From: a virus
Taxonomy: Duplodnaviria; Caudoviricetes
Reading direction: 5' to 3' (one strand)
Virus record (IMG/VR): IMGVR_UViG_3300020403_000019
Location: 1 to 48,818 of that record
Length of the DNA stretch: 48,818 bases
Part shown: positions 1 to 48,818 of the stretch, piece after piece
Layout of the letters: every line of letters begins with the position of its first letter
Numbering within the stretch: position 1 is the stretch's first letter
Position numbers and translations under genes: made by a program
The notes under the pieces: generated by a model
What the model saw: the letters and a program-made list of their open reading frames with translations, nothing else
Databases searched by the model: none
Told to the model about the DNA's origin: nothing

Positions 1-2327
1 GGCCCGCCCAATCTACCAAGACCTCTCCTTAATCCTCCCATCATGCCACGGCCTCTAAACCTTAGGCCTCTCATTGCGCCCCTGGCTCCACCGTATCTTC
101 TATCAAATCTTGACTGAATTGCCCTGTTTCTTGCATCAGGAGTAAGATCCGAGATCATACGAGGATCATATCCACCAGTTGCAAAGTTCTCTGCATAGGG
201 ATCTCTGGAGTTAAGAGGTAGAGGACCGATTGGGGCCATGTATTGTGTGCCGGCGTTCATGTAAGTATCAGCCATGCCTCCTAAATAATCCGGCCCCGTT
301 ATGAACCCACCTAGGCCAGATGCCAAGTCACCAATACCGCTAGTAAGTCTTCCTCCCATTCGTCCCAATCTGCTTGTTGCTCCACGGAACCTACCACCTA
401 CTGATCCAATTCTAGAACCAAATCCTCTTCTGAAGTCTCTACGTTGACGTTGTCTTCTTAAATCAGCAGCTCTTTGGTTTCTTTCCTCGGCTCTAGATGC
501 AATAAAATCTCGTCTAGTTGGCGGACCGTAATCTTCGCCAAATTGGGTTCTCCCTCTTACATCTACATTAGACCCTGTTACTCTACCTCCAGGACCTCTA
601 GAACCACCTCTATAACTAGCCCCTCCTGATTTAAAGTACACAGGAACAGCGTCCCGCATTATAATAATAATCTGATTGAACTTACGGATTACTTCACCTT
701 GCCAGCCAGTAAACACACCAGGTCTTGCAAGGTCGGGATTACCAGATTTATAATCTACGTCTATACTTCTTTCTGTTATTCCAAGTAATCGATTTAAAAC
801 ACTATTTCCTCCTCTTCTTGCCGCGCCTATGAGTCCCGTTCCTCTTCTTCTCCCTTGAGTTATATTGCTAATGCCCCCTCTTATTCTTCTTGCTCTAGTC
901 TGAGTTCTATCCCTGAGGTTTCTATTTATGCCTCCAAGAACACCGCCTCTTTGACCTGTTGCAAGATCAAACCCTCTATTTGCAACTGCCAAACCGGCCA
1001 ATCCGCTAAATAAAGCTATGCCACCCGGCCCACTTTGTCCTATGGCCAGGAACGCCTTCTTAGCTATTTCAAATACAAGGGTAATTAGCGGAGGAATCAA
1101 TCCTGCTATCTGAGATACAATGTTTCCGAGTACAGATCCAATAGCCGCAGCATCTAATCCTTGTATATATTCTGATACGGTATTTATTAGACTCTTTATT
1201 CCATCAAAGATGCTGGTAATAAGATCATTAATCGAAGAGGAGTTAAACTCAAAACCTCCAGTAAATATACTCTTAATGCTATCAATGACAGGTACAAAGA
1301 ACTCAAGAATGCCTTTAAATTGATCAGAACCAAAGAAGTCTCTAATCTTTGCTATAAAGCTCGTGAAGACTTCGACTCCGCTTAGGATTACGTTAAGAGG
1401 ATCACCTTCTCCAAATACCTCACCAATAGATTTAAATAATACTGCAAATAGACCCTCTTCTCTATCAAATATAGTACCTAAAAGTTTACCTGTAACCTGG
1501 AGTAAGTTTCTATCTACGAGAGTTCCATCTAAATTCCTTATCTGAGGACCTATTGTTCTTAGAGCACCAAATAAACCTTGCGGAGAAAATAGACCTTGGA
1601 TTTCTCTGAATACTGCTTTAATAGGAGCTACTTCTTTAAGCGCAGTTTGATACTCTTGATCGCTTTGTAGCTCTCTGATTACCTTTAAGTATGCGTCTGT
1701 CCTTGTTGTGGGATCTATGCTCTTTAAAGCATCAGCATACTTTAATAGAGTAGTCTTAAATCTATTAGATGCAGCTCCACCTGAAGAAAGATCTAGATTG
1801 AGTAGATCCTCCACAGACAACTCACCAGACAATCCTCTCTTAATTGCCGCCCCTTCATCTCCTCCAAACAAATCCTTTGATTGCTGGATGAATAAAGCAA
1901 TGTCTCTAGTCGCGTTAGCAAATCCTCTCTTCCGCTGTTCTGTTGTTCCATCAAAGTCTAAGAACGCAGCAATGTTCAAAGAATCCTTAACAACTTCGCC
2001 TGTAATCTTACCCTGAGCCTGTAGATCTAATAGTAATCCTTGGAGGTTCTCTGATACCTCTTTGGATACTTGCCCGTTAAACTTACGTAGTGTGCCTAGT
2101 TGTAGCTGTAAAGATCTCTGTAATTGCCCAGTTGTTTCCGCAGTCTTGAGCCCTTGTTGTCCTACTGCGCTATCAAACTCTTTTGTAATCTGGCGAAACG
2201 CATTCTTTACTACATCGAGCTTTAGCCCTTGGACTAAGAATTTGTTATCTAGCTCTCTAGATAATTTCTTAAATTCTCCAAGGGCCTTAGTAGTATTGGC
2301 CTTAATGTCTAATGCTATATTTGCCAT
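1..2327 (-). CDS. Tape measure protein (N-terminal part; runs off the left edge)
   Basis: ATG at 2327 (MANIALDIKANTTKALGEFKKLSRELDNKFLVQGLK...), just downstream of the 2334 stop. Spot-checked stretches read as helical, Ala/Gly/Arg-rich protein typical of TMPs. Absent from the ORF track, consistent with no stop inside the window. Confidence 0.75.
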   Translation of the reverse strand, partial: MANIALDIKANTTKALGEFKKLSRELDNKFLVQGLKLDVVKNAFRQITKEFDSAVGQQGLKTAETTGQLQRSLQLQLGTLRKFNGQVSKEVSENLQGLLLDLQAQGKITGEVVKDSLNIAAFLDFDGTTEQRKRGFANATRDIALFIQQSKDLFGGDEGAAIKRGLSGELSVEDLLNLDLSSGGAASNRFKTTLLKYADALKSIDPTTRTDAYLKVIRELQSDQEYQTALKEVAPIKAVFREIQGLFSPQGLFGALRTIGPQIRNLDGTLVDRNLLQVTGKLLGTIFDREEGLFAVLFKSIGEVFGEGDPLNVILSGVEVFTSFIAKIRDFFGSDQFKGILEFFVPVIDSIKSIFTGGFEFNSSSINDLITSIFDGIKSLINTVSEYIQGLDAAAIGSVLGNIVSQIAGLIPPLITLVFEIAKKAFLAIGQSGPGGIALFSGLAGLAVANRGFDLATGQRGGVLGGINRNLRDRTQTRARRIRGGISNITQGRRRGTGLIGAARRGGNSVLNRLLGITERSIDVDYKSGNPDLARPGVFTGWQGEVIRKFNQIIIIMRDAVPVYFKSGGASYRGGSRGPGGRVTGSNVDVRGRTQFGEDYGPPTRRDFIASRAEERNQRAADLRRQRQRRDFRRGFGSRIGSVGGRFRGATSRLGRMGGRLTSGIGDLASGLGGFITGPDYLGGMADTYMNAGTQYMAPIGPLPLNSRDPYAENFATGGYDPRMISDLTPDARNRAIQSRFDRRYGGARGAMRGLRFRGRGMMGGLRRGLGRLGG

Positions 2328-2333
2328 GAGTTA

Positions 2334-4457
2334 TTACGTTCCTGGTGGAATGTACGCCGGAGCGTTAGGATCTATTGACTGTGCTCCACCGGCGTTTCCA
2401 CCTCCAATAGCACCACATTTTCCTGCATCAAACTTAGTCTTTAAGGCCTTTCTAAGCTCATTAGAACAAGCTCTAATACCGGAAAATATTTCATCTGATT
2501 TTTCGATTGTGTCTGTATAGGCCTCATATATATCGTTGTTTGAAATAGAGATTAGTTCTCCGTACTGCTGGCCAAAAACTTCTCTTGCGCATTTGGTAAT
2601 GTATACAGAGGGGTCGGCTTTAGTTACAGAATTCAAAAATTCATTATAAGAGGCTATTACATTTTTTGTGTTATCAGATATAAATTTTATTCTGTTCTGA
2701 AAGACTACAATAGAAGTGAGTCGACCAAGCTTTGGGGTTTTATTTTCAGCAGCTACCTCAAAAGTTTTATCTAAGATTTTTACCGCGTTCTGTTGAGCAT
2801 TTCGAAGCTCCCAACAAAGAACAGCGGGTTTATTCTCTCTTTCAGGTGGTTGAGTTTTTTCTTCTTCGTTTCCACTTTTGGCCTCGCTAGGAGTTGTTTT
2901 TGTTGGAGGAGCAATAAGAGGGATAGCAGTAGGATCGAAGGTACTTACCTGACCATCATTAATCGTCCACTCTGGTACTTTAACCAGCGTAAAACTTACC
3001 TCTGCATTAACTAACTCTCCATCATCCCACATCTTCTCTGTGATAGAGACATCCTTCATCACGCATGGACCAAAGCTTCTCTTACCCCATACAAACTCTA
3101 AGACCCTGGGTCCGTGCTTAGCGTCGTTTGTGGGGTTCTCTAGGAATAGCTTAAATAATCCTTGCTGTAGGCTCTCTACTTTTCTGCCAAAAACATATCC
3201 GTTGAGTAAAACCTTACTAAATTTTAACTCTGGGTTTTTATAACTTGTGAAATGCAAAGGTTGGCCTATGTTAGGCTCATCACTTACGCCCCAGGTCTCT
3301 GTGTTTTTAAAATCAGGAGTAGCAGTTAATGTTAACTCGCTAGGATTAAACAAGAACTGCCACATACCGTCTGGGGTCTGCCCACTCGCTTCGTAAGATT
3401 CACTCTTAGATCTCTTAGATTGCAGATCAGGAGCAACAGAAGTTGTCAATCCTCTAGGTACATTAAATCCGAATATGTTTGCGTAATCTAAGATCTGATT
3501 TATTAGCCCGTTTGCGTTACCTACGTACACAGGGCCGGAAGGAACTTTAAGTAGCTTAGATGCTTGGAGAATAGCCGTATCTACAAAGCTTCCGGTTCTA
3601 GGATTTTGTATGAGTTGGTCTGCTAAGAATCTCCCTCCTGCCAATATCCCTTGCTTCCACCCCATCGGAATCTCAGAGGACAGAGAAGTCTGTCTTTTTT
3701 CTGCTTCTGATTGAGAAAGAGTTACTTCTCCATTATTTTCTGTTTTAAATGCATTAGAGAAGTAATTGCTATCAAATGATCCCTTTCTATCGTCACCTTG
3801 GAAGAAATCTAAGTCAGTGTTAAATGCATCATCAAAAGATGAACCTTCCCAAAGAGAGTCTTCTATGTTCCATACAGGTATACTAGATGAATCTATTGCG
3901 TAATTATATGTCCCCTCTGTACTAAATCCAAGGCTAGGACTAAAGTCGTTAATTAATCCAGTGAGAAAGTTAAGGCTAGGAGAACTAGGAGATCCGTTTT
4001 GTAATGCTGATTGAGTATTAGATTCAGCTCTTTGCCAAGGAACAATGTATGCTATAGCGTTTCTAAGAGATCCGTCTCCGTATTGCTCAAATACTATATC
4101 CTCTAGGTTTTGAGATACGTCTAAGTTCCCACCAAAAAGATTTTTGGAGCTGGGGATGGAGTAAGAGTTCCCTACTTTTATATCTTTAATGTAGTAATCG
4201 GGAGGCGGAGCGGGAGTAGAAACGGGCGTAGCTGGTGCTGCTGCAGGAGTAGATCCTGATAGAACATTTCCTAAATTAGAAAGAGCCCCGGTGCTATTAA
4301 ATGCCGCTTGATACTTACCAGTATCATCGTCCATTATGGTTGTTATTCTGTCACGTTCAACGCCTAGCTTATTATTAAGAGCCTCCTGCTGTGCTGCAGA
4401 AAGAGGCTCATCATCTTTAAAGGGATCGTCGTAATAACTAGAAGTTGACCCGGCCAC
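2334..4457 (-). CDS. Tail tube initiator / CIS-tube-domain baseplate protein
   Basis: 707 aa. Central FLFNPSELTL...LHFT...LEFVWGKRSFGPCVMKDVSITEKMWDDG...AEVSFTL matches the contractile-injection-system tube domain pattern. Adjacent to the TMP. Confidence 0.7.
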   Translation of the reverse strand: MAGSTSSYYDDPFKDDEPLSAAQQEALNNKLGVERDRITTIMDDDTGKYQAAFNSTGALSNLGNVLSGSTPAAAPATPVSTPAPPPDYYIKDIKVGNSYSIPSSKNLFGGNLDVSQNLEDIVFEQYGDGSLRNAIAYIVPWQRAESNTQSALQNGSPSSPSLNFLTGLINDFSPSLGFSTEGTYNYAIDSSSIPVWNIEDSLWEGSSFDDAFNTDLDFFQGDDRKGSFDSNYFSNAFKTENNGEVTLSQSEAEKRQTSLSSEIPMGWKQGILAGGRFLADQLIQNPRTGSFVDTAILQASKLLKVPSGPVYVGNANGLINQILDYANIFGFNVPRGLTTSVAPDLQSKRSKSESYEASGQTPDGMWQFLFNPSELTLTATPDFKNTETWGVSDEPNIGQPLHFTSYKNPELKFSKVLLNGYVFGRKVESLQQGLFKLFLENPTNDAKHGPRVLEFVWGKRSFGPCVMKDVSITEKMWDDGELVNAEVSFTLVKVPEWTINDGQVSTFDPTAIPLIAPPTKTTPSEAKSGNEEEKTQPPERENKPAVLCWELRNAQQNAVKILDKTFEVAAENKTPKLGRLTSIVVFQNRIKFISDNTKNVIASYNEFLNSVTKADPSVYITKCAREVFGQQYGELISISNNDIYEAYTDTIEKSDEIFSGIRACSNELRKALKTKFDAGKCGAIGGGNAGGAQSIDPNAPAYIPPGT

Positions 4458-4482
4458 GAAAAACTATATTATCTATCCAATA

Positions 4483-4490
4483 CTTTAAAC
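4483..4490 (-). promoter_or_regulatory. Candidate phage late promoter GTTTAAAG
   Basis: About 25 nt upstream of the 4457 start; overlaps the primase stop codon (GTT TAA); the motif recurs before other genes. Confidence 0.6.
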
Positions 4491-5486
4491 TGGATCGTCC
4501 GAATGGTCAATGCTCCATTTGATTGCGTTCATTACAACTCCTTCTGGCTCCCAGTCCCAGTCTGCAAAATACTGGTTTTTCTTAATAGAGTCAGTCATCC
4601 ATTGGAACACTGCAGATCCTACGAGTTCTGGCATCCTGGCCAATCGCGATGTGTTTCTCCATACACATTCGTACCTAGATCCCTTAGAGCCATCAAAAGT
4701 CTCTACCTCTTTGAGGATACCCAGGACCTTCTTGCGAATGTACGTTTGCTTTGACTTGCTGAGTTTGTGCAGAATGTTCTTCTGAGCAGTAGAATCTCCC
4801 CAGTGCGTGCCTTCGGGCTTTTCTGCTCCCCTCTCAGAAACTTTGTTAATGTACTGATCAGCATTGATCTCCTTAGCAAGTTCTTGTAGTTTTTCAATAG
4901 AGACTTTTGCATCTTTGTTTACTTCGATAATGCTATCTGGCTTAGATCCAAAGTAAAGACGGGCAACGTCAATACATTGCTTATCCCCATCGAAAGCATA
5001 AGCTAGGGCAACAGAGAATCTCTTAGCTTCTTCAAAGTCTGTAACTTTCTCTTCTGTGAATACGATTCCGCGGTGTTTCGGAAACTCTTCTGTACTCGAG
5101 AAACTGTTATGGATAACGGTGAACTTGATGCCCAGTTCTTCAGCTCTCTTTTTAATTTCATCAGTGGATTCTCCATTATCAAAATCAATAGCAAATACTT
5201 GACAAGACTTGAATAGCGTCTCGATCCTACGAGGTCGTTTCCAATGTGGACACTCATTGAAGATGAATGGTGACCATGTTCTCCCTTGAGAGATTGCTCG
5301 AGCTAGAGAAGTAGGAGACACTTTGTCAATGTTAGAACCCAATCGAGCTCCGATAACACTTACCTCATGGCGAGGATTGCCAAACTTATCTACCCAATCT
5401 TTATACTGAAGTTTGATACTTGGTTTGTGATCCCAGTTTTCTTCATCGATTGAAACAAGAATGTTATTCATGATACCCCCTATCAC
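4485..5486 (-). CDS. Archaeo-eukaryotic primase (primase-polymerase)
   Basis: AIDFDNG (DxD), HNSFSS...KHR and DKQCIDVARLYFG motifs; adjacent to the SF3 helicase. Confidence 0.8.
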   Translation of the reverse strand: MIGGIMNNILVSIDEENWDHKPSIKLQYKDWVDKFGNPRHEVSVIGARLGSNIDKVSPTSLARAISQGRTWSPFIFNECPHWKRPRRIETLFKSCQVFAIDFDNGESTDEIKKRAEELGIKFTVIHNSFSSTEEFPKHRGIVFTEEKVTDFEEAKRFSVALAYAFDGDKQCIDVARLYFGSKPDSIIEVNKDAKVSIEKLQELAKEINADQYINKVSERGAEKPEGTHWGDSTAQKNILHKLSKSKQTYIRKKVLGILKEVETFDGSKGSRYECVWRNTSRLARMPELVGSAVFQWMTDSIKKNQYFADWDWEPEGVVMNAIKWSIDHSDDPV

Positions 5487-7360
5487 TGATTGTCACAATT
5501 TGCGGTGAGACCCCCTCCCACATTTTTAGGGTCGTAGTCAGGATCATACAACCACTGGGAGTCACATACTGTCATTGAATTACAAACAAAAGATCGGTCT
5601 TCTTCGGAAATTTGATCAATGAGTCGGTTCGCAAGAGCATAGATCTTTTTAGATTCACCCTTGACTGACTCCCAAGTCCTCACAACATAAGGCATCTTCT
5701 TGCCCATGTTAAATCCATCGCGCAGACGAAGTACATCGAGAACCATCTCAACACTCAGAGCCACATCTTTACTGGCTTTGGATTCTTGCAGGGCAGCCCA
5801 AGCTTTATCTACAGATGTAATAAGTAGCTTACGTTGAGCCCAATACGGATGACGAGACGGACGATTGTTATACTCCCAATCTTGCTTCATCAGCGTACGA
5901 AGTTGATCAGCTCGTTTGTCGATCATCAAGAATCGAGTTGCTTCGTAGGCATCTTCAAAACTGTTCAGAGTTAGTTCAGGGAGCCAAGTTCCTTTGCCCT
6001 TGCGGTTGCGAATTGCAAAAGCCAAAAGCATGAACCGAAGAAAACTCTCAAGAGCAGCTTTGTGCATCTGAACTCTCATGTATGGGAGCAAAGCCTCTGA
6101 GTAAAAGTGAACGTCTTCTCCTTGTTCGCCCTGGCAATGATCCATAAAGAAGTCGGCGCAATCGCGCAACAACTTGATGTACAGCGTCCGAGGATCTACA
6201 TCGAACTCTTTGCACAGAAACCGAATGTGTGAAGCAGGGTGGAGATCATGCCCCTCTTCTTCGGACATTTCTTCAAGTTCGTATAGTCTGTAGGTGGCAA
6301 TAGGAGCCAAGCGAGAGATAGCACCAGAGTCTAGATCGTAAGTGAGTTCAGGTTTCCATTCGTTGCAGTTTGCTAGGATAACAGTATTTGCAACAACTTC
6401 AACGGCGTCTGTCCCTTTATTTTCAACTCTTTCTGTTCCTCCTGTAACGACTGACTTGAAGCTATGAGCCGTGAGCATAGACTTCAGGCCTTCAGTCGTA
6501 AGGTCATCATTGTATGCCAAGTGAGAAGTAATGATCTCTCCCTGATTGAAGCGAGAGCCAAAGTCACCCATGGCGGTGACTTCATAGCCAAGGTATTTCA
6601 TCGCATCGAGAACTCCGTTAAGGGTGATAGTCTTACCGACTCCAGGTTCTCCAATAACAACACCAGCTTTACGAAATCCGTGGTTGATTACTTCCGCAGT
6701 TCCAGGGTGGACAGTTCCGCTCCGGCCAACAACAGCACGGCCAAGAATCAACTTGACCATGTTTGCTTCGTACTTAGGAAAGATCTTTACAATGTCCTCA
6801 AACTTCAGATCTCGGATCTCTTTCTTAAACCAAGACTTCTCTGGAATATAAGAAAAGATAGGGCTGGCGGTTGTGTTCTTACCCAGAGTTGTTTCTGGAT
6901 TGAAGGCGATACCTTGCTCATAGAGTCCTCCGCCCATCTTCTTGTGGTAACGGGCTTTAAGAGTCTGTAAACCAAGAACGTGGTCAACAATATCTGATGC
7001 TCGGCCTTGGCGATAGATAACGAGCGGCAAAGCAAACTCTGCTTCTTCTGCGGTTAGTCCGTCGCCATCTTGCCCAGATGCAATACCAAGAAGGGTTTTC
7101 TGAATACCTTGAAGATAATCCTCATCGGCAGGCATAGCCACAGAGAACCCGTTAGGAAAATCAATTCCTTTAATCGGAGTAGGATCACCCCATGTGTACA
7201 AGCTGTGATAGCTCTGAAGTTTTGCGCTGTAATCGAAACGCAAGATACAACCTTTCTTCTGGAGCCAAGGTGTCAGGCTGTTGTACATCTCCGCAGGAGT
7301 ACTGGGAGTTAGGGTTGCGAAGGCTGAATCGTGTTCTTTCTCCGGCTTTTTTCTTGGCAT
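5483..7360 (-). CDS. SF3 (D5-like) DNA helicase / NTPase
   Basis: Walker A GEPGVGKT, Walker B-like AYNDD, FKSVVTGG...VENKG, ILANCN motif C. Confidence 0.8.
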   Translation of the reverse strand: MPRKKPEKEHDSAFATLTPSTPAEMYNSLTPWLQKKGCILRFDYSAKLQSYHSLYTWGDPTPIKGIDFPNGFSVAMPADEDYLQGIQKTLLGIASGQDGDGLTAEEAEFALPLVIYRQGRASDIVDHVLGLQTLKARYHKKMGGGLYEQGIAFNPETTLGKNTTASPIFSYIPEKSWFKKEIRDLKFEDIVKIFPKYEANMVKLILGRAVVGRSGTVHPGTAEVINHGFRKAGVVIGEPGVGKTITLNGVLDAMKYLGYEVTAMGDFGSRFNQGEIITSHLAYNDDLTTEGLKSMLTAHSFKSVVTGGTERVENKGTDAVEVVANTVILANCNEWKPELTYDLDSGAISRLAPIATYRLYELEEMSEEEGHDLHPASHIRFLCKEFDVDPRTLYIKLLRDCADFFMDHCQGEQGEDVHFYSEALLPYMRVQMHKAALESFLRFMLLAFAIRNRKGKGTWLPELTLNSFEDAYEATRFLMIDKRADQLRTLMKQDWEYNNRPSRHPYWAQRKLLITSVDKAWAALQESKASKDVALSVEMVLDVLRLRDGFNMGKKMPYVVRTWESVKGESKKIYALANRLIDQISEEDRSFVCNSMTVCDSQWLYDPDYDPKNVGGGLTANCDNQ

Positions 7361-7384
7361 AAATCATCTCCACTAGGGAGTTCT

Positions 7385-7414
7385 ATTATAAACCCCTCCA
7401 GACGGTTATGTCAA
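7385..7414 (-). promoter_or_regulatory. sigma70-type promoter for helicase-primase
   Basis: TTGACA-N18-TATAAT on the minus strand, overlapped by a CCCCTC/GAGGGG hairpin that probably terminates the upstream transcript. Confidence 0.75.
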
Positions 7415-7429
7415 GAGGGGAAGGACAGT

Positions 7430-7585
7430 TTATTGACAGACTTTATTGATAAAAACTTTCTTAGCGGGATATTGAGCTTTTACCAAACCTTCTAAGAATC
7501 TTCGATCTGCAGAGTCTGCTGATAGGGCAAAAGTATGTGAACGATTTTGCTCATCCACATACCGCCCGCTAACTTTGTATTTCAT
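7430..7585 (-). CDS. Small hypothetical protein, 51 aa (MKYKVSGRYVDEQNRSHTFALSADSADRRFLEGLVKAQYPAKKVFINKVCQ)
   Basis: Translated by hand; below the ORF-track cutoff; fills the gap after the exonuclease gene. Confidence 0.7.
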   Translation of the reverse strand: MKYKVSGRYVDEQNRSHTFALSADSADRRFLEGLVKAQYPAKKVFINKVCQ

Positions 7586-8825
7586 AGGACGCAAATTGTT
7601 TTAGTTTTTCCTTGATGTCATCGCGTATGCCTTTGTAAGCTTTGATTGCTTGCCTTACCGCTTTCTTACAGAGTTTATCTTCTCCGCAATCCTTGAGATT
7701 TTGTTCTTCATACTTGATTTTTTGCTTCGTATCTTCGTCCCTAACGACGAGTTCTTTGCATTTGTCAAAATCTTCCTTAGGAGCTTCCAAACAGAGCTTT
7801 TTGTTTCTCCCTTTAAGCTCAGGGTTACCCTTTTCTTTGCGGATGCGCTCGGCTTTCTTAAAAAAGAGTTGTTTGTCGTGGTCGCTAGTTTTAGAGAGTT
7901 CAGGGAGGTACATCCCGTGAGATAGGAGGAACTTCTTTGCGGACTCAAGGTGATCTGGCCGGTTTGATCTATTGTTAGACTTAAGTACTTTTGATAGGTA
8001 AGAGGTATCTTTTTCTGAAAAACACCAAGTAGCATCTTCTTCATAGAGATCAAAAAATCGTAATGGTGAACCTGGTAAGAGTCCGTCGCCGATGTCTCCT
8101 ACCTCTACTTTAACAGTGTAGCACTCTCGTGCTTCTTTAATCTTTAGTCCTTCCTTTCGGAGATAATAGTCAACAACCTCTCTATCTCCGCGCATACGGG
8201 GTAACCAAGGTCCTGTATTACACCACAGGATCTCGTCTTTATTTGAGACTAGTCCTTGCCAATCTCCATCAAGAGTACCGAGGAGGACTTGTCGTTTGCC
8301 AAGTTTAGATCGCTTAGAAGCATTACGCTTCATCCTTGCGATCTTTCCAGCAATATCATCAGCTTCGAAGAATTCCTTAGAGAAATAGTGGAAGCTAGAG
8401 TTTTTGCTATCGATATATTCGTAGCCAATATCTTGTACAAGGATAAAGTTATCTTGCTTAGGAGCTCGGCCAGCTTTATACTCTTGCATCTCTAGTTTGT
8501 GTGCTTCGATATGGCGCCAATAGCCTTTGCCATTAACCGAGGCGTCGTCTCCTACAAAACCCTTATAATCATCAGCAATAACTGCTACGTAATCAAAAGG
8601 ATCTAGCATGTCAGGTCCTCGGTTTAACCGATAAGCCCACATGGCTTTGATAATCTTGCGAAGCAATTGCTCATCACCTTGAGCTACCTCTTCTGCGATA
8701 TCGTAAAATCCGTTGATAAAATGCGCAGCTACTTTAAAGTCAATAATGTAAATAGGGAGGAGGGGCGAGGTCTTAACCTCAAACACATCCTCCAGTAACT
8801 CCGACTTGAAGTCGTAATCAATCAA
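7569..8825 (-). CDS. 5'-3' exonuclease / flap endonuclease (T4 RNase H-like)
   Basis: YKAGR, FEADDIAG, DGDWQGL and GDIGDGLLPG motifs of the FEN/5'-nuclease fold. Confidence 0.8.
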   Translation of the reverse strand: MIDYDFKSELLEDVFEVKTSPLLPIYIIDFKVAAHFINGFYDIAEEVAQGDEQLLRKIIKAMWAYRLNRGPDMLDPFDYVAVIADDYKGFVGDDASVNGKGYWRHIEAHKLEMQEYKAGRAPKQDNFILVQDIGYEYIDSKNSSFHYFSKEFFEADDIAGKIARMKRNASKRSKLGKRQVLLGTLDGDWQGLVSNKDEILWCNTGPWLPRMRGDREVVDYYLRKEGLKIKEARECYTVKVEVGDIGDGLLPGSPLRFFDLYEEDATWCFSEKDTSYLSKVLKSNNRSNRPDHLESAKKFLLSHGMYLPELSKTSDHDKQLFFKKAERIRKEKGNPELKGRNKKLCLEAPKEDFDKCKELVVRDEDTKQKIKYEEQNLKDCGEDKLCKKAVRQAIKAYKGIRDDIKEKLKQFASYEIQS

Positions 8826-9658
8826 TTAGCAACCTCCATTCGCGTGCTCTTGTGCGAACTGTAATTGATAAGTTCAAAGTCGGTTTCAGGATCTAGGTCA
8901 AAGATGGTTTTAAGAGCATTCATCTTAATCTCGCATTTACCCATCGGGAAGTTCTTGATAATCTCAGAGATAGCTTCTTCGTTCTGAGAATAGATATGGT
9001 TATTAGCAGAAGCAAACATAACAAACCTAGGAGTCAGGTAAGAGTCTTCTGCCATCTTGGTGCAGAGCAATCCATATCGGAACATATCTAACGGGACTCC
9101 TGTTGCCATGTCGTTAGATCTTGCGTTTACGAGAATATCAAGAAACTGGCCATCACTAGAAAAAGTGATGTTAGGGTGGCAAGGAGGACAATGCAGAGAC
9201 TGATAAGCAGGATTAAAAGTCTGCAGAACAAGCTGTCGATTAGTTGGGTTAATCTTAAGCTGATCCCAAATCCACTTGAGTTGATCGAACGGTTCTGGAC
9301 GAAAGTTCTCCCATTCCATATGTTGCTCAGGGCAAACTTGTGGCCAGGCTCTCCAGCTCCGTCCATAAGCGCCGGCAAGACGTCCCTCTGCATCGGCAAG
9401 GAAGTCCCAGAAATGTTTTGCAGGTCCGAGGTTACTAACTTCATAGTTTCCATTGACATCCCACATGAACTCCCTGAAGAGGTTTTTGACAGGCATCTTG
9501 CGTAGAGTTAGAGCCGGGAAGCCATCTCGTAGATCGACTTTGATTGTTTGTCCGAATACTTGCTTATAGCGAAGATTATTACGACCTACGACCTCGATCC
9601 CATCTTCCAAGATCTCTTTCGCGATCCTGATATATTGTTGGTCAAAAGAAAGGGCCAT
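8822..9658 (-). CDS. Thymidylate-synthase-fold enzyme, probably a dCMP methylase or hydroxymethylase
   Basis: ThyA motifs (GFP, YG..WR.W, DQL, PPCH, RS.D, HIY), but Asp191 sits at the position equivalent to E. coli Asn177. Confidence 0.85.
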   Translation of the reverse strand: MALSFDQQYIRIAKEILEDGIEVVGRNNLRYKQVFGQTIKVDLRDGFPALTLRKMPVKNLFREFMWDVNGNYEVSNLGPAKHFWDFLADAEGRLAGAYGRSWRAWPQVCPEQHMEWENFRPEPFDQLKWIWDQLKINPTNRQLVLQTFNPAYQSLHCPPCHPNITFSSDGQFLDILVNARSNDMATGVPLDMFRYGLLCTKMAEDSYLTPRFVMFASANNHIYSQNEEAISEIIKNFPMGKCEIKMNALKTIFDLDPETDFELINYSSHKSTRMEVAN

Positions 9659-9681
9659 AGATGTTTTGTAACTACAGCCCT

Positions 9682-9710
9682 ATCATATCATATTTGGTTG
9701 GTTATGTCAA
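9682..9710 (-). promoter_or_regulatory. sigma70-type promoter for the thyA-like operon
   Basis: TTGACA-N17-TATGAT with extended TG; shares TCTTGACATAACC with the 7385-7414 promoter. Confidence 0.75.
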
Positions 9711-9946
9711 GATCCGAAGAACTTCTCAACCAGCGTTTTCTGTAGCTTAACGAACTTGCGTAAAGGATAGTCGAACTCTAGTGCCCATTGAAGGAGAGGC
9801 TTGGATTTAAGATCTACGAGTTCGATAGAGTCATCTTCGGAAATGTTAGATGACTTAGAGACGTAAAACTTTTCGCCGTCTCTTGCGACTACCAACCACT
9901 CGACATCTCTATCAAAGCGGATGGGCTTCTGTAGTTTTTCAATCAT
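9707..9946 (-). CDS. Hypothetical protein (MIEKLQKPIRFDRDVEW...)
   Basis: ORF track 9707-9982; the internal ATG at 9946, overlapping the upstream stop, is the more likely start. Confidence 0.6.
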   Translation of the reverse strand: MIEKLQKPIRFDRDVEWLVVARDGEKFYVSKSSNISEDDSIELVDLKSKPLLQWALEFDYPLRKFVKLQKTLVEKFFGS

Positions 9947-11624
9947 TGTTTTCTTCTTTTTCTTTTTCTTTGTGAGCTTCAATAACTTGCTCTACGTTCT
10001 TTGCCTTAGCGAGCTTTTCAACTTGCTTTCTGGACAATCCGCCAAGAACGTTTTTCTTGTACTTTGTGGCCTGCATATCTTTTTGAGCAGGAGCACAAGT
10101 TTTACCAATTTTTGTAGTTCCTGCGGGACAACGCCCGAGGACCTTACCCTTATAATATACCATAGAATCGGCATATTCGGGGTTACGGGATAACTTAATT
10201 AGCTCGAGGTAATCTGCCTCGGTCATATTAGCTTTAGCCTTTTTACGGGCTTCTCTAGCTTCTTTGTTAATTTTAGAGGAAAGAGTTTTAATCTCTCCCT
10301 CTCTTCTTGATACGTCTTGTGCTATATCAAGTAATTGTTGATCAATTTTTTTAATTTGCTCTCTCTTTTGGAGGCCTAATTCATTAATAAGCTTTTCTTT
10401 AAGAGCAGGATATCCTATAAATCCCCCACCGCCTCCTCTTCCTGTGGATCTTTCTTTTCTAGGAGGATATGTAGAAAGACCAGCGGCATCCGCCATAGCC
10501 TTCAACATTTGCTGACCTCCGGTACCTTTTGCTTCCATTACATCTTCTATTGAAGTACTTCCAAATCCGTTATTTGTAAAATAACCTTTATAAGAAGATC
10601 TTGTTATGTTCTGAAGCTCTTGTTGCAAAACCGTTCTCCTTTCTTGATCTGGAGTTACTGATAACTTTTCCTGTAATTTTTTTCTAACAGCCTCGTCCGT
10701 TAAAGATCCTTTAAATTGATTAAATCTTGCTTCAACGTACTCCCAGTTATCAGGGCCGTCAATACCACCGTTATCCAAAGAGACTCTATGGTCTAGCTGA
10801 GTATCAGAAAAGGGTATTACTTTTCCAGTAATTGCACTAACACCACCGGTTTGTAAATAAAACTTTATTACAGACCTTGCTCTAGCAACATTTGCCATGC
10901 CTTTAGGAGGGTCTCCCTTCTTACCCATTCTATTAATAAATTGAGTCCAAGGTTTACCCCTTCCAACAACATCTTTTAGCATTCCGATAACTTCATCTAC
11001 GTCGCTATCTTCTATTTGTTTGTTAGGAATAGTTGGCTTATTACCATTTAAAACACTTTGATAAGCCTCTAGGTCTTCTCTAGATAAGGTGTTTCTTCCA
11101 GCTCCTTTTGTTTGAGAAGAAGCCTGGATTAATAATCCGACCATCTCCTTTAAGTACTCGTTTTTAGTAGATTCTCTTTGCTCTTGTTTATCAGAAAGCT
11201 TTGGCTGTTTTCTTTTCTCTAGTTCTTTAACTTGGTTTTGCGTATCTTCAGATAAAATTTCTGCAAGGATCTTATCAGCAGCTTTCTCAAGCTCAGGAGA
11301 GGGTTGGTCTCCCCTATCTTCTTTAATAGGGGCTTGGGTTTTTTGTTGTGGCCTTTGAGCAGGTTTTGTTTGAGTTCTTACATATTGCCAGCGCTTTGTG
11401 CTTGGATTCAAAGCAACTGGCTTTCCGTCTTCTGATCTCCAAGCCATTGCATTTTCTGGCTTGCCTGGTGCGAGTTTAATTTGAGCAAATTCTATAAAAC
11501 CAACGACGTCTTGGCCTTCTAACGCCGGGGCTCCATTGTCGGTTAGTTCACTATGACTAACCCATTCAGTCTCCGAAGAAACGCCCCAATCTTCTGGGGC
11601 TTCGTAATTAATATTGTCTTTCAT
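9939..11624 (-). CDS. Large HNH-domain protein (561 aa)
   Basis: QLDHRVSLDNGGIDGPDNWEYVEARFNQFKG HNH motif; preceded by GTTTAAAG and an AGGAG Shine-Dalgarno-like sequence. Confidence 0.75.
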   Translation of the reverse strand: MKDNINYEAPEDWGVSSETEWVSHSELTDNGAPALEGQDVVGFIEFAQIKLAPGKPENAMAWRSEDGKPVALNPSTKRWQYVRTQTKPAQRPQQKTQAPIKEDRGDQPSPELEKAADKILAEILSEDTQNQVKELEKRKQPKLSDKQEQRESTKNEYLKEMVGLLIQASSQTKGAGRNTLSREDLEAYQSVLNGNKPTIPNKQIEDSDVDEVIGMLKDVVGRGKPWTQFINRMGKKGDPPKGMANVARARSVIKFYLQTGGVSAITGKVIPFSDTQLDHRVSLDNGGIDGPDNWEYVEARFNQFKGSLTDEAVRKKLQEKLSVTPDQERRTVLQQELQNITRSSYKGYFTNNGFGSTSIEDVMEAKGTGGQQMLKAMADAAGLSTYPPRKERSTGRGGGGGFIGYPALKEKLINELGLQKREQIKKIDQQLLDIAQDVSRREGEIKTLSSKINKEAREARKKAKANMTEADYLELIKLSRNPEYADSMVYYKGKVLGRCPAGTTKIGKTCAPAQKDMQATKYKKNVLGGLSRKQVEKLAKAKNVEQVIEAHKEKEKEENND

Positions 11625-11647
11625 GCTCTATAGCATTATCTCCTCTA

Positions 11648-11675
11648 CTTTAAACTGAGATCATTCAGTCTAAAG
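11648..11675. promoter_or_regulatory. Divergent candidate late promoters (GTTTAAAG on minus, GTCTAAAG on plus)
   Basis: Minus copy at 11655-11648 before the 11624 start; plus variant at 11668-11675 before the 11697 start. Confidence 0.55.
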
Positions 11676-11696
11676 ATCGAAGTAAAAATCAATATT

Positions 11697-12914
11697 ATGG
11701 GTAGTTTTTCTCACGGGCATATAATTCCTTTGGTTGGTGGATCGGTTGTAGGCACAACCATCGCTCTCGGTCGTGATCCAGAGTGGATTGCATCATGGTC
11801 TGATACTTTCGGTCTGAACGATTCATTCTGTCTAAAATACTTTTCAGAAATTCCATTTTATAATTTGGATGAAGACGCTTATCCAAAGAAGTACGTAGAT
11901 ATCGTAACATCCTTGCCTCCCTGCGCGGGGTTATCTATGGCAAATACCACGAGTGGCGATACCGCAAATAACCCACGCGGTTGTTCGGCTCCCAGCAATA
12001 TGCATATGATTAATGCATCAGAGTACGCCATGAATACCATCAAGCCAAAAGCTATTATGGTAGAGAACGCACCCACCCTATTTTCCAAGATGGGAGAAGA
12101 GTTTGCTGAGCGGATAAACGGGCTAGCGCAGAAGCATGATTATACAATGAGTCTAGTTAAGACGTCAACAATCAAGCACGGAGTTCCTCAGGAGAGGACG
12201 CGTTCTTTCTTTTTCCTATGGAAGGGCAAGAAAGTGCCTTTGCTCCAGCCTATCAACAAAACCTATAAACAATTCCATAAATTCATTAAGGAAGGAGAGT
12301 TTGCTCCGAGCCCACTCGTGAACACAAAAGGCACGAAACCCTCTGACGATCCCCTCTGGCAGTTTATCAGAGAGAAATATAGAGGATCTACAACTCAAGA
12401 CATTCTGTCCATCGTAGCAGCTAAAAAGATGGTTAGTGTATGGGAAGTTATCTATAACTCTGGTTGGCTTGATGAGGCATGCGTAGCAGTTCGCGACGAA
12501 AGAATGAATCGTTGGTTAAATTATACCCGCGAGAAGAAAGCTGCTGGTAAGAATATCATGGATGGCTCGATGAAGTTGGCGTGGCATCGTACTCAAAGCC
12601 TAATGTGGAAGACTTTGCCCATGCTTATGCATCCTTACGAAGACCGCTGGCTCAATACATCTGAAGCACTAGGAATGATGGGTTTCCCTTATGAATTCAA
12701 TAAAAAAGTCCAAGTCGACTCTAAAAATTCTAATGTTATATGTCAGAACGTTCCTGCATGTACGGCTGGGGATTGGATCTCTGAAGTAGCCGCTGCTCTT
12801 GATGGCGAAAGAGACTGGATCGAGCCCGAGCTCAAAGACGACGGAACTCCAAAGATCCTCAGACAATCAAACGTTGTATCTAAGAAAACAATGGAGCCTA
12901 TCTGGGGCGTATAA
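11697..12914 (+). CDS. C5-cytosine DNA methyltransferase-like protein
   Basis: PPCAGLS (motif IV), VENAP (VI), PQERTR (VIII), RWL..SEA..MMGFP (IX), QNVP (X). Motif I is atypical (IPLVGG). Confidence 0.8.
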   Translation: MGSFSHGHIIPLVGGSVVGTTIALGRDPEWIASWSDTFGLNDSFCLKYFSEIPFYNLDEDAYPKKYVDIVTSLPPCAGLSMANTTSGDTANNPRGCSAPSNMHMINASEYAMNTIKPKAIMVENAPTLFSKMGEEFAERINGLAQKHDYTMSLVKTSTIKHGVPQERTRSFFFLWKGKKVPLLQPINKTYKQFHKFIKEGEFAPSPLVNTKGTKPSDDPLWQFIREKYRGSTTQDILSIVAAKKMVSVWEVIYNSGWLDEACVAVRDERMNRWLNYTREKKAAGKNIMDGSMKLAWHRTQSLMWKTLPMLMHPYEDRWLNTSEALGMMGFPYEFNKKVQVDSKNSNVICQNVPACTAGDWISEVAAALDGERDWIEPELKDDGTPKILRQSNVVSKKTMEPIWGV

Positions 12915-12945
12915 AAATAGGGGCTCAAAGGCCCCTTTGTTATTT
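12913..12945. terminator. Bidirectional intrinsic terminator
   Basis: AGGGGC-TCAAAG-GCCCCT stem (12919-12936) with T-rich tails on both strands, between convergent genes. Confidence 0.8.
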
Positions 12946-13098
12946 ATTGACTTTCCAGCTCTTACAGCCTCTTGATTTTAGATTAACCCACTTTGCGTAG
13001 TGGATTCCACGATAAGTCAAAAACGCAAAGGTCTTATCTGGATCGTGTTTTAATGGATCATATTCTGGAAGGTCATAAAACATCTTGACCTTCAGCAT
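12940..13098 (-). CDS. 52-aa peptide with DUF4278-like LTYRGIHY motif
   Basis: Hand translation MLKVKMFYDLPEYDPLKHDPDKTFAFLTYRGIHYAKWVNLKSRGCKSWKVNK; GGGGGGA SD-like sequence upstream. Confidence 0.75.
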   Translation of the reverse strand: MLKVKMFYDLPEYDPLKHDPDKTFAFLTYRGIHYAKWVNLKSRGCKSWKVNK

Positions 13099-13107
13099 AT
13101 TCCCCCC

Positions 13108-13203
13108 TTAAAATTTATGTAAAAGGAGAATCTCACCATAAATAAATGACATACAAGTAATCATACCAAGGGATGCGATCCCAACTAATTGGAATGCTTC
13201 CAT
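13108..13203 (-). CDS. 31-aa single-pass membrane peptide
   Basis: MEAFQLVGIASLGMITCMSFIYGEILLLHKF; starts 1 nt after the DUF4278 stop. Confidence 0.7.
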   Translation of the reverse strand: MEAFQLVGIASLGMITCMSFIYGEILLLHKF

Positions 13204-13204
13204 A

Positions 13205-13372
13205 TCACTTGTTGTATACGTGCCCGCGGTAGCAATATGTACCGTGGGCTTCTTTATGGTCTGCACAATTTACGTTGTACTCTACGCCGCGATAAGCAGT
13301 GTGAGTAATTTGTGCGTCGTGAAGTGCGGCAGCCTTGCTAAGCTGTCTTTTGATGATGTTAAGTGTGTTCAT
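13205..13372 (-). CDS. DUF4278-family peptide (55 aa)
   Basis: MNTLNIIKRQLSKAAALHDAQITHTAYRGVEYNVNCADHKEAHGTYCYRGHVYNK with two YRGxxY motifs; AGGAG SD at 13384-13380; lies downstream of a glutamine riboswitch motif, as is typical for the family. Confidence 0.85.
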   Translation of the reverse strand: MNTLNIIKRQLSKAAALHDAQITHTAYRGVEYNVNCADHKEAHGTYCYRGHVYNK

Positions 13373-13414
13373 TTGTTTACTCCTGAAGTAGTTGGATTTT
13401 TAGGCCCCGTTCCT

Positions 13415-13582
13415 TCAGTCGTTTGCGTCCCAGTAATGATTACAATGTGGTACAGAATCTTTAATAGTCTCTACCAACTCTAACTTGTACTCTGGCTTCA
13501 AACCCTCATGCTTATGAATCCGAAGGATTACAGCATCAGCGTCTGTACAGGCCATTTGTGCATAGAGTAGTAATTCAATCAT
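13415..13582 (-). CDS. 55-aa hypothetical protein nested in aptamer 2 (MIELLLYAQMACTDADAVILRIHKHEGLKPEYKLELVETIKDSVPHCNHYWDAND)
   Basis: Hand translation; GGAG SD at 13596-13593; the C-terminal WDAND codons are riboswitch core nucleotides. Confidence 0.8.
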   Translation of the reverse strand: MIELLLYAQMACTDADAVILRIHKHEGLKPEYKLELVETIKDSVPHCNHYWDAND

Positions 13583-13617
13583 GGGATGAACGCTCCGTTC
13601 CGCGACTTACTTGCGTC

Positions 13618-13818
13618 TTATGTAAAAGTTCCGCTGCATTCTTCTTCTACTTTAGTCTTCAAGTAACCTATTAGATTACGTTGAGATCTATAGTCTAGAT
13701 TGCTATCCGTGAGGATCTCAACACGACGCTGTAGAAATCTCTCACAACTCATATGCCATCCGTAGGGAGAGCCGTCATTGTGATGAGTTAGGACAAATGC
13801 TAATAGAAACTCTAGCAT
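13618..13818 (-). CDS. 66-aa hypothetical protein nested in aptamer 1
   Basis: ORF track; hydrophobic N-terminus and two Cys; start and stop codons both lie in the P2 stem. Confidence 0.8.
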   Translation of the reverse strand: MLEFLLAFVLTHHNDGSPYGWHMSCERFLQRRVEILTDSNLDYRSQRNLIGYLKTKVEEECSGTFT

Positions 13819-13831
13819 AAGATGAACGAAA

Positions 13832-13855
13832 GAAATGTATAAAATGTTACATTTC
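13832..13855. promoter_or_regulatory. NtcA-type binding site (GTA-N8-TAC)
   Basis: GAAATGTA-TAAAATGT-TACATTTC: perfect 8-bp arms containing TGTA-N8-TACA, immediately upstream of the riboswitch. Confidence 0.75.
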
Positions 13856-13867
13856 CTCTATGGCTAT

Positions 13868-13875
13868 CTTTAAAC
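13868..13875 (-). promoter_or_regulatory. Candidate phage promoter GTTTAAAG for the riboswitch cassette
   Basis: Same motif as elsewhere; overlaps the HNH stop codon (GTT TAA). Confidence 0.55.
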
Positions 13876-14364
13876 TAGATAGCAATATTCTTTCCACTCC
13901 TCGCACTTAGTTTGAGAAATGGTTAGGTCCAAGTGTGTCCTAGGACGAGTAGGCTTTCTGGCTAGCTTGAGACCAGATTGCTCAAGCATTTTGTTTGCTT
14001 TTTTGATATTACAGGAAGAGCATGCTACAACAAGGTTATCCCAGTCGTCACTACCACCCTTTGACTTAGGAACTACGTGGTCAATAGTAAGCCTTCTTGT
14101 AGAACCACAATATTGGCATTTATGACCGTCCCTAGTATAGATAGCGTTTCTACTGGGCTTTGCCCTCATCATCTTGGTAAATGGGATCTTAATGAAATTA
14201 ACAAGCCGAATTACTTTCTGACTTACAACCTGAGCTTTCTCTTTTAAGAGAAGAACAAAGGCTCTTTTCCAGGAGGTGATATTGATTGGCTCATAAGAAG
14301 CATTAAGAACAAGTATTTGTTCTCTAGCAAGTGAGTCAAGTTCTGTCAATATAGCCTGTTTCAT
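13870..14364 (-). CDS. HNH endonuclease (McrA-like, cyanobacterial type)
   Basis: LVLNASYEP N-terminus; RDGHKCQYCG...TIDHVVPKSKGG...NLVVACSSCNIKK. Confidence 0.9.
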   Translation of the reverse strand: MKQAILTELDSLAREQILVLNASYEPINITSWKRAFVLLLKEKAQVVSQKVIRLVNFIKIPFTKMMRAKPSRNAIYTRDGHKCQYCGSTRRLTIDHVVPKSKGGSDDWDNLVVACSSCNIKKANKMLEQSGLKLARKPTRPRTHLDLTISQTKCEEWKEYCYLV

Positions 14365-14521
14365 TACACCATTCGCAATCTTCTACCAAGTTGGGTAGTA
14401 TCTTTCCTTCTAGGGTTGTACATTGGATGATAAGGAATCCCCTACCATCGCAGTGGTGGCATTTAGTTTTTCCAAATGCCCTGTATTCTGTAGCCTTTTG
14501 ATCCTTATCAGGTTTCTTCAT
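14336..14521 (-). CDS. Small DnaJ-type zinc-finger protein
   Basis: CHHCDGRG...CEWCNETG; likely start MKKPDKDQ at 14521 (ORF track 14336-14596). Confidence 0.6.
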   Translation of the reverse strand: MKKPDKDQKATEYRAFGKTKCHHCDGRGFLIIQCTTLEGKILPNLVEDCEWCNETGYIDRT

Positions 14522-14969
14522 CTTTGTTGAAGTCAGCAGAAGCACAATTTCCTTGGAGTTCTTCGGCCGGGTTCTGAGAAGCAGACTCATCGCCATTGAC
14601 GTTGTGGTCTTTTCTCTTAGAGTTATAGTTCATCTTCTTTGCAGCAATCTCTGCAAATTCTTTACCGTCAATTCCTGCGTAAGCAAGAGCTGCGCGATGG
14701 AAGAGGAGAATATCAAACATTTCTGCCACAAACTCCTCTCGGAGTTCTTGGTTATCCAGGTAAGAAGGTTCGTTGTTCTTCCAGCTACGGCGAGGAACGT
14801 AGACCCGTGCCTCGATAGTTTCTTCGATGAGGTGGCTCAAGTATTCAATAACCTTTGCATAGCGCTCTTTTTGAGTCATGTAATCAAAAGGGCCGGGCTG
14901 ACCAGCAGCGGTGGCGTACTTTTGCTGGGAAACGTACCCTTCATTAATGAACTCAACGTAATCAAACAT
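14508..14969 (-). CDS. All-alpha dNTP pyrophosphatase (dimeric dUTPase / T4 gp56 dCTPase-like)
   Basis: EETIE...RRSWK...EMFDILLF...KMNYNSKR pattern of the MazG/dUTPase_2 superfamily. Confidence 0.7.
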   Translation of the reverse strand: MFDYVEFINEGYVSQQKYATAAGQPGPFDYMTQKERYAKVIEYLSHLIEETIEARVYVPRRSWKNNEPSYLDNQELREEFVAEMFDILLFHRAALAYAGIDGKEFAEIAAKKMNYNSKRKDHNVNGDESASQNPAEELQGNCASADFNKDEET

Positions 14970-14994
14970 AGCCTTTTAGAAAGTCTCTCCCAAT

Positions 14995-15003
14995 ATTATA
15001 TCA
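14995..15003 (-). promoter_or_regulatory. Extended -10 promoter (TGATATAAT)
   Basis: Directly after the terminator, about 25 nt upstream of the 14969 start. Confidence 0.6.
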
Positions 15004-15004
15004 T

Positions 15005-15030
15005 AAAAAAAGAGGGCCGTACAGACCCCC
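15005..15030 (-). terminator. Intrinsic terminator after nrdA
   Basis: GGGGGTC-TGTAC-GGCCCTC followed by T7. Confidence 0.75.
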
Positions 15031-15046
15031 TTACTCTTAATGTGTT

Positions 15047-16966
15047 TTAACCCTCACAAGCAGCACATTCTTTGTACTCAGACGCAGCTTCCGCATTGTT
15101 AAGATGTCCCGCAAGATCAGTGTATCCCCCAATATAGTTTCCATCAAGCCAGATTTGCGGAACGGTCTTATATGGAAAGTCTTCCACGGCCGATCTGTCA
15201 ATTTCTTGGTAGGGAATTTCATTCTGAGTTAAAAGGGCCTTGGCTCTTACGCAATAGGGACAATCACTCTTGGTAATTATCTTTGCTCTTTGTTCTGCCA
15301 CCTTCGGAGCCTTCTTTTTCACAAGGAGAGAAGAGCTCTTTAAATAATATAAACTCTTAAGGCCTTGTTTCCATGCGCTAAGGTGAAGCTTGAAGATGTA
15401 ATCAGGAGAAGCCTCTGGATCCACAAATAGATTGACAGATTGACCTTGGCAGACATACGGTTGACGATCTGCCGATTGCTTAATGATCTCAAACTGATCA
15501 ATCTCTCGAGCAGTACGATATAGTTTCTTCTGTGAGTCAGTTAAAAAGTCTAGATGTTGTACTGACCCACGAGCCTCTAGAATACTTTCCCAAACTTCTT
15601 CAGTGTTCTTATTCAGAGAATCTAAGAGAGCTACGAGATAAGGATTCTTGCGAACAAATGTCCCTTTAGCTTGCTTAGCCACATAGTAATTTGCGTCAAT
15701 AGGCTCGATGCCTTGAGACACTGCACCTGAGATCACAGAATTAGACCTAGTCGGCGCGATGGCGATCAAATGGGTGTGTCGCCTTCCGTTGCCTTCGCAC
15801 CATTCAGGCTCTCCATACTCCACAGCCATCTGCTTAGAGGCCTTTTCTGCCTTATCTTTAATGAACTTATGACATTCAATATTGAGTTGGCGCGCTTCAG
15901 CGGACTCGAACGCGTATCCTCTGTTCTGATACAGTGCATGAAGTCCCATTGTACCGATGCCTAACGCCCTTGATTTCCTAGCAAAACGTACACTTCTACC
16001 CATTGAAGGAAGTCGTTCTGCTTTCTTAATAAACTCCTCCACAACAGCGTCTAGCAGATAGGTTGCGAGTTCTGGTACGGTCTTGCCTGTATTGCTTCCC
16101 GTCCAAGTCTTCCACTCGTCGTATTTAGATAGGTTGAGGGAACTAAGTACGCATACAAAAGAATGATCTTCGTCGGTATGTAGGAAGATCTCAGAGCAAA
16201 GATTAGAGGTGCTTACCTCAAGACCTCTTTGGTGGTAGCATTCTGGGTTTTGACGATTGGCGTTATCGATATAGACGATATAAGGAGAACCAGACACCAT
16301 GCGAATCTTAAGGACCTCGCCAAAGAGCTTCTGTTTCTCTCGATCACCAGCAATCATTGCTTTAACAAACTCATCGTCTACAGTTACTGCAATGTTACTA
16401 TCAACAAACTTACGAGGATCACCTTGAGAATGATCTTTAGAGCGGAGGAGTTCTGGTAGATCTGGATGAGTGATCGGCATATAGATAGCAAAGCTACCAC
16501 GTCTCACGCCACCTTGGCTTACCACACTTGCAGCCAGGTCGTATTGTTGTGCCCACGGAACTACACCAGTGCTCTTACCTCCAGAGCTGATAGGTGCTCC
16601 GGCAGGACGGATGTCGCCGAAATATACACCAACTCCTCCACCGTTTTTAGACAGTGCAGCTACCTCCTTCAAATGTGAGTAGATAGACTGCACAGAATCA
16701 GATAGATGAACAGAATAGCAAGAGATGGGGAGGCCGCGAGGAGTACCGAAATTAGCAGCAACCGGAGTCGCGAGTCCAATGTATCCATTCCAAAGAGCCT
16801 CCAATAGGTCCTGAGCAATATCTTCTCTTTTCAGAATGCGGGCAGCATTGTTAGCAACTCTTTCCCACATTCCTCGTGGTGTTTCTGCTTGCCAAAGATA
16901 ACCGCGCGACAAAGTATCAACGGCTTCCTGGCTCATCCATTCAGGAACCTGTAGTGTCATATTCAA
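15047..16966 (-). CDS. nrdA: Class Ia ribonucleotide reductase alpha subunit with C-terminal glutaredoxin domain
   Basis: ISCY, SNLCSEI, IAPT, LKSLYY; then CPYC...TVPQI...YIGGY (Grx); terminal ECAACEG; no ATP cone. Confidence 0.95.
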   Translation of the reverse strand: MNMTLQVPEWMSQEAVDTLSRGYLWQAETPRGMWERVANNAARILKREDIAQDLLEALWNGYIGLATPVAANFGTPRGLPISCYSVHLSDSVQSIYSHLKEVAALSKNGGGVGVYFGDIRPAGAPISSGGKSTGVVPWAQQYDLAASVVSQGGVRRGSFAIYMPITHPDLPELLRSKDHSQGDPRKFVDSNIAVTVDDEFVKAMIAGDREKQKLFGEVLKIRMVSGSPYIVYIDNANRQNPECYHQRGLEVSTSNLCSEIFLHTDEDHSFVCVLSSLNLSKYDEWKTWTGSNTGKTVPELATYLLDAVVEEFIKKAERLPSMGRSVRFARKSRALGIGTMGLHALYQNRGYAFESAEARQLNIECHKFIKDKAEKASKQMAVEYGEPEWCEGNGRRHTHLIAIAPTRSNSVISGAVSQGIEPIDANYYVAKQAKGTFVRKNPYLVALLDSLNKNTEEVWESILEARGSVQHLDFLTDSQKKLYRTAREIDQFEIIKQSADRQPYVCQGQSVNLFVDPEASPDYIFKLHLSAWKQGLKSLYYLKSSSLLVKKKAPKVAEQRAKIITKSDCPYCVRAKALLTQNEIPYQEIDRSAVEDFPYKTVPQIWLDGNYIGGYTDLAGHLNNAEAASEYKECAACEG

Positions 16967-16981
16967 GGTGATTCGTAGTCT

Positions 16982-16990
16982 ATTATATCA
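16982..16990 (-). promoter_or_regulatory. Extended -10 promoter (TGATATAAT) for nrdA
   Basis: TTTGATATAATA upstream of the nrdA start. Confidence 0.55.
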
Positions 16991-17020
16991 AAAATTTTCT
17001 ATCTTTAATCGATAGATTTA

Positions 17021-17380
17021 TTATTTGTCGATCAATCCGTCGTCGTAAGCGTCTTGGGTGTTCTCCTCACGAGTACCCCACTTAAGATTAGAGATCTTAT
17101 TGTCCTGTCCGTTATTGTTCTTATGCATGATGACAGGGTTGCCAGAGGGCTTGGGAGGGCCAAAGAGATCCATCACCATCTGATGGACCTTAGGCTCTTC
17201 TCTCTTGCCATCGTAGGTTAGATTGACTCTGTAGTGGCCACGGTCATCGTCGCGAAGAGCACGGATTTCTCCGTCTCGTCTTACGCGTCCCTTATTACTA
17301 ACAAAGTATGGAGACTTTTTCCATTGTTTCCATTCTTCGCCATAATCAGACCAACCCTCTGGTACTTCGTAGTTGCTCAT
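17021..17380 (-). CDS. NUMOD4-HNH homing-endonuclease-like protein
   Basis: EEWK...YFVSNKGRVR; VHQMV...HKNNNGQDNKISNLKWGTREEN. Confidence 0.85.
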   Translation of the reverse strand: MSNYEVPEGWSDYGEEWKQWKKSPYFVSNKGRVRRDGEIRALRDDDRGHYRVNLTYDGKREEPKVHQMVMDLFGPPKPSGNPVIMHKNNNGQDNKISNLKWGTREENTQDAYDDGLIDK

Positions 17381-17532
17381 GTGTTCCAGTATTCTAGATA
17401 ATTATCCTTGTGCTTTTTTCTTGCTCTTGCCTCTTGGATATATACATCAGCTTGTGGGTCTGTAATCAAATACAAACTACCAGTTGCTTTCTGTAGTAGT
17501 TCCTTGTTTACGTCAGGAGTTCTTGGTTTCAT
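17377..17532 (-). CDS. Small hypothetical protein, 51 aa (MKPRTPDVNKELLQKATGSLYLITDPQADVYIQEARARKKHKDNYLEYWNT)
   Basis: Hand translation; ATGA overlap with the HNH start. Confidence 0.65.
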   Translation of the reverse strand: MKPRTPDVNKELLQKATGSLYLITDPQADVYIQEARARKKHKDNYLEYWNT

Positions 17533-17659
17533 TGTATCTAGCTCTGTTGATTAAATAAAAGTCCTCGGCCGTTTCTCCATCAGCGAAGTAATGCGCACGA
17601 CCGTCGTACTCAACAATCCATTTTTTAAGCTTCGGTTCGAAGCGAGGTTGGGTGATCAT
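17513..17659 (-). CDS. Small hypothetical protein, 48 aa (MITQPRFEPKLKKWIVEYDGRAHYFADGETAEDFYLINRARYNETKNS)
   Basis: Hand translation; ATGA overlap with the nrdB stop. Confidence 0.65.
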   Translation of the reverse strand: MITQPRFEPKLKKWIVEYDGRAHYFADGETAEDFYLINRARYNETKNS

Positions 17660-18651
17660 ACAAGAGAAAGTTCTAAAGATGTTAGGTCTACTGACATAAA
17701 ATCTTGCGAAATCTTTGAAGAGTAGTTAGATCCGTCTCTGGATTGGGCAAAGAAGTCGTTGCTACTTGCCCCTCTAATTGTAGGATCAAACCACGCTGCA
17801 ATGGATTTGGCTTTTGATAGTTCCTCAGTAGAGAGTTTGAAAATTTGATCCAGGCCAAGAAGGCAAAGGCGTTCGTTTGCACGATTCCTTATGTAAGCCT
17901 TCAACTCTTGGGCATCGATAGTGGTTAGTTTGTAACCATTAAAGATATTATCAATAAACTTCTCCTCGTTGTCAACAACTAACCGGAAACCTTCATAAAC
18001 TGCCTCCTCTTCTTCGGCTGTGAGGCCGGTTTCTTCTACGAGATACCTGAACAACTTACAACCAGCTTCGGAATGGATCTGTTCGTCGATGGCGGACCAC
18101 GAAATGATCTGGCTCAAACCCTTATAACGTCCGTCCTTATTGAAGCTTAAGAGTACTGAAAAAGAGCTAAATAGACTTACTCCTTCTCCTGCACCAGAAA
18201 ATACCCCTAAGGAGACTTTATCAGAGTAGTTATCGAAGAAAGTCTCGACCTTCTTTCTAGCTACCTCGTCGTTGATGAAAGCATCGTACTCATCGAGTCC
18301 TAGTACATCATTGAGATAAGAATACGCGCCCGCATGGATTGTCTCAAAGAAACTAAAAGCTCGTGCCATGGACTGCACCTCGGGCTTAGGGAAGATAGAG
18401 CAAACTTTATCAGCCCAGTAGCAACCGATACCCAATTCTGCACTAACAAATCCTTTAAGGATACCTGCAATTACATTGCGCTCTTCTGGAGTAGAGTTAA
18501 ATTGCCAGTCGCGCAGATCAGACTCCATTGCGACTTCTTGATGGCGCCATACGCTAGCCACGGCTTTCTCATAGTACTCATAAAATTCTGGAAAATCAAA
18601 CCCTCCGTCTTTTTTAAATAACATTGGGTCGTGCTCGAGAATACTGGTCAT
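17656..18651 (-). CDS. nrdB: Ribonucleotide reductase beta subunit
   Basis: W...EV, FETIHAGAY, EGVSLFSSF, DEQIHS, DFFA...NY motifs. Likely start MTSILEH at 18651, right after the upstream stop (ORF track starts at 18735). Confidence 0.92.
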   Translation of the reverse strand: MTSILEHDPMLFKKDGGFDFPEFYEYYEKAVASVWRHQEVAMESDLRDWQFNSTPEERNVIAGILKGFVSAELGIGCYWADKVCSIFPKPEVQSMARAFSFFETIHAGAYSYLNDVLGLDEYDAFINDEVARKKVETFFDNYSDKVSLGVFSGAGEGVSLFSSFSVLLSFNKDGRYKGLSQIISWSAIDEQIHSEAGCKLFRYLVEETGLTAEEEEAVYEGFRLVVDNEEKFIDNIFNGYKLTTIDAQELKAYIRNRANERLCLLGLDQIFKLSTEELSKAKSIAAWFDPTIRGASSNDFFAQSRDGSNYSSKISQDFMSVDLTSLELSLV

Positions 18652-18652
18652 A

Positions 18653-19387
18653 TTAATTACTGTAGATGTTGATTTCGTGATTAAGGGCGTTGTAGACTCC
18701 GATGGTTCCGTCAGTTCCGTGGCCACCTGGATCATTTACTACACAGTTATCGGTAACAATTGTTTGTTCCCAATGTCCTGCGCATAAAACATGGTTATCG
18801 ACCGCACCTCGTTTTGTTGGATTACGCCAGAAGCCAATATATTTACTATACTTCTTTCCTTGATACAGCCAGCTAGTTTTGATACCTCTAAGAGTACGAT
18901 TTACTTCGTCTGGAGATAGAGTTGAGGGGTCTTTGTAATTTAGTTTGCGATCATGGAATGCATGAGCAATGTGATAATGCTTTCCGTTATCCAAAGTGTA
19001 GCTGACTCCTAGAGGGCGGGAATCTAGCCATTCTATCATGTCCTTTCGGTACTCTTCTTCTAGTTCATCAAGTTCTGCAAGGGTATGCTTGAAGCCCATA
19101 ATACTTTTCCGAACTTTCCTTCTTTCAAGATAGTGGTCACAAAGATTTTCGGAATGATTTGAATGGACGAGAGTAGCATAGCCTTCGTCACAGAGCTGAC
19201 GAACAAGTTTGTAGATTTTTTCGAAGCTGCATTTATCTTGATATGACTTATCTCGGCAGTCGTTGAGATCTCCGAGAAATACAAGATGGGCTCCGTTGTT
19301 GAGCTGAGGTGTAAGCTTCTCAATAAGCCTGGAAAGAGCATCGTCTCGTGAATGGATGTCTGAAATCAGAAGGATGTTTTCCGGCAT
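18653..19387 (-). CDS. Calcineurin-like metallophosphoesterase
   Basis: ISDIH, FLGDLND, SNHS, AHA and GHW motifs. Confidence 0.8.
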   Translation of the reverse strand: MPENILLISDIHSRDDALSRLIEKLTPQLNNGAHLVFLGDLNDCRDKSYQDKCSFEKIYKLVRQLCDEGYATLVHSNHSENLCDHYLERRKVRKSIMGFKHTLAELDELEEEYRKDMIEWLDSRPLGVSYTLDNGKHYHIAHAFHDRKLNYKDPSTLSPDEVNRTLRGIKTSWLYQGKKYSKYIGFWRNPTKRGAVDNHVLCAGHWEQTIVTDNCVVNDPGGHGTDGTIGVYNALNHEINIYSN

Positions 19388-19408
19388 GGAGTATAGGCTA
19401 AGAATTTT

Positions 19409-19417
19409 ATTCTATCA
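19409..19417 (-). promoter_or_regulatory. Extended -10 promoter (TGATAGAAT)
   Basis: About 21 nt upstream of the phosphoesterase start. Confidence 0.5.
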
Positions 19418-19500
19418 CGACCTAGCTCAGATGTATATGGCTGTTAGCCACTGGGTAAACCGACCATGTTTTTATTTTGTGCGGTAACTTGCCTTTAAAC

Positions 19501-19536
19501 AAAAAAATCCCCGTAACATCAGTTACAGGGAAAAAA
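19501..19536. terminator. Intrinsic terminator after the SSB-like gene
   Basis: Minus strand TCCCTGTAAC-TGAT-GTTACGGGGA followed by T7; immediately followed by GTTTAAAG (19500-19493). Confidence 0.8.
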
Positions 19537-19558
19537 CAACTAAGATTTTATTTTGTTA

Positions 19559-20485
19559 TCAGAAGTCGAGATTCAGATCTTCTTCAGAGCTTTCTTGCTG
19601 TGCAAGGAGCAGAGTTGAGCGGATACGAATACGACCGTTATCCATTTCCTCTTTGCTACGCAGAGTCAGCGTTGCGGGCTTGTCTGGAGTGATCTCAGGC
19701 TTGGTTGCCAAGAGAGGACGGATGGAGCTATGAGCCCATGCGCCTGCAATGTTACCCTCTTCAGGAGTGTTATTGATCAAGATACGATAGGTCAAGCCGT
19801 AGGAAGTCTTGCAAGGATAGTATCCGATGACTTCGTAGGGAGTGTTGATATCAAGCTCACGGAAATCAATTTCATCAGTGGCTTCGATACGATTACCACC
19901 ACCAGAACCTTTGGCAGTGACTTTCTGGAGCAGGCCGACAATGTCAGCAGGCTTCTTCTTGACCAAGGCGTTCATTGCTTTAGGCTCGACAGGATTTTCC
20001 CAGTCAGTGAACCGAACAGCAACAGGAAGAACGGTTTGTCCGTCTTCTACATCGACCGCCATGAAGAGCGCGGCGTCTTCGCCACGACCCGAGAAGTTAT
20101 AGGAACCAAACTCGGCTTCAATCTCTCGGCCATCAGTGGTCTTGAAACCATTCTTATCAAGCTGGAGAGGGATGAATCGAGGACCCCACTGAACGTAGAG
20201 TTCGCCGTCCTTAGTGCCTTCAACGCCTTCTGCACCGACTTTGAGAACCGGGCCGAAGAGACGGAAATAAATGCTATCACGAGATTTAATGAGGAAAGTA
20301 TTTTCATCCAGAGGAAGTTCCTCAGTAGTAAGATACTGGAAGACAGTATCGAGGTCCTTACGCATTCCCTTAGGGAGGTTGGCGTTAGGAAGAGAAGTGT
20401 ACTCACTGGTATACTCACGACCTGCAAGCGGAGCTAGGGAAGGTGCGTTAGTAGAAATATCAATTGTGTTAATTTGGAAAGACAT
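19559..20485 (-). CDS. Probable single-stranded DNA-binding / replication accessory protein
   Basis: 308 aa, beta-rich, acidic C-terminal tail ending EEDLNLDF; own consensus promoter, AAAGGA SD and terminator. Function inferred only. Confidence 0.5.
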   Translation of the reverse strand: MSFQINTIDISTNAPSLAPLAGREYTSEYTSLPNANLPKGMRKDLDTVFQYLTTEELPLDENTFLIKSRDSIYFRLFGPVLKVGAEGVEGTKDGELYVQWGPRFIPLQLDKNGFKTTDGREIEAEFGSYNFSGRGEDAALFMAVDVEDGQTVLPVAVRFTDWENPVEPKAMNALVKKKPADIVGLLQKVTAKGSGGGNRIEATDEIDFRELDINTPYEVIGYYPCKTSYGLTYRILINNTPEEGNIAGAWAHSSIRPLLATKPEITPDKPATLTLRSKEEMDNGRIRIRSTLLLAQQESSEEDLNLDF

Positions 20486-20545
20486 GTTAAGTTCCTTTGA
20501 GTGAATGTGTCCTTTGGAGTAAGATCTCTCTTAGCTCACTTAGAT

Positions 20546-20574
20546 ATTATATCATGGGAGGAGACAGGTGTCAA
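20546..20574 (-). promoter_or_regulatory. Perfect sigma70 promoter
   Basis: TTGACA-N17-TATAAT with extended TG. Confidence 0.85.
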
Positions 20575-20593
20575 CCCCACATAGCTCTTTAAC

Positions 20594-20896
20594 CTATTTC
20601 TTTAGATCGTAGATATATGTCTTTGCTTCAAGCTTGATCTCATAGAGTTGCTTTGAGAACGGATTCAATGGGCAAAGAGGTGGTATATAAAGTATTAGCG
20701 TTTCCCCTATCCAGAGCTGGCGCTCGAACGGACATTTGTCTGGGATAGCATTAACCCACTTATACGCAAGCTTCTTGCTCCATCTCTTTGGCTTGAGATA
20801 AGGTAAATAAAATTTAGGCAAGCGGTCTCCAAATTTGCCCCACCATCGCGGCGCACGGGCCCGTCTCCCGCTTGCGGATCTAGTTGTAATCATCAC
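20594..20896 (-). CDS. Mo-dependent nitrogenase C-terminal-like domain protein
   Basis: IPDKCPFERQL...IPPLCPLNPF..QL..IK..A pattern of this cyanobacterial family. Confidence 0.75.
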   Translation of the reverse strand: MMITTRSASGRRARAPRWWGKFGDRLPKFYLPYLKPKRWSKKLAYKWVNAIPDKCPFERQLWIGETLILYIPPLCPLNPFSKQLYEIKLEAKTYIYDLKK

Positions 20897-22995
20897 TAAT
20901 ACGAAAGGTTAATCGGTAGAGAAGATGCTGCGTTAATTTTAGTATCTATTGTACCAGGAAGGAGGGCGCCTGAGTGATCTTTCAACTCGCAAATACCTGT
21001 TCCGGCTGTGGCTAGACCTGTGGCAGAAGTTCGTGTAGTTGGGTTCCTGAATCTTATCTTATCACTATGTTCGTCGTAGTCAATAAGACTTCTGCCATCA
21101 ACAGCTCCTAGGTTATCTGCATTGTCTGCAGTTGATGAAGTCACCCATACAAACTTTTCGAGTTCGTCAATAACTCCCATGCCATCTCCGTCGAGACCTG
21201 TGGCGGTTTCTCTTATTGCAACTAACTCGATATCAATGAATTGGTCGTTTGCTCCGTCGTGGTGCCCGTCGCTATATACGGCAGAAGCAGTAGTTCCACC
21301 GGTTTTTGTTACGTATACTTCTTCTGGACAAACAGGCCATTTATGGAATTGAGAATATCCTTCGGTTATACAAGTCGCCGGGATACAAGTTCTAACTTCT
21401 GTGTATGTCTCTGTAACATTACCTTCGGCATCGGTAGTTGTAACAGGGCCAGTTATTGTTACGGACTCACCAGTGAAGTAGCAACGAGTTGGCTCTGGAT
21501 CAGGTGTAGAAGAAAACACGAAGTCTACTGTGCTACTGCCATCTATATTGTAGAAATACCATTCTCGATCGCTGACATTAGCGGCGCCAGCCGCGTAAGA
21601 TTCAGAAGCAGAAGGCCTAGAATAAGGAGTTCCACCAAGCGCTCCGCCGCCTGGGTTTTTTATATCAGAACAGCTTGCGGTCATAGCAAGGCTATTTGCC
21701 CAACCCGCTCTCTTCTCGTAAGTTACTTTAATTGTAATAAGCTTATTCTTCATTGATCTAGCCGAAGCTGTATCGGGTAGATTTAATTTTTGCCTTAATG
21801 CTCGTCCTGCTGCGCCTGCTGGTATGTCTGTAAATGTAAGAGATACTTTTCTCTTATTACCGGGGTCTCGATCTAAGGACATTACACCACCTGGATCAAG
21901 GTTGGTGGTCGGGGCTGGTGAGCAAGTTGGTATGTAGCTAGGACCCCAGCCATTGCTCCAAGGAGTGTTTTCTCTACGATTACAAACCGTACTACTAGGA
22001 ACCGTCACAACAGTTGGATCACCTGTTCCAGGATCAGTGGTTGGTTCTGGATCTTCGTCGTCTGGGGCAGGGCCTGTAAGAACAATGCTTTTTACGCTTT
22101 TAATCTCTACAAGAGTGTTCTTGCGATCTCCTCCTCCGGTTTTATCACCATTGCAATTATCTTGCAACAAGATAGCTTTGTTATTCTTATAGAAATTATT
22201 ACCGTCTCTATCCGTGCTGGTTAACTTTATCTCTGTAGCTTTTCCTTCAAACTTTATCCCATAGAAGCTTTTTTTACCCGGCTGTACTGTTCTTGTTATA
22301 TAGATAGTATCGTTATCATTTACGTCCTTATCACCATAGTTTCCGCTTCCTTTCTGTACTTTGATTTTCGTCAGAGAAGGTTTTTTATTGAATTCAACGG
22401 CTCTATTGGTAATGCTCATCTCTGCGTTGTTGTCACTTCCATCAGCATCATGGAAATCTAGCCTCTGGTCACCGTTACTAATTTCAGGGATTTTTCTATT
22501 GTCCCAGTTAGAGGTACTACCATTTTTTAAATACTTCTGATAATCAATAGTGTTTCCGCCATCAGTTTGTCCTTCTAATGTGTCGAACTTATAGAAAGTA
22601 TCATTTCTGTTGACTCTAAGCTCATCGGTCTCTGTCCTACTAGGTGCGTCTCCTTTGTTATAATTTGTGCTAACGTTACCAATATCAAAGTCTACTAATG
22701 CTACTCCGTCGGAGCCGTAGCTATCATCAAAAACCGTCTTAAGATGTATCTTATTATCATGATCGGGATCCATATCGCCAGCTTTTTCTATCCTGATCCC
22801 TAACTCACCACTTGAGTTGGTATCGAACCTAACGCTATCTTCTATAGCTGCTTTGCATTTAGTATAACTATCTCGTCTAGTTACTTTTAACTCTACTTCA
22901 GCACTAACAAAGCCTGAAGGAAGGCTAATGCCCCACTGCCCTGCAACTTGTTTTAATTTTATTTTTTCTTTTACTTCGTCTTTTGTTAATGCCAT
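20896..22995 (-). CDS. Virion structural protein (tail-fibre associated; paralog of 22998-25241)
   Basis: 699 aa; repeated beta domains with DxDGxDxN-type loops; C-terminus similar to its neighbour's. Confidence 0.6.
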   Translation of the reverse strand: MALTKDEVKEKIKLKQVAGQWGISLPSGFVSAEVELKVTRRDSYTKCKAAIEDSVRFDTNSSGELGIRIEKAGDMDPDHDNKIHLKTVFDDSYGSDGVALVDFDIGNVSTNYNKGDAPSRTETDELRVNRNDTFYKFDTLEGQTDGGNTIDYQKYLKNGSTSNWDNRKIPEISNGDQRLDFHDADGSDNNAEMSITNRAVEFNKKPSLTKIKVQKGSGNYGDKDVNDNDTIYITRTVQPGKKSFYGIKFEGKATEIKLTSTDRDGNNFYKNNKAILLQDNCNGDKTGGGDRKNTLVEIKSVKSIVLTGPAPDDEDPEPTTDPGTGDPTVVTVPSSTVCNRRENTPWSNGWGPSYIPTCSPAPTTNLDPGGVMSLDRDPGNKRKVSLTFTDIPAGAAGRALRQKLNLPDTASARSMKNKLITIKVTYEKRAGWANSLAMTASCSDIKNPGGGALGGTPYSRPSASESYAAGAANVSDREWYFYNIDGSSTVDFVFSSTPDPEPTRCYFTGESVTITGPVTTTDAEGNVTETYTEVRTCIPATCITEGYSQFHKWPVCPEEVYVTKTGGTTASAVYSDGHHDGANDQFIDIELVAIRETATGLDGDGMGVIDELEKFVWVTSSTADNADNLGAVDGRSLIDYDEHSDKIRFRNPTTRTSATGLATAGTGICELKDHSGALLPGTIDTKINAASSLPINLSY

Positions 22996-22997
22996 AA

Positions 22998-25241
22998 TTA
23001 GAACGCCGGATAAATTGCTGCTCCTGCACCTCTGAACTCAGTCATATCTGCTCCTCCTTGCTTCAAGTAGATAAGAGAACGTTTTTCTGCCGGAACTCTC
23101 ATCCTAATTTTATCAGAGTGTTCGTAATAATCCATAAGGCTAAATCCGTCTTTGCCTCCTAAGTTTTCGGGGCCTTGAGCAGCGTCACTGTCAAGCCATA
23201 CTAGGTTTTGTATGATGTCACATAAAGAAAGTGTTCCGGTATAAGGCACGGTATCTTTTACCGCTTTAACCTCAATATTTACATATTGATCATCAGGAGC
23301 TCCTCCTGTTGTACCGCCTCCATCTTCATAGACCCAAGATGCTGTGTTTCCGCCGGACTTAGTTATATAGACTCCGCCGGAGAACCTAGGCCACTTAAAC
23401 CCGGCTTCAGACCAAGTTTCTGTTGTTGTCGGTGCACAGACGCAAGTCGTAACCATAGAGGTTCCAGTAGATCCGTCATCAAGAGTTACTTCTACAGGTG
23501 TGGTTGTGCACACTCTGTCAAATTTTTGTCTGGTGGGCTCAGGCCCTACAATGTGATTATGAGTGAATAGATACTCGTGCCCTCCGTCGACATTATGGAA
23601 ATTAAAGACCATATCTACATGGCCCTTTTCCGTCCTATTATATATGGGCACATTGTATTCATTAGCGTCGGTTCCGTGTCTTCTGCCATCTACAATTAAA
23701 TCAGAGCAGTTTGGTACATTGAACTCAAATTTCTGAGTCCAACTAGCTCTAACTCTATAAGTTAGCTGAAAAGAAACCAATTTATTTGCATAGTTTTTAA
23801 GATCTAATATTACCCTTTTGTCGGTATCCTTTCTGCATAGTATTCCGTCTCTACCGGAAGTATCTACAGAGGGAGTAACTGGCTCTTCATACTTATCTGC
23901 TTCATAGATAGCTCCTTCTTCGTACCATGGTCCAGGAGGACAATCAGTCGGGCCTAATGTAGTATCTTTAACGTCGCAAGTAAAATCGTAGCTGTCTATT
24001 TTTATAAACGCGTTCGCGTCATCTCCATCGTTGTCTCTAAATTCTAGTCTCTTCCTATCAGCGTTATAAACCGGCTCATTGATATTGTCCATGTTTTTGA
24101 ACTTATAGAACCGATCCGCGCTACTCTTAACTTTAAAGGTAACAGATTTCTCTGTCTTTTCTTTACCCTTATCTAAGACGGTCATAATCTCTGAGCCGTC
24201 AAAATTCTTTATAGTAAAAGTAGATATGGCAGTTCCATCTGAACCAGGGTTGTCGTCTTTCTTAAATTTAAGAGTGATAGTACTAGGAGCGTCTCCTTCT
24301 CCTAGAACGTCTGGTGGTATAGAGACTCCCCACTTCCCGCTACTATTCTGGGTAATAACCGGCGGATCGATTCCACAACCTGAAGGAGTTGGTGGTGGAG
24401 GAATATCCGGCTCGGTTGTGCCGCCGTCCAGTACAACATCAGATAACGCTATATTTAGAGTCGCGCCTTCTACTTGGGTCTTATTAACTACCGGAGATTT
24501 GTCTTTAATATACAGGAAAGCATTGAAGCTTCCGTCCTTATCTCTAAATTCTAATAGGGCTTCGTTGGGAAGACTCCCTCCTTCATAACTTCCGCCACCG
24601 CTTCTATTAAACTTTATTTCTTGATCTATACCTTCAAAATCAAAAGCATAGAAATTAGTATATGCCGATCTTACAGAAAAGACCTCAGTTTCATTATCTC
24701 TTGTTTTAGAGCTATTGAAAGACATTCTATTAAACTCGCCATCGTCACCAACTATTTCTACGGCGGTAAGCGCTCTTCCGTCAGAGCTCCGGCTGTCCTC
24801 CCTTTCCATATAGACTTCTACAGTACTGCCTTTTAATAAGCCGTCTGGGATTCTTACACCAAAATCACCGCCTTTCTTGTCTATAAATATCTCAGCTTTT
24901 GCTCCCTTTAAAGTAAGAGTCGGGTGAAATACGCTGAGTCTTGTAGGCTTATCTGTTTTTACAGAAGCATCTACCGTTTTATCAAATTTTAATTCGTAAA
25001 GATTTCCGTAAGCTTTAGTTATAGGGAAACTAACGCTTTTTGATCCCTGACTACCAGGAGTAAATAATTCGTATCTTTTATTATCTGATCCTTTGACAAC
25101 AACTTTTCCCATCGGATCACCAAAACCTTCTGGCTGATGATCCCATTCTGCGGACAAGGTCACTGTGGCAGAGATCAAGTTCTTATTCTTAATCTCTATG
25201 TAGTACTTACCGCCGCTTTTTAAAAATTCTACCTTAGCCAT
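22998..25241 (-). CDS. Virion structural protein (tail-fibre associated)
   Basis: 747 aa; internal repeats (FGVRIP/WGVSIP...LEFRDxDG); directly downstream of the tail fibre gene. Confidence 0.6.
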   Translation of the reverse strand: MAKVEFLKSGGKYYIEIKNKNLISATVTLSAEWDHQPEGFGDPMGKVVVKGSDNKRYELFTPGSQGSKSVSFPITKAYGNLYELKFDKTVDASVKTDKPTRLSVFHPTLTLKGAKAEIFIDKKGGDFGVRIPDGLLKGSTVEVYMEREDSRSSDGRALTAVEIVGDDGEFNRMSFNSSKTRDNETEVFSVRSAYTNFYAFDFEGIDQEIKFNRSGGGSYEGGSLPNEALLEFRDKDGSFNAFLYIKDKSPVVNKTQVEGATLNIALSDVVLDGGTTEPDIPPPPTPSGCGIDPPVITQNSSGKWGVSIPPDVLGEGDAPSTITLKFKKDDNPGSDGTAISTFTIKNFDGSEIMTVLDKGKEKTEKSVTFKVKSSADRFYKFKNMDNINEPVYNADRKRLEFRDNDGDDANAFIKIDSYDFTCDVKDTTLGPTDCPPGPWYEEGAIYEADKYEEPVTPSVDTSGRDGILCRKDTDKRVILDLKNYANKLVSFQLTYRVRASWTQKFEFNVPNCSDLIVDGRRHGTDANEYNVPIYNRTEKGHVDMVFNFHNVDGGHEYLFTHNHIVGPEPTRQKFDRVCTTTPVEVTLDDGSTGTSMVTTCVCAPTTTETWSEAGFKWPRFSGGVYITKSGGNTASWVYEDGGGTTGGAPDDQYVNIEVKAVKDTVPYTGTLSLCDIIQNLVWLDSDAAQGPENLGGKDGFSLMDYYEHSDKIRMRVPAEKRSLIYLKQGGADMTEFRGAGAAIYPAF

Positions 25242-28200
25242 TGAGCTTTTCTTCTAAGACCTTAACTTTAGCGCTAAGTTCTTTGATAGACTCGATGAGA
25301 ACTGGGATTAGATCGTTGTAAGCCAAGCTATACATTCCTGTCACGTTATCTGTTCTAAGGATCTCTGGGAATACTTCACCGGCGTCTTGTGCAATTAGAC
25401 CGATTCTTTGCTGACTGGGTTCAGACTTGAAGTTATAATTTACACCTTCTAGCTTCTCTAGTTTGGCGAGAGATCCGTCTAGTGAGATTACGTTTTCTTT
25501 AAGTCTTGCGTCGGAGAAAGCAGAGAAGTCTTTTGCAGAGATGTCTTTAGTAGCTTTAACTTCTAAGAACGCTACTGAGGATCCAGTATTAGCAACGTAT
25601 TGTCCGCTAGTAATATCGGGCGGATCAACTGCTTGTCCAATAGAAATAAGTCTAGGAGTAAAGTCATCGCTAGGATCGTTAGGATCTCCTCCAGGAGCTT
25701 CAATAGGAGTTCCGTCTGCTACAGTAACACCCACACCAGCTTGAATCTGGTTTTCTTGGCGGAACTTAAGCTCATTCGCAAGGTCTTTTGCTGTTACAAC
25801 TACTTTGTCTGCAACACCAGAAGCTCCTTCTTTAAATGCACCACGAATATCCTGCTTGTTTGCAAGTTCAACGAGTCCTGCCTCTTCAGTTGTTGCATAT
25901 ACACCAGCCGTAGAACCGGCATTAATGGGTCCAGAGGAGCTTGTGAACTTAGTAGTATTACTAAAGATGATAGAGGTGTCGTCTCCGAATACCATTCGGG
26001 AGTCATCTTGCATTAGCAAGGTTCCCTTAATAATAACGTTATTGAGTACTTGGTTAGTTACGCTACCAATCTCGTTATCAGCTTTAAGGGGGATGGAGAA
26101 TTGTTCACCAGAACGAAGGTCAAATACGGTGGTTCCTAAATAGTAGTTACCTTCTTCGTTCATGCCTGTAGCATAAACTCTACCGGCTTTCTCTTCAACA
26201 ATAATCTTGCCAAGAGCAAAGTCTTGTTCTAGAGGCTCACCCTGGAAACCGGGGAACGAAGTATCGTAGTTAAGATATCCGGTCCATTCCCATGTGTGTC
26301 CAGAGGCTCTGATTACAGAAGGCCTTCTTGTTTCTACTAAGAAACCGGCGAAAACTTCTGCCTCACTTGGGCCAATGCTAACAGGAGATGTGCTAGGAAC
26401 AAGGTTCTCTACAGAATACTCAACAGCAGGTCTAGAATTCAATAGCCTTAAGGCCACCTTAGTGATAGACTCTTCTGGGTCTTCAGTTAGTTCAGGTTCA
26501 TCCGCATCAAGCTTAGGTACGAAGTCTCCTGTAAATACGTCTCTTGCTCTGCTTCCTTGAACAACATAAGCTACAAATTTACCCTCATTTTCTTGACCTT
26601 CTCTGCTTTCTTCGTTTATACCATAGTAGCTGTTATAGGTTTGAACTTGAGTTACAGTTAGAGGATCATCTGCAAGGTCTGTTCCTCCATTTATTTGGAG
26701 TCCACCTGGCTGCTTTTCTAAGATGTAATAAGGTTGAGGTCTTCTTACTCCTTCAGAACTTAGATATCCATCAAATACGAGTTTATATACCCTCTCTTTT
26801 TCTACTCTTCTATCAGCGCCTCTAATTGTTTTGACAGGAGATTTATCAAAGATGAAGTCCAGAGATGCATTAACTTCTTCAGTTGTTGACTCTGGAGTAA
26901 TTACTTTAAATCTGAAGGCGTGGTTAAACTTCTTGAGCAAATAACCGTCACCATCTAAATCTGTGGATTCCTCTGTAATACCGGATGTATCAGCTTCAAT
27001 ATACCAGAAACCGTCAGTGAGTATGTTGTCGTTTGCGTCTGTTTCAACAGCTGTTTCATCCCAAGTAAAGATCTTAGATCTATCATCTAATTGATCAAAT
27101 CCAGGAGTTGTGGCCGACGATCCTATTCTTAGATCTCCAGCAAATAGAATTGCACTACCGTCTAGATCAAATCCAGAGATATAGATTCTATTTCTGTTCG
27201 GTCTAGATGCACCACCTGCGAGCTGATAGCCTCCGTCGCTTACTTTCTTTGTATAACTAAATTGTCCTAGACCGATAGAAGCTGCAGATGGAGGATTAGT
27301 AAGGGAGAAAGGATTCTGGCTGTTGGAGTTTCTAACATAAATCCTCATTGGGTTAGGCATATCAGTGCCCACCGTGGCACCCTTAACATAGTTAAGAGTT
27401 TGTTCGTAGTCAATTACAAGACCGGTGTTAATCTCTGTATCTTCAAGAGTAGCAGATCTTCCATTATCCAGGGTATCATAAGAAAGAGGAATAGGAGGAA
27501 TGATCTGTGTTAGTCTAGTTCCTAGATAAGTGCCCTTAGGAACCGCGCCGTCCTGAGAGAACGCCTTTGTCTTATAGCCGATCGCTCTTAGAGAGATGTC
27601 ACCGAAGTCGGAGCAAGAGTTCGTAATAGATAGATCAGAGCCGCTCTCTGAAATAAAGTGATCGGCGTTACCAATTACGAAACACGAAACAAGCTGTACT
27701 TGAGCATCGTGGCTAGATCTAAAGCCCCAGTGACGATACTTGAATGGATCAGCCAAGCAGTCCTTATACTTCTTACCACCTTCTTCTCCTTTGTTTCTTG
27801 GAGGATCTTTGTCGTACTCACTGGTAGGATTTTCAAAGCAATTCGGATCAGTTTGTAGAGAGACTTGAGTATAGTTTGCAGAAACCATGGACTTAAAGCC
27901 ACCTACTCTAGAGCCGTCGATCCACATACCGTTGAGACCAAAGATCGATCTTACCGAGCAGTTAAAGACATAAGGCGAAGAAGATCTTGTGGAGTTAACG
28001 TCAGGTAGAGCAAAGGGAGGAGTTTGTACTCCACCTTCTTCAGCGTAAAGAACAGCAGGACCTGGATAAGATGGCTTTGCAGTTGGATCCAAGTCGGGTG
28101 TTTGGATACCAGTTTGGTTTTGCTCAAAGTCAGCAGATCTGTTATTCTTAGAATCTGCAAGGGGAGCAACAATGGTGGTTTCAGCAGATACCGCAGAGAT

Positions 28201-30342
28201 GCTCTTTCCACTCCAACCGTCGATCCCTCCGAATAGAGACTGTACTTTGTTATAATAAGAAGTCTCACCAGCACCGCCATTGATTTCTGCCTGAGAGGCA
28301 TAGCCAATTGCAGTAACTGTGCTATGAGTCCTAGAGAACTGTTGGTTATCAGTAAAAGTAATTAGGGAGATATACGTACCGCCAGTTACTTTAAAAATAT
28401 AAGTACGCTTAGCCTGGGGCTGATCTTGTCCTGGAGTTAACTCAGGAATGTACATTGGTCTAACACGTACCTTTCTAAGGTCGACTCCGTTAATAGAGAC
28501 ACCTCTTGGTACAACTACACCACCTTCGGTAGGGTTGAAGTCGGATAGCCTGTTGATTCTGATACTCTCTCCTACAGAGAAAGAACCTTGTACATATTGT
28601 AGATATAATCTCCAGATAGGCGAAGCAGTGGCATCTTTCTCGATCTTATAGATCGTTCCAACAGCTCCAGCAGCCGTATAAATTGTTCTTCCTAACTTGA
28701 ATAGGTTAGGTGGTTGACGATCATTACTATTATCAGCTTGAATCGTGATATAAGGAACATCTGTACTCCAAGAGTTTAATGCTTGGAATCCAGTGTCAAC
28801 TTGCTTAATGTAGGTATCACCAGGATTTGGTCCACCAACGGCGTTAAGACCCGGGCTATTGTCAAGATAGTAGTCTCCAGGTGCAAGCTCGATAACAGTA
28901 GTGTCATAGGCATCTAGACCAATGCTTCTTCTACTTGATCTTGCTGCTTCAAGAAGTGCTCTTTCAATTGTTCTAAATGGTCTATTTGCGTCAGTACCAT
29001 TATTAATGAGTTGGTCATTTCCGACCGCAGGGTCGACATAAATGATATTCTTAGTAATTTCTGCACCAGGAGAGATTCCACCCGCTCCAACTCTTCTACA
29101 ACGATCGGCTCCAAATACTTTTAATAGACCACCCTCGCCATTAGAATAGATTGCAGTTGCAGAGCTGATCTCTTTATAGCACTTACTAGTTGCGGCTTCG
29201 TATCTATATACACCCTCAGAAGGGTTAGGATACACTCCAGGAATGGGCTGACCGTCAGGGCATTCGCCGGCAGTTCTGTTTCCGATAAATTCTTTACCGC
29301 CGCAGCTAAGGAAGCTACCGAGCTTAGGATTACACTCGGAGCCAGGAGTCTCTTCAAATCTCCATTCAGAAGTAGCTTCATGATAGAAGAGCTCGATGTG
29401 AGCATCGCGGATATTTACAATCCAGTCGTCTACAGAGTTGTTAATCTTTGTAGTTCCAGCAGGGCGCAATACGACGGGATAACGATCGAATGATCCTTCT
29501 AAGTCAACAATTGCAACTCTATCGTTATCAGAAGCGGAAGCAGGAAGGTTGATAATTACAGATCCATTTCTGGTATCTACAACAGCTCTGTCCCAAGAAT
29601 TAAGAGAGGTGTTTGAATTTAAGATGTCTGTGTTCTTAAGTACACCGGTCGTGTAAGTGTTAAGAGCACCGACGTAAAGGTTGGGACGGAGGTCGATTAC
29701 TCCCGTTCCCATTACATTATTTTCAGAATCTGTAGCAAATTGTCCATTAACAGTGACAATTTTTGCTAGAGGCACATAAGGATTAGAGGCAGGATCAGGT
29801 AGAGTTGTAGAGATTACGAGCTCTGCTTCTAGAACATTTGTACTAGAGTTTCTTACTTCTTTTGCGTATACATAAGCCGTTCCGGTTTCGTCAATCAAAC
29901 CGATTAGCTTACGAGGCCAAGATCCGGTTGTACCGTCTGATAGAGAGATGGTGCCGGCTTCCACAGCAATACCATTTTGATTGCTTGTTGCGACTGCAGT
30001 AACAGTGTAGTTATCACCGATACTTACAGGTAGAGTTCTAGGTTCTGAAAACGTTGCGCTACTAACTTGCCATCCATTGGCAATTGTCCCAGAGTATCCC
30101 AAGATGATACCGTCATGAGCTAATCTACCAACTGCGGTCTCCTTCTCTTCTCTAGGATCGGAGATTTCGTAGTCTTTTAATTTATCTCTTTGGCCAATAT
30201 CCCAAGAGTTATGATCTGTAGAAGTTACAGAGTAGTAGTCTGCTCTAGGAGTTTCTCCTGAGAAGTCTGTGCCTTTTTGAACTTCGTTAAGATAGTCACT
30301 AGTAACGATTGTTCCGTTTACAAACGTAATTTTATCAAGCAT
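25234..30342 (-). CDS. Long tail fibre/spike with C-terminal intramolecular chaperone (peptidase S74)
   Basis: 1702 aa; IYVDP..GND...PFRTIERA and beta-helix-like core; SDARLKEN...IGLIAQ...ESIKEL chaperone domain. Confidence 0.85.
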   Translation of the reverse strand: MLDKITFVNGTIVTSDYLNEVQKGTDFSGETPRADYYSVTSTDHNSWDIGQRDKLKDYEISDPREEKETAVGRLAHDGIILGYSGTIANGWQVSSATFSEPRTLPVSIGDNYTVTAVATSNQNGIAVEAGTISLSDGTTGSWPRKLIGLIDETGTAYVYAKEVRNSSTNVLEAELVISTTLPDPASNPYVPLAKIVTVNGQFATDSENNVMGTGVIDLRPNLYVGALNTYTTGVLKNTDILNSNTSLNSWDRAVVDTRNGSVIINLPASASDNDRVAIVDLEGSFDRYPVVLRPAGTTKINNSVDDWIVNIRDAHIELFYHEATSEWRFEETPGSECNPKLGSFLSCGGKEFIGNRTAGECPDGQPIPGVYPNPSEGVYRYEAATSKCYKEISSATAIYSNGEGGLLKVFGADRCRRVGAGGISPGAEITKNIIYVDPAVGNDQLINNGTDANRPFRTIERALLEAARSSRRSIGLDAYDTTVIELAPGDYYLDNSPGLNAVGGPNPGDTYIKQVDTGFQALNSWSTDVPYITIQADNSNDRQPPNLFKLGRTIYTAAGAVGTIYKIEKDATASPIWRLYLQYVQGSFSVGESIRINRLSDFNPTEGGVVVPRGVSINGVDLRKVRVRPMYIPELTPGQDQPQAKRTYIFKVTGGTYISLITFTDNQQFSRTHSTVTAIGYASQAEINGGAGETSYYNKVQSLFGGIDGWSGKSISAVSAETTIVAPLADSKNNRSADFEQNQTGIQTPDLDPTAKPSYPGPAVLYAEEGGVQTPPFALPDVNSTRSSSPYVFNCSVRSIFGLNGMWIDGSRVGGFKSMVSANYTQVSLQTDPNCFENPTSEYDKDPPRNKGEEGGKKYKDCLADPFKYRHWGFRSSHDAQVQLVSCFVIGNADHFISESGSDLSITNSCSDFGDISLRAIGYKTKAFSQDGAVPKGTYLGTRLTQIIPPIPLSYDTLDNGRSATLEDTEINTGLVIDYEQTLNYVKGATVGTDMPNPMRIYVRNSNSQNPFSLTNPPSAASIGLGQFSYTKKVSDGGYQLAGGASRPNRNRIYISGFDLDGSAILFAGDLRIGSSATTPGFDQLDDRSKIFTWDETAVETDANDNILTDGFWYIEADTSGITEESTDLDGDGYLLKKFNHAFRFKVITPESTTEEVNASLDFIFDKSPVKTIRGADRRVEKERVYKLVFDGYLSSEGVRRPQPYYILEKQPGGLQINGGTDLADDPLTVTQVQTYNSYYGINEESREGQENEGKFVAYVVQGSRARDVFTGDFVPKLDADEPELTEDPEESITKVALRLLNSRPAVEYSVENLVPSTSPVSIGPSEAEVFAGFLVETRRPSVIRASGHTWEWTGYLNYDTSFPGFQGEPLEQDFALGKIIVEEKAGRVYATGMNEEGNYYLGTTVFDLRSGEQFSIPLKADNEIGSVTNQVLNNVIIKGTLLMQDDSRMVFGDDTSIIFSNTTKFTSSSGPINAGSTAGVYATTEEAGLVELANKQDIRGAFKEGASGVADKVVVTAKDLANELKFRQENQIQAGVGVTVADGTPIEAPGGDPNDPSDDFTPRLISIGQAVDPPDITSGQYVANTGSSVAFLEVKATKDISAKDFSAFSDARLKENVISLDGSLAKLEKLEGVNYNFKSEPSQQRIGLIAQDAGEVFPEILRTDNVTGMYSLAYNDLIPVLIESIKELSAKVKVLEEKLNG

Positions 30343-30356
30343 CGTAGGAGTTCAAT

Positions 30357-30908
30357 TTAAGAAATATTGTTGATCCAGAGTAATCTGCCCATCCAATTAT
30401 CGTTCGGGCCAAACGAGCTCAATTCTACCATCATTTGTCTTCCTTGAGCTTTATAAGTATCTATAGGGTTATTTGCGTTGTCATCTACGGCATCTATTCC
30501 ATAACCCCACGTCACCCCGGTTGATTGGATGAACCATGAATCTTTAGAGCCCCAGTCCACAGGGTAATCAAAATAAACCGAATTAGCAGTCACGGGTGCT
30601 TGCGGAAACACTAGAAGAATCCTTACTTCTCTATAGTAACCCTCTGGGATTGTCAAAGGGTTCATGTTTGAAATCGGGAGATTATCAGCGTTACTTACGT
30701 CAATCTTTAAGTAGTTGGCGTATCTTAAAGAACCAATTGGCTTGTTCTTTACTGCTCCTCCAAGTTCTATCGGGGAACCAATAGAATCTCCGACCCAAGC
30801 TCTACCATCTGCATTATTAGCAAAGAGCTCACCCTCACCCAAGTCCCCGATGAAAGGTTCTTCCCCAACAACGTTTGATGTTAAAATTTGAATCGATGCT
30901 TGACTCAT
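30357..30908 (-). CDS. Tail-fibre-associated hypothetical protein
   Basis: N-terminal GELFANNADGRAWVG motif common in fibre N-termini; first gene of the leftward virion operon. Confidence 0.5.
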   Translation of the reverse strand: MSQASIQILTSNVVGEEPFIGDLGEGELFANNADGRAWVGDSIGSPIELGGAVKNKPIGSLRYANYLKIDVSNADNLPISNMNPLTIPEGYYREVRILLVFPQAPVTANSVYFDYPVDWGSKDSWFIQSTGVTWGYGIDAVDDNANNPIDTYKAQGRQMMVELSSFGPNDNWMGRLLWINNIS

Positions 30909-30939
30909 TTACAAAGTATATTGTATTTAGCCTAATGGT

Positions 30940-30966
30940 CTTTAAACTGCTTTTTACGGTTTAAAG
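30940..30966. promoter_or_regulatory. Back-to-back GTTTAAAG candidate late promoters
   Basis: Minus copy at 30947-30940 and plus copy at 30959-30966, between the two divergent virion operons. Confidence 0.7.
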
Positions 30967-30989
30967 CTATATTAGATAAATAACCTGAT

Positions 30990-31874
30990 GTGGCTAGAAA
31001 TAATTTTCTTACAGATAAGTTCACAACTCTAGGAGGATTAGCTGCAGTAGCTTACGGATCTTCTCTATCTTTTGGATCAGTAGGAGATGAGATAAAGAAA
31101 AGCTCAATAACAAAATCATTAGATCGACAGCTTCCATCTAATGTACTATTAGACTTCCTAGGAACAAAAACCGTTCTTGTGGACGTATTTAAATCTGTTT
31201 TTCAGACTGAATACGACGAGGTAACTCCCTTAACAGATTTTATAGATATATACTCTTCTATAGTGAGTTTTTCTGATCTTTGCACAGAGTCTCTACTTAA
31301 GAATCTAAATACTCAATCAACTTATTCTGTTTCCGCAAGTGAGATAATAGAGCAGTCAATAGCTGAGTCTTTTATGAGAGAAGGAGGAAGCAAGGAAATA
31401 GGAGTTAAGATAGAAGATCTCAGAGATAAAGTATTAGTTAAAATACAGAGTCTGGAGTATGTAGGACAAGATGTAGAAAAGCTAATAGCTCTTACATCTA
31501 ATAATCCTAACACGAAGATTACGTCTGCAGTACCAGATACTACGGTGCCCCTTCCAACCGAGTTATCCTTGGAAAAAGATCACAGAGGAGTGGATAGAAG
31601 ATATGGAACAGTCTCTCCTAAGGATTATTTTTCAGGCGTAGGATTCTTGCTCGAAGGAGATTCAATAAGAAAGTCTGCGTTGCAAGGATACGTAGGATAT
31701 CCCCTGTTTTCTTTACTAGGTGAAAGTTTATTAAACCCAGATAGCTACGACAATCTAAATTTGAATGACACTAACCTGTCAATATTAAGTGAATTAAATA
31801 ACAATTCTGGTATTCCTGCTAGTGAACAGGGAATTTATAATCTAAGCCTTGCAAGAATAGATCTAGGTACTTGA
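30990..31874 (+). CDS. Hypothetical (baseplate-region) protein
   Basis: 294-aa ORF heading the baseplate operon; no motif recognised. Confidence 0.5.
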   Translation: MARNNFLTDKFTTLGGLAAVAYGSSLSFGSVGDEIKKSSITKSLDRQLPSNVLLDFLGTKTVLVDVFKSVFQTEYDEVTPLTDFIDIYSSIVSFSDLCTESLLKNLNTQSTYSVSASEIIEQSIAESFMREGGSKEIGVKIEDLRDKVLVKIQSLEYVGQDVEKLIALTSNNPNTKITSAVPDTTVPLPTELSLEKDHRGVDRRYGTVSPKDYFSGVGFLLEGDSIRKSALQGYVGYPLFSLLGESLLNPDSYDNLNLNDTNLSILSELNNNSGIPASEQGIYNLSLARIDLGT

Positions 31875-31878
31875 TAAA

Positions 31879-33189
31879 ATGTCAAATATATACGGACCAA
31901 TACTACCACTTCAGTTAGATCCTAGAAATACATCTGCTCTTGTAAGAGATATGCAGACTAAGATTTTCTTAGAGTCTGATGGTCAATTAAACGATTTTTC
32001 TTCTGCCTCTCCTTTATCAGCTATGGTGGAAGGCCAAGCTTTTGCTCAAGGAGAACTGCTATATTATCTTAATAGCTTACCAGAGGCTTATACTCTACAA
32101 TGGCTTAGACAGTTAGGAATACAAAGGTCAATCGGAGCAAGGTCCGTAGTAGAAGTGACTTTTATAAAGCAGAGAGGATTTAACAGATCAGTTGTAATAC
32201 CTGCAAATACAATTGTTTCTACCTCCAATAACCTAAATTTTGTGCTTCAAAACGAGGTGAGAATAGGAGATGCAAATAGCTCTGCAAAGGGAGTTGCTCA
32301 GTCTGAAAAATGGGGTAGTGTTTACAATGTTCCTTCAGATACTATAGAAAAAATTAATAGGAACATCTTAGGGCTAGAAGGAGTAACAAATTTAAGACCG
32401 GCACAAGGCGGAAAAGATCTAGAGTCTATCGATAGTCTTAAAGCTAAAGCTTTTACATTGTTACGCCGAAGAGGGCTTATTTCCGCGGAAGACTACGAAA
32501 ACGAGATCTCCGCCATTGCTCCAGAAGCCTCTATTATAAAAGTACTATCCTACGAAGACAGGTTTAACTTGTCTGAAGAAAGATTATCTGGAAATGTTGT
32601 TGTTTGCGTAGGTGACGAAAACGGAGAAGAATTAGATAGCTTAGTAAGAGCTAACATTATTAAATCGTTAAAGCCTAGAATGCCTTTGGGTAATAGCATT
32701 TCTCTTATAGCTCCAAAAGTAACTCCTGTTGAAACCACGGTTTCTATAGAGTACGACGACGAAGAATTTAATGGTGGATTAGATTTGTATTCTTCTCAGA
32801 TTAGCAATCTAATTACAGAAGCTATTCGTCCTCAAATTATTTCTCTAGGCGATAAGATAGACTATCAAGAAATATTTAACGCAATATACTCTCTTCCGTA
32901 TGTCAGTAAGGTAAAGAAGCTTGAATTTAAGTTATTATCTACTCAACCGCAAGGTACTGATGCTAATGATTATTGCAGCGATTTATTTGTATCAGAAGAA
33001 ATTGATGGAGTATGTATAGAGACTCCTGAAGCAACAATTAACACCGTAGATACAAGTTACAATAATACGGACCCCATAAGGTCTTATAGATGTTATAAAA
33101 CAACCGTCAGTCTAATTGCTTCTACAAACCAAGCTCCTCTAACGTATACGTACGTAAACAAAGAATACGATGATGCTTTGAGAGGTTGA
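31879..33189 (+). CDS. Baseplate J-like wedge protein
   Basis: NDFSSASP..AMVE, GSVYNV...I, VTN..PAQGGKDLES, ISAEDYE. Confidence 0.88.
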   Translation: MSNIYGPILPLQLDPRNTSALVRDMQTKIFLESDGQLNDFSSASPLSAMVEGQAFAQGELLYYLNSLPEAYTLQWLRQLGIQRSIGARSVVEVTFIKQRGFNRSVVIPANTIVSTSNNLNFVLQNEVRIGDANSSAKGVAQSEKWGSVYNVPSDTIEKINRNILGLEGVTNLRPAQGGKDLESIDSLKAKAFTLLRRRGLISAEDYENEISAIAPEASIIKVLSYEDRFNLSEERLSGNVVVCVGDENGEELDSLVRANIIKSLKPRMPLGNSISLIAPKVTPVETTVSIEYDDEEFNGGLDLYSSQISNLITEAIRPQIISLGDKIDYQEIFNAIYSLPYVSKVKKLEFKLLSTQPQGTDANDYCSDLFVSEEIDGVCIETPEATINTVDTSYNNTDPIRSYRCYKTTVSLIASTNQAPLTYTYVNKEYDDALRG

Positions 33190-33190
33190 T

Positions 33191-35515
33191 ATGAGCTCTT
33201 TATCTATTTGGGATCAGAAAAATAGATCCTTCATTCGTCGTGGATTTACAGCGGCAAAGTTTACCGCAGAGTTTGAAAGAACAAAGAAATTAAAGATTGT
33301 TAATCACTCCCTGGGAGAGATAGATTTTAACCCTGACGTAGATTTAAACGCGGACAGAAACAACGTAATTGATAGAGATATACAGAAAATAAACAACTCT
33401 GGATTTCTCTATGAAAATATAGGTAACGTATATTTCACAGAAGATAACTCTCAAGATGCCAATGACGACGGAGAGTATACGATTCTAGCCCATGGTGAAC
33501 CGATCCCTGGTGATTTAAACAATGGTCACGAGAATTGTGCTGTAGAAGGAATGACCTGTACTGAGGGTACAAACACCAATTGCAGCCCAGGTAAATGCTT
33601 AATAGGTAAGATAAAAAAAGTTAGTAATTACAAGTGGAAATATACCTCTGCTTCTTCTTTTGGTACTTCTAAAGTAGAGTATTTCATAGGAGGTAGAGAG
33701 TTTCTAGAATTAAAAACAATCATTAGAGGAAAACATACCAATCCTGACGGAACAGAGATTGGAGTAGATAAACCTGCCAGTAAAAACACTATTATATATC
33801 TACCCCCTGCGGGCTATTTGAGTAAAATTTTCTCTGATGACTACGTAAAGTTCTTTAATTTGACATTAGATCTTGATAATAGCGAAACACTCAATGGAGT
33901 AATTACCACTGAAGAAGATTTTATAAGGCAAGTTATTGATATTGGATACAAAGACAGATATAGCTTAAAAATAGGACCTACCTATTCTTCTATTGCAGAT
34001 GGATCATTAGAAAGGAAAGTAATTACGTCTATAGAAGATATAATTTTCTCTCTTCCAAAAGTATGGAAAGACAAAGTAAAGACTTATATGGAAGGAAAGT
34101 GGGATGTAAAGCATACTACCTACGAAACTAACAGGGAATTCATCTCTAGTACTTTTAGATACATGAGGTCTTTATTTAAGAAGACCATACAAGTAACTAG
34201 AAGTGGATTTAAAAAGTCTAGTATTAAGTCCATATCTGATGAGAACGTAAGGCCTATATATTTAAGGCTTCCGTCTGCATCTAATAGCTATAGACCCGAA
34301 GGATACGAAGATATACTCGTAGTAGCCGAAGAGAACGATAGATTTAGGCTACCTATTTCTTCCTTAGAGATAGGAACTATAGTATCAACTCCTGATAGAA
34401 AAATTTCTTATCAGTTCTTACCAAGGATAATTACAGAAGAACCTGAAAGGAGAAGATTGGGAATGTCTCCCATTTACTCTTCAAGAACAAAAGAAGAGCT
34501 TTACTCTCCTAGAGACGATAAATCCTGGTCTAGGATGATAGAAGATCAACTTCCTAAGTCTCCTGTGGCGAAATGGATACTAGCAGGCGCAGATGAGTTC
34601 CTAAGAGAAAAGAAGCATCAGATAGAAGACTTCTACTATATGTATTTGGATCCAACAGAGTGTAGTCCCAAGAACCTCGATTGGCTGGCACAGCACGTGG
34701 GTCTCTCTGCTCCTGTGTGGAACGTTAATTGGGCTGTTGAATATAAGAGAGCACTAATTAGAAACTCATTAGGATGGTTTGATAAAGAGCTAACTCAAAC
34801 AATAGGTACTCAAGAATATAAAACAATAAAGGGAGAGGTTTTAGATCAGCACCCGTTTAATGCGGCGCCTTGGCGCGATAGCGAAACCGTTCCAGAAAAT
34901 AAAATCGATCTTGCAGACGTAGATTTATCAGATATATCCCTACAAGACTATTCAGTGTATAAGAAAGAATGGGATGGTATCGGCGAATCTAAGGGCAGCA
35001 TCCTTACCCTCATATTTTTATTCAGCTTATTTAAAATCAAAGCTCACACGGAAGACGAGATCTCCTCAAGAGGTGGTATATTTAAAGTAAAAGACGGAAT
35101 AAGAAAATATGAAGTCAACGCACCAGTACTCCTTCCTACCAAGTACGATCTTGTTCAAGTAGGAACATCATCTGACTATCAAGTAGGTGCTTTTACAAAT
35201 CAGCTAGTAGCACAACGGACTACAATTACAACTTCAGAAGATGCTAATAATATATTCTTTAGGCTTCCCTTTTACTACAATAGAGATGGTAAGTCGTGGG
35301 ACTTGGTGAAATCAATCGCCGATTATTGGGTACAAGCAAAGCTTAATTCACGAGTACAATATCCTTATCTCGCTGCAAATCTTTGGAGGCAGGGAGATGC
35401 TTTCTTTGAACCTACCAAGTTAGATGAAAGTTTGGAAGATAGTGGTTTGCTCCTTACCGAAGATGGTGAGAACTATATAACTACTGAAGATAATGATCCT
35501 ATAGATACAGATTAA
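33191..35515 (+). CDS. Baseplate wedge / P2 gpI-like tail protein
   Basis: YLDPTECSPKNLDWLAQHVG...W...KRALIR motif; follows the J gene. Confidence 0.75.
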   Translation: MSSLSIWDQKNRSFIRRGFTAAKFTAEFERTKKLKIVNHSLGEIDFNPDVDLNADRNNVIDRDIQKINNSGFLYENIGNVYFTEDNSQDANDDGEYTILAHGEPIPGDLNNGHENCAVEGMTCTEGTNTNCSPGKCLIGKIKKVSNYKWKYTSASSFGTSKVEYFIGGREFLELKTIIRGKHTNPDGTEIGVDKPASKNTIIYLPPAGYLSKIFSDDYVKFFNLTLDLDNSETLNGVITTEEDFIRQVIDIGYKDRYSLKIGPTYSSIADGSLERKVITSIEDIIFSLPKVWKDKVKTYMEGKWDVKHTTYETNREFISSTFRYMRSLFKKTIQVTRSGFKKSSIKSISDENVRPIYLRLPSASNSYRPEGYEDILVVAEENDRFRLPISSLEIGTIVSTPDRKISYQFLPRIITEEPERRRLGMSPIYSSRTKEELYSPRDDKSWSRMIEDQLPKSPVAKWILAGADEFLREKKHQIEDFYYMYLDPTECSPKNLDWLAQHVGLSAPVWNVNWAVEYKRALIRNSLGWFDKELTQTIGTQEYKTIKGEVLDQHPFNAAPWRDSETVPENKIDLADVDLSDISLQDYSVYKKEWDGIGESKGSILTLIFLFSLFKIKAHTEDEISSRGGIFKVKDGIRKYEVNAPVLLPTKYDLVQVGTSSDYQVGAFTNQLVAQRTTITTSEDANNIFFRLPFYYNRDGKSWDLVKSIADYWVQAKLNSRVQYPYLAANLWRQGDAFFEPTKLDESLEDSGLLLTEDGENYITTEDNDPIDTD

Positions 35516-35519
35516 TTAA

Positions 35520-38240
35520 ATGGCTAGTCTTGAACCTAGAAGAATATCAGAACTTGAAGAATTAACTTCTTTAGAGAATAACGATCTAATAGCTGCAGTA
35601 GATTCAGGAGATAATACGGAGTCTGCTTCTGGTACGACAAAAAGAGCCACGTTTTCTAATCTGAAGCAATCTATATTCTTAGATCTAAATATCTCAAATT
35701 GGGATGCTGCGTACGGATGGGGGAACCATGCCGATGCCGGGTACATATCCAACTTTACAGAAACAGATCCTGTTTTTACTGCTTCACCTGCGCATAGCAT
35801 TACAGAGTTAAATAAAACAAATTGGACCACAGCATATAGTTGGGGTAATCATTCTACTGCCGGATATTTAACAAGCTACACAGAAACAGATCCGGTATTC
35901 CAAGCCTCCGCGGCGGCAGGAATTACAGTTGCAAGATACTTAACTTGGGATACAGCATACGGATGGGGAGACCACTCTACAGAGGGATATCTAAAAGACA
36001 TAGCTAATTTCTCTTTTAACGATCTCAACGACTCTCTTATTTCTAATGTCCAAAATGGTCAGTACTTGAAATGGAACGGATCTAGATGGATTAACTTCAC
36101 TCCTAACTTCTTAGAAAACTTTCAAGAAACCGATACGTTACAAACTGTTACCACCCGCGGAGCAACCACAGACGTAGATTGTACTTTTAGTGGTATCACC
36201 ATCACTGGTAATCTTAGTGTAGCCGGAACAACTACACAGAATAACGTCACGACATTAAACGTTAGTAATAATGAGATTGTAATTAACAATGGCCAATCAA
36301 GCGGAGCTTTAAATGCCTTAATTAAAAACGATCGAGGTAGCGACGCAGATGTGGCTATTAGATGGAATGAGGCAAGTGATAGATGGCAATTCACGAATGA
36401 CGGAACAAACTATTTTAACCTTGCTTTCTCTACGAGCGATCTGGTAAACAACTCTGGATTTCTTACTGCAATGGGATCGCTGCAGTCTTTGTCAAATGTT
36501 ACTATACAGAACCCTGCGGCAGAGCAAGGACTTTTATATAACGGAAGTGAGTGGGTAAATACAACATTAGACTTTAACACAAGAGTGTTTATAAGTACTG
36601 GAGCTCCTGCGTCTCCTGTATCTGGAAACTTATGGTGGGATACTGATGACGAAATATTAAAAGTATATTATAACACTGGATCGAATTTACAGTGGGTAAA
36701 CGTTTCTTCAGGAGTAGGTTCTGGTGGAGGGATTTCTTCTTATGCTTCTATTGCTTTCTTCCCCGCTGTTGCAGATAACACTGGCAAGATGGCATTTAAC
36801 GAGGCGAATACCTCGATGTATTATTCTGACGGAGTGTCCTGGACAAATAATAGAGTTGTAACTACCACTAGTACAGAGACTTCTGACTTAGCCACCATAA
36901 TTGGAAACACTCAGTTAACTTATTCTGTGAGTGCTTTAGATTATACAACAGGAAGCACCGCAGACTTTAATGATGCAAGGAAAATTATCAGACTATCTAG
37001 TTCTGCAGGTGTACAAGACGATATTGTCTTAAGAGCGGGCAATGGATTAACAATATCTAAAGACGACGACGAGATTACTTTTAATGTAAACTTCTCTGCT
37101 ATAACATTTGGGCTTTCTGCAGAAGAAGCCACAGGAACTAATGCTAAATTAAGACTAACTGGAAGTGACGGCTCAACAGACGATGTCACTTTTGCAGGTG
37201 CGGACGGCATCAGCGTGGAGAGAACGACCGATAGTGTCATAACCATTAGGTACGCTCCAGCTGCTGGAACTGAATACACTGACGAAGACGCCCAGGATGC
37301 AGCAGCGGCCATGCTTGTCAATGGGTCTCATACTAACATCTCCTTTGTATATAATGATGCTACAAATACAATAGATGCCACTGCTTCAGGAGGCGGAGGA
37401 AATGGCGGAGGAGCCATTTACAGCTTAGACGGTAGTAATACTACAAGTAATAACGCAATCATCACCCTGACTGGCACTGACAGCACAAGTGATGCTATTG
37501 AAATCGCAGGTGGTGGAGGTACTTCTATTAACTGGGATGGCGCAAATAGCAAGATAGAAGTATCTAGCACTGCACCCGTCCAGTCTGACTGGAACGCTTC
37601 GAGTGGGCTAGCGCAGATCTTAAATAAGCCAACAATCCCTCCAGCATATACTTTACCTATTGCAACTGGTTCTGCACTCGGAGGCATTAAGGTTGGTGCT
37701 AACTTAACAATTAATCCTACTACGGGAGTACTTGATGCTAACCCTGGATCATACACTCTTCCAGCGGCTACCTCTTCTACTCTCGGAGGAATTAAAATCG
37801 GTACTGGATTAAGTATTGATAACAACGGAGTAGTAACGGTATCTCAAGGCGGGGGAACTCCTCTACAGACAAGGAGCACTATAACAAAAACTACTTCTTC
37901 TCTATCTCCGCATTCCTTTGAAGAGGTTACGTTTACAAACGGATTTAAAACCTATTCATTGTTTAAATTGACAACATCAGAAGAAGCTTGGGTCAGGATA
38001 TATGTAGATCAGGCTTCTATGCAAGCCGATCGTACCAGGAGCGAAGGTAACGACCCAGGACCCGGTTCAGGTGTAATTGCAGAGGCTCGTGTTAATGGCA
38101 CTCAGTTATTTACTCCGGTGCCGACAGGATTTAATAATGATAATCCCGTATCTAATAATATTTACGCGTCTATTACAAATAGAGGTTCCTCTGCTACAAC
38201 CATAGATGTTACCCTCACATTACTCCGATTAGAGGCTTAG
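35520..38240 (+). CDS. Tail fibre protein
   Basis: 906 aa, Gly/Thr/Ser-rich; WxxAYxWGxH x3, ETDPVF x2, YTLPxATxxxLGGIKxG x2, GNLWWDT. Confidence 0.8.
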   Translation: MASLEPRRISELEELTSLENNDLIAAVDSGDNTESASGTTKRATFSNLKQSIFLDLNISNWDAAYGWGNHADAGYISNFTETDPVFTASPAHSITELNKTNWTTAYSWGNHSTAGYLTSYTETDPVFQASAAAGITVARYLTWDTAYGWGDHSTEGYLKDIANFSFNDLNDSLISNVQNGQYLKWNGSRWINFTPNFLENFQETDTLQTVTTRGATTDVDCTFSGITITGNLSVAGTTTQNNVTTLNVSNNEIVINNGQSSGALNALIKNDRGSDADVAIRWNEASDRWQFTNDGTNYFNLAFSTSDLVNNSGFLTAMGSLQSLSNVTIQNPAAEQGLLYNGSEWVNTTLDFNTRVFISTGAPASPVSGNLWWDTDDEILKVYYNTGSNLQWVNVSSGVGSGGGISSYASIAFFPAVADNTGKMAFNEANTSMYYSDGVSWTNNRVVTTTSTETSDLATIIGNTQLTYSVSALDYTTGSTADFNDARKIIRLSSSAGVQDDIVLRAGNGLTISKDDDEITFNVNFSAITFGLSAEEATGTNAKLRLTGSDGSTDDVTFAGADGISVERTTDSVITIRYAPAAGTEYTDEDAQDAAAAMLVNGSHTNISFVYNDATNTIDATASGGGGNGGGAIYSLDGSNTTSNNAIITLTGTDSTSDAIEIAGGGGTSINWDGANSKIEVSSTAPVQSDWNASSGLAQILNKPTIPPAYTLPIATGSALGGIKVGANLTINPTTGVLDANPGSYTLPAATSSTLGGIKIGTGLSIDNNGVVTVSQGGGTPLQTRSTITKTTSSLSPHSFEEVTFTNGFKTYSLFKLTTSEEAWVRIYVDQASMQADRTRSEGNDPGPGSGVIAEARVNGTQLFTPVPTGFNNDNPVSNNIYASITNRGSSATTIDVTLTLLRLEA
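35700..35995 (+). repeat. Three ~41-aa coding repeats in the tail fibre
   Basis: WDAAYGWGNH / WTTAYSWGNH / WDTAYGWGDH separated by ETDPVFxAS linkers. Confidence 0.75.
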
Positions 38241-38280
38241 TATAGTTGAAAGTAAATAAAATAAGTATTCGCTCATTAAG

Positions 38281-40596
38281 ATGGCAATTGTAAAATCAGT
38301 AGTTGATGTAAATAGTGGAAACTCTGGTTGGGATAGAGCTGATGTAATTAATGCTCTAGAAACAGTTTTTTCAAACTTAGGATGGCATAGCGGAACCGCC
38401 GCCGCTGGTGTACCTTCAAGGGTAGAGAGTCCAACAGGATCGACAAGTGTTGGTAATTCTTCCTGGGCGCAGATTGGTGGCCCCCCGGCTTCAGAGCCAA
38501 GGGGAACAACAAACAAATATTTTAGAATTAGAAATATAAGTAATTCTAGTTATAGAGTGCTAGAGGAGTTTTATACTGGTTGGAGTAATAATAATATTAC
38601 TGAGAATACCATCGAGCTCAACTATTTTCATGATCTCTCTACAGGAGATGCTATCCACTGGGCTCCAGGAGAAACAGATAACTCTCTCAATTTAAATGGC
38701 CTTACTTTAAATACGATATATTATGTAATTGTAGTTGATAACCGGAACATTAAATTAGCAACCTCTACATCAAATGCCTCAAATGGAATAGCCGTTGATC
38801 TTTTGGGATCTACGACAGGCCCTAATTCAGGCTATGCTGGTAATAGTTCTACAGTTTCGTTCTTCAGGACTTTAGATACTAGTGCCAATGATAACGCAAC
38901 AATCACCGCTTTGCAAGGAGATTATCTTACTTTTTACGTAGATGATCAGAGTGGCGGAGACTTATTCCTGCTAGGAAACACAGATAGCTACGACTCAAAT
39001 AAGCTTCTTACGGAAGCTAACATGGGTAGTTTTCAGTATAGAAGTGATCCAAGCGGTAACGGAACATCGACGATTACGTGGTCAACTCAAGCATGGCAGC
39101 AAACAGAGCTTAATAGCGGTCTAGAAACAGTGCATCCTAGCGGACAAAAAAGAGAGACTATTAATAGCGTCTATACAAAATATATGTATGGCAGTGATAC
39201 CCACAGCGCCATGAAGGGCGAGATTGTCTTACTACCCTCTATAAGGGCGTATTCTGCCGTGTATCCTCATTGGAACTATACTGTCCCGGCTTCTGGAAGT
39301 AGATCAGAACTAAAACTTAGAGTGTATAGGCAACCAACTAGATATAGTTATACAGGATCAATTGCGTTTATTGAGCTCTTATCCACAGGATCCGGCTGGA
39401 GTAATCAGCAAGTTTTCACGATACCTGGAGAGTCTATAGGAGGAGTAGCAACTACAAATGATATAGTCTTCGGAGTTAAAAACACGGGAAGTACATCTTC
39501 AGGGGATGGTACTCCTGAGATCTTTGTAACGAATGTAGGTGCTGGGTCTAGTTTTTATCAGAAGCACGATGACGGGGCATTTGGTATATTAAGGACTACA
39601 AATGACTCTAGTAAGACGTATGGAACTAGCTTTTACACTTTTTCCACAGATACAAACGAGATAACTAAGCTCTATATTGATTCTGGTAGTGGATGGGACT
39701 TTTTAAATAAGGGCGGCACTTCCTATGGATCTAGCACCGATGACGGAACCACTAATTACGGATGTTTCACCGGTGTTGACGGAAGTGATAGGCAGGGTTC
39801 TCGTAAGTATATCGCTAGGAACGATAACTCATACACATATATAAACATAGCCTCTTCTGTTTCTCCTACTTCTTACCCGCTAAGTATCAGAGTATATAGG
39901 GCTCAAGCTCCTCAAGACTCTAACTTTGCTATCATACAGTTTACTCAGAATATTAGTGGGGCTGTTATCCCGTTTGGAACATTTACAATACACAAGGGTC
40001 AGCTTTTTGGATCTAATATCTGGGACATGGACCATGTTTATGTAGGTTCCTTTACCACTTATACAACAGACACTAGGTCCGTGTCGTTTAAATATCAGAT
40101 TCCTGGTTACCATAGTTACTACGATGGACCAGCAGAAGAACCCACCACACAATATAGTAAAGCTAGAGATGCTTCGTATGGATATTTAAGGGATGGCGAT
40201 GGTAGTAATATCTATGCCGCAGAAATGGTAACTAAGTTTGAATCTAACATAGATACAAGAAATTCAGAACTCGGATCCGCTAACGTTACGTACTATAGAA
40301 ACTCTACTTACGACGGAGATGTGTCCTCTAGTGCAGATTACTATAAGCCCATAAAGGGAATACCAATCTGTAATAGCTTTATACCGTGTCCATATTATCT
40401 TCCAGATGATTTTGTGCTCTTACAATTCTCTACAGTACCTGGATTAACAGAGTTCAGACCTGGAGACACAGTTACAGTTAGCGCCTCCGAAGTTTACGAA
40501 ATTGTTTTAGCGGGTTATAGTACTTCTCAAAATGGACTAGATCAGATAGCCAATAATAACTCTATTGGCTTGGCGCTCATGGCGAGGACTACCTGA
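38281..40596 (+). CDS. Virion structural protein
   Basis: 771 aa, Ser/Thr/Gly-rich; GLTLNTIYYVIVVD..NIKLATS module seen in cyanophage virion proteins; GTTGAAAG promoter variant at 38245-38252. Confidence 0.6.
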   Translation: MAIVKSVVDVNSGNSGWDRADVINALETVFSNLGWHSGTAAAGVPSRVESPTGSTSVGNSSWAQIGGPPASEPRGTTNKYFRIRNISNSSYRVLEEFYTGWSNNNITENTIELNYFHDLSTGDAIHWAPGETDNSLNLNGLTLNTIYYVIVVDNRNIKLATSTSNASNGIAVDLLGSTTGPNSGYAGNSSTVSFFRTLDTSANDNATITALQGDYLTFYVDDQSGGDLFLLGNTDSYDSNKLLTEANMGSFQYRSDPSGNGTSTITWSTQAWQQTELNSGLETVHPSGQKRETINSVYTKYMYGSDTHSAMKGEIVLLPSIRAYSAVYPHWNYTVPASGSRSELKLRVYRQPTRYSYTGSIAFIELLSTGSGWSNQQVFTIPGESIGGVATTNDIVFGVKNTGSTSSGDGTPEIFVTNVGAGSSFYQKHDDGAFGILRTTNDSSKTYGTSFYTFSTDTNEITKLYIDSGSGWDFLNKGGTSYGSSTDDGTTNYGCFTGVDGSDRQGSRKYIARNDNSYTYINIASSVSPTSYPLSIRVYRAQAPQDSNFAIIQFTQNISGAVIPFGTFTIHKGQLFGSNIWDMDHVYVGSFTTYTTDTRSVSFKYQIPGYHSYYDGPAEEPTTQYSKARDASYGYLRDGDGSNIYAAEMVTKFESNIDTRNSELGSANVTYYRNSTYDGDVSSSADYYKPIKGIPICNSFIPCPYYLPDDFVLLQFSTVPGLTEFRPGDTVTVSASEVYEIVLAGYSTSQNGLDQIANNNSIGLALMARTT

Positions 40597-40856
40597 TGGC
40601 CGCTATAAATTTATCAGAATCTCCTTCAGCAGCAATAGATGGCTATGAGGATCTTAAGAGATTTAAACAAACAACTGCGGCAGGATTTATTACCCCAGTG
40701 TTTTCTGGTGTAGGAAGACCTGTTGCATCTTTCAATTACAACATTTCTGATTTAGAGGTTTCTAGTGCAACTCCTAGAAACTCCTTTAGAGGCTATCTAC
40801 AAGGACGCAGACCGGCGGGAGGACAATTATACCCTAGAGGTGTTTATAATAAGTAA
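40596..40856 (+). CDS. Small hypothetical virion protein
   Basis: 86 aa; translationally coupled on both sides; C-terminal GRRPAGGQLYPRGVYNK. Confidence 0.6.
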   Translation: MAAINLSESPSAAIDGYEDLKRFKQTTAAGFITPVFSGVGRPVASFNYNISDLEVSSATPRNSFRGYLQGRRPAGGQLYPRGVYNK

Positions 40857-43726
40857 TGAAAAATTCTGGAATTATCTCTGCTCTTTTATCTACTCAGAAC
40901 GAGACAGATAGGCTATATAAGAGAATAGGAGGGCTAGATATTGAATTTTTTATCCAGCCTGCAAAAATTGATAGCGTCGATGATCCAGAGAACCTCTCAA
41001 GAGTTAGAGTGTTATTTGACGAAAATAGCACGGATGCAAAATCTGATTGGCTTCCTGTTCTCAATAGTGGCAAAGGCAAAATTAGCGCCCAGTTTCTAGG
41101 ATCTAAATGCCTTGTTGGTACCGTATCTGGTAATGCTGATGAGACCGTAGTCTTAGGATTATACAATGATGCTAACTCGGACTATCTTATAACTGCAGCT
41201 CCAGTTGTCATCCCTACCCTAGACGAGGCAGACATTGCAAATTCTGTAGATCCAGGAGCGAAATGTTCTAGTGATAATGAAGGAAGAGTTTATCTTTTCT
41301 CTGACAACATGTCTCAGGATTTAAAGATATGTATAAGGAGAAACAATAGACAAACAGATCCCTCTGCTGATACTTGGGAGTGGAAGAACTTAACAAGAGG
41401 TCTTGTTATAGAAAAATCTACTGATCCTAAGCAGTTAGAGCAATCAAACGTGCTAGGTAAGCCTAAGCCTCTAGGTAAATGCTCTGAGGACTTAGAAGGG
41501 GAGATGGTTAACTTCTCCGAAGATAGAGACTTCAGACAATTTTTGTTGGTTTGTAGAAAAGATGAGAATAAAGACTGGACCTGGACTCCAGTGTCTACGA
41601 CCCCTACATACTTCAAAACCACTCTTCCTAAGTGCACCGAAAAAATCCATGGACAACAGGCCATCATTGACGATGGTAATAATTCAGAGTTAGGTATCTG
41701 TATCCGTATGGATAGATCTATGAAGTGGGTTAAGTATGGAACAAGGACCGTGATTAAGTTTGCGGATAAACCCGACCCTCTTTCTAAGACCGATTTCCTT
41801 GCAACTGTTTCTCCTAACGCAGGATTGGTTACACAGGCCGCTCAGCTTGCGTCTGCTGCCTCTAATCCTCTAGGAAACTCTGCGTTAACATCCGCGGCAT
41901 TAGACTTTGCTGGTACGGCGGCTGCTGGAATGGGAGGGCCTTTTATCCCAGCCGTTGCTTCTTTAGCTTCAGGTAACCAAGGGTTTGATCTTGCAATGGC
42001 CACTGGTTCCGAGATACTCGGTAAACAAGGTATATCTGTTCCTCAGCTCACAAGCGCCCTAGGAGATGTATCTAATTCTGCAAATCTACTAAGCAAATTA
42101 GGACCTGGTGCCGAAGCTCTACTCAAATCTGGTGAACTAGATCCTGCTAAGATTCTCTCTGCAACAGGATCGGAGTTTCTAACAAGCGGACTCGGTGGAT
42201 TATCATTTGCCGACGCTGGGCAATTTAACTCGTTGCTTGTTGGCGGAGCCGGAGGGGCATTAGATGCGGCAGTTCAGTACGGACTAGATAAGATTACAGG
42301 TCCGGCGGGAGGAATATTTAAAGAAGCCATAGGTGGATTAGATTTAGCCAATGCTCCAGCAGCCATCTCTTCTATATTTGGCGGTGCTGCAGACGGAGGA
42401 CTAGTAAGTGCTGTATCTGGGATCGCTGGGGGTCTTGATTTTGGAGGGATAAATGCTCCGGCTTTGGCAGGGCAGTTATTAGGCGGAGACCTAGGATCTG
42501 TGGCAGGTATCTTCCAAGACTTCTCTAATTTTAGCTCACTTAATTTCTTAGGAGGTGGATTACCGATGAGTGCCTCGTCGCTCCTTGGAGCGGCAGGACT
42601 CGGAGGGCCACTAAGTTTGGCCTTCCCTGGGGCAGGGTTGGGGTTATCTGTAGCTACCTCTCTCCTTGGCGGATCAAATCCGTTATCTTCGATCCTTGGA
42701 GGTGGTGGAGCGTTTGGAGCTTTAGGAGGATTGTTTGGCGGAGGAGGCGGACCTAGTTGCCCTTGCGAACCGGTTTGTAGAAAGGTTTCTCATGGGGTAG
42801 ATAGTGACGGGAACAGACTACTGGATCCTGCGGGTAACCTTACTCTTAAGAACTCTAATGTGTACGGTAAAGACATTTTAAACAATAACAACACTTGCTT
42901 AGCAAAAGCAGAAGGACTTAGCTTTACAGGCATTGGCGGAGAATTGATCCCATCTAACCCACTTGATTTTACAAGTGTAATTAAGTCGATTCCTAGAGTA
43001 GGTGAGATGGCCAATAGCTTTGAGCAGGCCATTAGAGGCGGAGCAGAAGACGACGATTTAAAACTTGAAATGCAGTATACGTTTGAAGCCATTGAGAAAA
43101 CGTTTAAGATGGCCGATAATAATATGAGCATGATGGAATGGATCGAAAAGCTCAATCTTATTGGTACAAGTGACTTTATGAATAACTTGATTGCCGATAA
43201 GGATGGGGGATTGTTAGGTAAAATGAGCGCCGATGACGTAGAACAATCCTTGGCAATCAAAGACTTATACCGCATGATAAAACAGCTTAACTCTGTTAAG
43301 AAGGGAGGATCAGCCAATATCGCTCCTACACCCGCCATCATCGCCACTTTGGCTAACCCTGGTACCATCCCCGCTTATTTTGCTAAATCAAAATCAAGGG
43401 CTCTACTTAACCTAATTAAAAATATAATAGAAGGTATAAACCTATTGGGCTCTCTAGACCCAGAACTAGGCGCTCCGTTCCAAGATCTAAAAACAACAAA
43501 TACTGAGTCTAAAGTCCTAAAAGACTCAATATCTGCTAGAATGAGTACAAGTCAACCAGAAGAAGACAGTCTTAACTACGAATACAAGAACTACGGTCTA
43601 TCGGACTTACCTGGATTTAGATCTCTAACTCCTAACCAACTAGACTCTGGAGATTTTGACACACTACTGGATCAAATAAACAATGAACAAGAAAGAGCTA
43701 GAAATAGAGAGGGAGACTGTAGCTGA
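40856..43726 (+). CDS. Baseplate hub/spike protein (gp5/VgrG/gpV-like OB-fold N-terminus)
   Basis: DDPENLSRVRVLF...SDWLPVL...VVLG OB-fold pattern, followed by Cys repeats and a long Gly/Ala/Leu-rich region. Confidence 0.7.
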   Translation: MKNSGIISALLSTQNETDRLYKRIGGLDIEFFIQPAKIDSVDDPENLSRVRVLFDENSTDAKSDWLPVLNSGKGKISAQFLGSKCLVGTVSGNADETVVLGLYNDANSDYLITAAPVVIPTLDEADIANSVDPGAKCSSDNEGRVYLFSDNMSQDLKICIRRNNRQTDPSADTWEWKNLTRGLVIEKSTDPKQLEQSNVLGKPKPLGKCSEDLEGEMVNFSEDRDFRQFLLVCRKDENKDWTWTPVSTTPTYFKTTLPKCTEKIHGQQAIIDDGNNSELGICIRMDRSMKWVKYGTRTVIKFADKPDPLSKTDFLATVSPNAGLVTQAAQLASAASNPLGNSALTSAALDFAGTAAAGMGGPFIPAVASLASGNQGFDLAMATGSEILGKQGISVPQLTSALGDVSNSANLLSKLGPGAEALLKSGELDPAKILSATGSEFLTSGLGGLSFADAGQFNSLLVGGAGGALDAAVQYGLDKITGPAGGIFKEAIGGLDLANAPAAISSIFGGAADGGLVSAVSGIAGGLDFGGINAPALAGQLLGGDLGSVAGIFQDFSNFSSLNFLGGGLPMSASSLLGAAGLGGPLSLAFPGAGLGLSVATSLLGGSNPLSSILGGGGAFGALGGLFGGGGGPSCPCEPVCRKVSHGVDSDGNRLLDPAGNLTLKNSNVYGKDILNNNNTCLAKAEGLSFTGIGGELIPSNPLDFTSVIKSIPRVGEMANSFEQAIRGGAEDDDLKLEMQYTFEAIEKTFKMADNNMSMMEWIEKLNLIGTSDFMNNLIADKDGGLLGKMSADDVEQSLAIKDLYRMIKQLNSVKKGGSANIAPTPAIIATLANPGTIPAYFAKSKSRALLNLIKNIIEGINLLGSLDPELGAPFQDLKTTNTESKVLKDSISARMSTSQPEEDSLNYEYKNYGLSDLPGFRSLTPNQLDSGDFDTLLDQINNEQERARNREGDCS

Positions 43727-45266
43727 CATGCAAAAGAGGGGCAGTAGCCTCTCTTCCAAGGACAAAGAAGAACTGCTCAGATTAAAATGCAGGACAGACT
43801 TTGTTACTTTTGCAAAGATCATTACAGACTTACAGTTCAAATCGTATCCTGTCCATGAACTAATTTGTTCTTATCTTCAAAACATCGGAGACGGAAATAA
43901 GGACTATAAGTATAGTGCAATCTCTCTACCTCCAAGAACGGGTAAGTCAATGCTTATCTCGCGAATTTTTCCCGCTTGGCAGATGGGAAGAAGCCCTACT
44001 GCTCAATTTATTATGAGCTCGTATGCTTTAGGCCTATCTACAGAAAACTCTAGAGCTGTTCTTGATTTTATTACTTCTGAAAAGTTCTCTTGGATATTCC
44101 CAGAATGCGAGATTAATAAAGAGAAGTGCAACCTCACCGCTCTGAGGACAGAGAACGGAGGGTTGATTAAAGTCGCCTCTGCTGGATCGAGTGTTACTGG
44201 ATTTGGTTACGGAGTTATCGATGATCAGGACCTTCCAGGTGTTGGGCTACTCGATGACCTTTTGGCTGATGGTAACTCGCTAACTGTTATGGAAAGCACG
44301 TTTAGCTGGGTTCAAGCTCAGTTCTTGACTCGTGGTTTGCCTAATCATGCAATTATTTCCATGGGCACGAGGTTTCATTGCGATGATGTCATTGGAAGAC
44401 TACTTAATGCTGATAGGGCTAACTGGAAAGAACTTAATGTTCCTGCTATATGCGTTGATGAAGACGCAGATGCTTTAGGAAGAAAGTTGGGTGAGTCTCA
44501 TTGGCCTGAATTTTTTCCCATAGAGAACCTTGAAGCTATTAAGAAATCGATCGGAGAGAAAGATTTCAACTCGTTGTACCAAGGACAACCTGCCGGTGAT
44601 GCGGGGGCTATATTTAAGGAACATTGGCTTGAGACTTATCCCAAACAAGTAAAGTATTCCTATATTTACGCCACTATTGACACGGCCTACAAGGCCGATA
44701 GCATGAACGACTTCACTGCTATTTGCGTCTGGGGACTAGATAAGAGTAAAGGACTCAGGCTCCTTCATGTAGTCATGGAACGAATGGAGTTTCCAGATCT
44801 CCAGAAACTCATACCTAAGATTGTTAAGCAATGGAAGGTTAGATGCGTATATATTGAGGGAAGAGCCAGCGGAGTACCTCTGATTCAAACCTTGAAGTCT
44901 ACGCTATCCATTCAAATAAAGGAACTCGTACCGTCTAAAGATAAAGTACTAAGAGCCAACTCAGTAGCGCCTTTAGTGGAAGAGGGATGTGTAAGCCTAT
45001 ATGAAAACATACCTAATCTCCAAGAGAGAATAAACGAACTTACTTCTTTCCCCTTCATTAAAAATGACGACTTCGTCGATGCTTTTGTATATGGTGTGAC
45101 AGTATACAGAGACGAACTTATGGGAGGGTCTATGGCCTCTGGTGGCATAAGATCTTCCCTACCAAAGCTTACATATGATCCTAGCTCTAGAAAATCTTCT
45201 TCTATCGGGGCTTTACTAGGAGACAGGAGAAACGTACGAAACGCCGGAGGTGTGCGTTATCTTTAG
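43683..45266 (+). CDS. terL: Terminase large subunit
   Basis: ISLPPRTGKS (Walker A), LLDD, MGTRFH.DD, YQGQP, IDTA, DDFVDA. The true start may be the ATG at 43728. Confidence 0.93.
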   Translation: MNKKELEIERETVADMQKRGSSLSSKDKEELLRLKCRTDFVTFAKIITDLQFKSYPVHELICSYLQNIGDGNKDYKYSAISLPPRTGKSMLISRIFPAWQMGRSPTAQFIMSSYALGLSTENSRAVLDFITSEKFSWIFPECEINKEKCNLTALRTENGGLIKVASAGSSVTGFGYGVIDDQDLPGVGLLDDLLADGNSLTVMESTFSWVQAQFLTRGLPNHAIISMGTRFHCDDVIGRLLNADRANWKELNVPAICVDEDADALGRKLGESHWPEFFPIENLEAIKKSIGEKDFNSLYQGQPAGDAGAIFKEHWLETYPKQVKYSYIYATIDTAYKADSMNDFTAICVWGLDKSKGLRLLHVVMERMEFPDLQKLIPKIVKQWKVRCVYIEGRASGVPLIQTLKSTLSIQIKELVPSKDKVLRANSVAPLVEEGCVSLYENIPNLQERINELTSFPFIKNDDFVDAFVYGVTVYRDELMGGSMASGGIRSSLPKLTYDPSSRKSSSIGALLGDRRNVRNAGGVRYL

Positions 45267-45270
45267 TACG

Positions 45271-45279
45271 TGGTATAAT
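45271..45279 (+). promoter_or_regulatory. Extended -10 promoter (TGGTATAAT)
   Basis: Immediately after the terL stop, upstream of the thioredoxin-sigma genes. Confidence 0.55.
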
Positions 45280-45336
45280 TTACGTAGTTCTTAGTTTTGT
45301 AAGGTAAAACTACGAGCGCACGCGTTTTATTCTTAC

Positions 45337-45663
45337 TTGATAATATCTATGACAGACAAACCTAATTTTAAGTATAGAGTAGTTTTCTTCAAGCAACCAA
45401 GTTGTGCTGCTTGTGAAGCAATGAAGCCTATATGGATGAAATCTGCGAATGAGATTGCAGAAGAGTACCCTCATTATGCCGTTGGATTTGGCGAATGGGA
45501 CGTTACCTCAGATGACTGGGAGTTTTGCGATAAGATCGAATGTGATGGCACGCCTAACTTTGCGGTATTTAACGAAGACGGAGATCTACTTGGACTGAAC
45601 ACAGAGGGCATGCTTGCTACTGGTCAGCTAAAAGATTTTATTATCGGTGCCATTGAAAAATGA
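45337..45663 (+). CDS. Thioredoxin-fold protein
   Basis: FKQPSCAACEAMKP (CxxC) and GTPNF cis-Pro loop; likely start at 45349. Confidence 0.8.
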   Translation: MIISMTDKPNFKYRVVFFKQPSCAACEAMKPIWMKSANEIAEEYPHYAVGFGEWDVTSDDWEFCDKIECDGTPNFAVFNEDGDLLGLNTEGMLATGQLKDFIIGAIEK

Positions 45664-46442
45664 GTGATGTAAAGCAAAAAAGAATCAGGTCGAAAAGGGC
45701 CAGGGATAAGAGGGACGAGCATATTATCTCCCAGATGTGGAAGGCTGACCAGGTAGCAAGAAAGATCTCTAACTTTACAGGGCTTCCATTTGAAGAGCTT
45801 AGGGATGCAGCATTGGAATACATTGTACGTATCTATGATACCTGGGATCAGAGCAAAGGTGCTAACTTCTCTACCTGGGTCAATAGATGCTTGCAGTTCC
45901 ACATGCTTAATTACCTCCGCGATAGTTCTAGGCTTGTAAAAATGCCAAGGTCGTATTCTGATCTATATCTAAAGATTAGGAAGTACCTGATTAAAAACCC
46001 AAATATTACAAATCAAGAAATTGCAGACGACCTGAAGATACCTGTTAAAAAAGTAGATACCGTGCGCACTGCTTTCACTATGAGTTTTAATCCTGTCACC
46101 GAACAAAATTGTATCATAGAGTCGACAGAAAATACAGAGACAAACTTCGGAGACCTTCTTACCAACCACAATGAGTTGTTATTTAGGATCACCGATCTAG
46201 AGTCCCAAGACGAGACTTTCCTGATTGATTACTTGGTAAAGAAGAGATCAGTGTCTACGCTTCTTCGTAAAAATCCTCATCTAAAAAACATCGATGATAT
46301 TAAGAGCTATTCTACAAAGTTAATCAATTACGTATTATGGGCAGACAAGTCATTCGAGTCCTGGGACAAGACTATACAAAGACAGGGTTCGAGAAAAAGT
46401 GGTCAGAAGTCGTCAAAAACACAGAGTGTAACTACTTCGTAA
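45660..46442 (+). CDS. Phage RNA polymerase sigma factor (SigB/F/FliA-like group 3)
   Basis: Region 2 EELRDAA...WDQSKGANFSTW...NYLRD..RLVKMPR; region 3 EIADDLKIP; region 4 divergent. Confidence 0.85.
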   Translation: MSDVKQKRIRSKRARDKRDEHIISQMWKADQVARKISNFTGLPFEELRDAALEYIVRIYDTWDQSKGANFSTWVNRCLQFHMLNYLRDSSRLVKMPRSYSDLYLKIRKYLIKNPNITNQEIADDLKIPVKKVDTVRTAFTMSFNPVTEQNCIIESTENTETNFGDLLTNHNELLFRITDLESQDETFLIDYLVKKRSVSTLLRKNPHLKNIDDIKSYSTKLINYVLWADKSFESWDKTIQRQGSRKSGQKSSKTQSVTTS

Positions 46443-47047
46443 GATCTCCAGACTATGACTTTGTTCATGAGGTTGTAGGAAAGATCGAGAAGTGGAAAAC
46501 CCTGCACTCAAGAGTTGGATTAAAATACAAAGTGAGAAATAAGAAGTTTCAAGGCAGAGCAGTGAGAGGGGTGGTGATGATAACTCCTAGATCGAAAAGG
46601 GAGATATGGTTGGGAAAAGGAAAGATAGTCGAAGAACTGTTCCCTAGAAAGAAACCCATACCTGAATATAAGCAAAATAAAAAAGAAGCCCTAGTGGCAC
46701 TGAGGCAAATCATCGAGCCTCAGATTATTTCGTACAGAAAAAGCGTGCTTCGTCAGTTACAAGGACCTATGGGTCATAAGATTAAGTGCGCTATGTCAAA
46801 CCAGGTAATTAACGCCGGTGAGTTTCATATAGATCATAAATATCCATTTAAGAATATTGTCGAAGAGTTTTGCAGAGACTATAAGATAGATCTAGAAAAC
46901 GTTGATGTATACTGCCGAGGGACTAAATGTTATCTTAGAAACACAGAAGTAGCCGAAGCGTTTTTTGATTATCATATGATGAACGCGTCTCTTCAGGTCC
47001 TTAATGCAACAGAAAACTTAAAGAAAGGATCGAAGTATTACGGTTAG
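46337..47047 (+). CDS. DUF3223/HNH-like hypothetical nuclease
   Basis: FHIDHKYPFK...FFDYH...LQVL...ENLKK, a His-Me-finger-like pattern. Confidence 0.5.
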   Translation: MGRQVIRVLGQDYTKTGFEKKWSEVVKNTECNYFVRSPDYDFVHEVVGKIEKWKTLHSRVGLKYKVRNKKFQGRAVRGVVMITPRSKREIWLGKGKIVEELFPRKKPIPEYKQNKKEALVALRQIIEPQIISYRKSVLRQLQGPMGHKIKCAMSNQVINAGEFHIDHKYPFKNIVEEFCRDYKIDLENVDVYCRGTKCYLRNTEVAEAFFDYHMMNASLQVLNATENLKKGSKYYG

Positions 47048-47640
47048 GTTTTTAGTATATCTTCTCCAGATAGATCTACATCAAAAGCTTGTTGGAATAT
47101 CTCATCGGCTTTTTGTGCAATAACTTCCCCTATGCCCTGAGCTGTAGTTTCGCTACTTAGCCAGGGTTTATTTTTGTCTACAAGAGGAGCATACGCCATT
47201 CTGTTATAGATCTTGTATACTCCTTCTGATTGTCTACCCACAAGATGACCTGCATATAGTCTTCCTGTAATCTGCTTAACGCCCTCCTCTTCGTACCTTC
47301 TCTTAAGGTAAGTTATTATAGGGCCTTCTTGATCTTGCTTCTCTAGAAATATCTCAAGCTCTCTTAAGGCGTTCTCTGCAATTACGACTAGCTTTTGTCC
47401 TTCGTCGTCATTTGCACTGACCTCCATCTCCATAGCCGCAACGGCCTCAACGTATCCTACAGAAAGGTCCTTTACATATTCAGAATACGACTGAGCAAGT
47501 TGCTCGGCTAATAGCGCTTTTACTGCAGGAAATTGGCTTTCTAATATTCTTTTTCTAGCTTCTTCTTTTGCAGTATCTCGAGCACCATCGAGAGCTATTC
47601 CTAAAACAACTCTTGCAAGGGCGCGGATAGGTATAATCAT
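47044..47640 (-). CDS. Hypothetical protein (possible head-tail/neck component)
   Basis: 198-aa ORF; ITGRLY...NRMAYA pattern weakly resembles virion morphogenesis proteins. Confidence 0.45.
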   Translation of the reverse strand: MIIPIRALARVVLGIALDGARDTAKEEARKRILESQFPAVKALLAEQLAQSYSEYVKDLSVGYVEAVAAMEMEVSANDDEGQKLVVIAENALRELEIFLEKQDQEGPIITYLKRRYEEEGVKQITGRLYAGHLVGRQSEGVYKIYNRMAYAPLVDKNKPWLSSETTAQGIGEVIAQKADEIFQQAFDVDLSGEDILKT

Positions 47641-48818
47641 TTCAGGCCATTAAGTATATTTTGAGCAAATGCGTTTCTATCTGAATACACAGGGTTGCCA
47701 GGTCTTAAATAAACTCCGCCAAATTCTCTTACAGCTTGGTCTAATGTTATATCGTTCCTATTTAGGTAATTAATTAGGCCGGGATATTTTTTAAGCTCGT
47801 TAACAAAAAACTTCATCTGAGTTTCTCTGTCTGTAGGACTTGTACCGAGTTGCCTTGCATATTCCTCTAGGGCCGTTCTTCTAGATCCTTGCCATTGAAA
47901 CACTCCTAAAGAAGCCCCACCATCTCCAATCGCTGTAGGGTCTAACCTAGCAAAACTTTCTTTCTGTGCGTTGCCTACAATAGCAGCTTGGCCTATATTA
48001 GATTTTACTCCAGCTGCATCTGCCGCATTAATCAAAGACTGAACGGCGTCTCTATTACTACCAGTATAGGTAAAGCTTCCTTTTGCATAAGAACTATTTA
48101 CCGCGGAAGCTCTTGTATCAGAGTTAACTCCGGCCTGGTCTCTAGTTTTTGTGCATTCAGTACAAGAATTTTTTCCGTCAGGATAGAGGTAACATAGATC
48201 TCCAGCTGATCTTATATAATCATAGTAGCTCTTATATCCTTTGTAACTTTTATGCTCTTGCCAGCCTTGGACACTTACTCCATCTAAGTTCTTTTGATAT
48301 GCCCAAGGAAGGTACCCATTAACTTTTAATCTTAAATCCCCTCTTTCCCAAGCGTACTCTACCTTACCAATATACCAAGACTTATATTTCTCAGCAATCC
48401 ATACACCGGGTTCTATAGAGGAAGACTTGCCACTTGTAATCCATCTGTCGTAGTCTGTTACAAAAGACAACACCGTCCTTCCTGGCAAGATCCTAAGAGC
48501 TTTAGGCACTCCTTTGAACTCTGTTGTTATATTGATCGCGTTTTTATCTGCAGATCCAGCCTGGTTGCCATTTTTTGCTGCACCGGAATTGGATGATGTT
48601 CTTTCTGTATATCCCCCTCTCGCTCCATCGACGTCTTTGATTTCTTTAGGTATAGATCCTGCTTTTAAATGAGATAGTCTCATGACTCCTTCTGGAGTAT
48701 TTATTTCTACGTTATATCCGTATCCATCAGGATCTAATACTCCTCTATCAGCATCTCTAATAGTAGCTCCTCCCTGCACAAACAAGGGAGTTCCTTCGGC
48801 TCCGGCTAAGTCTACTCC
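47637..48818 (-). CDS. Virion-associated lysin: M23 peptidase plus phage tail lysozyme (partial; starts beyond the right edge)
   Basis: Frame is open to the window edge (GVDLAGAEGTPLF...GYGYNVEI...LSHL = M23). C-terminal AAIVGNAQKES...GVFQWQGSRRTAL = tail lysozyme. Confidence 0.8.
   Translation of the reverse strand, partial: GVDLAGAEGTPLFVQGGATIRDADRGVLDPDGYGYNVEINTPEGVMRLSHLKAGSIPKEIKDVDGARGGYTERTSSNSGAAKNGNQAGSADKNAINITTEFKGVPKALRILPGRTVLSFVTDYDRWITSGKSSSIEPGVWIAEKYKSWYIGKVEYAWERGDLRLKVNGYLPWAYQKNLDGVSVQGWQEHKSYKGYKSYYDYIRSAGDLCYLYPDGKNSCTECTKTRDQAGVNSDTRASAVNSSYAKGSFTYTGSNRDAVQSLINAADAAGVKSNIGQAAIVGNAQKESFARLDPTAIGDGGASLGVFQWQGSRRTALEEYARQLGTSPTDRETQMKFFVNELKKYPGLINYLNRNDITLDQAVREFGGVYLRPGNPVYSDRNAFAQNILNGLK

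Follow-up and report, generated by a model that had tools for sequence, protein, structure and literature searches.

Two interlocked predicted glutamine pockets with a gene nested in each P2 loop head a cyanophage operon and may act as a reciprocal translational switch

The window analysed here is the whole stretch of 48,818 nucleotides; the record is a 48.8-kb virus fragment and belongs to an S-TIM5-like cyanophage. In the region described below, identity to cyanophage S-TIM5 and its relatives is 82%, and the genes of S-TIM5 follow one another in the same way: nrdA, next an HNH gene, then three small hypothetical genes, which match ORF-a (annotated there as AEZ65727.1), ORF-b and the downstream gene. 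A sequence-only reading of this DNA had placed on the minus strand a double glutamine riboswitch with a protein-coding gene in each P2 loop. All the strings that it quoted are present at that place, and the two ORFs of 66 aa and 55 aa were found at 13818-13618 and 13582-13415. The shared P3 helix, the anti-SD platform on a DUF4278-like gene and the NtcA-type box were absent from it. The features of the locus, with the predicted parts of the RNA and the evidence for each, are as follows.

13837..13850, no strand assigned: NtcA-type palindrome GTA-N8-TAC, ending 8 nt before the aptamer (sequence)
13824..13828, minus strand: outer P1 5′ strand CGUUC, pairing with 13412-13408 (C-G/U-A covariation in 9 listed copies; RF01739 alignments of gene-free relatives)
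13816..13822, minus strand: P2a 5′ strand, containing the ORF-a AUG (pairing counts in relatives, window fold)
13618..13818, minus strand: ORF-a, 66 aa, phrog_6471, filling the P2a loop (in-frame selection, pN/pS 0.19)
13616..13622, minus strand: P2a 3′ strand, containing the ORF-a UAA stop (stop here in 34 of 41 long loop-a copies)
13603..13615, minus strand: outer junction CGCA (linchpin C13613), E-loop AGUA and shared P3 5′ strand AGUCG (covariation)
13588..13600, minus strand: inner circularly permuted P1 hairpin GAACG-GAG-CGUUC (pair covaries in 82 listed copies)
within 13588..13600, minus strand: inner linchpin base G13595 and putative ORF-b SD GGAG, 13596-13593 (covariation, GAG-loop counts)
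13582..13586, minus strand: P2b 5′ strand, its last base being the A of the ORF-b AUG (pairing in 120 distinct ends)
13415..13582, minus strand: ORF-b, 55 aa, phrog_504, in the P2b loop (pN/pS 0.19-0.34)
within 13407..13432, minus strand: P2b 3′ strand, inner junction CGCA (linchpin C13425) and P3 3′ strand CGACU (covariation, fold)
within 13407..13432, minus strand: E-loop GAAG, outer P1 3′ strand GAACG and linchpin G13407 (covariation, fold)
13418-13413, minus strand: anti-SD CUGAAG, doubling as an aptamer strand (window fold)
13380..13388, minus strand: expression platform, CUUCAG (partner of CUGAAG in the ligand-free state) overlapping the downstream SD AGGAG (pair probability 1.0)
13205..13372, minus strand: DUF4278-like (IF17-like) gene, 55 aa, phrog_545 (PF14105 match)
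12940..13098, minus strand: small YRG-motif gene, phrog_6192 (ORF list, S-TIM5 annotation)
12919..12936, minus strand: terminator-like hairpin (terminator scan)

The downstream gene matches PF14105 with an E value of 8.7e-4 and 20.1 bits, against a cut-off of 25.3, and is likely the main target of the switch. Short IF17-like proteins do not have the C-terminal part required for GS binding (PMC6212724). A YRG-bearing ORF lies downstream of 217 of the 272 listed copies of the element, the flank being too short in 52 and the ORF missing in 3. The phrog_6192 gene is probably the last of the operon, which the hairpin at 12919..12936 likely closes. A 31-codon hydrophobic ORF (13108-13203, minus strand) starts 2 nt past the DUF4278-like gene; in the matching stretch of S-TIM5 no CDS is annotated between the two flanking genes.

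Relatives were collected by scanning viral contigs with exact patterns, which gave at least 381 loci. Counting the window, the middle motif was matched 368 times in them, with the 3′ part missing in 17 and the 5′ part in 6. Collapsing identical copies left 272 distinct complete elements, and all counts over 272 are counts among the matches listed. The set is variant-enriched by design and no census; the copies share ancestry, so that counts overstate independent events, and the variant P1 combinations number 4. The AGUA was fixed in most scan patterns and left free in the set fetched with the ORF-a protein, while the two pattern scans feeding the P1 topology count held only one P1 strand fixed. 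Among the 272 listed copies, 66 have a gene in neither P2 loop, 165 in the inner loop only, 9 in the outer loop only and 32 in both.

The 36-nt middle segment has a match in 413 of 50,697 phage records (many near-identical isolates), all 413 being named Synechococcus, Cyanophage, Prochlorococcus or Marine; ORF-b is present in 309 phage records. Furthermore, each of the 80 viral loci retrieved by the ORF-a protein alone carries the middle segment in the nested setting; 71 of the 80 are complete, 5 have extra spacer length behind the 5′ CGUUCA, and 4 are truncated at a contig end. These two results place the element far beyond chance. On the host side, the pattern occurred in 1 of 401 genomes and the ORF-b profile in 1 of 201 (family of a Synechococcus MAG), both on one phage-like contig. 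A looser genome-wide scan, whose pattern was too permissive, returned 1 true element among the 120 loci listed. That locus (L485, or G001:C1) sits on a 194-kb contig binned in a Synechococcus MAG and matches cyanophages over the 3 kb tested; the contig, which is also the one hit in the host genomes, is probably a binned phage genome. The cassette (window 13150-13900) is common to S-TIM5-like phages (Aurunvirus) and T4-like cyanomyoviruses, a distribution that suggests exchange between phage lineages. The middle segment is also found in phage S-H68 (79.6 kb).

Searched against Rfam, the window had no match at the cut-off, and no glutamine family appeared at E values up to 10, as had been foreseen for covariance-model searches. 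Natural gene-free relatives were used instead of a loop-deleted window. Five of the six gene-free doubles of a first set passed the RF01739 cut-off of 35 bits, scoring 38-44 bits, and in the alignments of the passing doubles the first CGUUC and the last GAACG form the two ends, the 38-48 nt in the middle being taken as P3 loop. One of these six (L009) differs from the window by 1 base outside the P2 arms. A second set yielded 1 of 11 at the same cut-off, so that even the short form is unreliably seen by Rfam. The outer pocket is a three-way junction P1-P2-P3 with conserved CGUUx/xAACG, as in RF01739, and the E-loop strands at 13611-13608 (AGUA) and 13416-13414 (GAA) match the RF01739 consensus. 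That family stands in 5′ UTRs, typically before DUF4278; here the downstream gene is DUF4278-like with a score under the Pfam cut-off, and the element overlaps two ORFs and is no plain UTR.

The second glutamine family, RF01704, was also compared. Its C-G long-range pair (C19:G41) and the contact bases C1, G2, G18, C39 and G40 are matched in both pockets. The helix that in RF01704 joins the linker to sequence 3′ of GAACGG is absent, the linker strands pairing together as P3. In half-elements aligned to RF01704 that helix is poorly paired, and 1 of 14 loci exceeded the cut-off. The C-G linchpin, which the sequence-only reading took for an unusual swap, is the RF01704 consensus and is also present in rows of the original glnA alignment (PMC2864571 supplement). 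Comparison of sequence and structure supports the proposed identity as a glutamine riboswitch, and the element very probably binds glutamine.

The wiring is not the one first proposed, namely two tandem aptamers each closing its own P1. In the nested arrangement the outermost strands, first CGUUC and last GAACG, form one helix, and the middle GAACG and second CGUUC form the other. Two observations would suit tandem units: 189 of the 272 listed copies fit either wiring, and a tandem-style unit-1 P1 is predicted in the ligand-free window fold (probability 0.85) and in the MFE structure of L009. However, all 83 informative copies are nested and none is tandem. A change of the middle GAACG to CAACG or AAACG is accompanied by a matching one in the second CGUUC (82 listed copies), and a change of the last GAACG to AAACG by one in the first CGUUC (9 listed copies); 8 copies have both. 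The P3 strands covary across the supposed units: AGUCG (within 13603-13615) goes with the distant CGACU at 13421-13417, with the variants AGACU/AGUCU, GGAAGG/CCUUCC and GGUCA/UGACU. The first of these alters the ORF-b tail from DAND to DAQV.

The linchpin, a single long-range pair of the RF01739 type, was followed with scans for a first-junction CGGA (core in 25 of 29 loci) and for a C after the middle GAACG (core in 20 of 39 loci). Where the first junction is CGGA, 15 of 16 distinct copies have a C after the last GAACG and the other has a U, giving G-U; C13613 thus covaries with G13407, and the inner pair is unchanged. Where a C comes after the middle GAACG, the second junction reads CGGA in 14 of 20 copies, CGAA in 6 (an A-C mismatch) and CGCA in 0, and the outer pair is unchanged. 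Several of these variants carry ORFs, and tandem wiring fits 0 of the 36. Both pockets preserve the bases that contact the ligand, and in both a linchpin pair covaries across 190-420 nt; counterparts of C1, G2, G18, C19, C39, G40 and G41 (numbering of PMC6698751) are present in each. The P1 of the inner pocket is closed by a 3-5 nt loop, which amounts to a circular permutation.

These comparisons argue that one shared P3/E-loop helix almost certainly connects two pockets of the RNA, one at either end: an outer pocket of glnA type and an inner one that is circularly permuted; the likelihood left to two independent tandem aptamers is negligible. In the glutamine-II crystal two hybrid pockets arise by strand exchange between two RNAs, and glutamine also binds to an RNA made of two pieces (PMC6698751), which makes the nested wiring physically reasonable. 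Single-sequence folding of L009 was not unusual (z -1.6). In five other copies (L066, L103, L143, L161 and L210) the second CGUUC is gone and the inner pocket broken; in L066 the 3′ core lies ~230 nt further on, and what is left is an outer aptamer whose P3 loop is the size of a gene.

The P2a stem UCUUAUG/CAUAAGA, claimed as 7 bp around the ORF-a AUG and UAA, was confirmed; P2b (UCCCA/UGGGA) has 5 bp. Positions 1 to 7 of P2a are paired in 72, 72, 68, 59, 71, 64 and 64 of the 72 protein-fetched loci. In the scan set, where pairing at positions 1-2 was selected by the parser, position 3 is paired in 35 of 35 with C-G/U-A exchange and position 4 in only 18 of 35. Of 120 distinct P2b ends, 119-120 are paired at each of positions 1-4; the pair at position 4 is C-G in 94 and U-A in 16. 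The extension of P2a by AGAGUUUC/GGAACUUU proposed earlier is predicted in the window fold (pair probability 0.79-0.99), but in the relatives pairing at P2 positions 8-10 is not above shuffles.

Each P2 loop contains a whole gene, as had been claimed. With the aptamer-overlapping ends left out, pN/pS was 0.19-0.34 in frame versus 0.67-2.25 in shifted frames (four equal-length classes), which indicates that the loop ORFs are under purifying selection; in the homologs P1, P2 and P3 covary and the loops are conserved in frame, the pattern that the first reading had proposed to look for. Across copies the AUG lies inside or just past the P2 5′ strand. The ORF-b AUG indeed starts in the P2b 5′ strand and its last codons are aptamer core, with the UGA within P3/E-loop; a UGA or UAA stop is found there in 190 of 197 listed gene-bearing copies. 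Among 41 copies, 34 have the ORF-a stop in the P2a 3′ strand, 3 in the E-loop strand and 4 earlier.

The ORF-a protein has a hydrophobic N-terminus, two invariant Cys and a predicted helical hairpin. The two Cys are common to the ORF-a and ORF-b families, which align with a probability of 97.5% (82 and 39 sequences; one subtype is in both sets and may inflate the value), and ORF-b is likely a paralog of ORF-a. AlphaFold models of the loop proteins are helical hairpins (pLDDT 84 and 78). The Cys pair and the hydrophobic N-terminus possibly point to a disulfide and export. No solved structure matched the ORF-b model at Z ≥5 (best 4.7); its matches among viral structures are uncharacterised cyanophage proteins, the Atlas gave unnamed clusters only, and neither loop ORF has a Pfam match. 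RNA-library contigs, which carry no strand, level or start and may be DNA, contain ORF-b (13419-13582) with 0 differences and part of ORF-a (13630-13780) with 1 difference. A high summed RNA-run depth over aptamer segments pools many phages and was left out of the argument.

The anti-SD pairing CUGAAG/CUUCAG has, in the ligand-free fold, a mean probability of 0.91 in the 32 two-gene copies. A CUAAAG strand goes with a CUUUAG partner in 57 of 59 copies, the other 2 being unparsed. Since the nested fold uses the CUGAAG strand too, the ligand would free the downstream SD. The same SD-freeing ON logic has been proposed for Synechocystis gifB, and DUF4278 is the usual target (PMC6212724). Glutamine-ON control of the downstream DUF4278-like gene is, from these pairings, probable. 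A GGACGG P3 subtype (L257-L368), mostly gene-free and with a 6-bp P3, has both the P3 3′ strand and the pre-SD bases altered (CCGAAG with CUUUGG or CUGGAG); judged by eye, this is a possible compensatory change of the platform.

The GAG of the inner loop creates a GGAG 10 nt before the ORF-b AUG in 140 of 197 listed copies with ORF-b versus 1 of 75 without it; these are raw counts over related copies and include lineage effects. It is missing in 57 of the 197 copies, and ORF-a has no SD. Two G bases of the GGAG are pocket bases, so that binding would bury the putative ORF-b SD. Both P2 stems are predicted even without ligand (mean 0.70 for P2a and 0.73 for P2b, and also in the window fold), and masking of the AUGs need not therefore depend on glutamine. 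The earlier proposal that the ligand masks both starts is thus plausible for ORF-b but weaker for ORF-a, and for ORF-b itself ligand control is only slightly favoured.

Of 240 unique leaders, 140 have an NtcA-type box at most 90 nt upstream (shuffle mean 6.1), as do 70 of the 72 protein-fetched loci; in relatives it is mostly 39-47 nt upstream. A single such site is not significant, 13 occurring in the window for 9.9 expected. The NtcA consensus and position rule follow PMC6212724, which associates a location like that of the window's box, 8 nt from the aptamer, with repression, and this box is likely at a repressing position. Cyanophage NtcA sites were predicted earlier (PMC3037559). A promoter scan of the window found no sigma-70 site ahead of the element; in relatives the element is preceded, at a distance of 7-8 nt, by a TA-N3-T hexamer. 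In T4-like relatives (e.g. L033, L085, L139) a TTGAC...TATAAT-type promoter ends 7-8 nt before the aptamer, often with CTAAATA directly after the -35 box, and the transcript would begin almost at the aptamer. This CTAAATA upstream of the element resembles a T4-type late promoter. Just upstream of the window's NtcA-type box, a 7-bp inverted repeat (13863-13883) over the end of the HNH gene is terminator-like on the plus strand.

We propose, with moderate confidence, that the interlocked two-pocket RNA is a reciprocal translational switch that heads a cyanophage operon and carries one gene per P2 loop; the nested fold is well supported by the comparison, and the switching mechanism is what we infer from it. 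Without glutamine, CUGAAG/CUUCAG would cover the downstream SD and keep that gene off, while the ORF-b GGAG and the short ORF-a leader would be accessible to ribosomes. Ribosomes reaching the two stops would hold P2, P3 and the E-loop open: because these stop codons lie within P2a or P3/E-loop, translation is incompatible with folding, and the competition proposed in the sequence-only reading is borne out to that extent. With glutamine and no ribosome in the way, P3/E-loop would take CUGAAG and the downstream gene would be on; the GGAG would join the inner pocket and ORF-b would go down, as might ORF-a with less certainty. Through the NtcA-type box, nitrogen would also act on transcription. 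The fullest form of this proposal is that of a widespread phage riboswitch with a permuted and a second pocket, two ligands bound cooperatively, pocket bases serving as ribosome site, start region and stop, and an operon flipping between two protein sets by host nitrogen status; we consider it evenly balanced.

The loop ORFs could instead be passengers, translated whatever the ligand, with the switch acting on the downstream gene only. Both loops are known with and without genes, one ORF subtype is found in either loop (L258 versus L006), and the P2 stems form in predictions without ligand, all of which would fit. Nevertheless, the ORF is never free-standing in the 80 protein-fetched loci, its start and stop are fixed on aptamer strands across very divergent ORFs, and the GAG loop tracks ORF-b, so we regard passenger genes as unlikely. 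Translation could also be a second input. A ribosome at the ORF-b UGA would cover the anti-SD strand and melt it, so that coupling to the downstream gene stays a live rival; that gene would then be on with glutamine or with ORF-b translation, and the ORFs would be much like leader peptides. The position of the ORF-b stop inside the anti-SD strand in 190 of 197 copies and a common GAAG/AAAG variant that keeps the stop speak for it, while the conservation of the loop proteins (invariant Cys, pN/pS 0.19-0.34) and the finding of AAAG in gene-free copies too speak against it. As a replacement for the reciprocal switch we rate such an input lower still, although the two can coexist.

A further alternative would be a different ligand, or a structural or protein-binding element that no longer switches. 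Glutamine binding is here deduced from sequence, the permuted pocket is without tested precedent, and six inner linchpins are mismatched. The pocket bases, however, match both tested glutamine classes, and the DUF4278-like target and the NtcA-type box suit nitrogen sensing, which makes this alternative very improbable.

Compared with glutamine-I (glnA RNA, RF01739; gifB leader, PMC6212724), the reciprocal switch proposed here has the same P1 CGUUC/GAACG, P2, CG(G/C)A junction and AGUA/GAA E-loop on P3, as well as a DUF4278-like gene downstream (in this window with a score under the cut-off), a likely SD-freeing ON mode and an NtcA-type box. In contrast, P3 ends in a second, permuted pocket and not in a loop, both P2 loops contain genes, and the element is phage-borne and ~420 nt long, glutamine-I measuring ~55-60 nt. 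With glutamine-II (Downstream-peptide, RF01704) it has in common CGCA...GAACGG with a C-G long-range pair; like glutamine-II, the inner pocket has no E-loop of its own and a short AA linker. There is no downstream pseudoknot helix here, unlike in glutamine-II. The strand exchange takes place within one chain and is evolutionarily conserved, whereas the glutamine-II crystal dimer is ascribed to crystallisation (PMC6698751). Tandem glutamine riboswitches likewise place two glutamine pockets on one leader; 157 doublets and 4 triplets have been listed as separate switches with several expression platforms (PMC9481103). In the present RNA the pockets share strands and one platform, and real cooperativity is therefore possible.

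If binding is as predicted, the RNA would be at once a circularly permuted aptamer of natural origin and a true two-site glutamine sensor, with whole genes inside a metabolite sensor, and cyanophages would, if this is true, read host nitrogen status directly. In leader-peptide attenuators translation competes with RNA structure, and group I introns carry ORFs in peripheral loops. Here, by contrast, the host RNA is a predicted metabolite sensor, the ORFs encode conserved proteins with predicted folds, and start, putative SD and stop are aptamer bases.

This is a real and conserved architecture of a known riboswitch class that has apparently not been described so far; its core is present in the 413 phage records, and the nested genes and the interlocked fold conceal it from Rfam. 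In the passages of the literature that were covered (among them PMC9004378, PMC12379486, PMC7357161 and PMC12510878), neither interlocked glutamine pockets nor nested genes are described; glutamine is not mentioned in those of PMC10085705. One survey counts only two glutamine aptamers in cyanophage genomes and states that phages rarely use riboswitches (PMC5473149). The 'glnA' match of 99 nt in S-CREM1 (PMC9964418) has the length of a gene-free double. Tandem glnA RNAs are mentioned in PMC2864571; doubled-core strings were not found in the 2010 alignments searched in its supplement, where gap characters can hide them, and half-elements are single short rows of its glnA alignment, which has wide columns for the P2 and P3 loops. 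Other rows of that alignment, with AGUA-AGCCGA-CACGGAACGG and no P3, resemble the first halves of further interlocked doubles.

Follow-up and report, generated by a model that had tools for sequence, protein, structure and literature searches.

Nested rather than tandem: a two-core glutamine-riboswitch element with a probably circularly permuted inner unit in a cyanophage

Two units resembling glnA RNA, the glutamine-I riboswitch, lie one after the other on the minus strand of the window (the whole 48,818-nt stretch of viral DNA that was analyzed), and they appear to be interlocked through one P3 helix. The question is whether they are tandem aptamers joined by a pseudoknot or a single fold, in which an outer classical aptamer has its P3 capped by a second, circularly permuted one. 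Both options came from a sequence-only reading of the locus, every coordinate of which proved right on the minus strand; the minus-strand sequence also bore out its statement that neither unit has a P3 of its own. The element occupies 13828-13370 on the minus strand and leads into a DUF4278-like ORF (Table 1).

The minus-strand gene order is HNH gene, ORF1 (66 aa), ORF2 (55 aa), and DUF4278-like ORF (55 aa), and in S-TIM5 the counterparts of the last three are all annotated as hypothetical proteins. When region 13200-13850 was used as the query, 439 records of the phage collection matched, all of them named Synechococcus, Prochlorococcus, Cyanophage, or Marine. The best matches were S-TIM5 and its kin (82% across the entire query), and by these matches the source virus is a cyanophage and a relative of S-TIM5.

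Table 1. Parts of the two-unit element and its surroundings, in window coordinates. Nucleotide numbers such as C1 or G41 are those of the glutamine-II structure paper (PMC6698751).
Feature	Position	Strand	Basis or remark
Outer P1, 5′ strand (C1-C5)	13824..13828	minus	Sequence; covaries with 13412-13408 in homologs
P2a	13616..13822	minus	7-bp stem, 13822-13816 with 13622-13616, enclosing ORF1; pair probabilities 0.68-1.0 (five pairs tested); covariation in compact homologs
ORF1, 66 aa	13618..13818	minus	Start codon in P2a 5′ arm, stop codon in 3′ arm
Outer junction strand CGC-A with G18 (13614) and C19 (13613), and E-loop strand AGUA (13611-13608)	13608..13615	minus	Agrees with RF01739 consensus in compact homologs; C19 covaries with 13407
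Shared P3, 5′ strand AGUCG	13603..13607	minus	Length and sequence covary with 13421-13417
Inner core, circularly permuted	13588..13602	minus	C-G35 at 13602-13601; P1 hairpin GAACG-GAG-CGUUC, 13600-13596 with 13592-13588
Inner P1 loop GAG; first base is G41 (13595)		minus	G-C/C-G/A-U compensatory changes inside the hairpin
GGAG, which may be the ORF2 ribosome site	13596-13593	minus	Overlaps inner P1 hairpin loop
P2b	13428..13586	minus	Stem 13586-13582 with 13432-13428, enclosing most of ORF2; pair probabilities 0.58-0.97; covariation in homologs
ORF2, 55 aa	13415..13582	minus	Starts in P2b; crosses inner junction and P3 3′ strand; UGA 13417-13415
Inner junction strand CGC-AAA with G18 (13426) and C19 (13425)	13422..13427	minus	In place of an E-loop; linker AAA in 345/396 and ACA in 44/396 listed elements
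Shared P3, 3′ strand CGACU	13417..13421	minus	Covariation
E-loop partner GAA (13416-13414), G35 (13413), outer P1 3′ strand (13412-13408), and G41 (13407)	13407..13416	minus
Predicted OFF-state hairpin	13383..13418	minus	13418-13413 with 13388-13383
Downstream DUF4278-like ORF, 55 aa, two YRG motifs	13205..13372	minus	Likely the regulated gene

Homologs were gathered by pattern scans (six viral, one genome, and one metagenome), several of which were variant-targeted, with one base fixed and its partner left free. At least 609 junction matches were parsed; 60 without a findable flanking partner were dropped, and the rest collapsed to at least 396 distinct full two-unit elements, window and S-TIM5 included (the listed elements). 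All homolog counts refer to sequences, not to independent events. Rfam found no glutamine-riboswitch match in the window, with its long inserts, at any threshold tried and nothing at the gathering level, the lone hit being a chance snoRNA match (E 2.1). Among seven compact homologs, five matched RF01739 at 38-44 bits (cut-off 35) and were aligned as a single outer aptamer, the inner unit being treated as an insertion in the P3 loop. A pattern search of the source genome itself returned no compact copy of the element. No stand-alone permuted aptamer was present among 119 hairpin-only loci (82 lay within an outer unit, and the other 37 are apparently chance matches), and no triple or extra units were present among the loci examined.

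The shared P3 was described by the sequence-only reading as the perfect complement AGUCG/CGACU. The complement occurs once in 13602-13407, against approximately 0.14 copies expected from composition; by itself, a 5-bp complement is weak evidence, and it is the homologs that make it non-random. The description held in conservation and covariation alike, with P3 strands of equal length in 385 of the 396 listed elements (5 bp in 200, 6 bp in 11, and 8 bp in 174) and with compensatory changes. All 200 five-bp helices were fully paired, 187 of them as in the window, 5 with a G-C to A-U double change, and 8 with G-U. The 6-bp and 8-bp classes had more double changes, mostly with one or two internal mismatches retained; 3 elements of the 6-bp class had a perfect helix of different sequence. 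The 8-bp helices began with A-U or G-C, ended with U-A, A-U, or G-C, and mostly kept two conserved A-C mismatches between the end pairs. The linkers at the inner end of P3 were constant (CG in 395/396 and AAA or ACA in 389/396 listed elements).

The P1 strands of the two units are identical in the window, so variants alone can separate nesting from a tandem arrangement. At P1 pair 5:36, 78 of the 396 listed elements fitted the nested model only, none the tandem model only, 318 both, and none neither; at the pocket pair 19:41, the corresponding numbers were 131, 0, 247, and 18. An outer classical glnA aptamer with its P3 capped by a permuted unit therefore agreed with all 78 informative homologs at 5:36 and with 131 of the 149 elements failing at least one model at 19:41 (the other 18 fitted neither model), whereas tandem aptamers with a pseudoknot agreed with 0 of 78 and 0 of 149. 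The pairs fitting neither model were 15 inner and 3 outer breaks, the inner ones partly reflecting a scan that selected on that position. P1 pair 4:37 was invariant in the 396 listed elements and thus uninformative.

The changes themselves followed the same pattern. When the 3′ strand of unit-1 P1 changed, the unit-2 5′ strand, 3-6 nt away, changed too; when the unit-1 5′ strand changed, so did the unit-2 3′ strand. Among the listed elements, the outer 19:41 pair (unit-1 position 19 with unit-2 position 41) was C-G, or G-C in 102, and the inner pair was C-G, with G-C in 27 and U-A in 2. Inner and outer pairs varied independently: an inner G-C occurred beside an outer C-G or U-A, and an outer U-A beside an inner C-G or G-C. 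At least six different compensatory double substitutions were observed, all nested. In the hairpin-only scan, in which neither side of the outer 19:41 pair was fixed, G19 occurred with C41 in 12 of the 27 distinct elements first seen there. The inner G-C variant of P1 required 15 changes on a tree of 143 ORF-bearing 5-bp elements, and a single clade was rejected (p-AU 1e-30); the sequences are short, and recombination may inflate the number of changes.

In 44 compact elements, hand-picked from 92 to include variants, the nested structure paired 99.7% of cells and contained 10 doubly changed pairs, a number reached by 1 of 500 shuffles. The tandem structure had 94.9% of cells paired and 7 doubly changed pairs, and 428 of 500 shuffles were as high; its 19:41 pairs were 48-50% paired. 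RNAalifold chose both nested P1 helices unprompted. Covariation thus shows the nested P1 pairings, the shared P3, and a long-range 19:41 pair in each core, and the nested topology is almost certainly the correct fold. The sequence-only reading had set covariation across homologs as a check, and both P1 5:36 and 19:41 decided it for nesting.

Thermodynamic folding gave a different picture. In the window, ViennaRNA gave the OFF fold a 9.6 kcal/mol advantage over the nested one, with a probability of 0.64 for P1 pairing within unit 1 versus 0.32 for the inner hairpin and 0 for P3 and outer P1. In the 92 compact elements, the inner hairpin reached a mean of 0.75 versus 0.03 for P1 within unit 1, and P3 reached 0.01; RNAalifold did not predict P3. 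The scoring of both programs leaves out E-loops, triples, and ligand. Because the folding programs miss P3, the nested fold would depend on tertiary contacts and ligand.

Conserved C1, G2, C39, and G40 are present in P1 of the outer core, which also has a three-way junction and the E-loop AGUA/GAA followed by P3; these features make the outer unit a classical glutamine-I aptamer. In 69 of 245 homologs among the matches listed, the first base of the E-loop partner was A, not G. In the inner core, the junction AAA/ACA faces C, P1 has its 3′ strand ahead of its 5′ strand, and there is no E-loop. The inner core carries C1 (13592), G2, G18, C19, G35, C39 (13597), G40, and G41, pocket residues that include glutamine-contacting or triple-forming ones in both solved classes (PMC6698751). 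Although not a standard RF01739 member, the inner core likely functions as a glutamine-I core does, and by analogy with the solved glutamine-I and glutamine-II structures each core would bind one glutamine.

A 195-codon frame was observed inside the inner P1 hairpin loop of two elements (L263:701-1320 and L288), and shorter remnants were seen in L066 and L103. Recognized by eye, the 195-codon insert is presumably a GIY-YIG homing endonuclease. With such inserts in the hairpin loop, the permutation point tolerates insertions.

Judged by profile matches, both P2 loops hold real small ORFs, on which the sequence-only reading was silent, as it was on the hairpin over the downstream ribosome site. 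ORF1 matched phrog_6471 (E 1e-35), with a 66-codon CDS annotated at the same place in S-TIM5, and ORF2 matched phrog_504 (E 2e-24). The starts of the nested ORFs lie within the 5′ arm of P2. Among the 396 listed elements, P2a was long in 68, P2b in 275, and both in 41. The GGAG inner loop accompanied ORF2 in the 5-bp class (130/177 listed elements versus 0/10 without ORF2). BLASTP gave no alignment between ORF1 and ORF2, and their profiles matched weakly (probability 43%, E 2.5e-4); in the ESM Atlas, ORF2 fell in unnamed clusters only. One ORF family was found in either P2 loop (L435 versus L069, 90% identical), which suggests an exchange of cargo between the loops. A 22-nt hairpin also occurs in either P2 loop of different elements (L006, L048, L054, L410, and L422), in line with such exchange. 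Contigs from RNA libraries (four runs from at most three samples and two studies) cover the conserved cores and ORF2, their strand, start, and level not being readable. The stems of the window span 150-200 nt of coding sequence, and their folding in vivo is not assured.

The predicted OFF hairpin had a pair probability of 1.0 in the free ensemble (ViennaRNA) and extends as far as the 5′ edge of GGAG 13383-13380, before the downstream start. It was fully paired in 219 of 241 listed homologs, and the A in the E-loop strand faced U in 64 of 65 (kinship uncorrected). The hairpin would exclude the aptamer because it uses the P3 end and the E-loop strand. The downstream ORF matched Pfam PF14105 below the cut-off (E 8.7e-4; 20.1 bits versus 25.3) and phrog_545 with E 1.5e-31; the YRG motif was present in 316 of 327 readable downstream ORFs among the matches listed. 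A second small ORF of 52 aa (13098-12940, minus strand; phrog_6192, with a faint phrog_5049 match) also carries a YRG motif, lies 3′ of the DUF4278-like gene, and ends before a terminator-like hairpin near 12937-12910.

Folding and covariation point to the following switch. Without glutamine, the P3 end and the E-loop strand would pair with the downstream ribosome site (OFF); with glutamine, the nested fold would form and free this site (ON). A similar model, in which the hairpin is melted in the ON state, has been proposed for gifB (PMC6212724), and the pocket residues and the single-aptamer ON-switch model are described in PMC6698751 and PMC6212724. From covariation, folding, and the solved structures, we consider it probable that the element has two binding pockets and exerts translational ON control over the DUF4278-like gene. 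By position, the bound fold would also bury the start regions of ORF1 and ORF2, and ribosomes on these ORFs would pull the fold apart, so that the RNA would select either the nested ORFs or the downstream gene.

Upstream of the element, two further sequence features were observed. A GTA-N8-TAC palindrome (13850-13837, minus strand) lies 9 nt from the aptamer in the window; S-TIM5 has it too, as do 58 of 386 homologs among the matches listed. The palindrome has the NtcA consensus given in PMC6212724 and could be a candidate NtcA repressor site, as at the host gifB. In homologs such as L001-L119, the 32 nt before P1 hold an inverted repeat. Its arms, variable in sequence, were at least 5 bp long in 306 of 386 listed elements versus 109 after shuffling; a TATAAT-like box is often at its center, with the box end 7-9 nt before C1 in 250 of the 386. 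The repeat is possibly a DNA hairpin promoter or operator.

Three other explanations were weighed against this switch. A pair of ordinary aptamers in tandem, with separate P1 helices and either joined by a loop-loop pseudoknot or acting independently, is permitted by the identical P1 strands of the window and is favored by the pairing within unit 1 in the free ensemble. Such a pair also agrees with how such loci have been catalogued: 157 glutamine doublets were counted as pseudo-cooperative and independently working, tandems with an intervening ORF being excluded (PMC9481103), and where tandem glnA RNAs were noted, such half-units form separate rows without P3 in the original alignment (PMC2864571). 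However, a tandem arrangement would place C-C and G-G mismatches in both pockets or in both P1 helices, and no informative homolog agrees with it at either position. The length of P3 ranges from 5 to 8 bp between linkers of constant length, a variation that a loop-loop helix would probably not accommodate well. Nor are the units two complete self-folding riboswitches with platforms of their own, since the P1, P3, and 19:41 pairs run across units. The tandem-pseudoknot model was rejected, and tandem aptamers of either kind are exceedingly improbable.

The other two explanations accept the nested fold, at least in part. The inner core might be a ligand-free scaffold that stabilizes P3, like the "ghost" aptamer of glycine riboswitches, leaving one glutamine and no cooperativity; the missing E-loop, the inner position of 15 of the 18 broken 19:41 pairs (15/396 listed elements, more often than in the outer core), and the change of inner C19 to A in 2 of 114 listed elements are in its favor. 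We consider it unlikely, because the inner pocket letters were kept where the pattern left them free (C1, G2, and the G35-G41 strand in 83/86 listed elements; C1-A6 and C17-C19 in 107/114), because the compensatory changes at the inner 19:41 pair were of two kinds, and because glutamine-II binds without an E-loop (PMC6698751). Less probable again is that, in long forms such as the one in the window, ribosomes translating ORF1 and ORF2 prevent the aptamers from folding and the downstream gene is under translational coupling, a ribosome stopping at 13417-13415 melting the OFF hairpin, so that the aptamers work in compact phages only. The ORF2 stop indeed lies inside the 5′ arm of the OFF hairpin, at the P3/E-loop border, at the same position in 195 of 205 listed homologs with a long P2b loop, and ViennaRNA does not form the nested fold. 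Yet the compensatory changes in P1 occurred mostly in ORF-bearing elements (the inner G-C swap in 55 of 143 ORF-bearing 5-bp elements), and the P2 arms remain complementary around unrelated cargo; pairing is thus still under selection in the long forms. For the preferred reading, a nested fold with two pockets, true cooperativity between the pockets is possible but doubtful. Still somewhat less likely is the fullest version of this reading, a strand-swapped dimer with two P3-coupled, cooperative pockets, one of them permuted, that would act as a sharp cyanophage nitrogen switch choosing between stem-held small genes and a downstream IF17-like regulator of the host's glutamine synthetase.

Comparison with known systems placed the element between classes. 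Like glutamine-I in the gifB/IF17 leader of Synechocystis (glnA RNA, RF01739; PMC6212724), the outer core has P1, P2, an E-loop, P3, and a long-range pair, and the element is followed by a putatively DUF4278-like ORF whose ribosome site is covered by a hairpin. Unlike glutamine-I, its P3 is capped not by a loop but by a second, permuted core without an E-loop, both P2 loops carry ORFs, and the element is phage-borne. It shares with pseudo-cooperative tandem glutamine riboswitches two glnA-like units in a row, but here the units swap strands, cannot fold apart as glnA aptamers, and share a single expression platform. Glutamine-II (Downstream-peptide, RF01704) has the same pocket nucleotides and a C19:G41 pair, binds without an E-loop, formed a strand-exchanged dimer in the crystal, and also functions when split into two pieces (PMC6698751). 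In its bound fold, a second helix stacks right after G41 (PMC6698751), whereas the sole comparable helix here takes up E-loop strand nucleotides and competes against aptamer formation. A glutamine-II reading of unit 2 was rejected, since the helix overlaps the P3/E-loop strand, pairs 19 nt downstream with the ribosome site, and would behave as an anti-aptamer; the RF01704 cut-off was reached by one of the seven compact homologs, with the pseudoknot helix broken.

In glycine riboswitches, the aptamers follow one another and dock through tertiary contacts; they are not known to be nested by circular permutation. Dual-aptamer glycine, c-di-AMP, and guanidine-II riboswitches (Table 1 of PMC9481103) likewise have two predicted sites for the same ligand and one expression platform but are unrelated to this element in sequence. 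Matches to glnA in phages appear in PMC9964418 and PMC9004378, and the 99-nt S-CREM1 match is as long as a compact nested element. The available parts of PMC12379486, PMC9971707, PMC12452182, and PMC5393176 held nothing on tandem glutamine riboswitches. In full-text literature searches, judged by the listings and the openings of abstracts, no paper described a glutamine riboswitch that was nested or permuted.

The element likely arose when one aptamer was tandemly duplicated and the P3 strands were then swapped, each copy losing one half of the E-loop. If the duplicated aptamer had a short P3 hairpin, a hairpin-to-duplex swap would give identical 8-mers; the same near-self-complementary 8-mer was present on both P3 strands in 77 of the 396 listed elements, which fits a strand-swap origin.

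The junction pattern occurred in 1 of 401 cyanobacterial assemblies, and RF01739 matches occurred in 24 of 151; the lone cyanobacterial occurrence, on a 194-kb contig, is likely phage. Of the 17 matches in the genome collection, 11 were real. Five of these were translated; we take four, by eye, to have T4-like phage-type flanking genes, and the fifth gave a single uninformative ORF. Matches in cellular assemblies (L512, L514, L515, L522, and L528), some of them non-cyanobacterial, lay mostly among T4-like phage-type genes, and the cellular-assembly matches are probably phage contigs in bins.

Many catalogued tandem glutamine riboswitches therefore likely need rereading as one interlocked fold, not two independent switches, and this fold makes true cooperativity a direct experiment, for which the compact natural versions of approximately 80-100 nt are ready constructs (ITC and crystallography). 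The inner core would be a natural circularly permuted aptamer and offers a candidate route, from duplication to strand swap, for two-site riboswitches. With 439 matching cyanophage records and long forms that Rfam misses, nitrogen sensing by cyanophages is likely undercounted.
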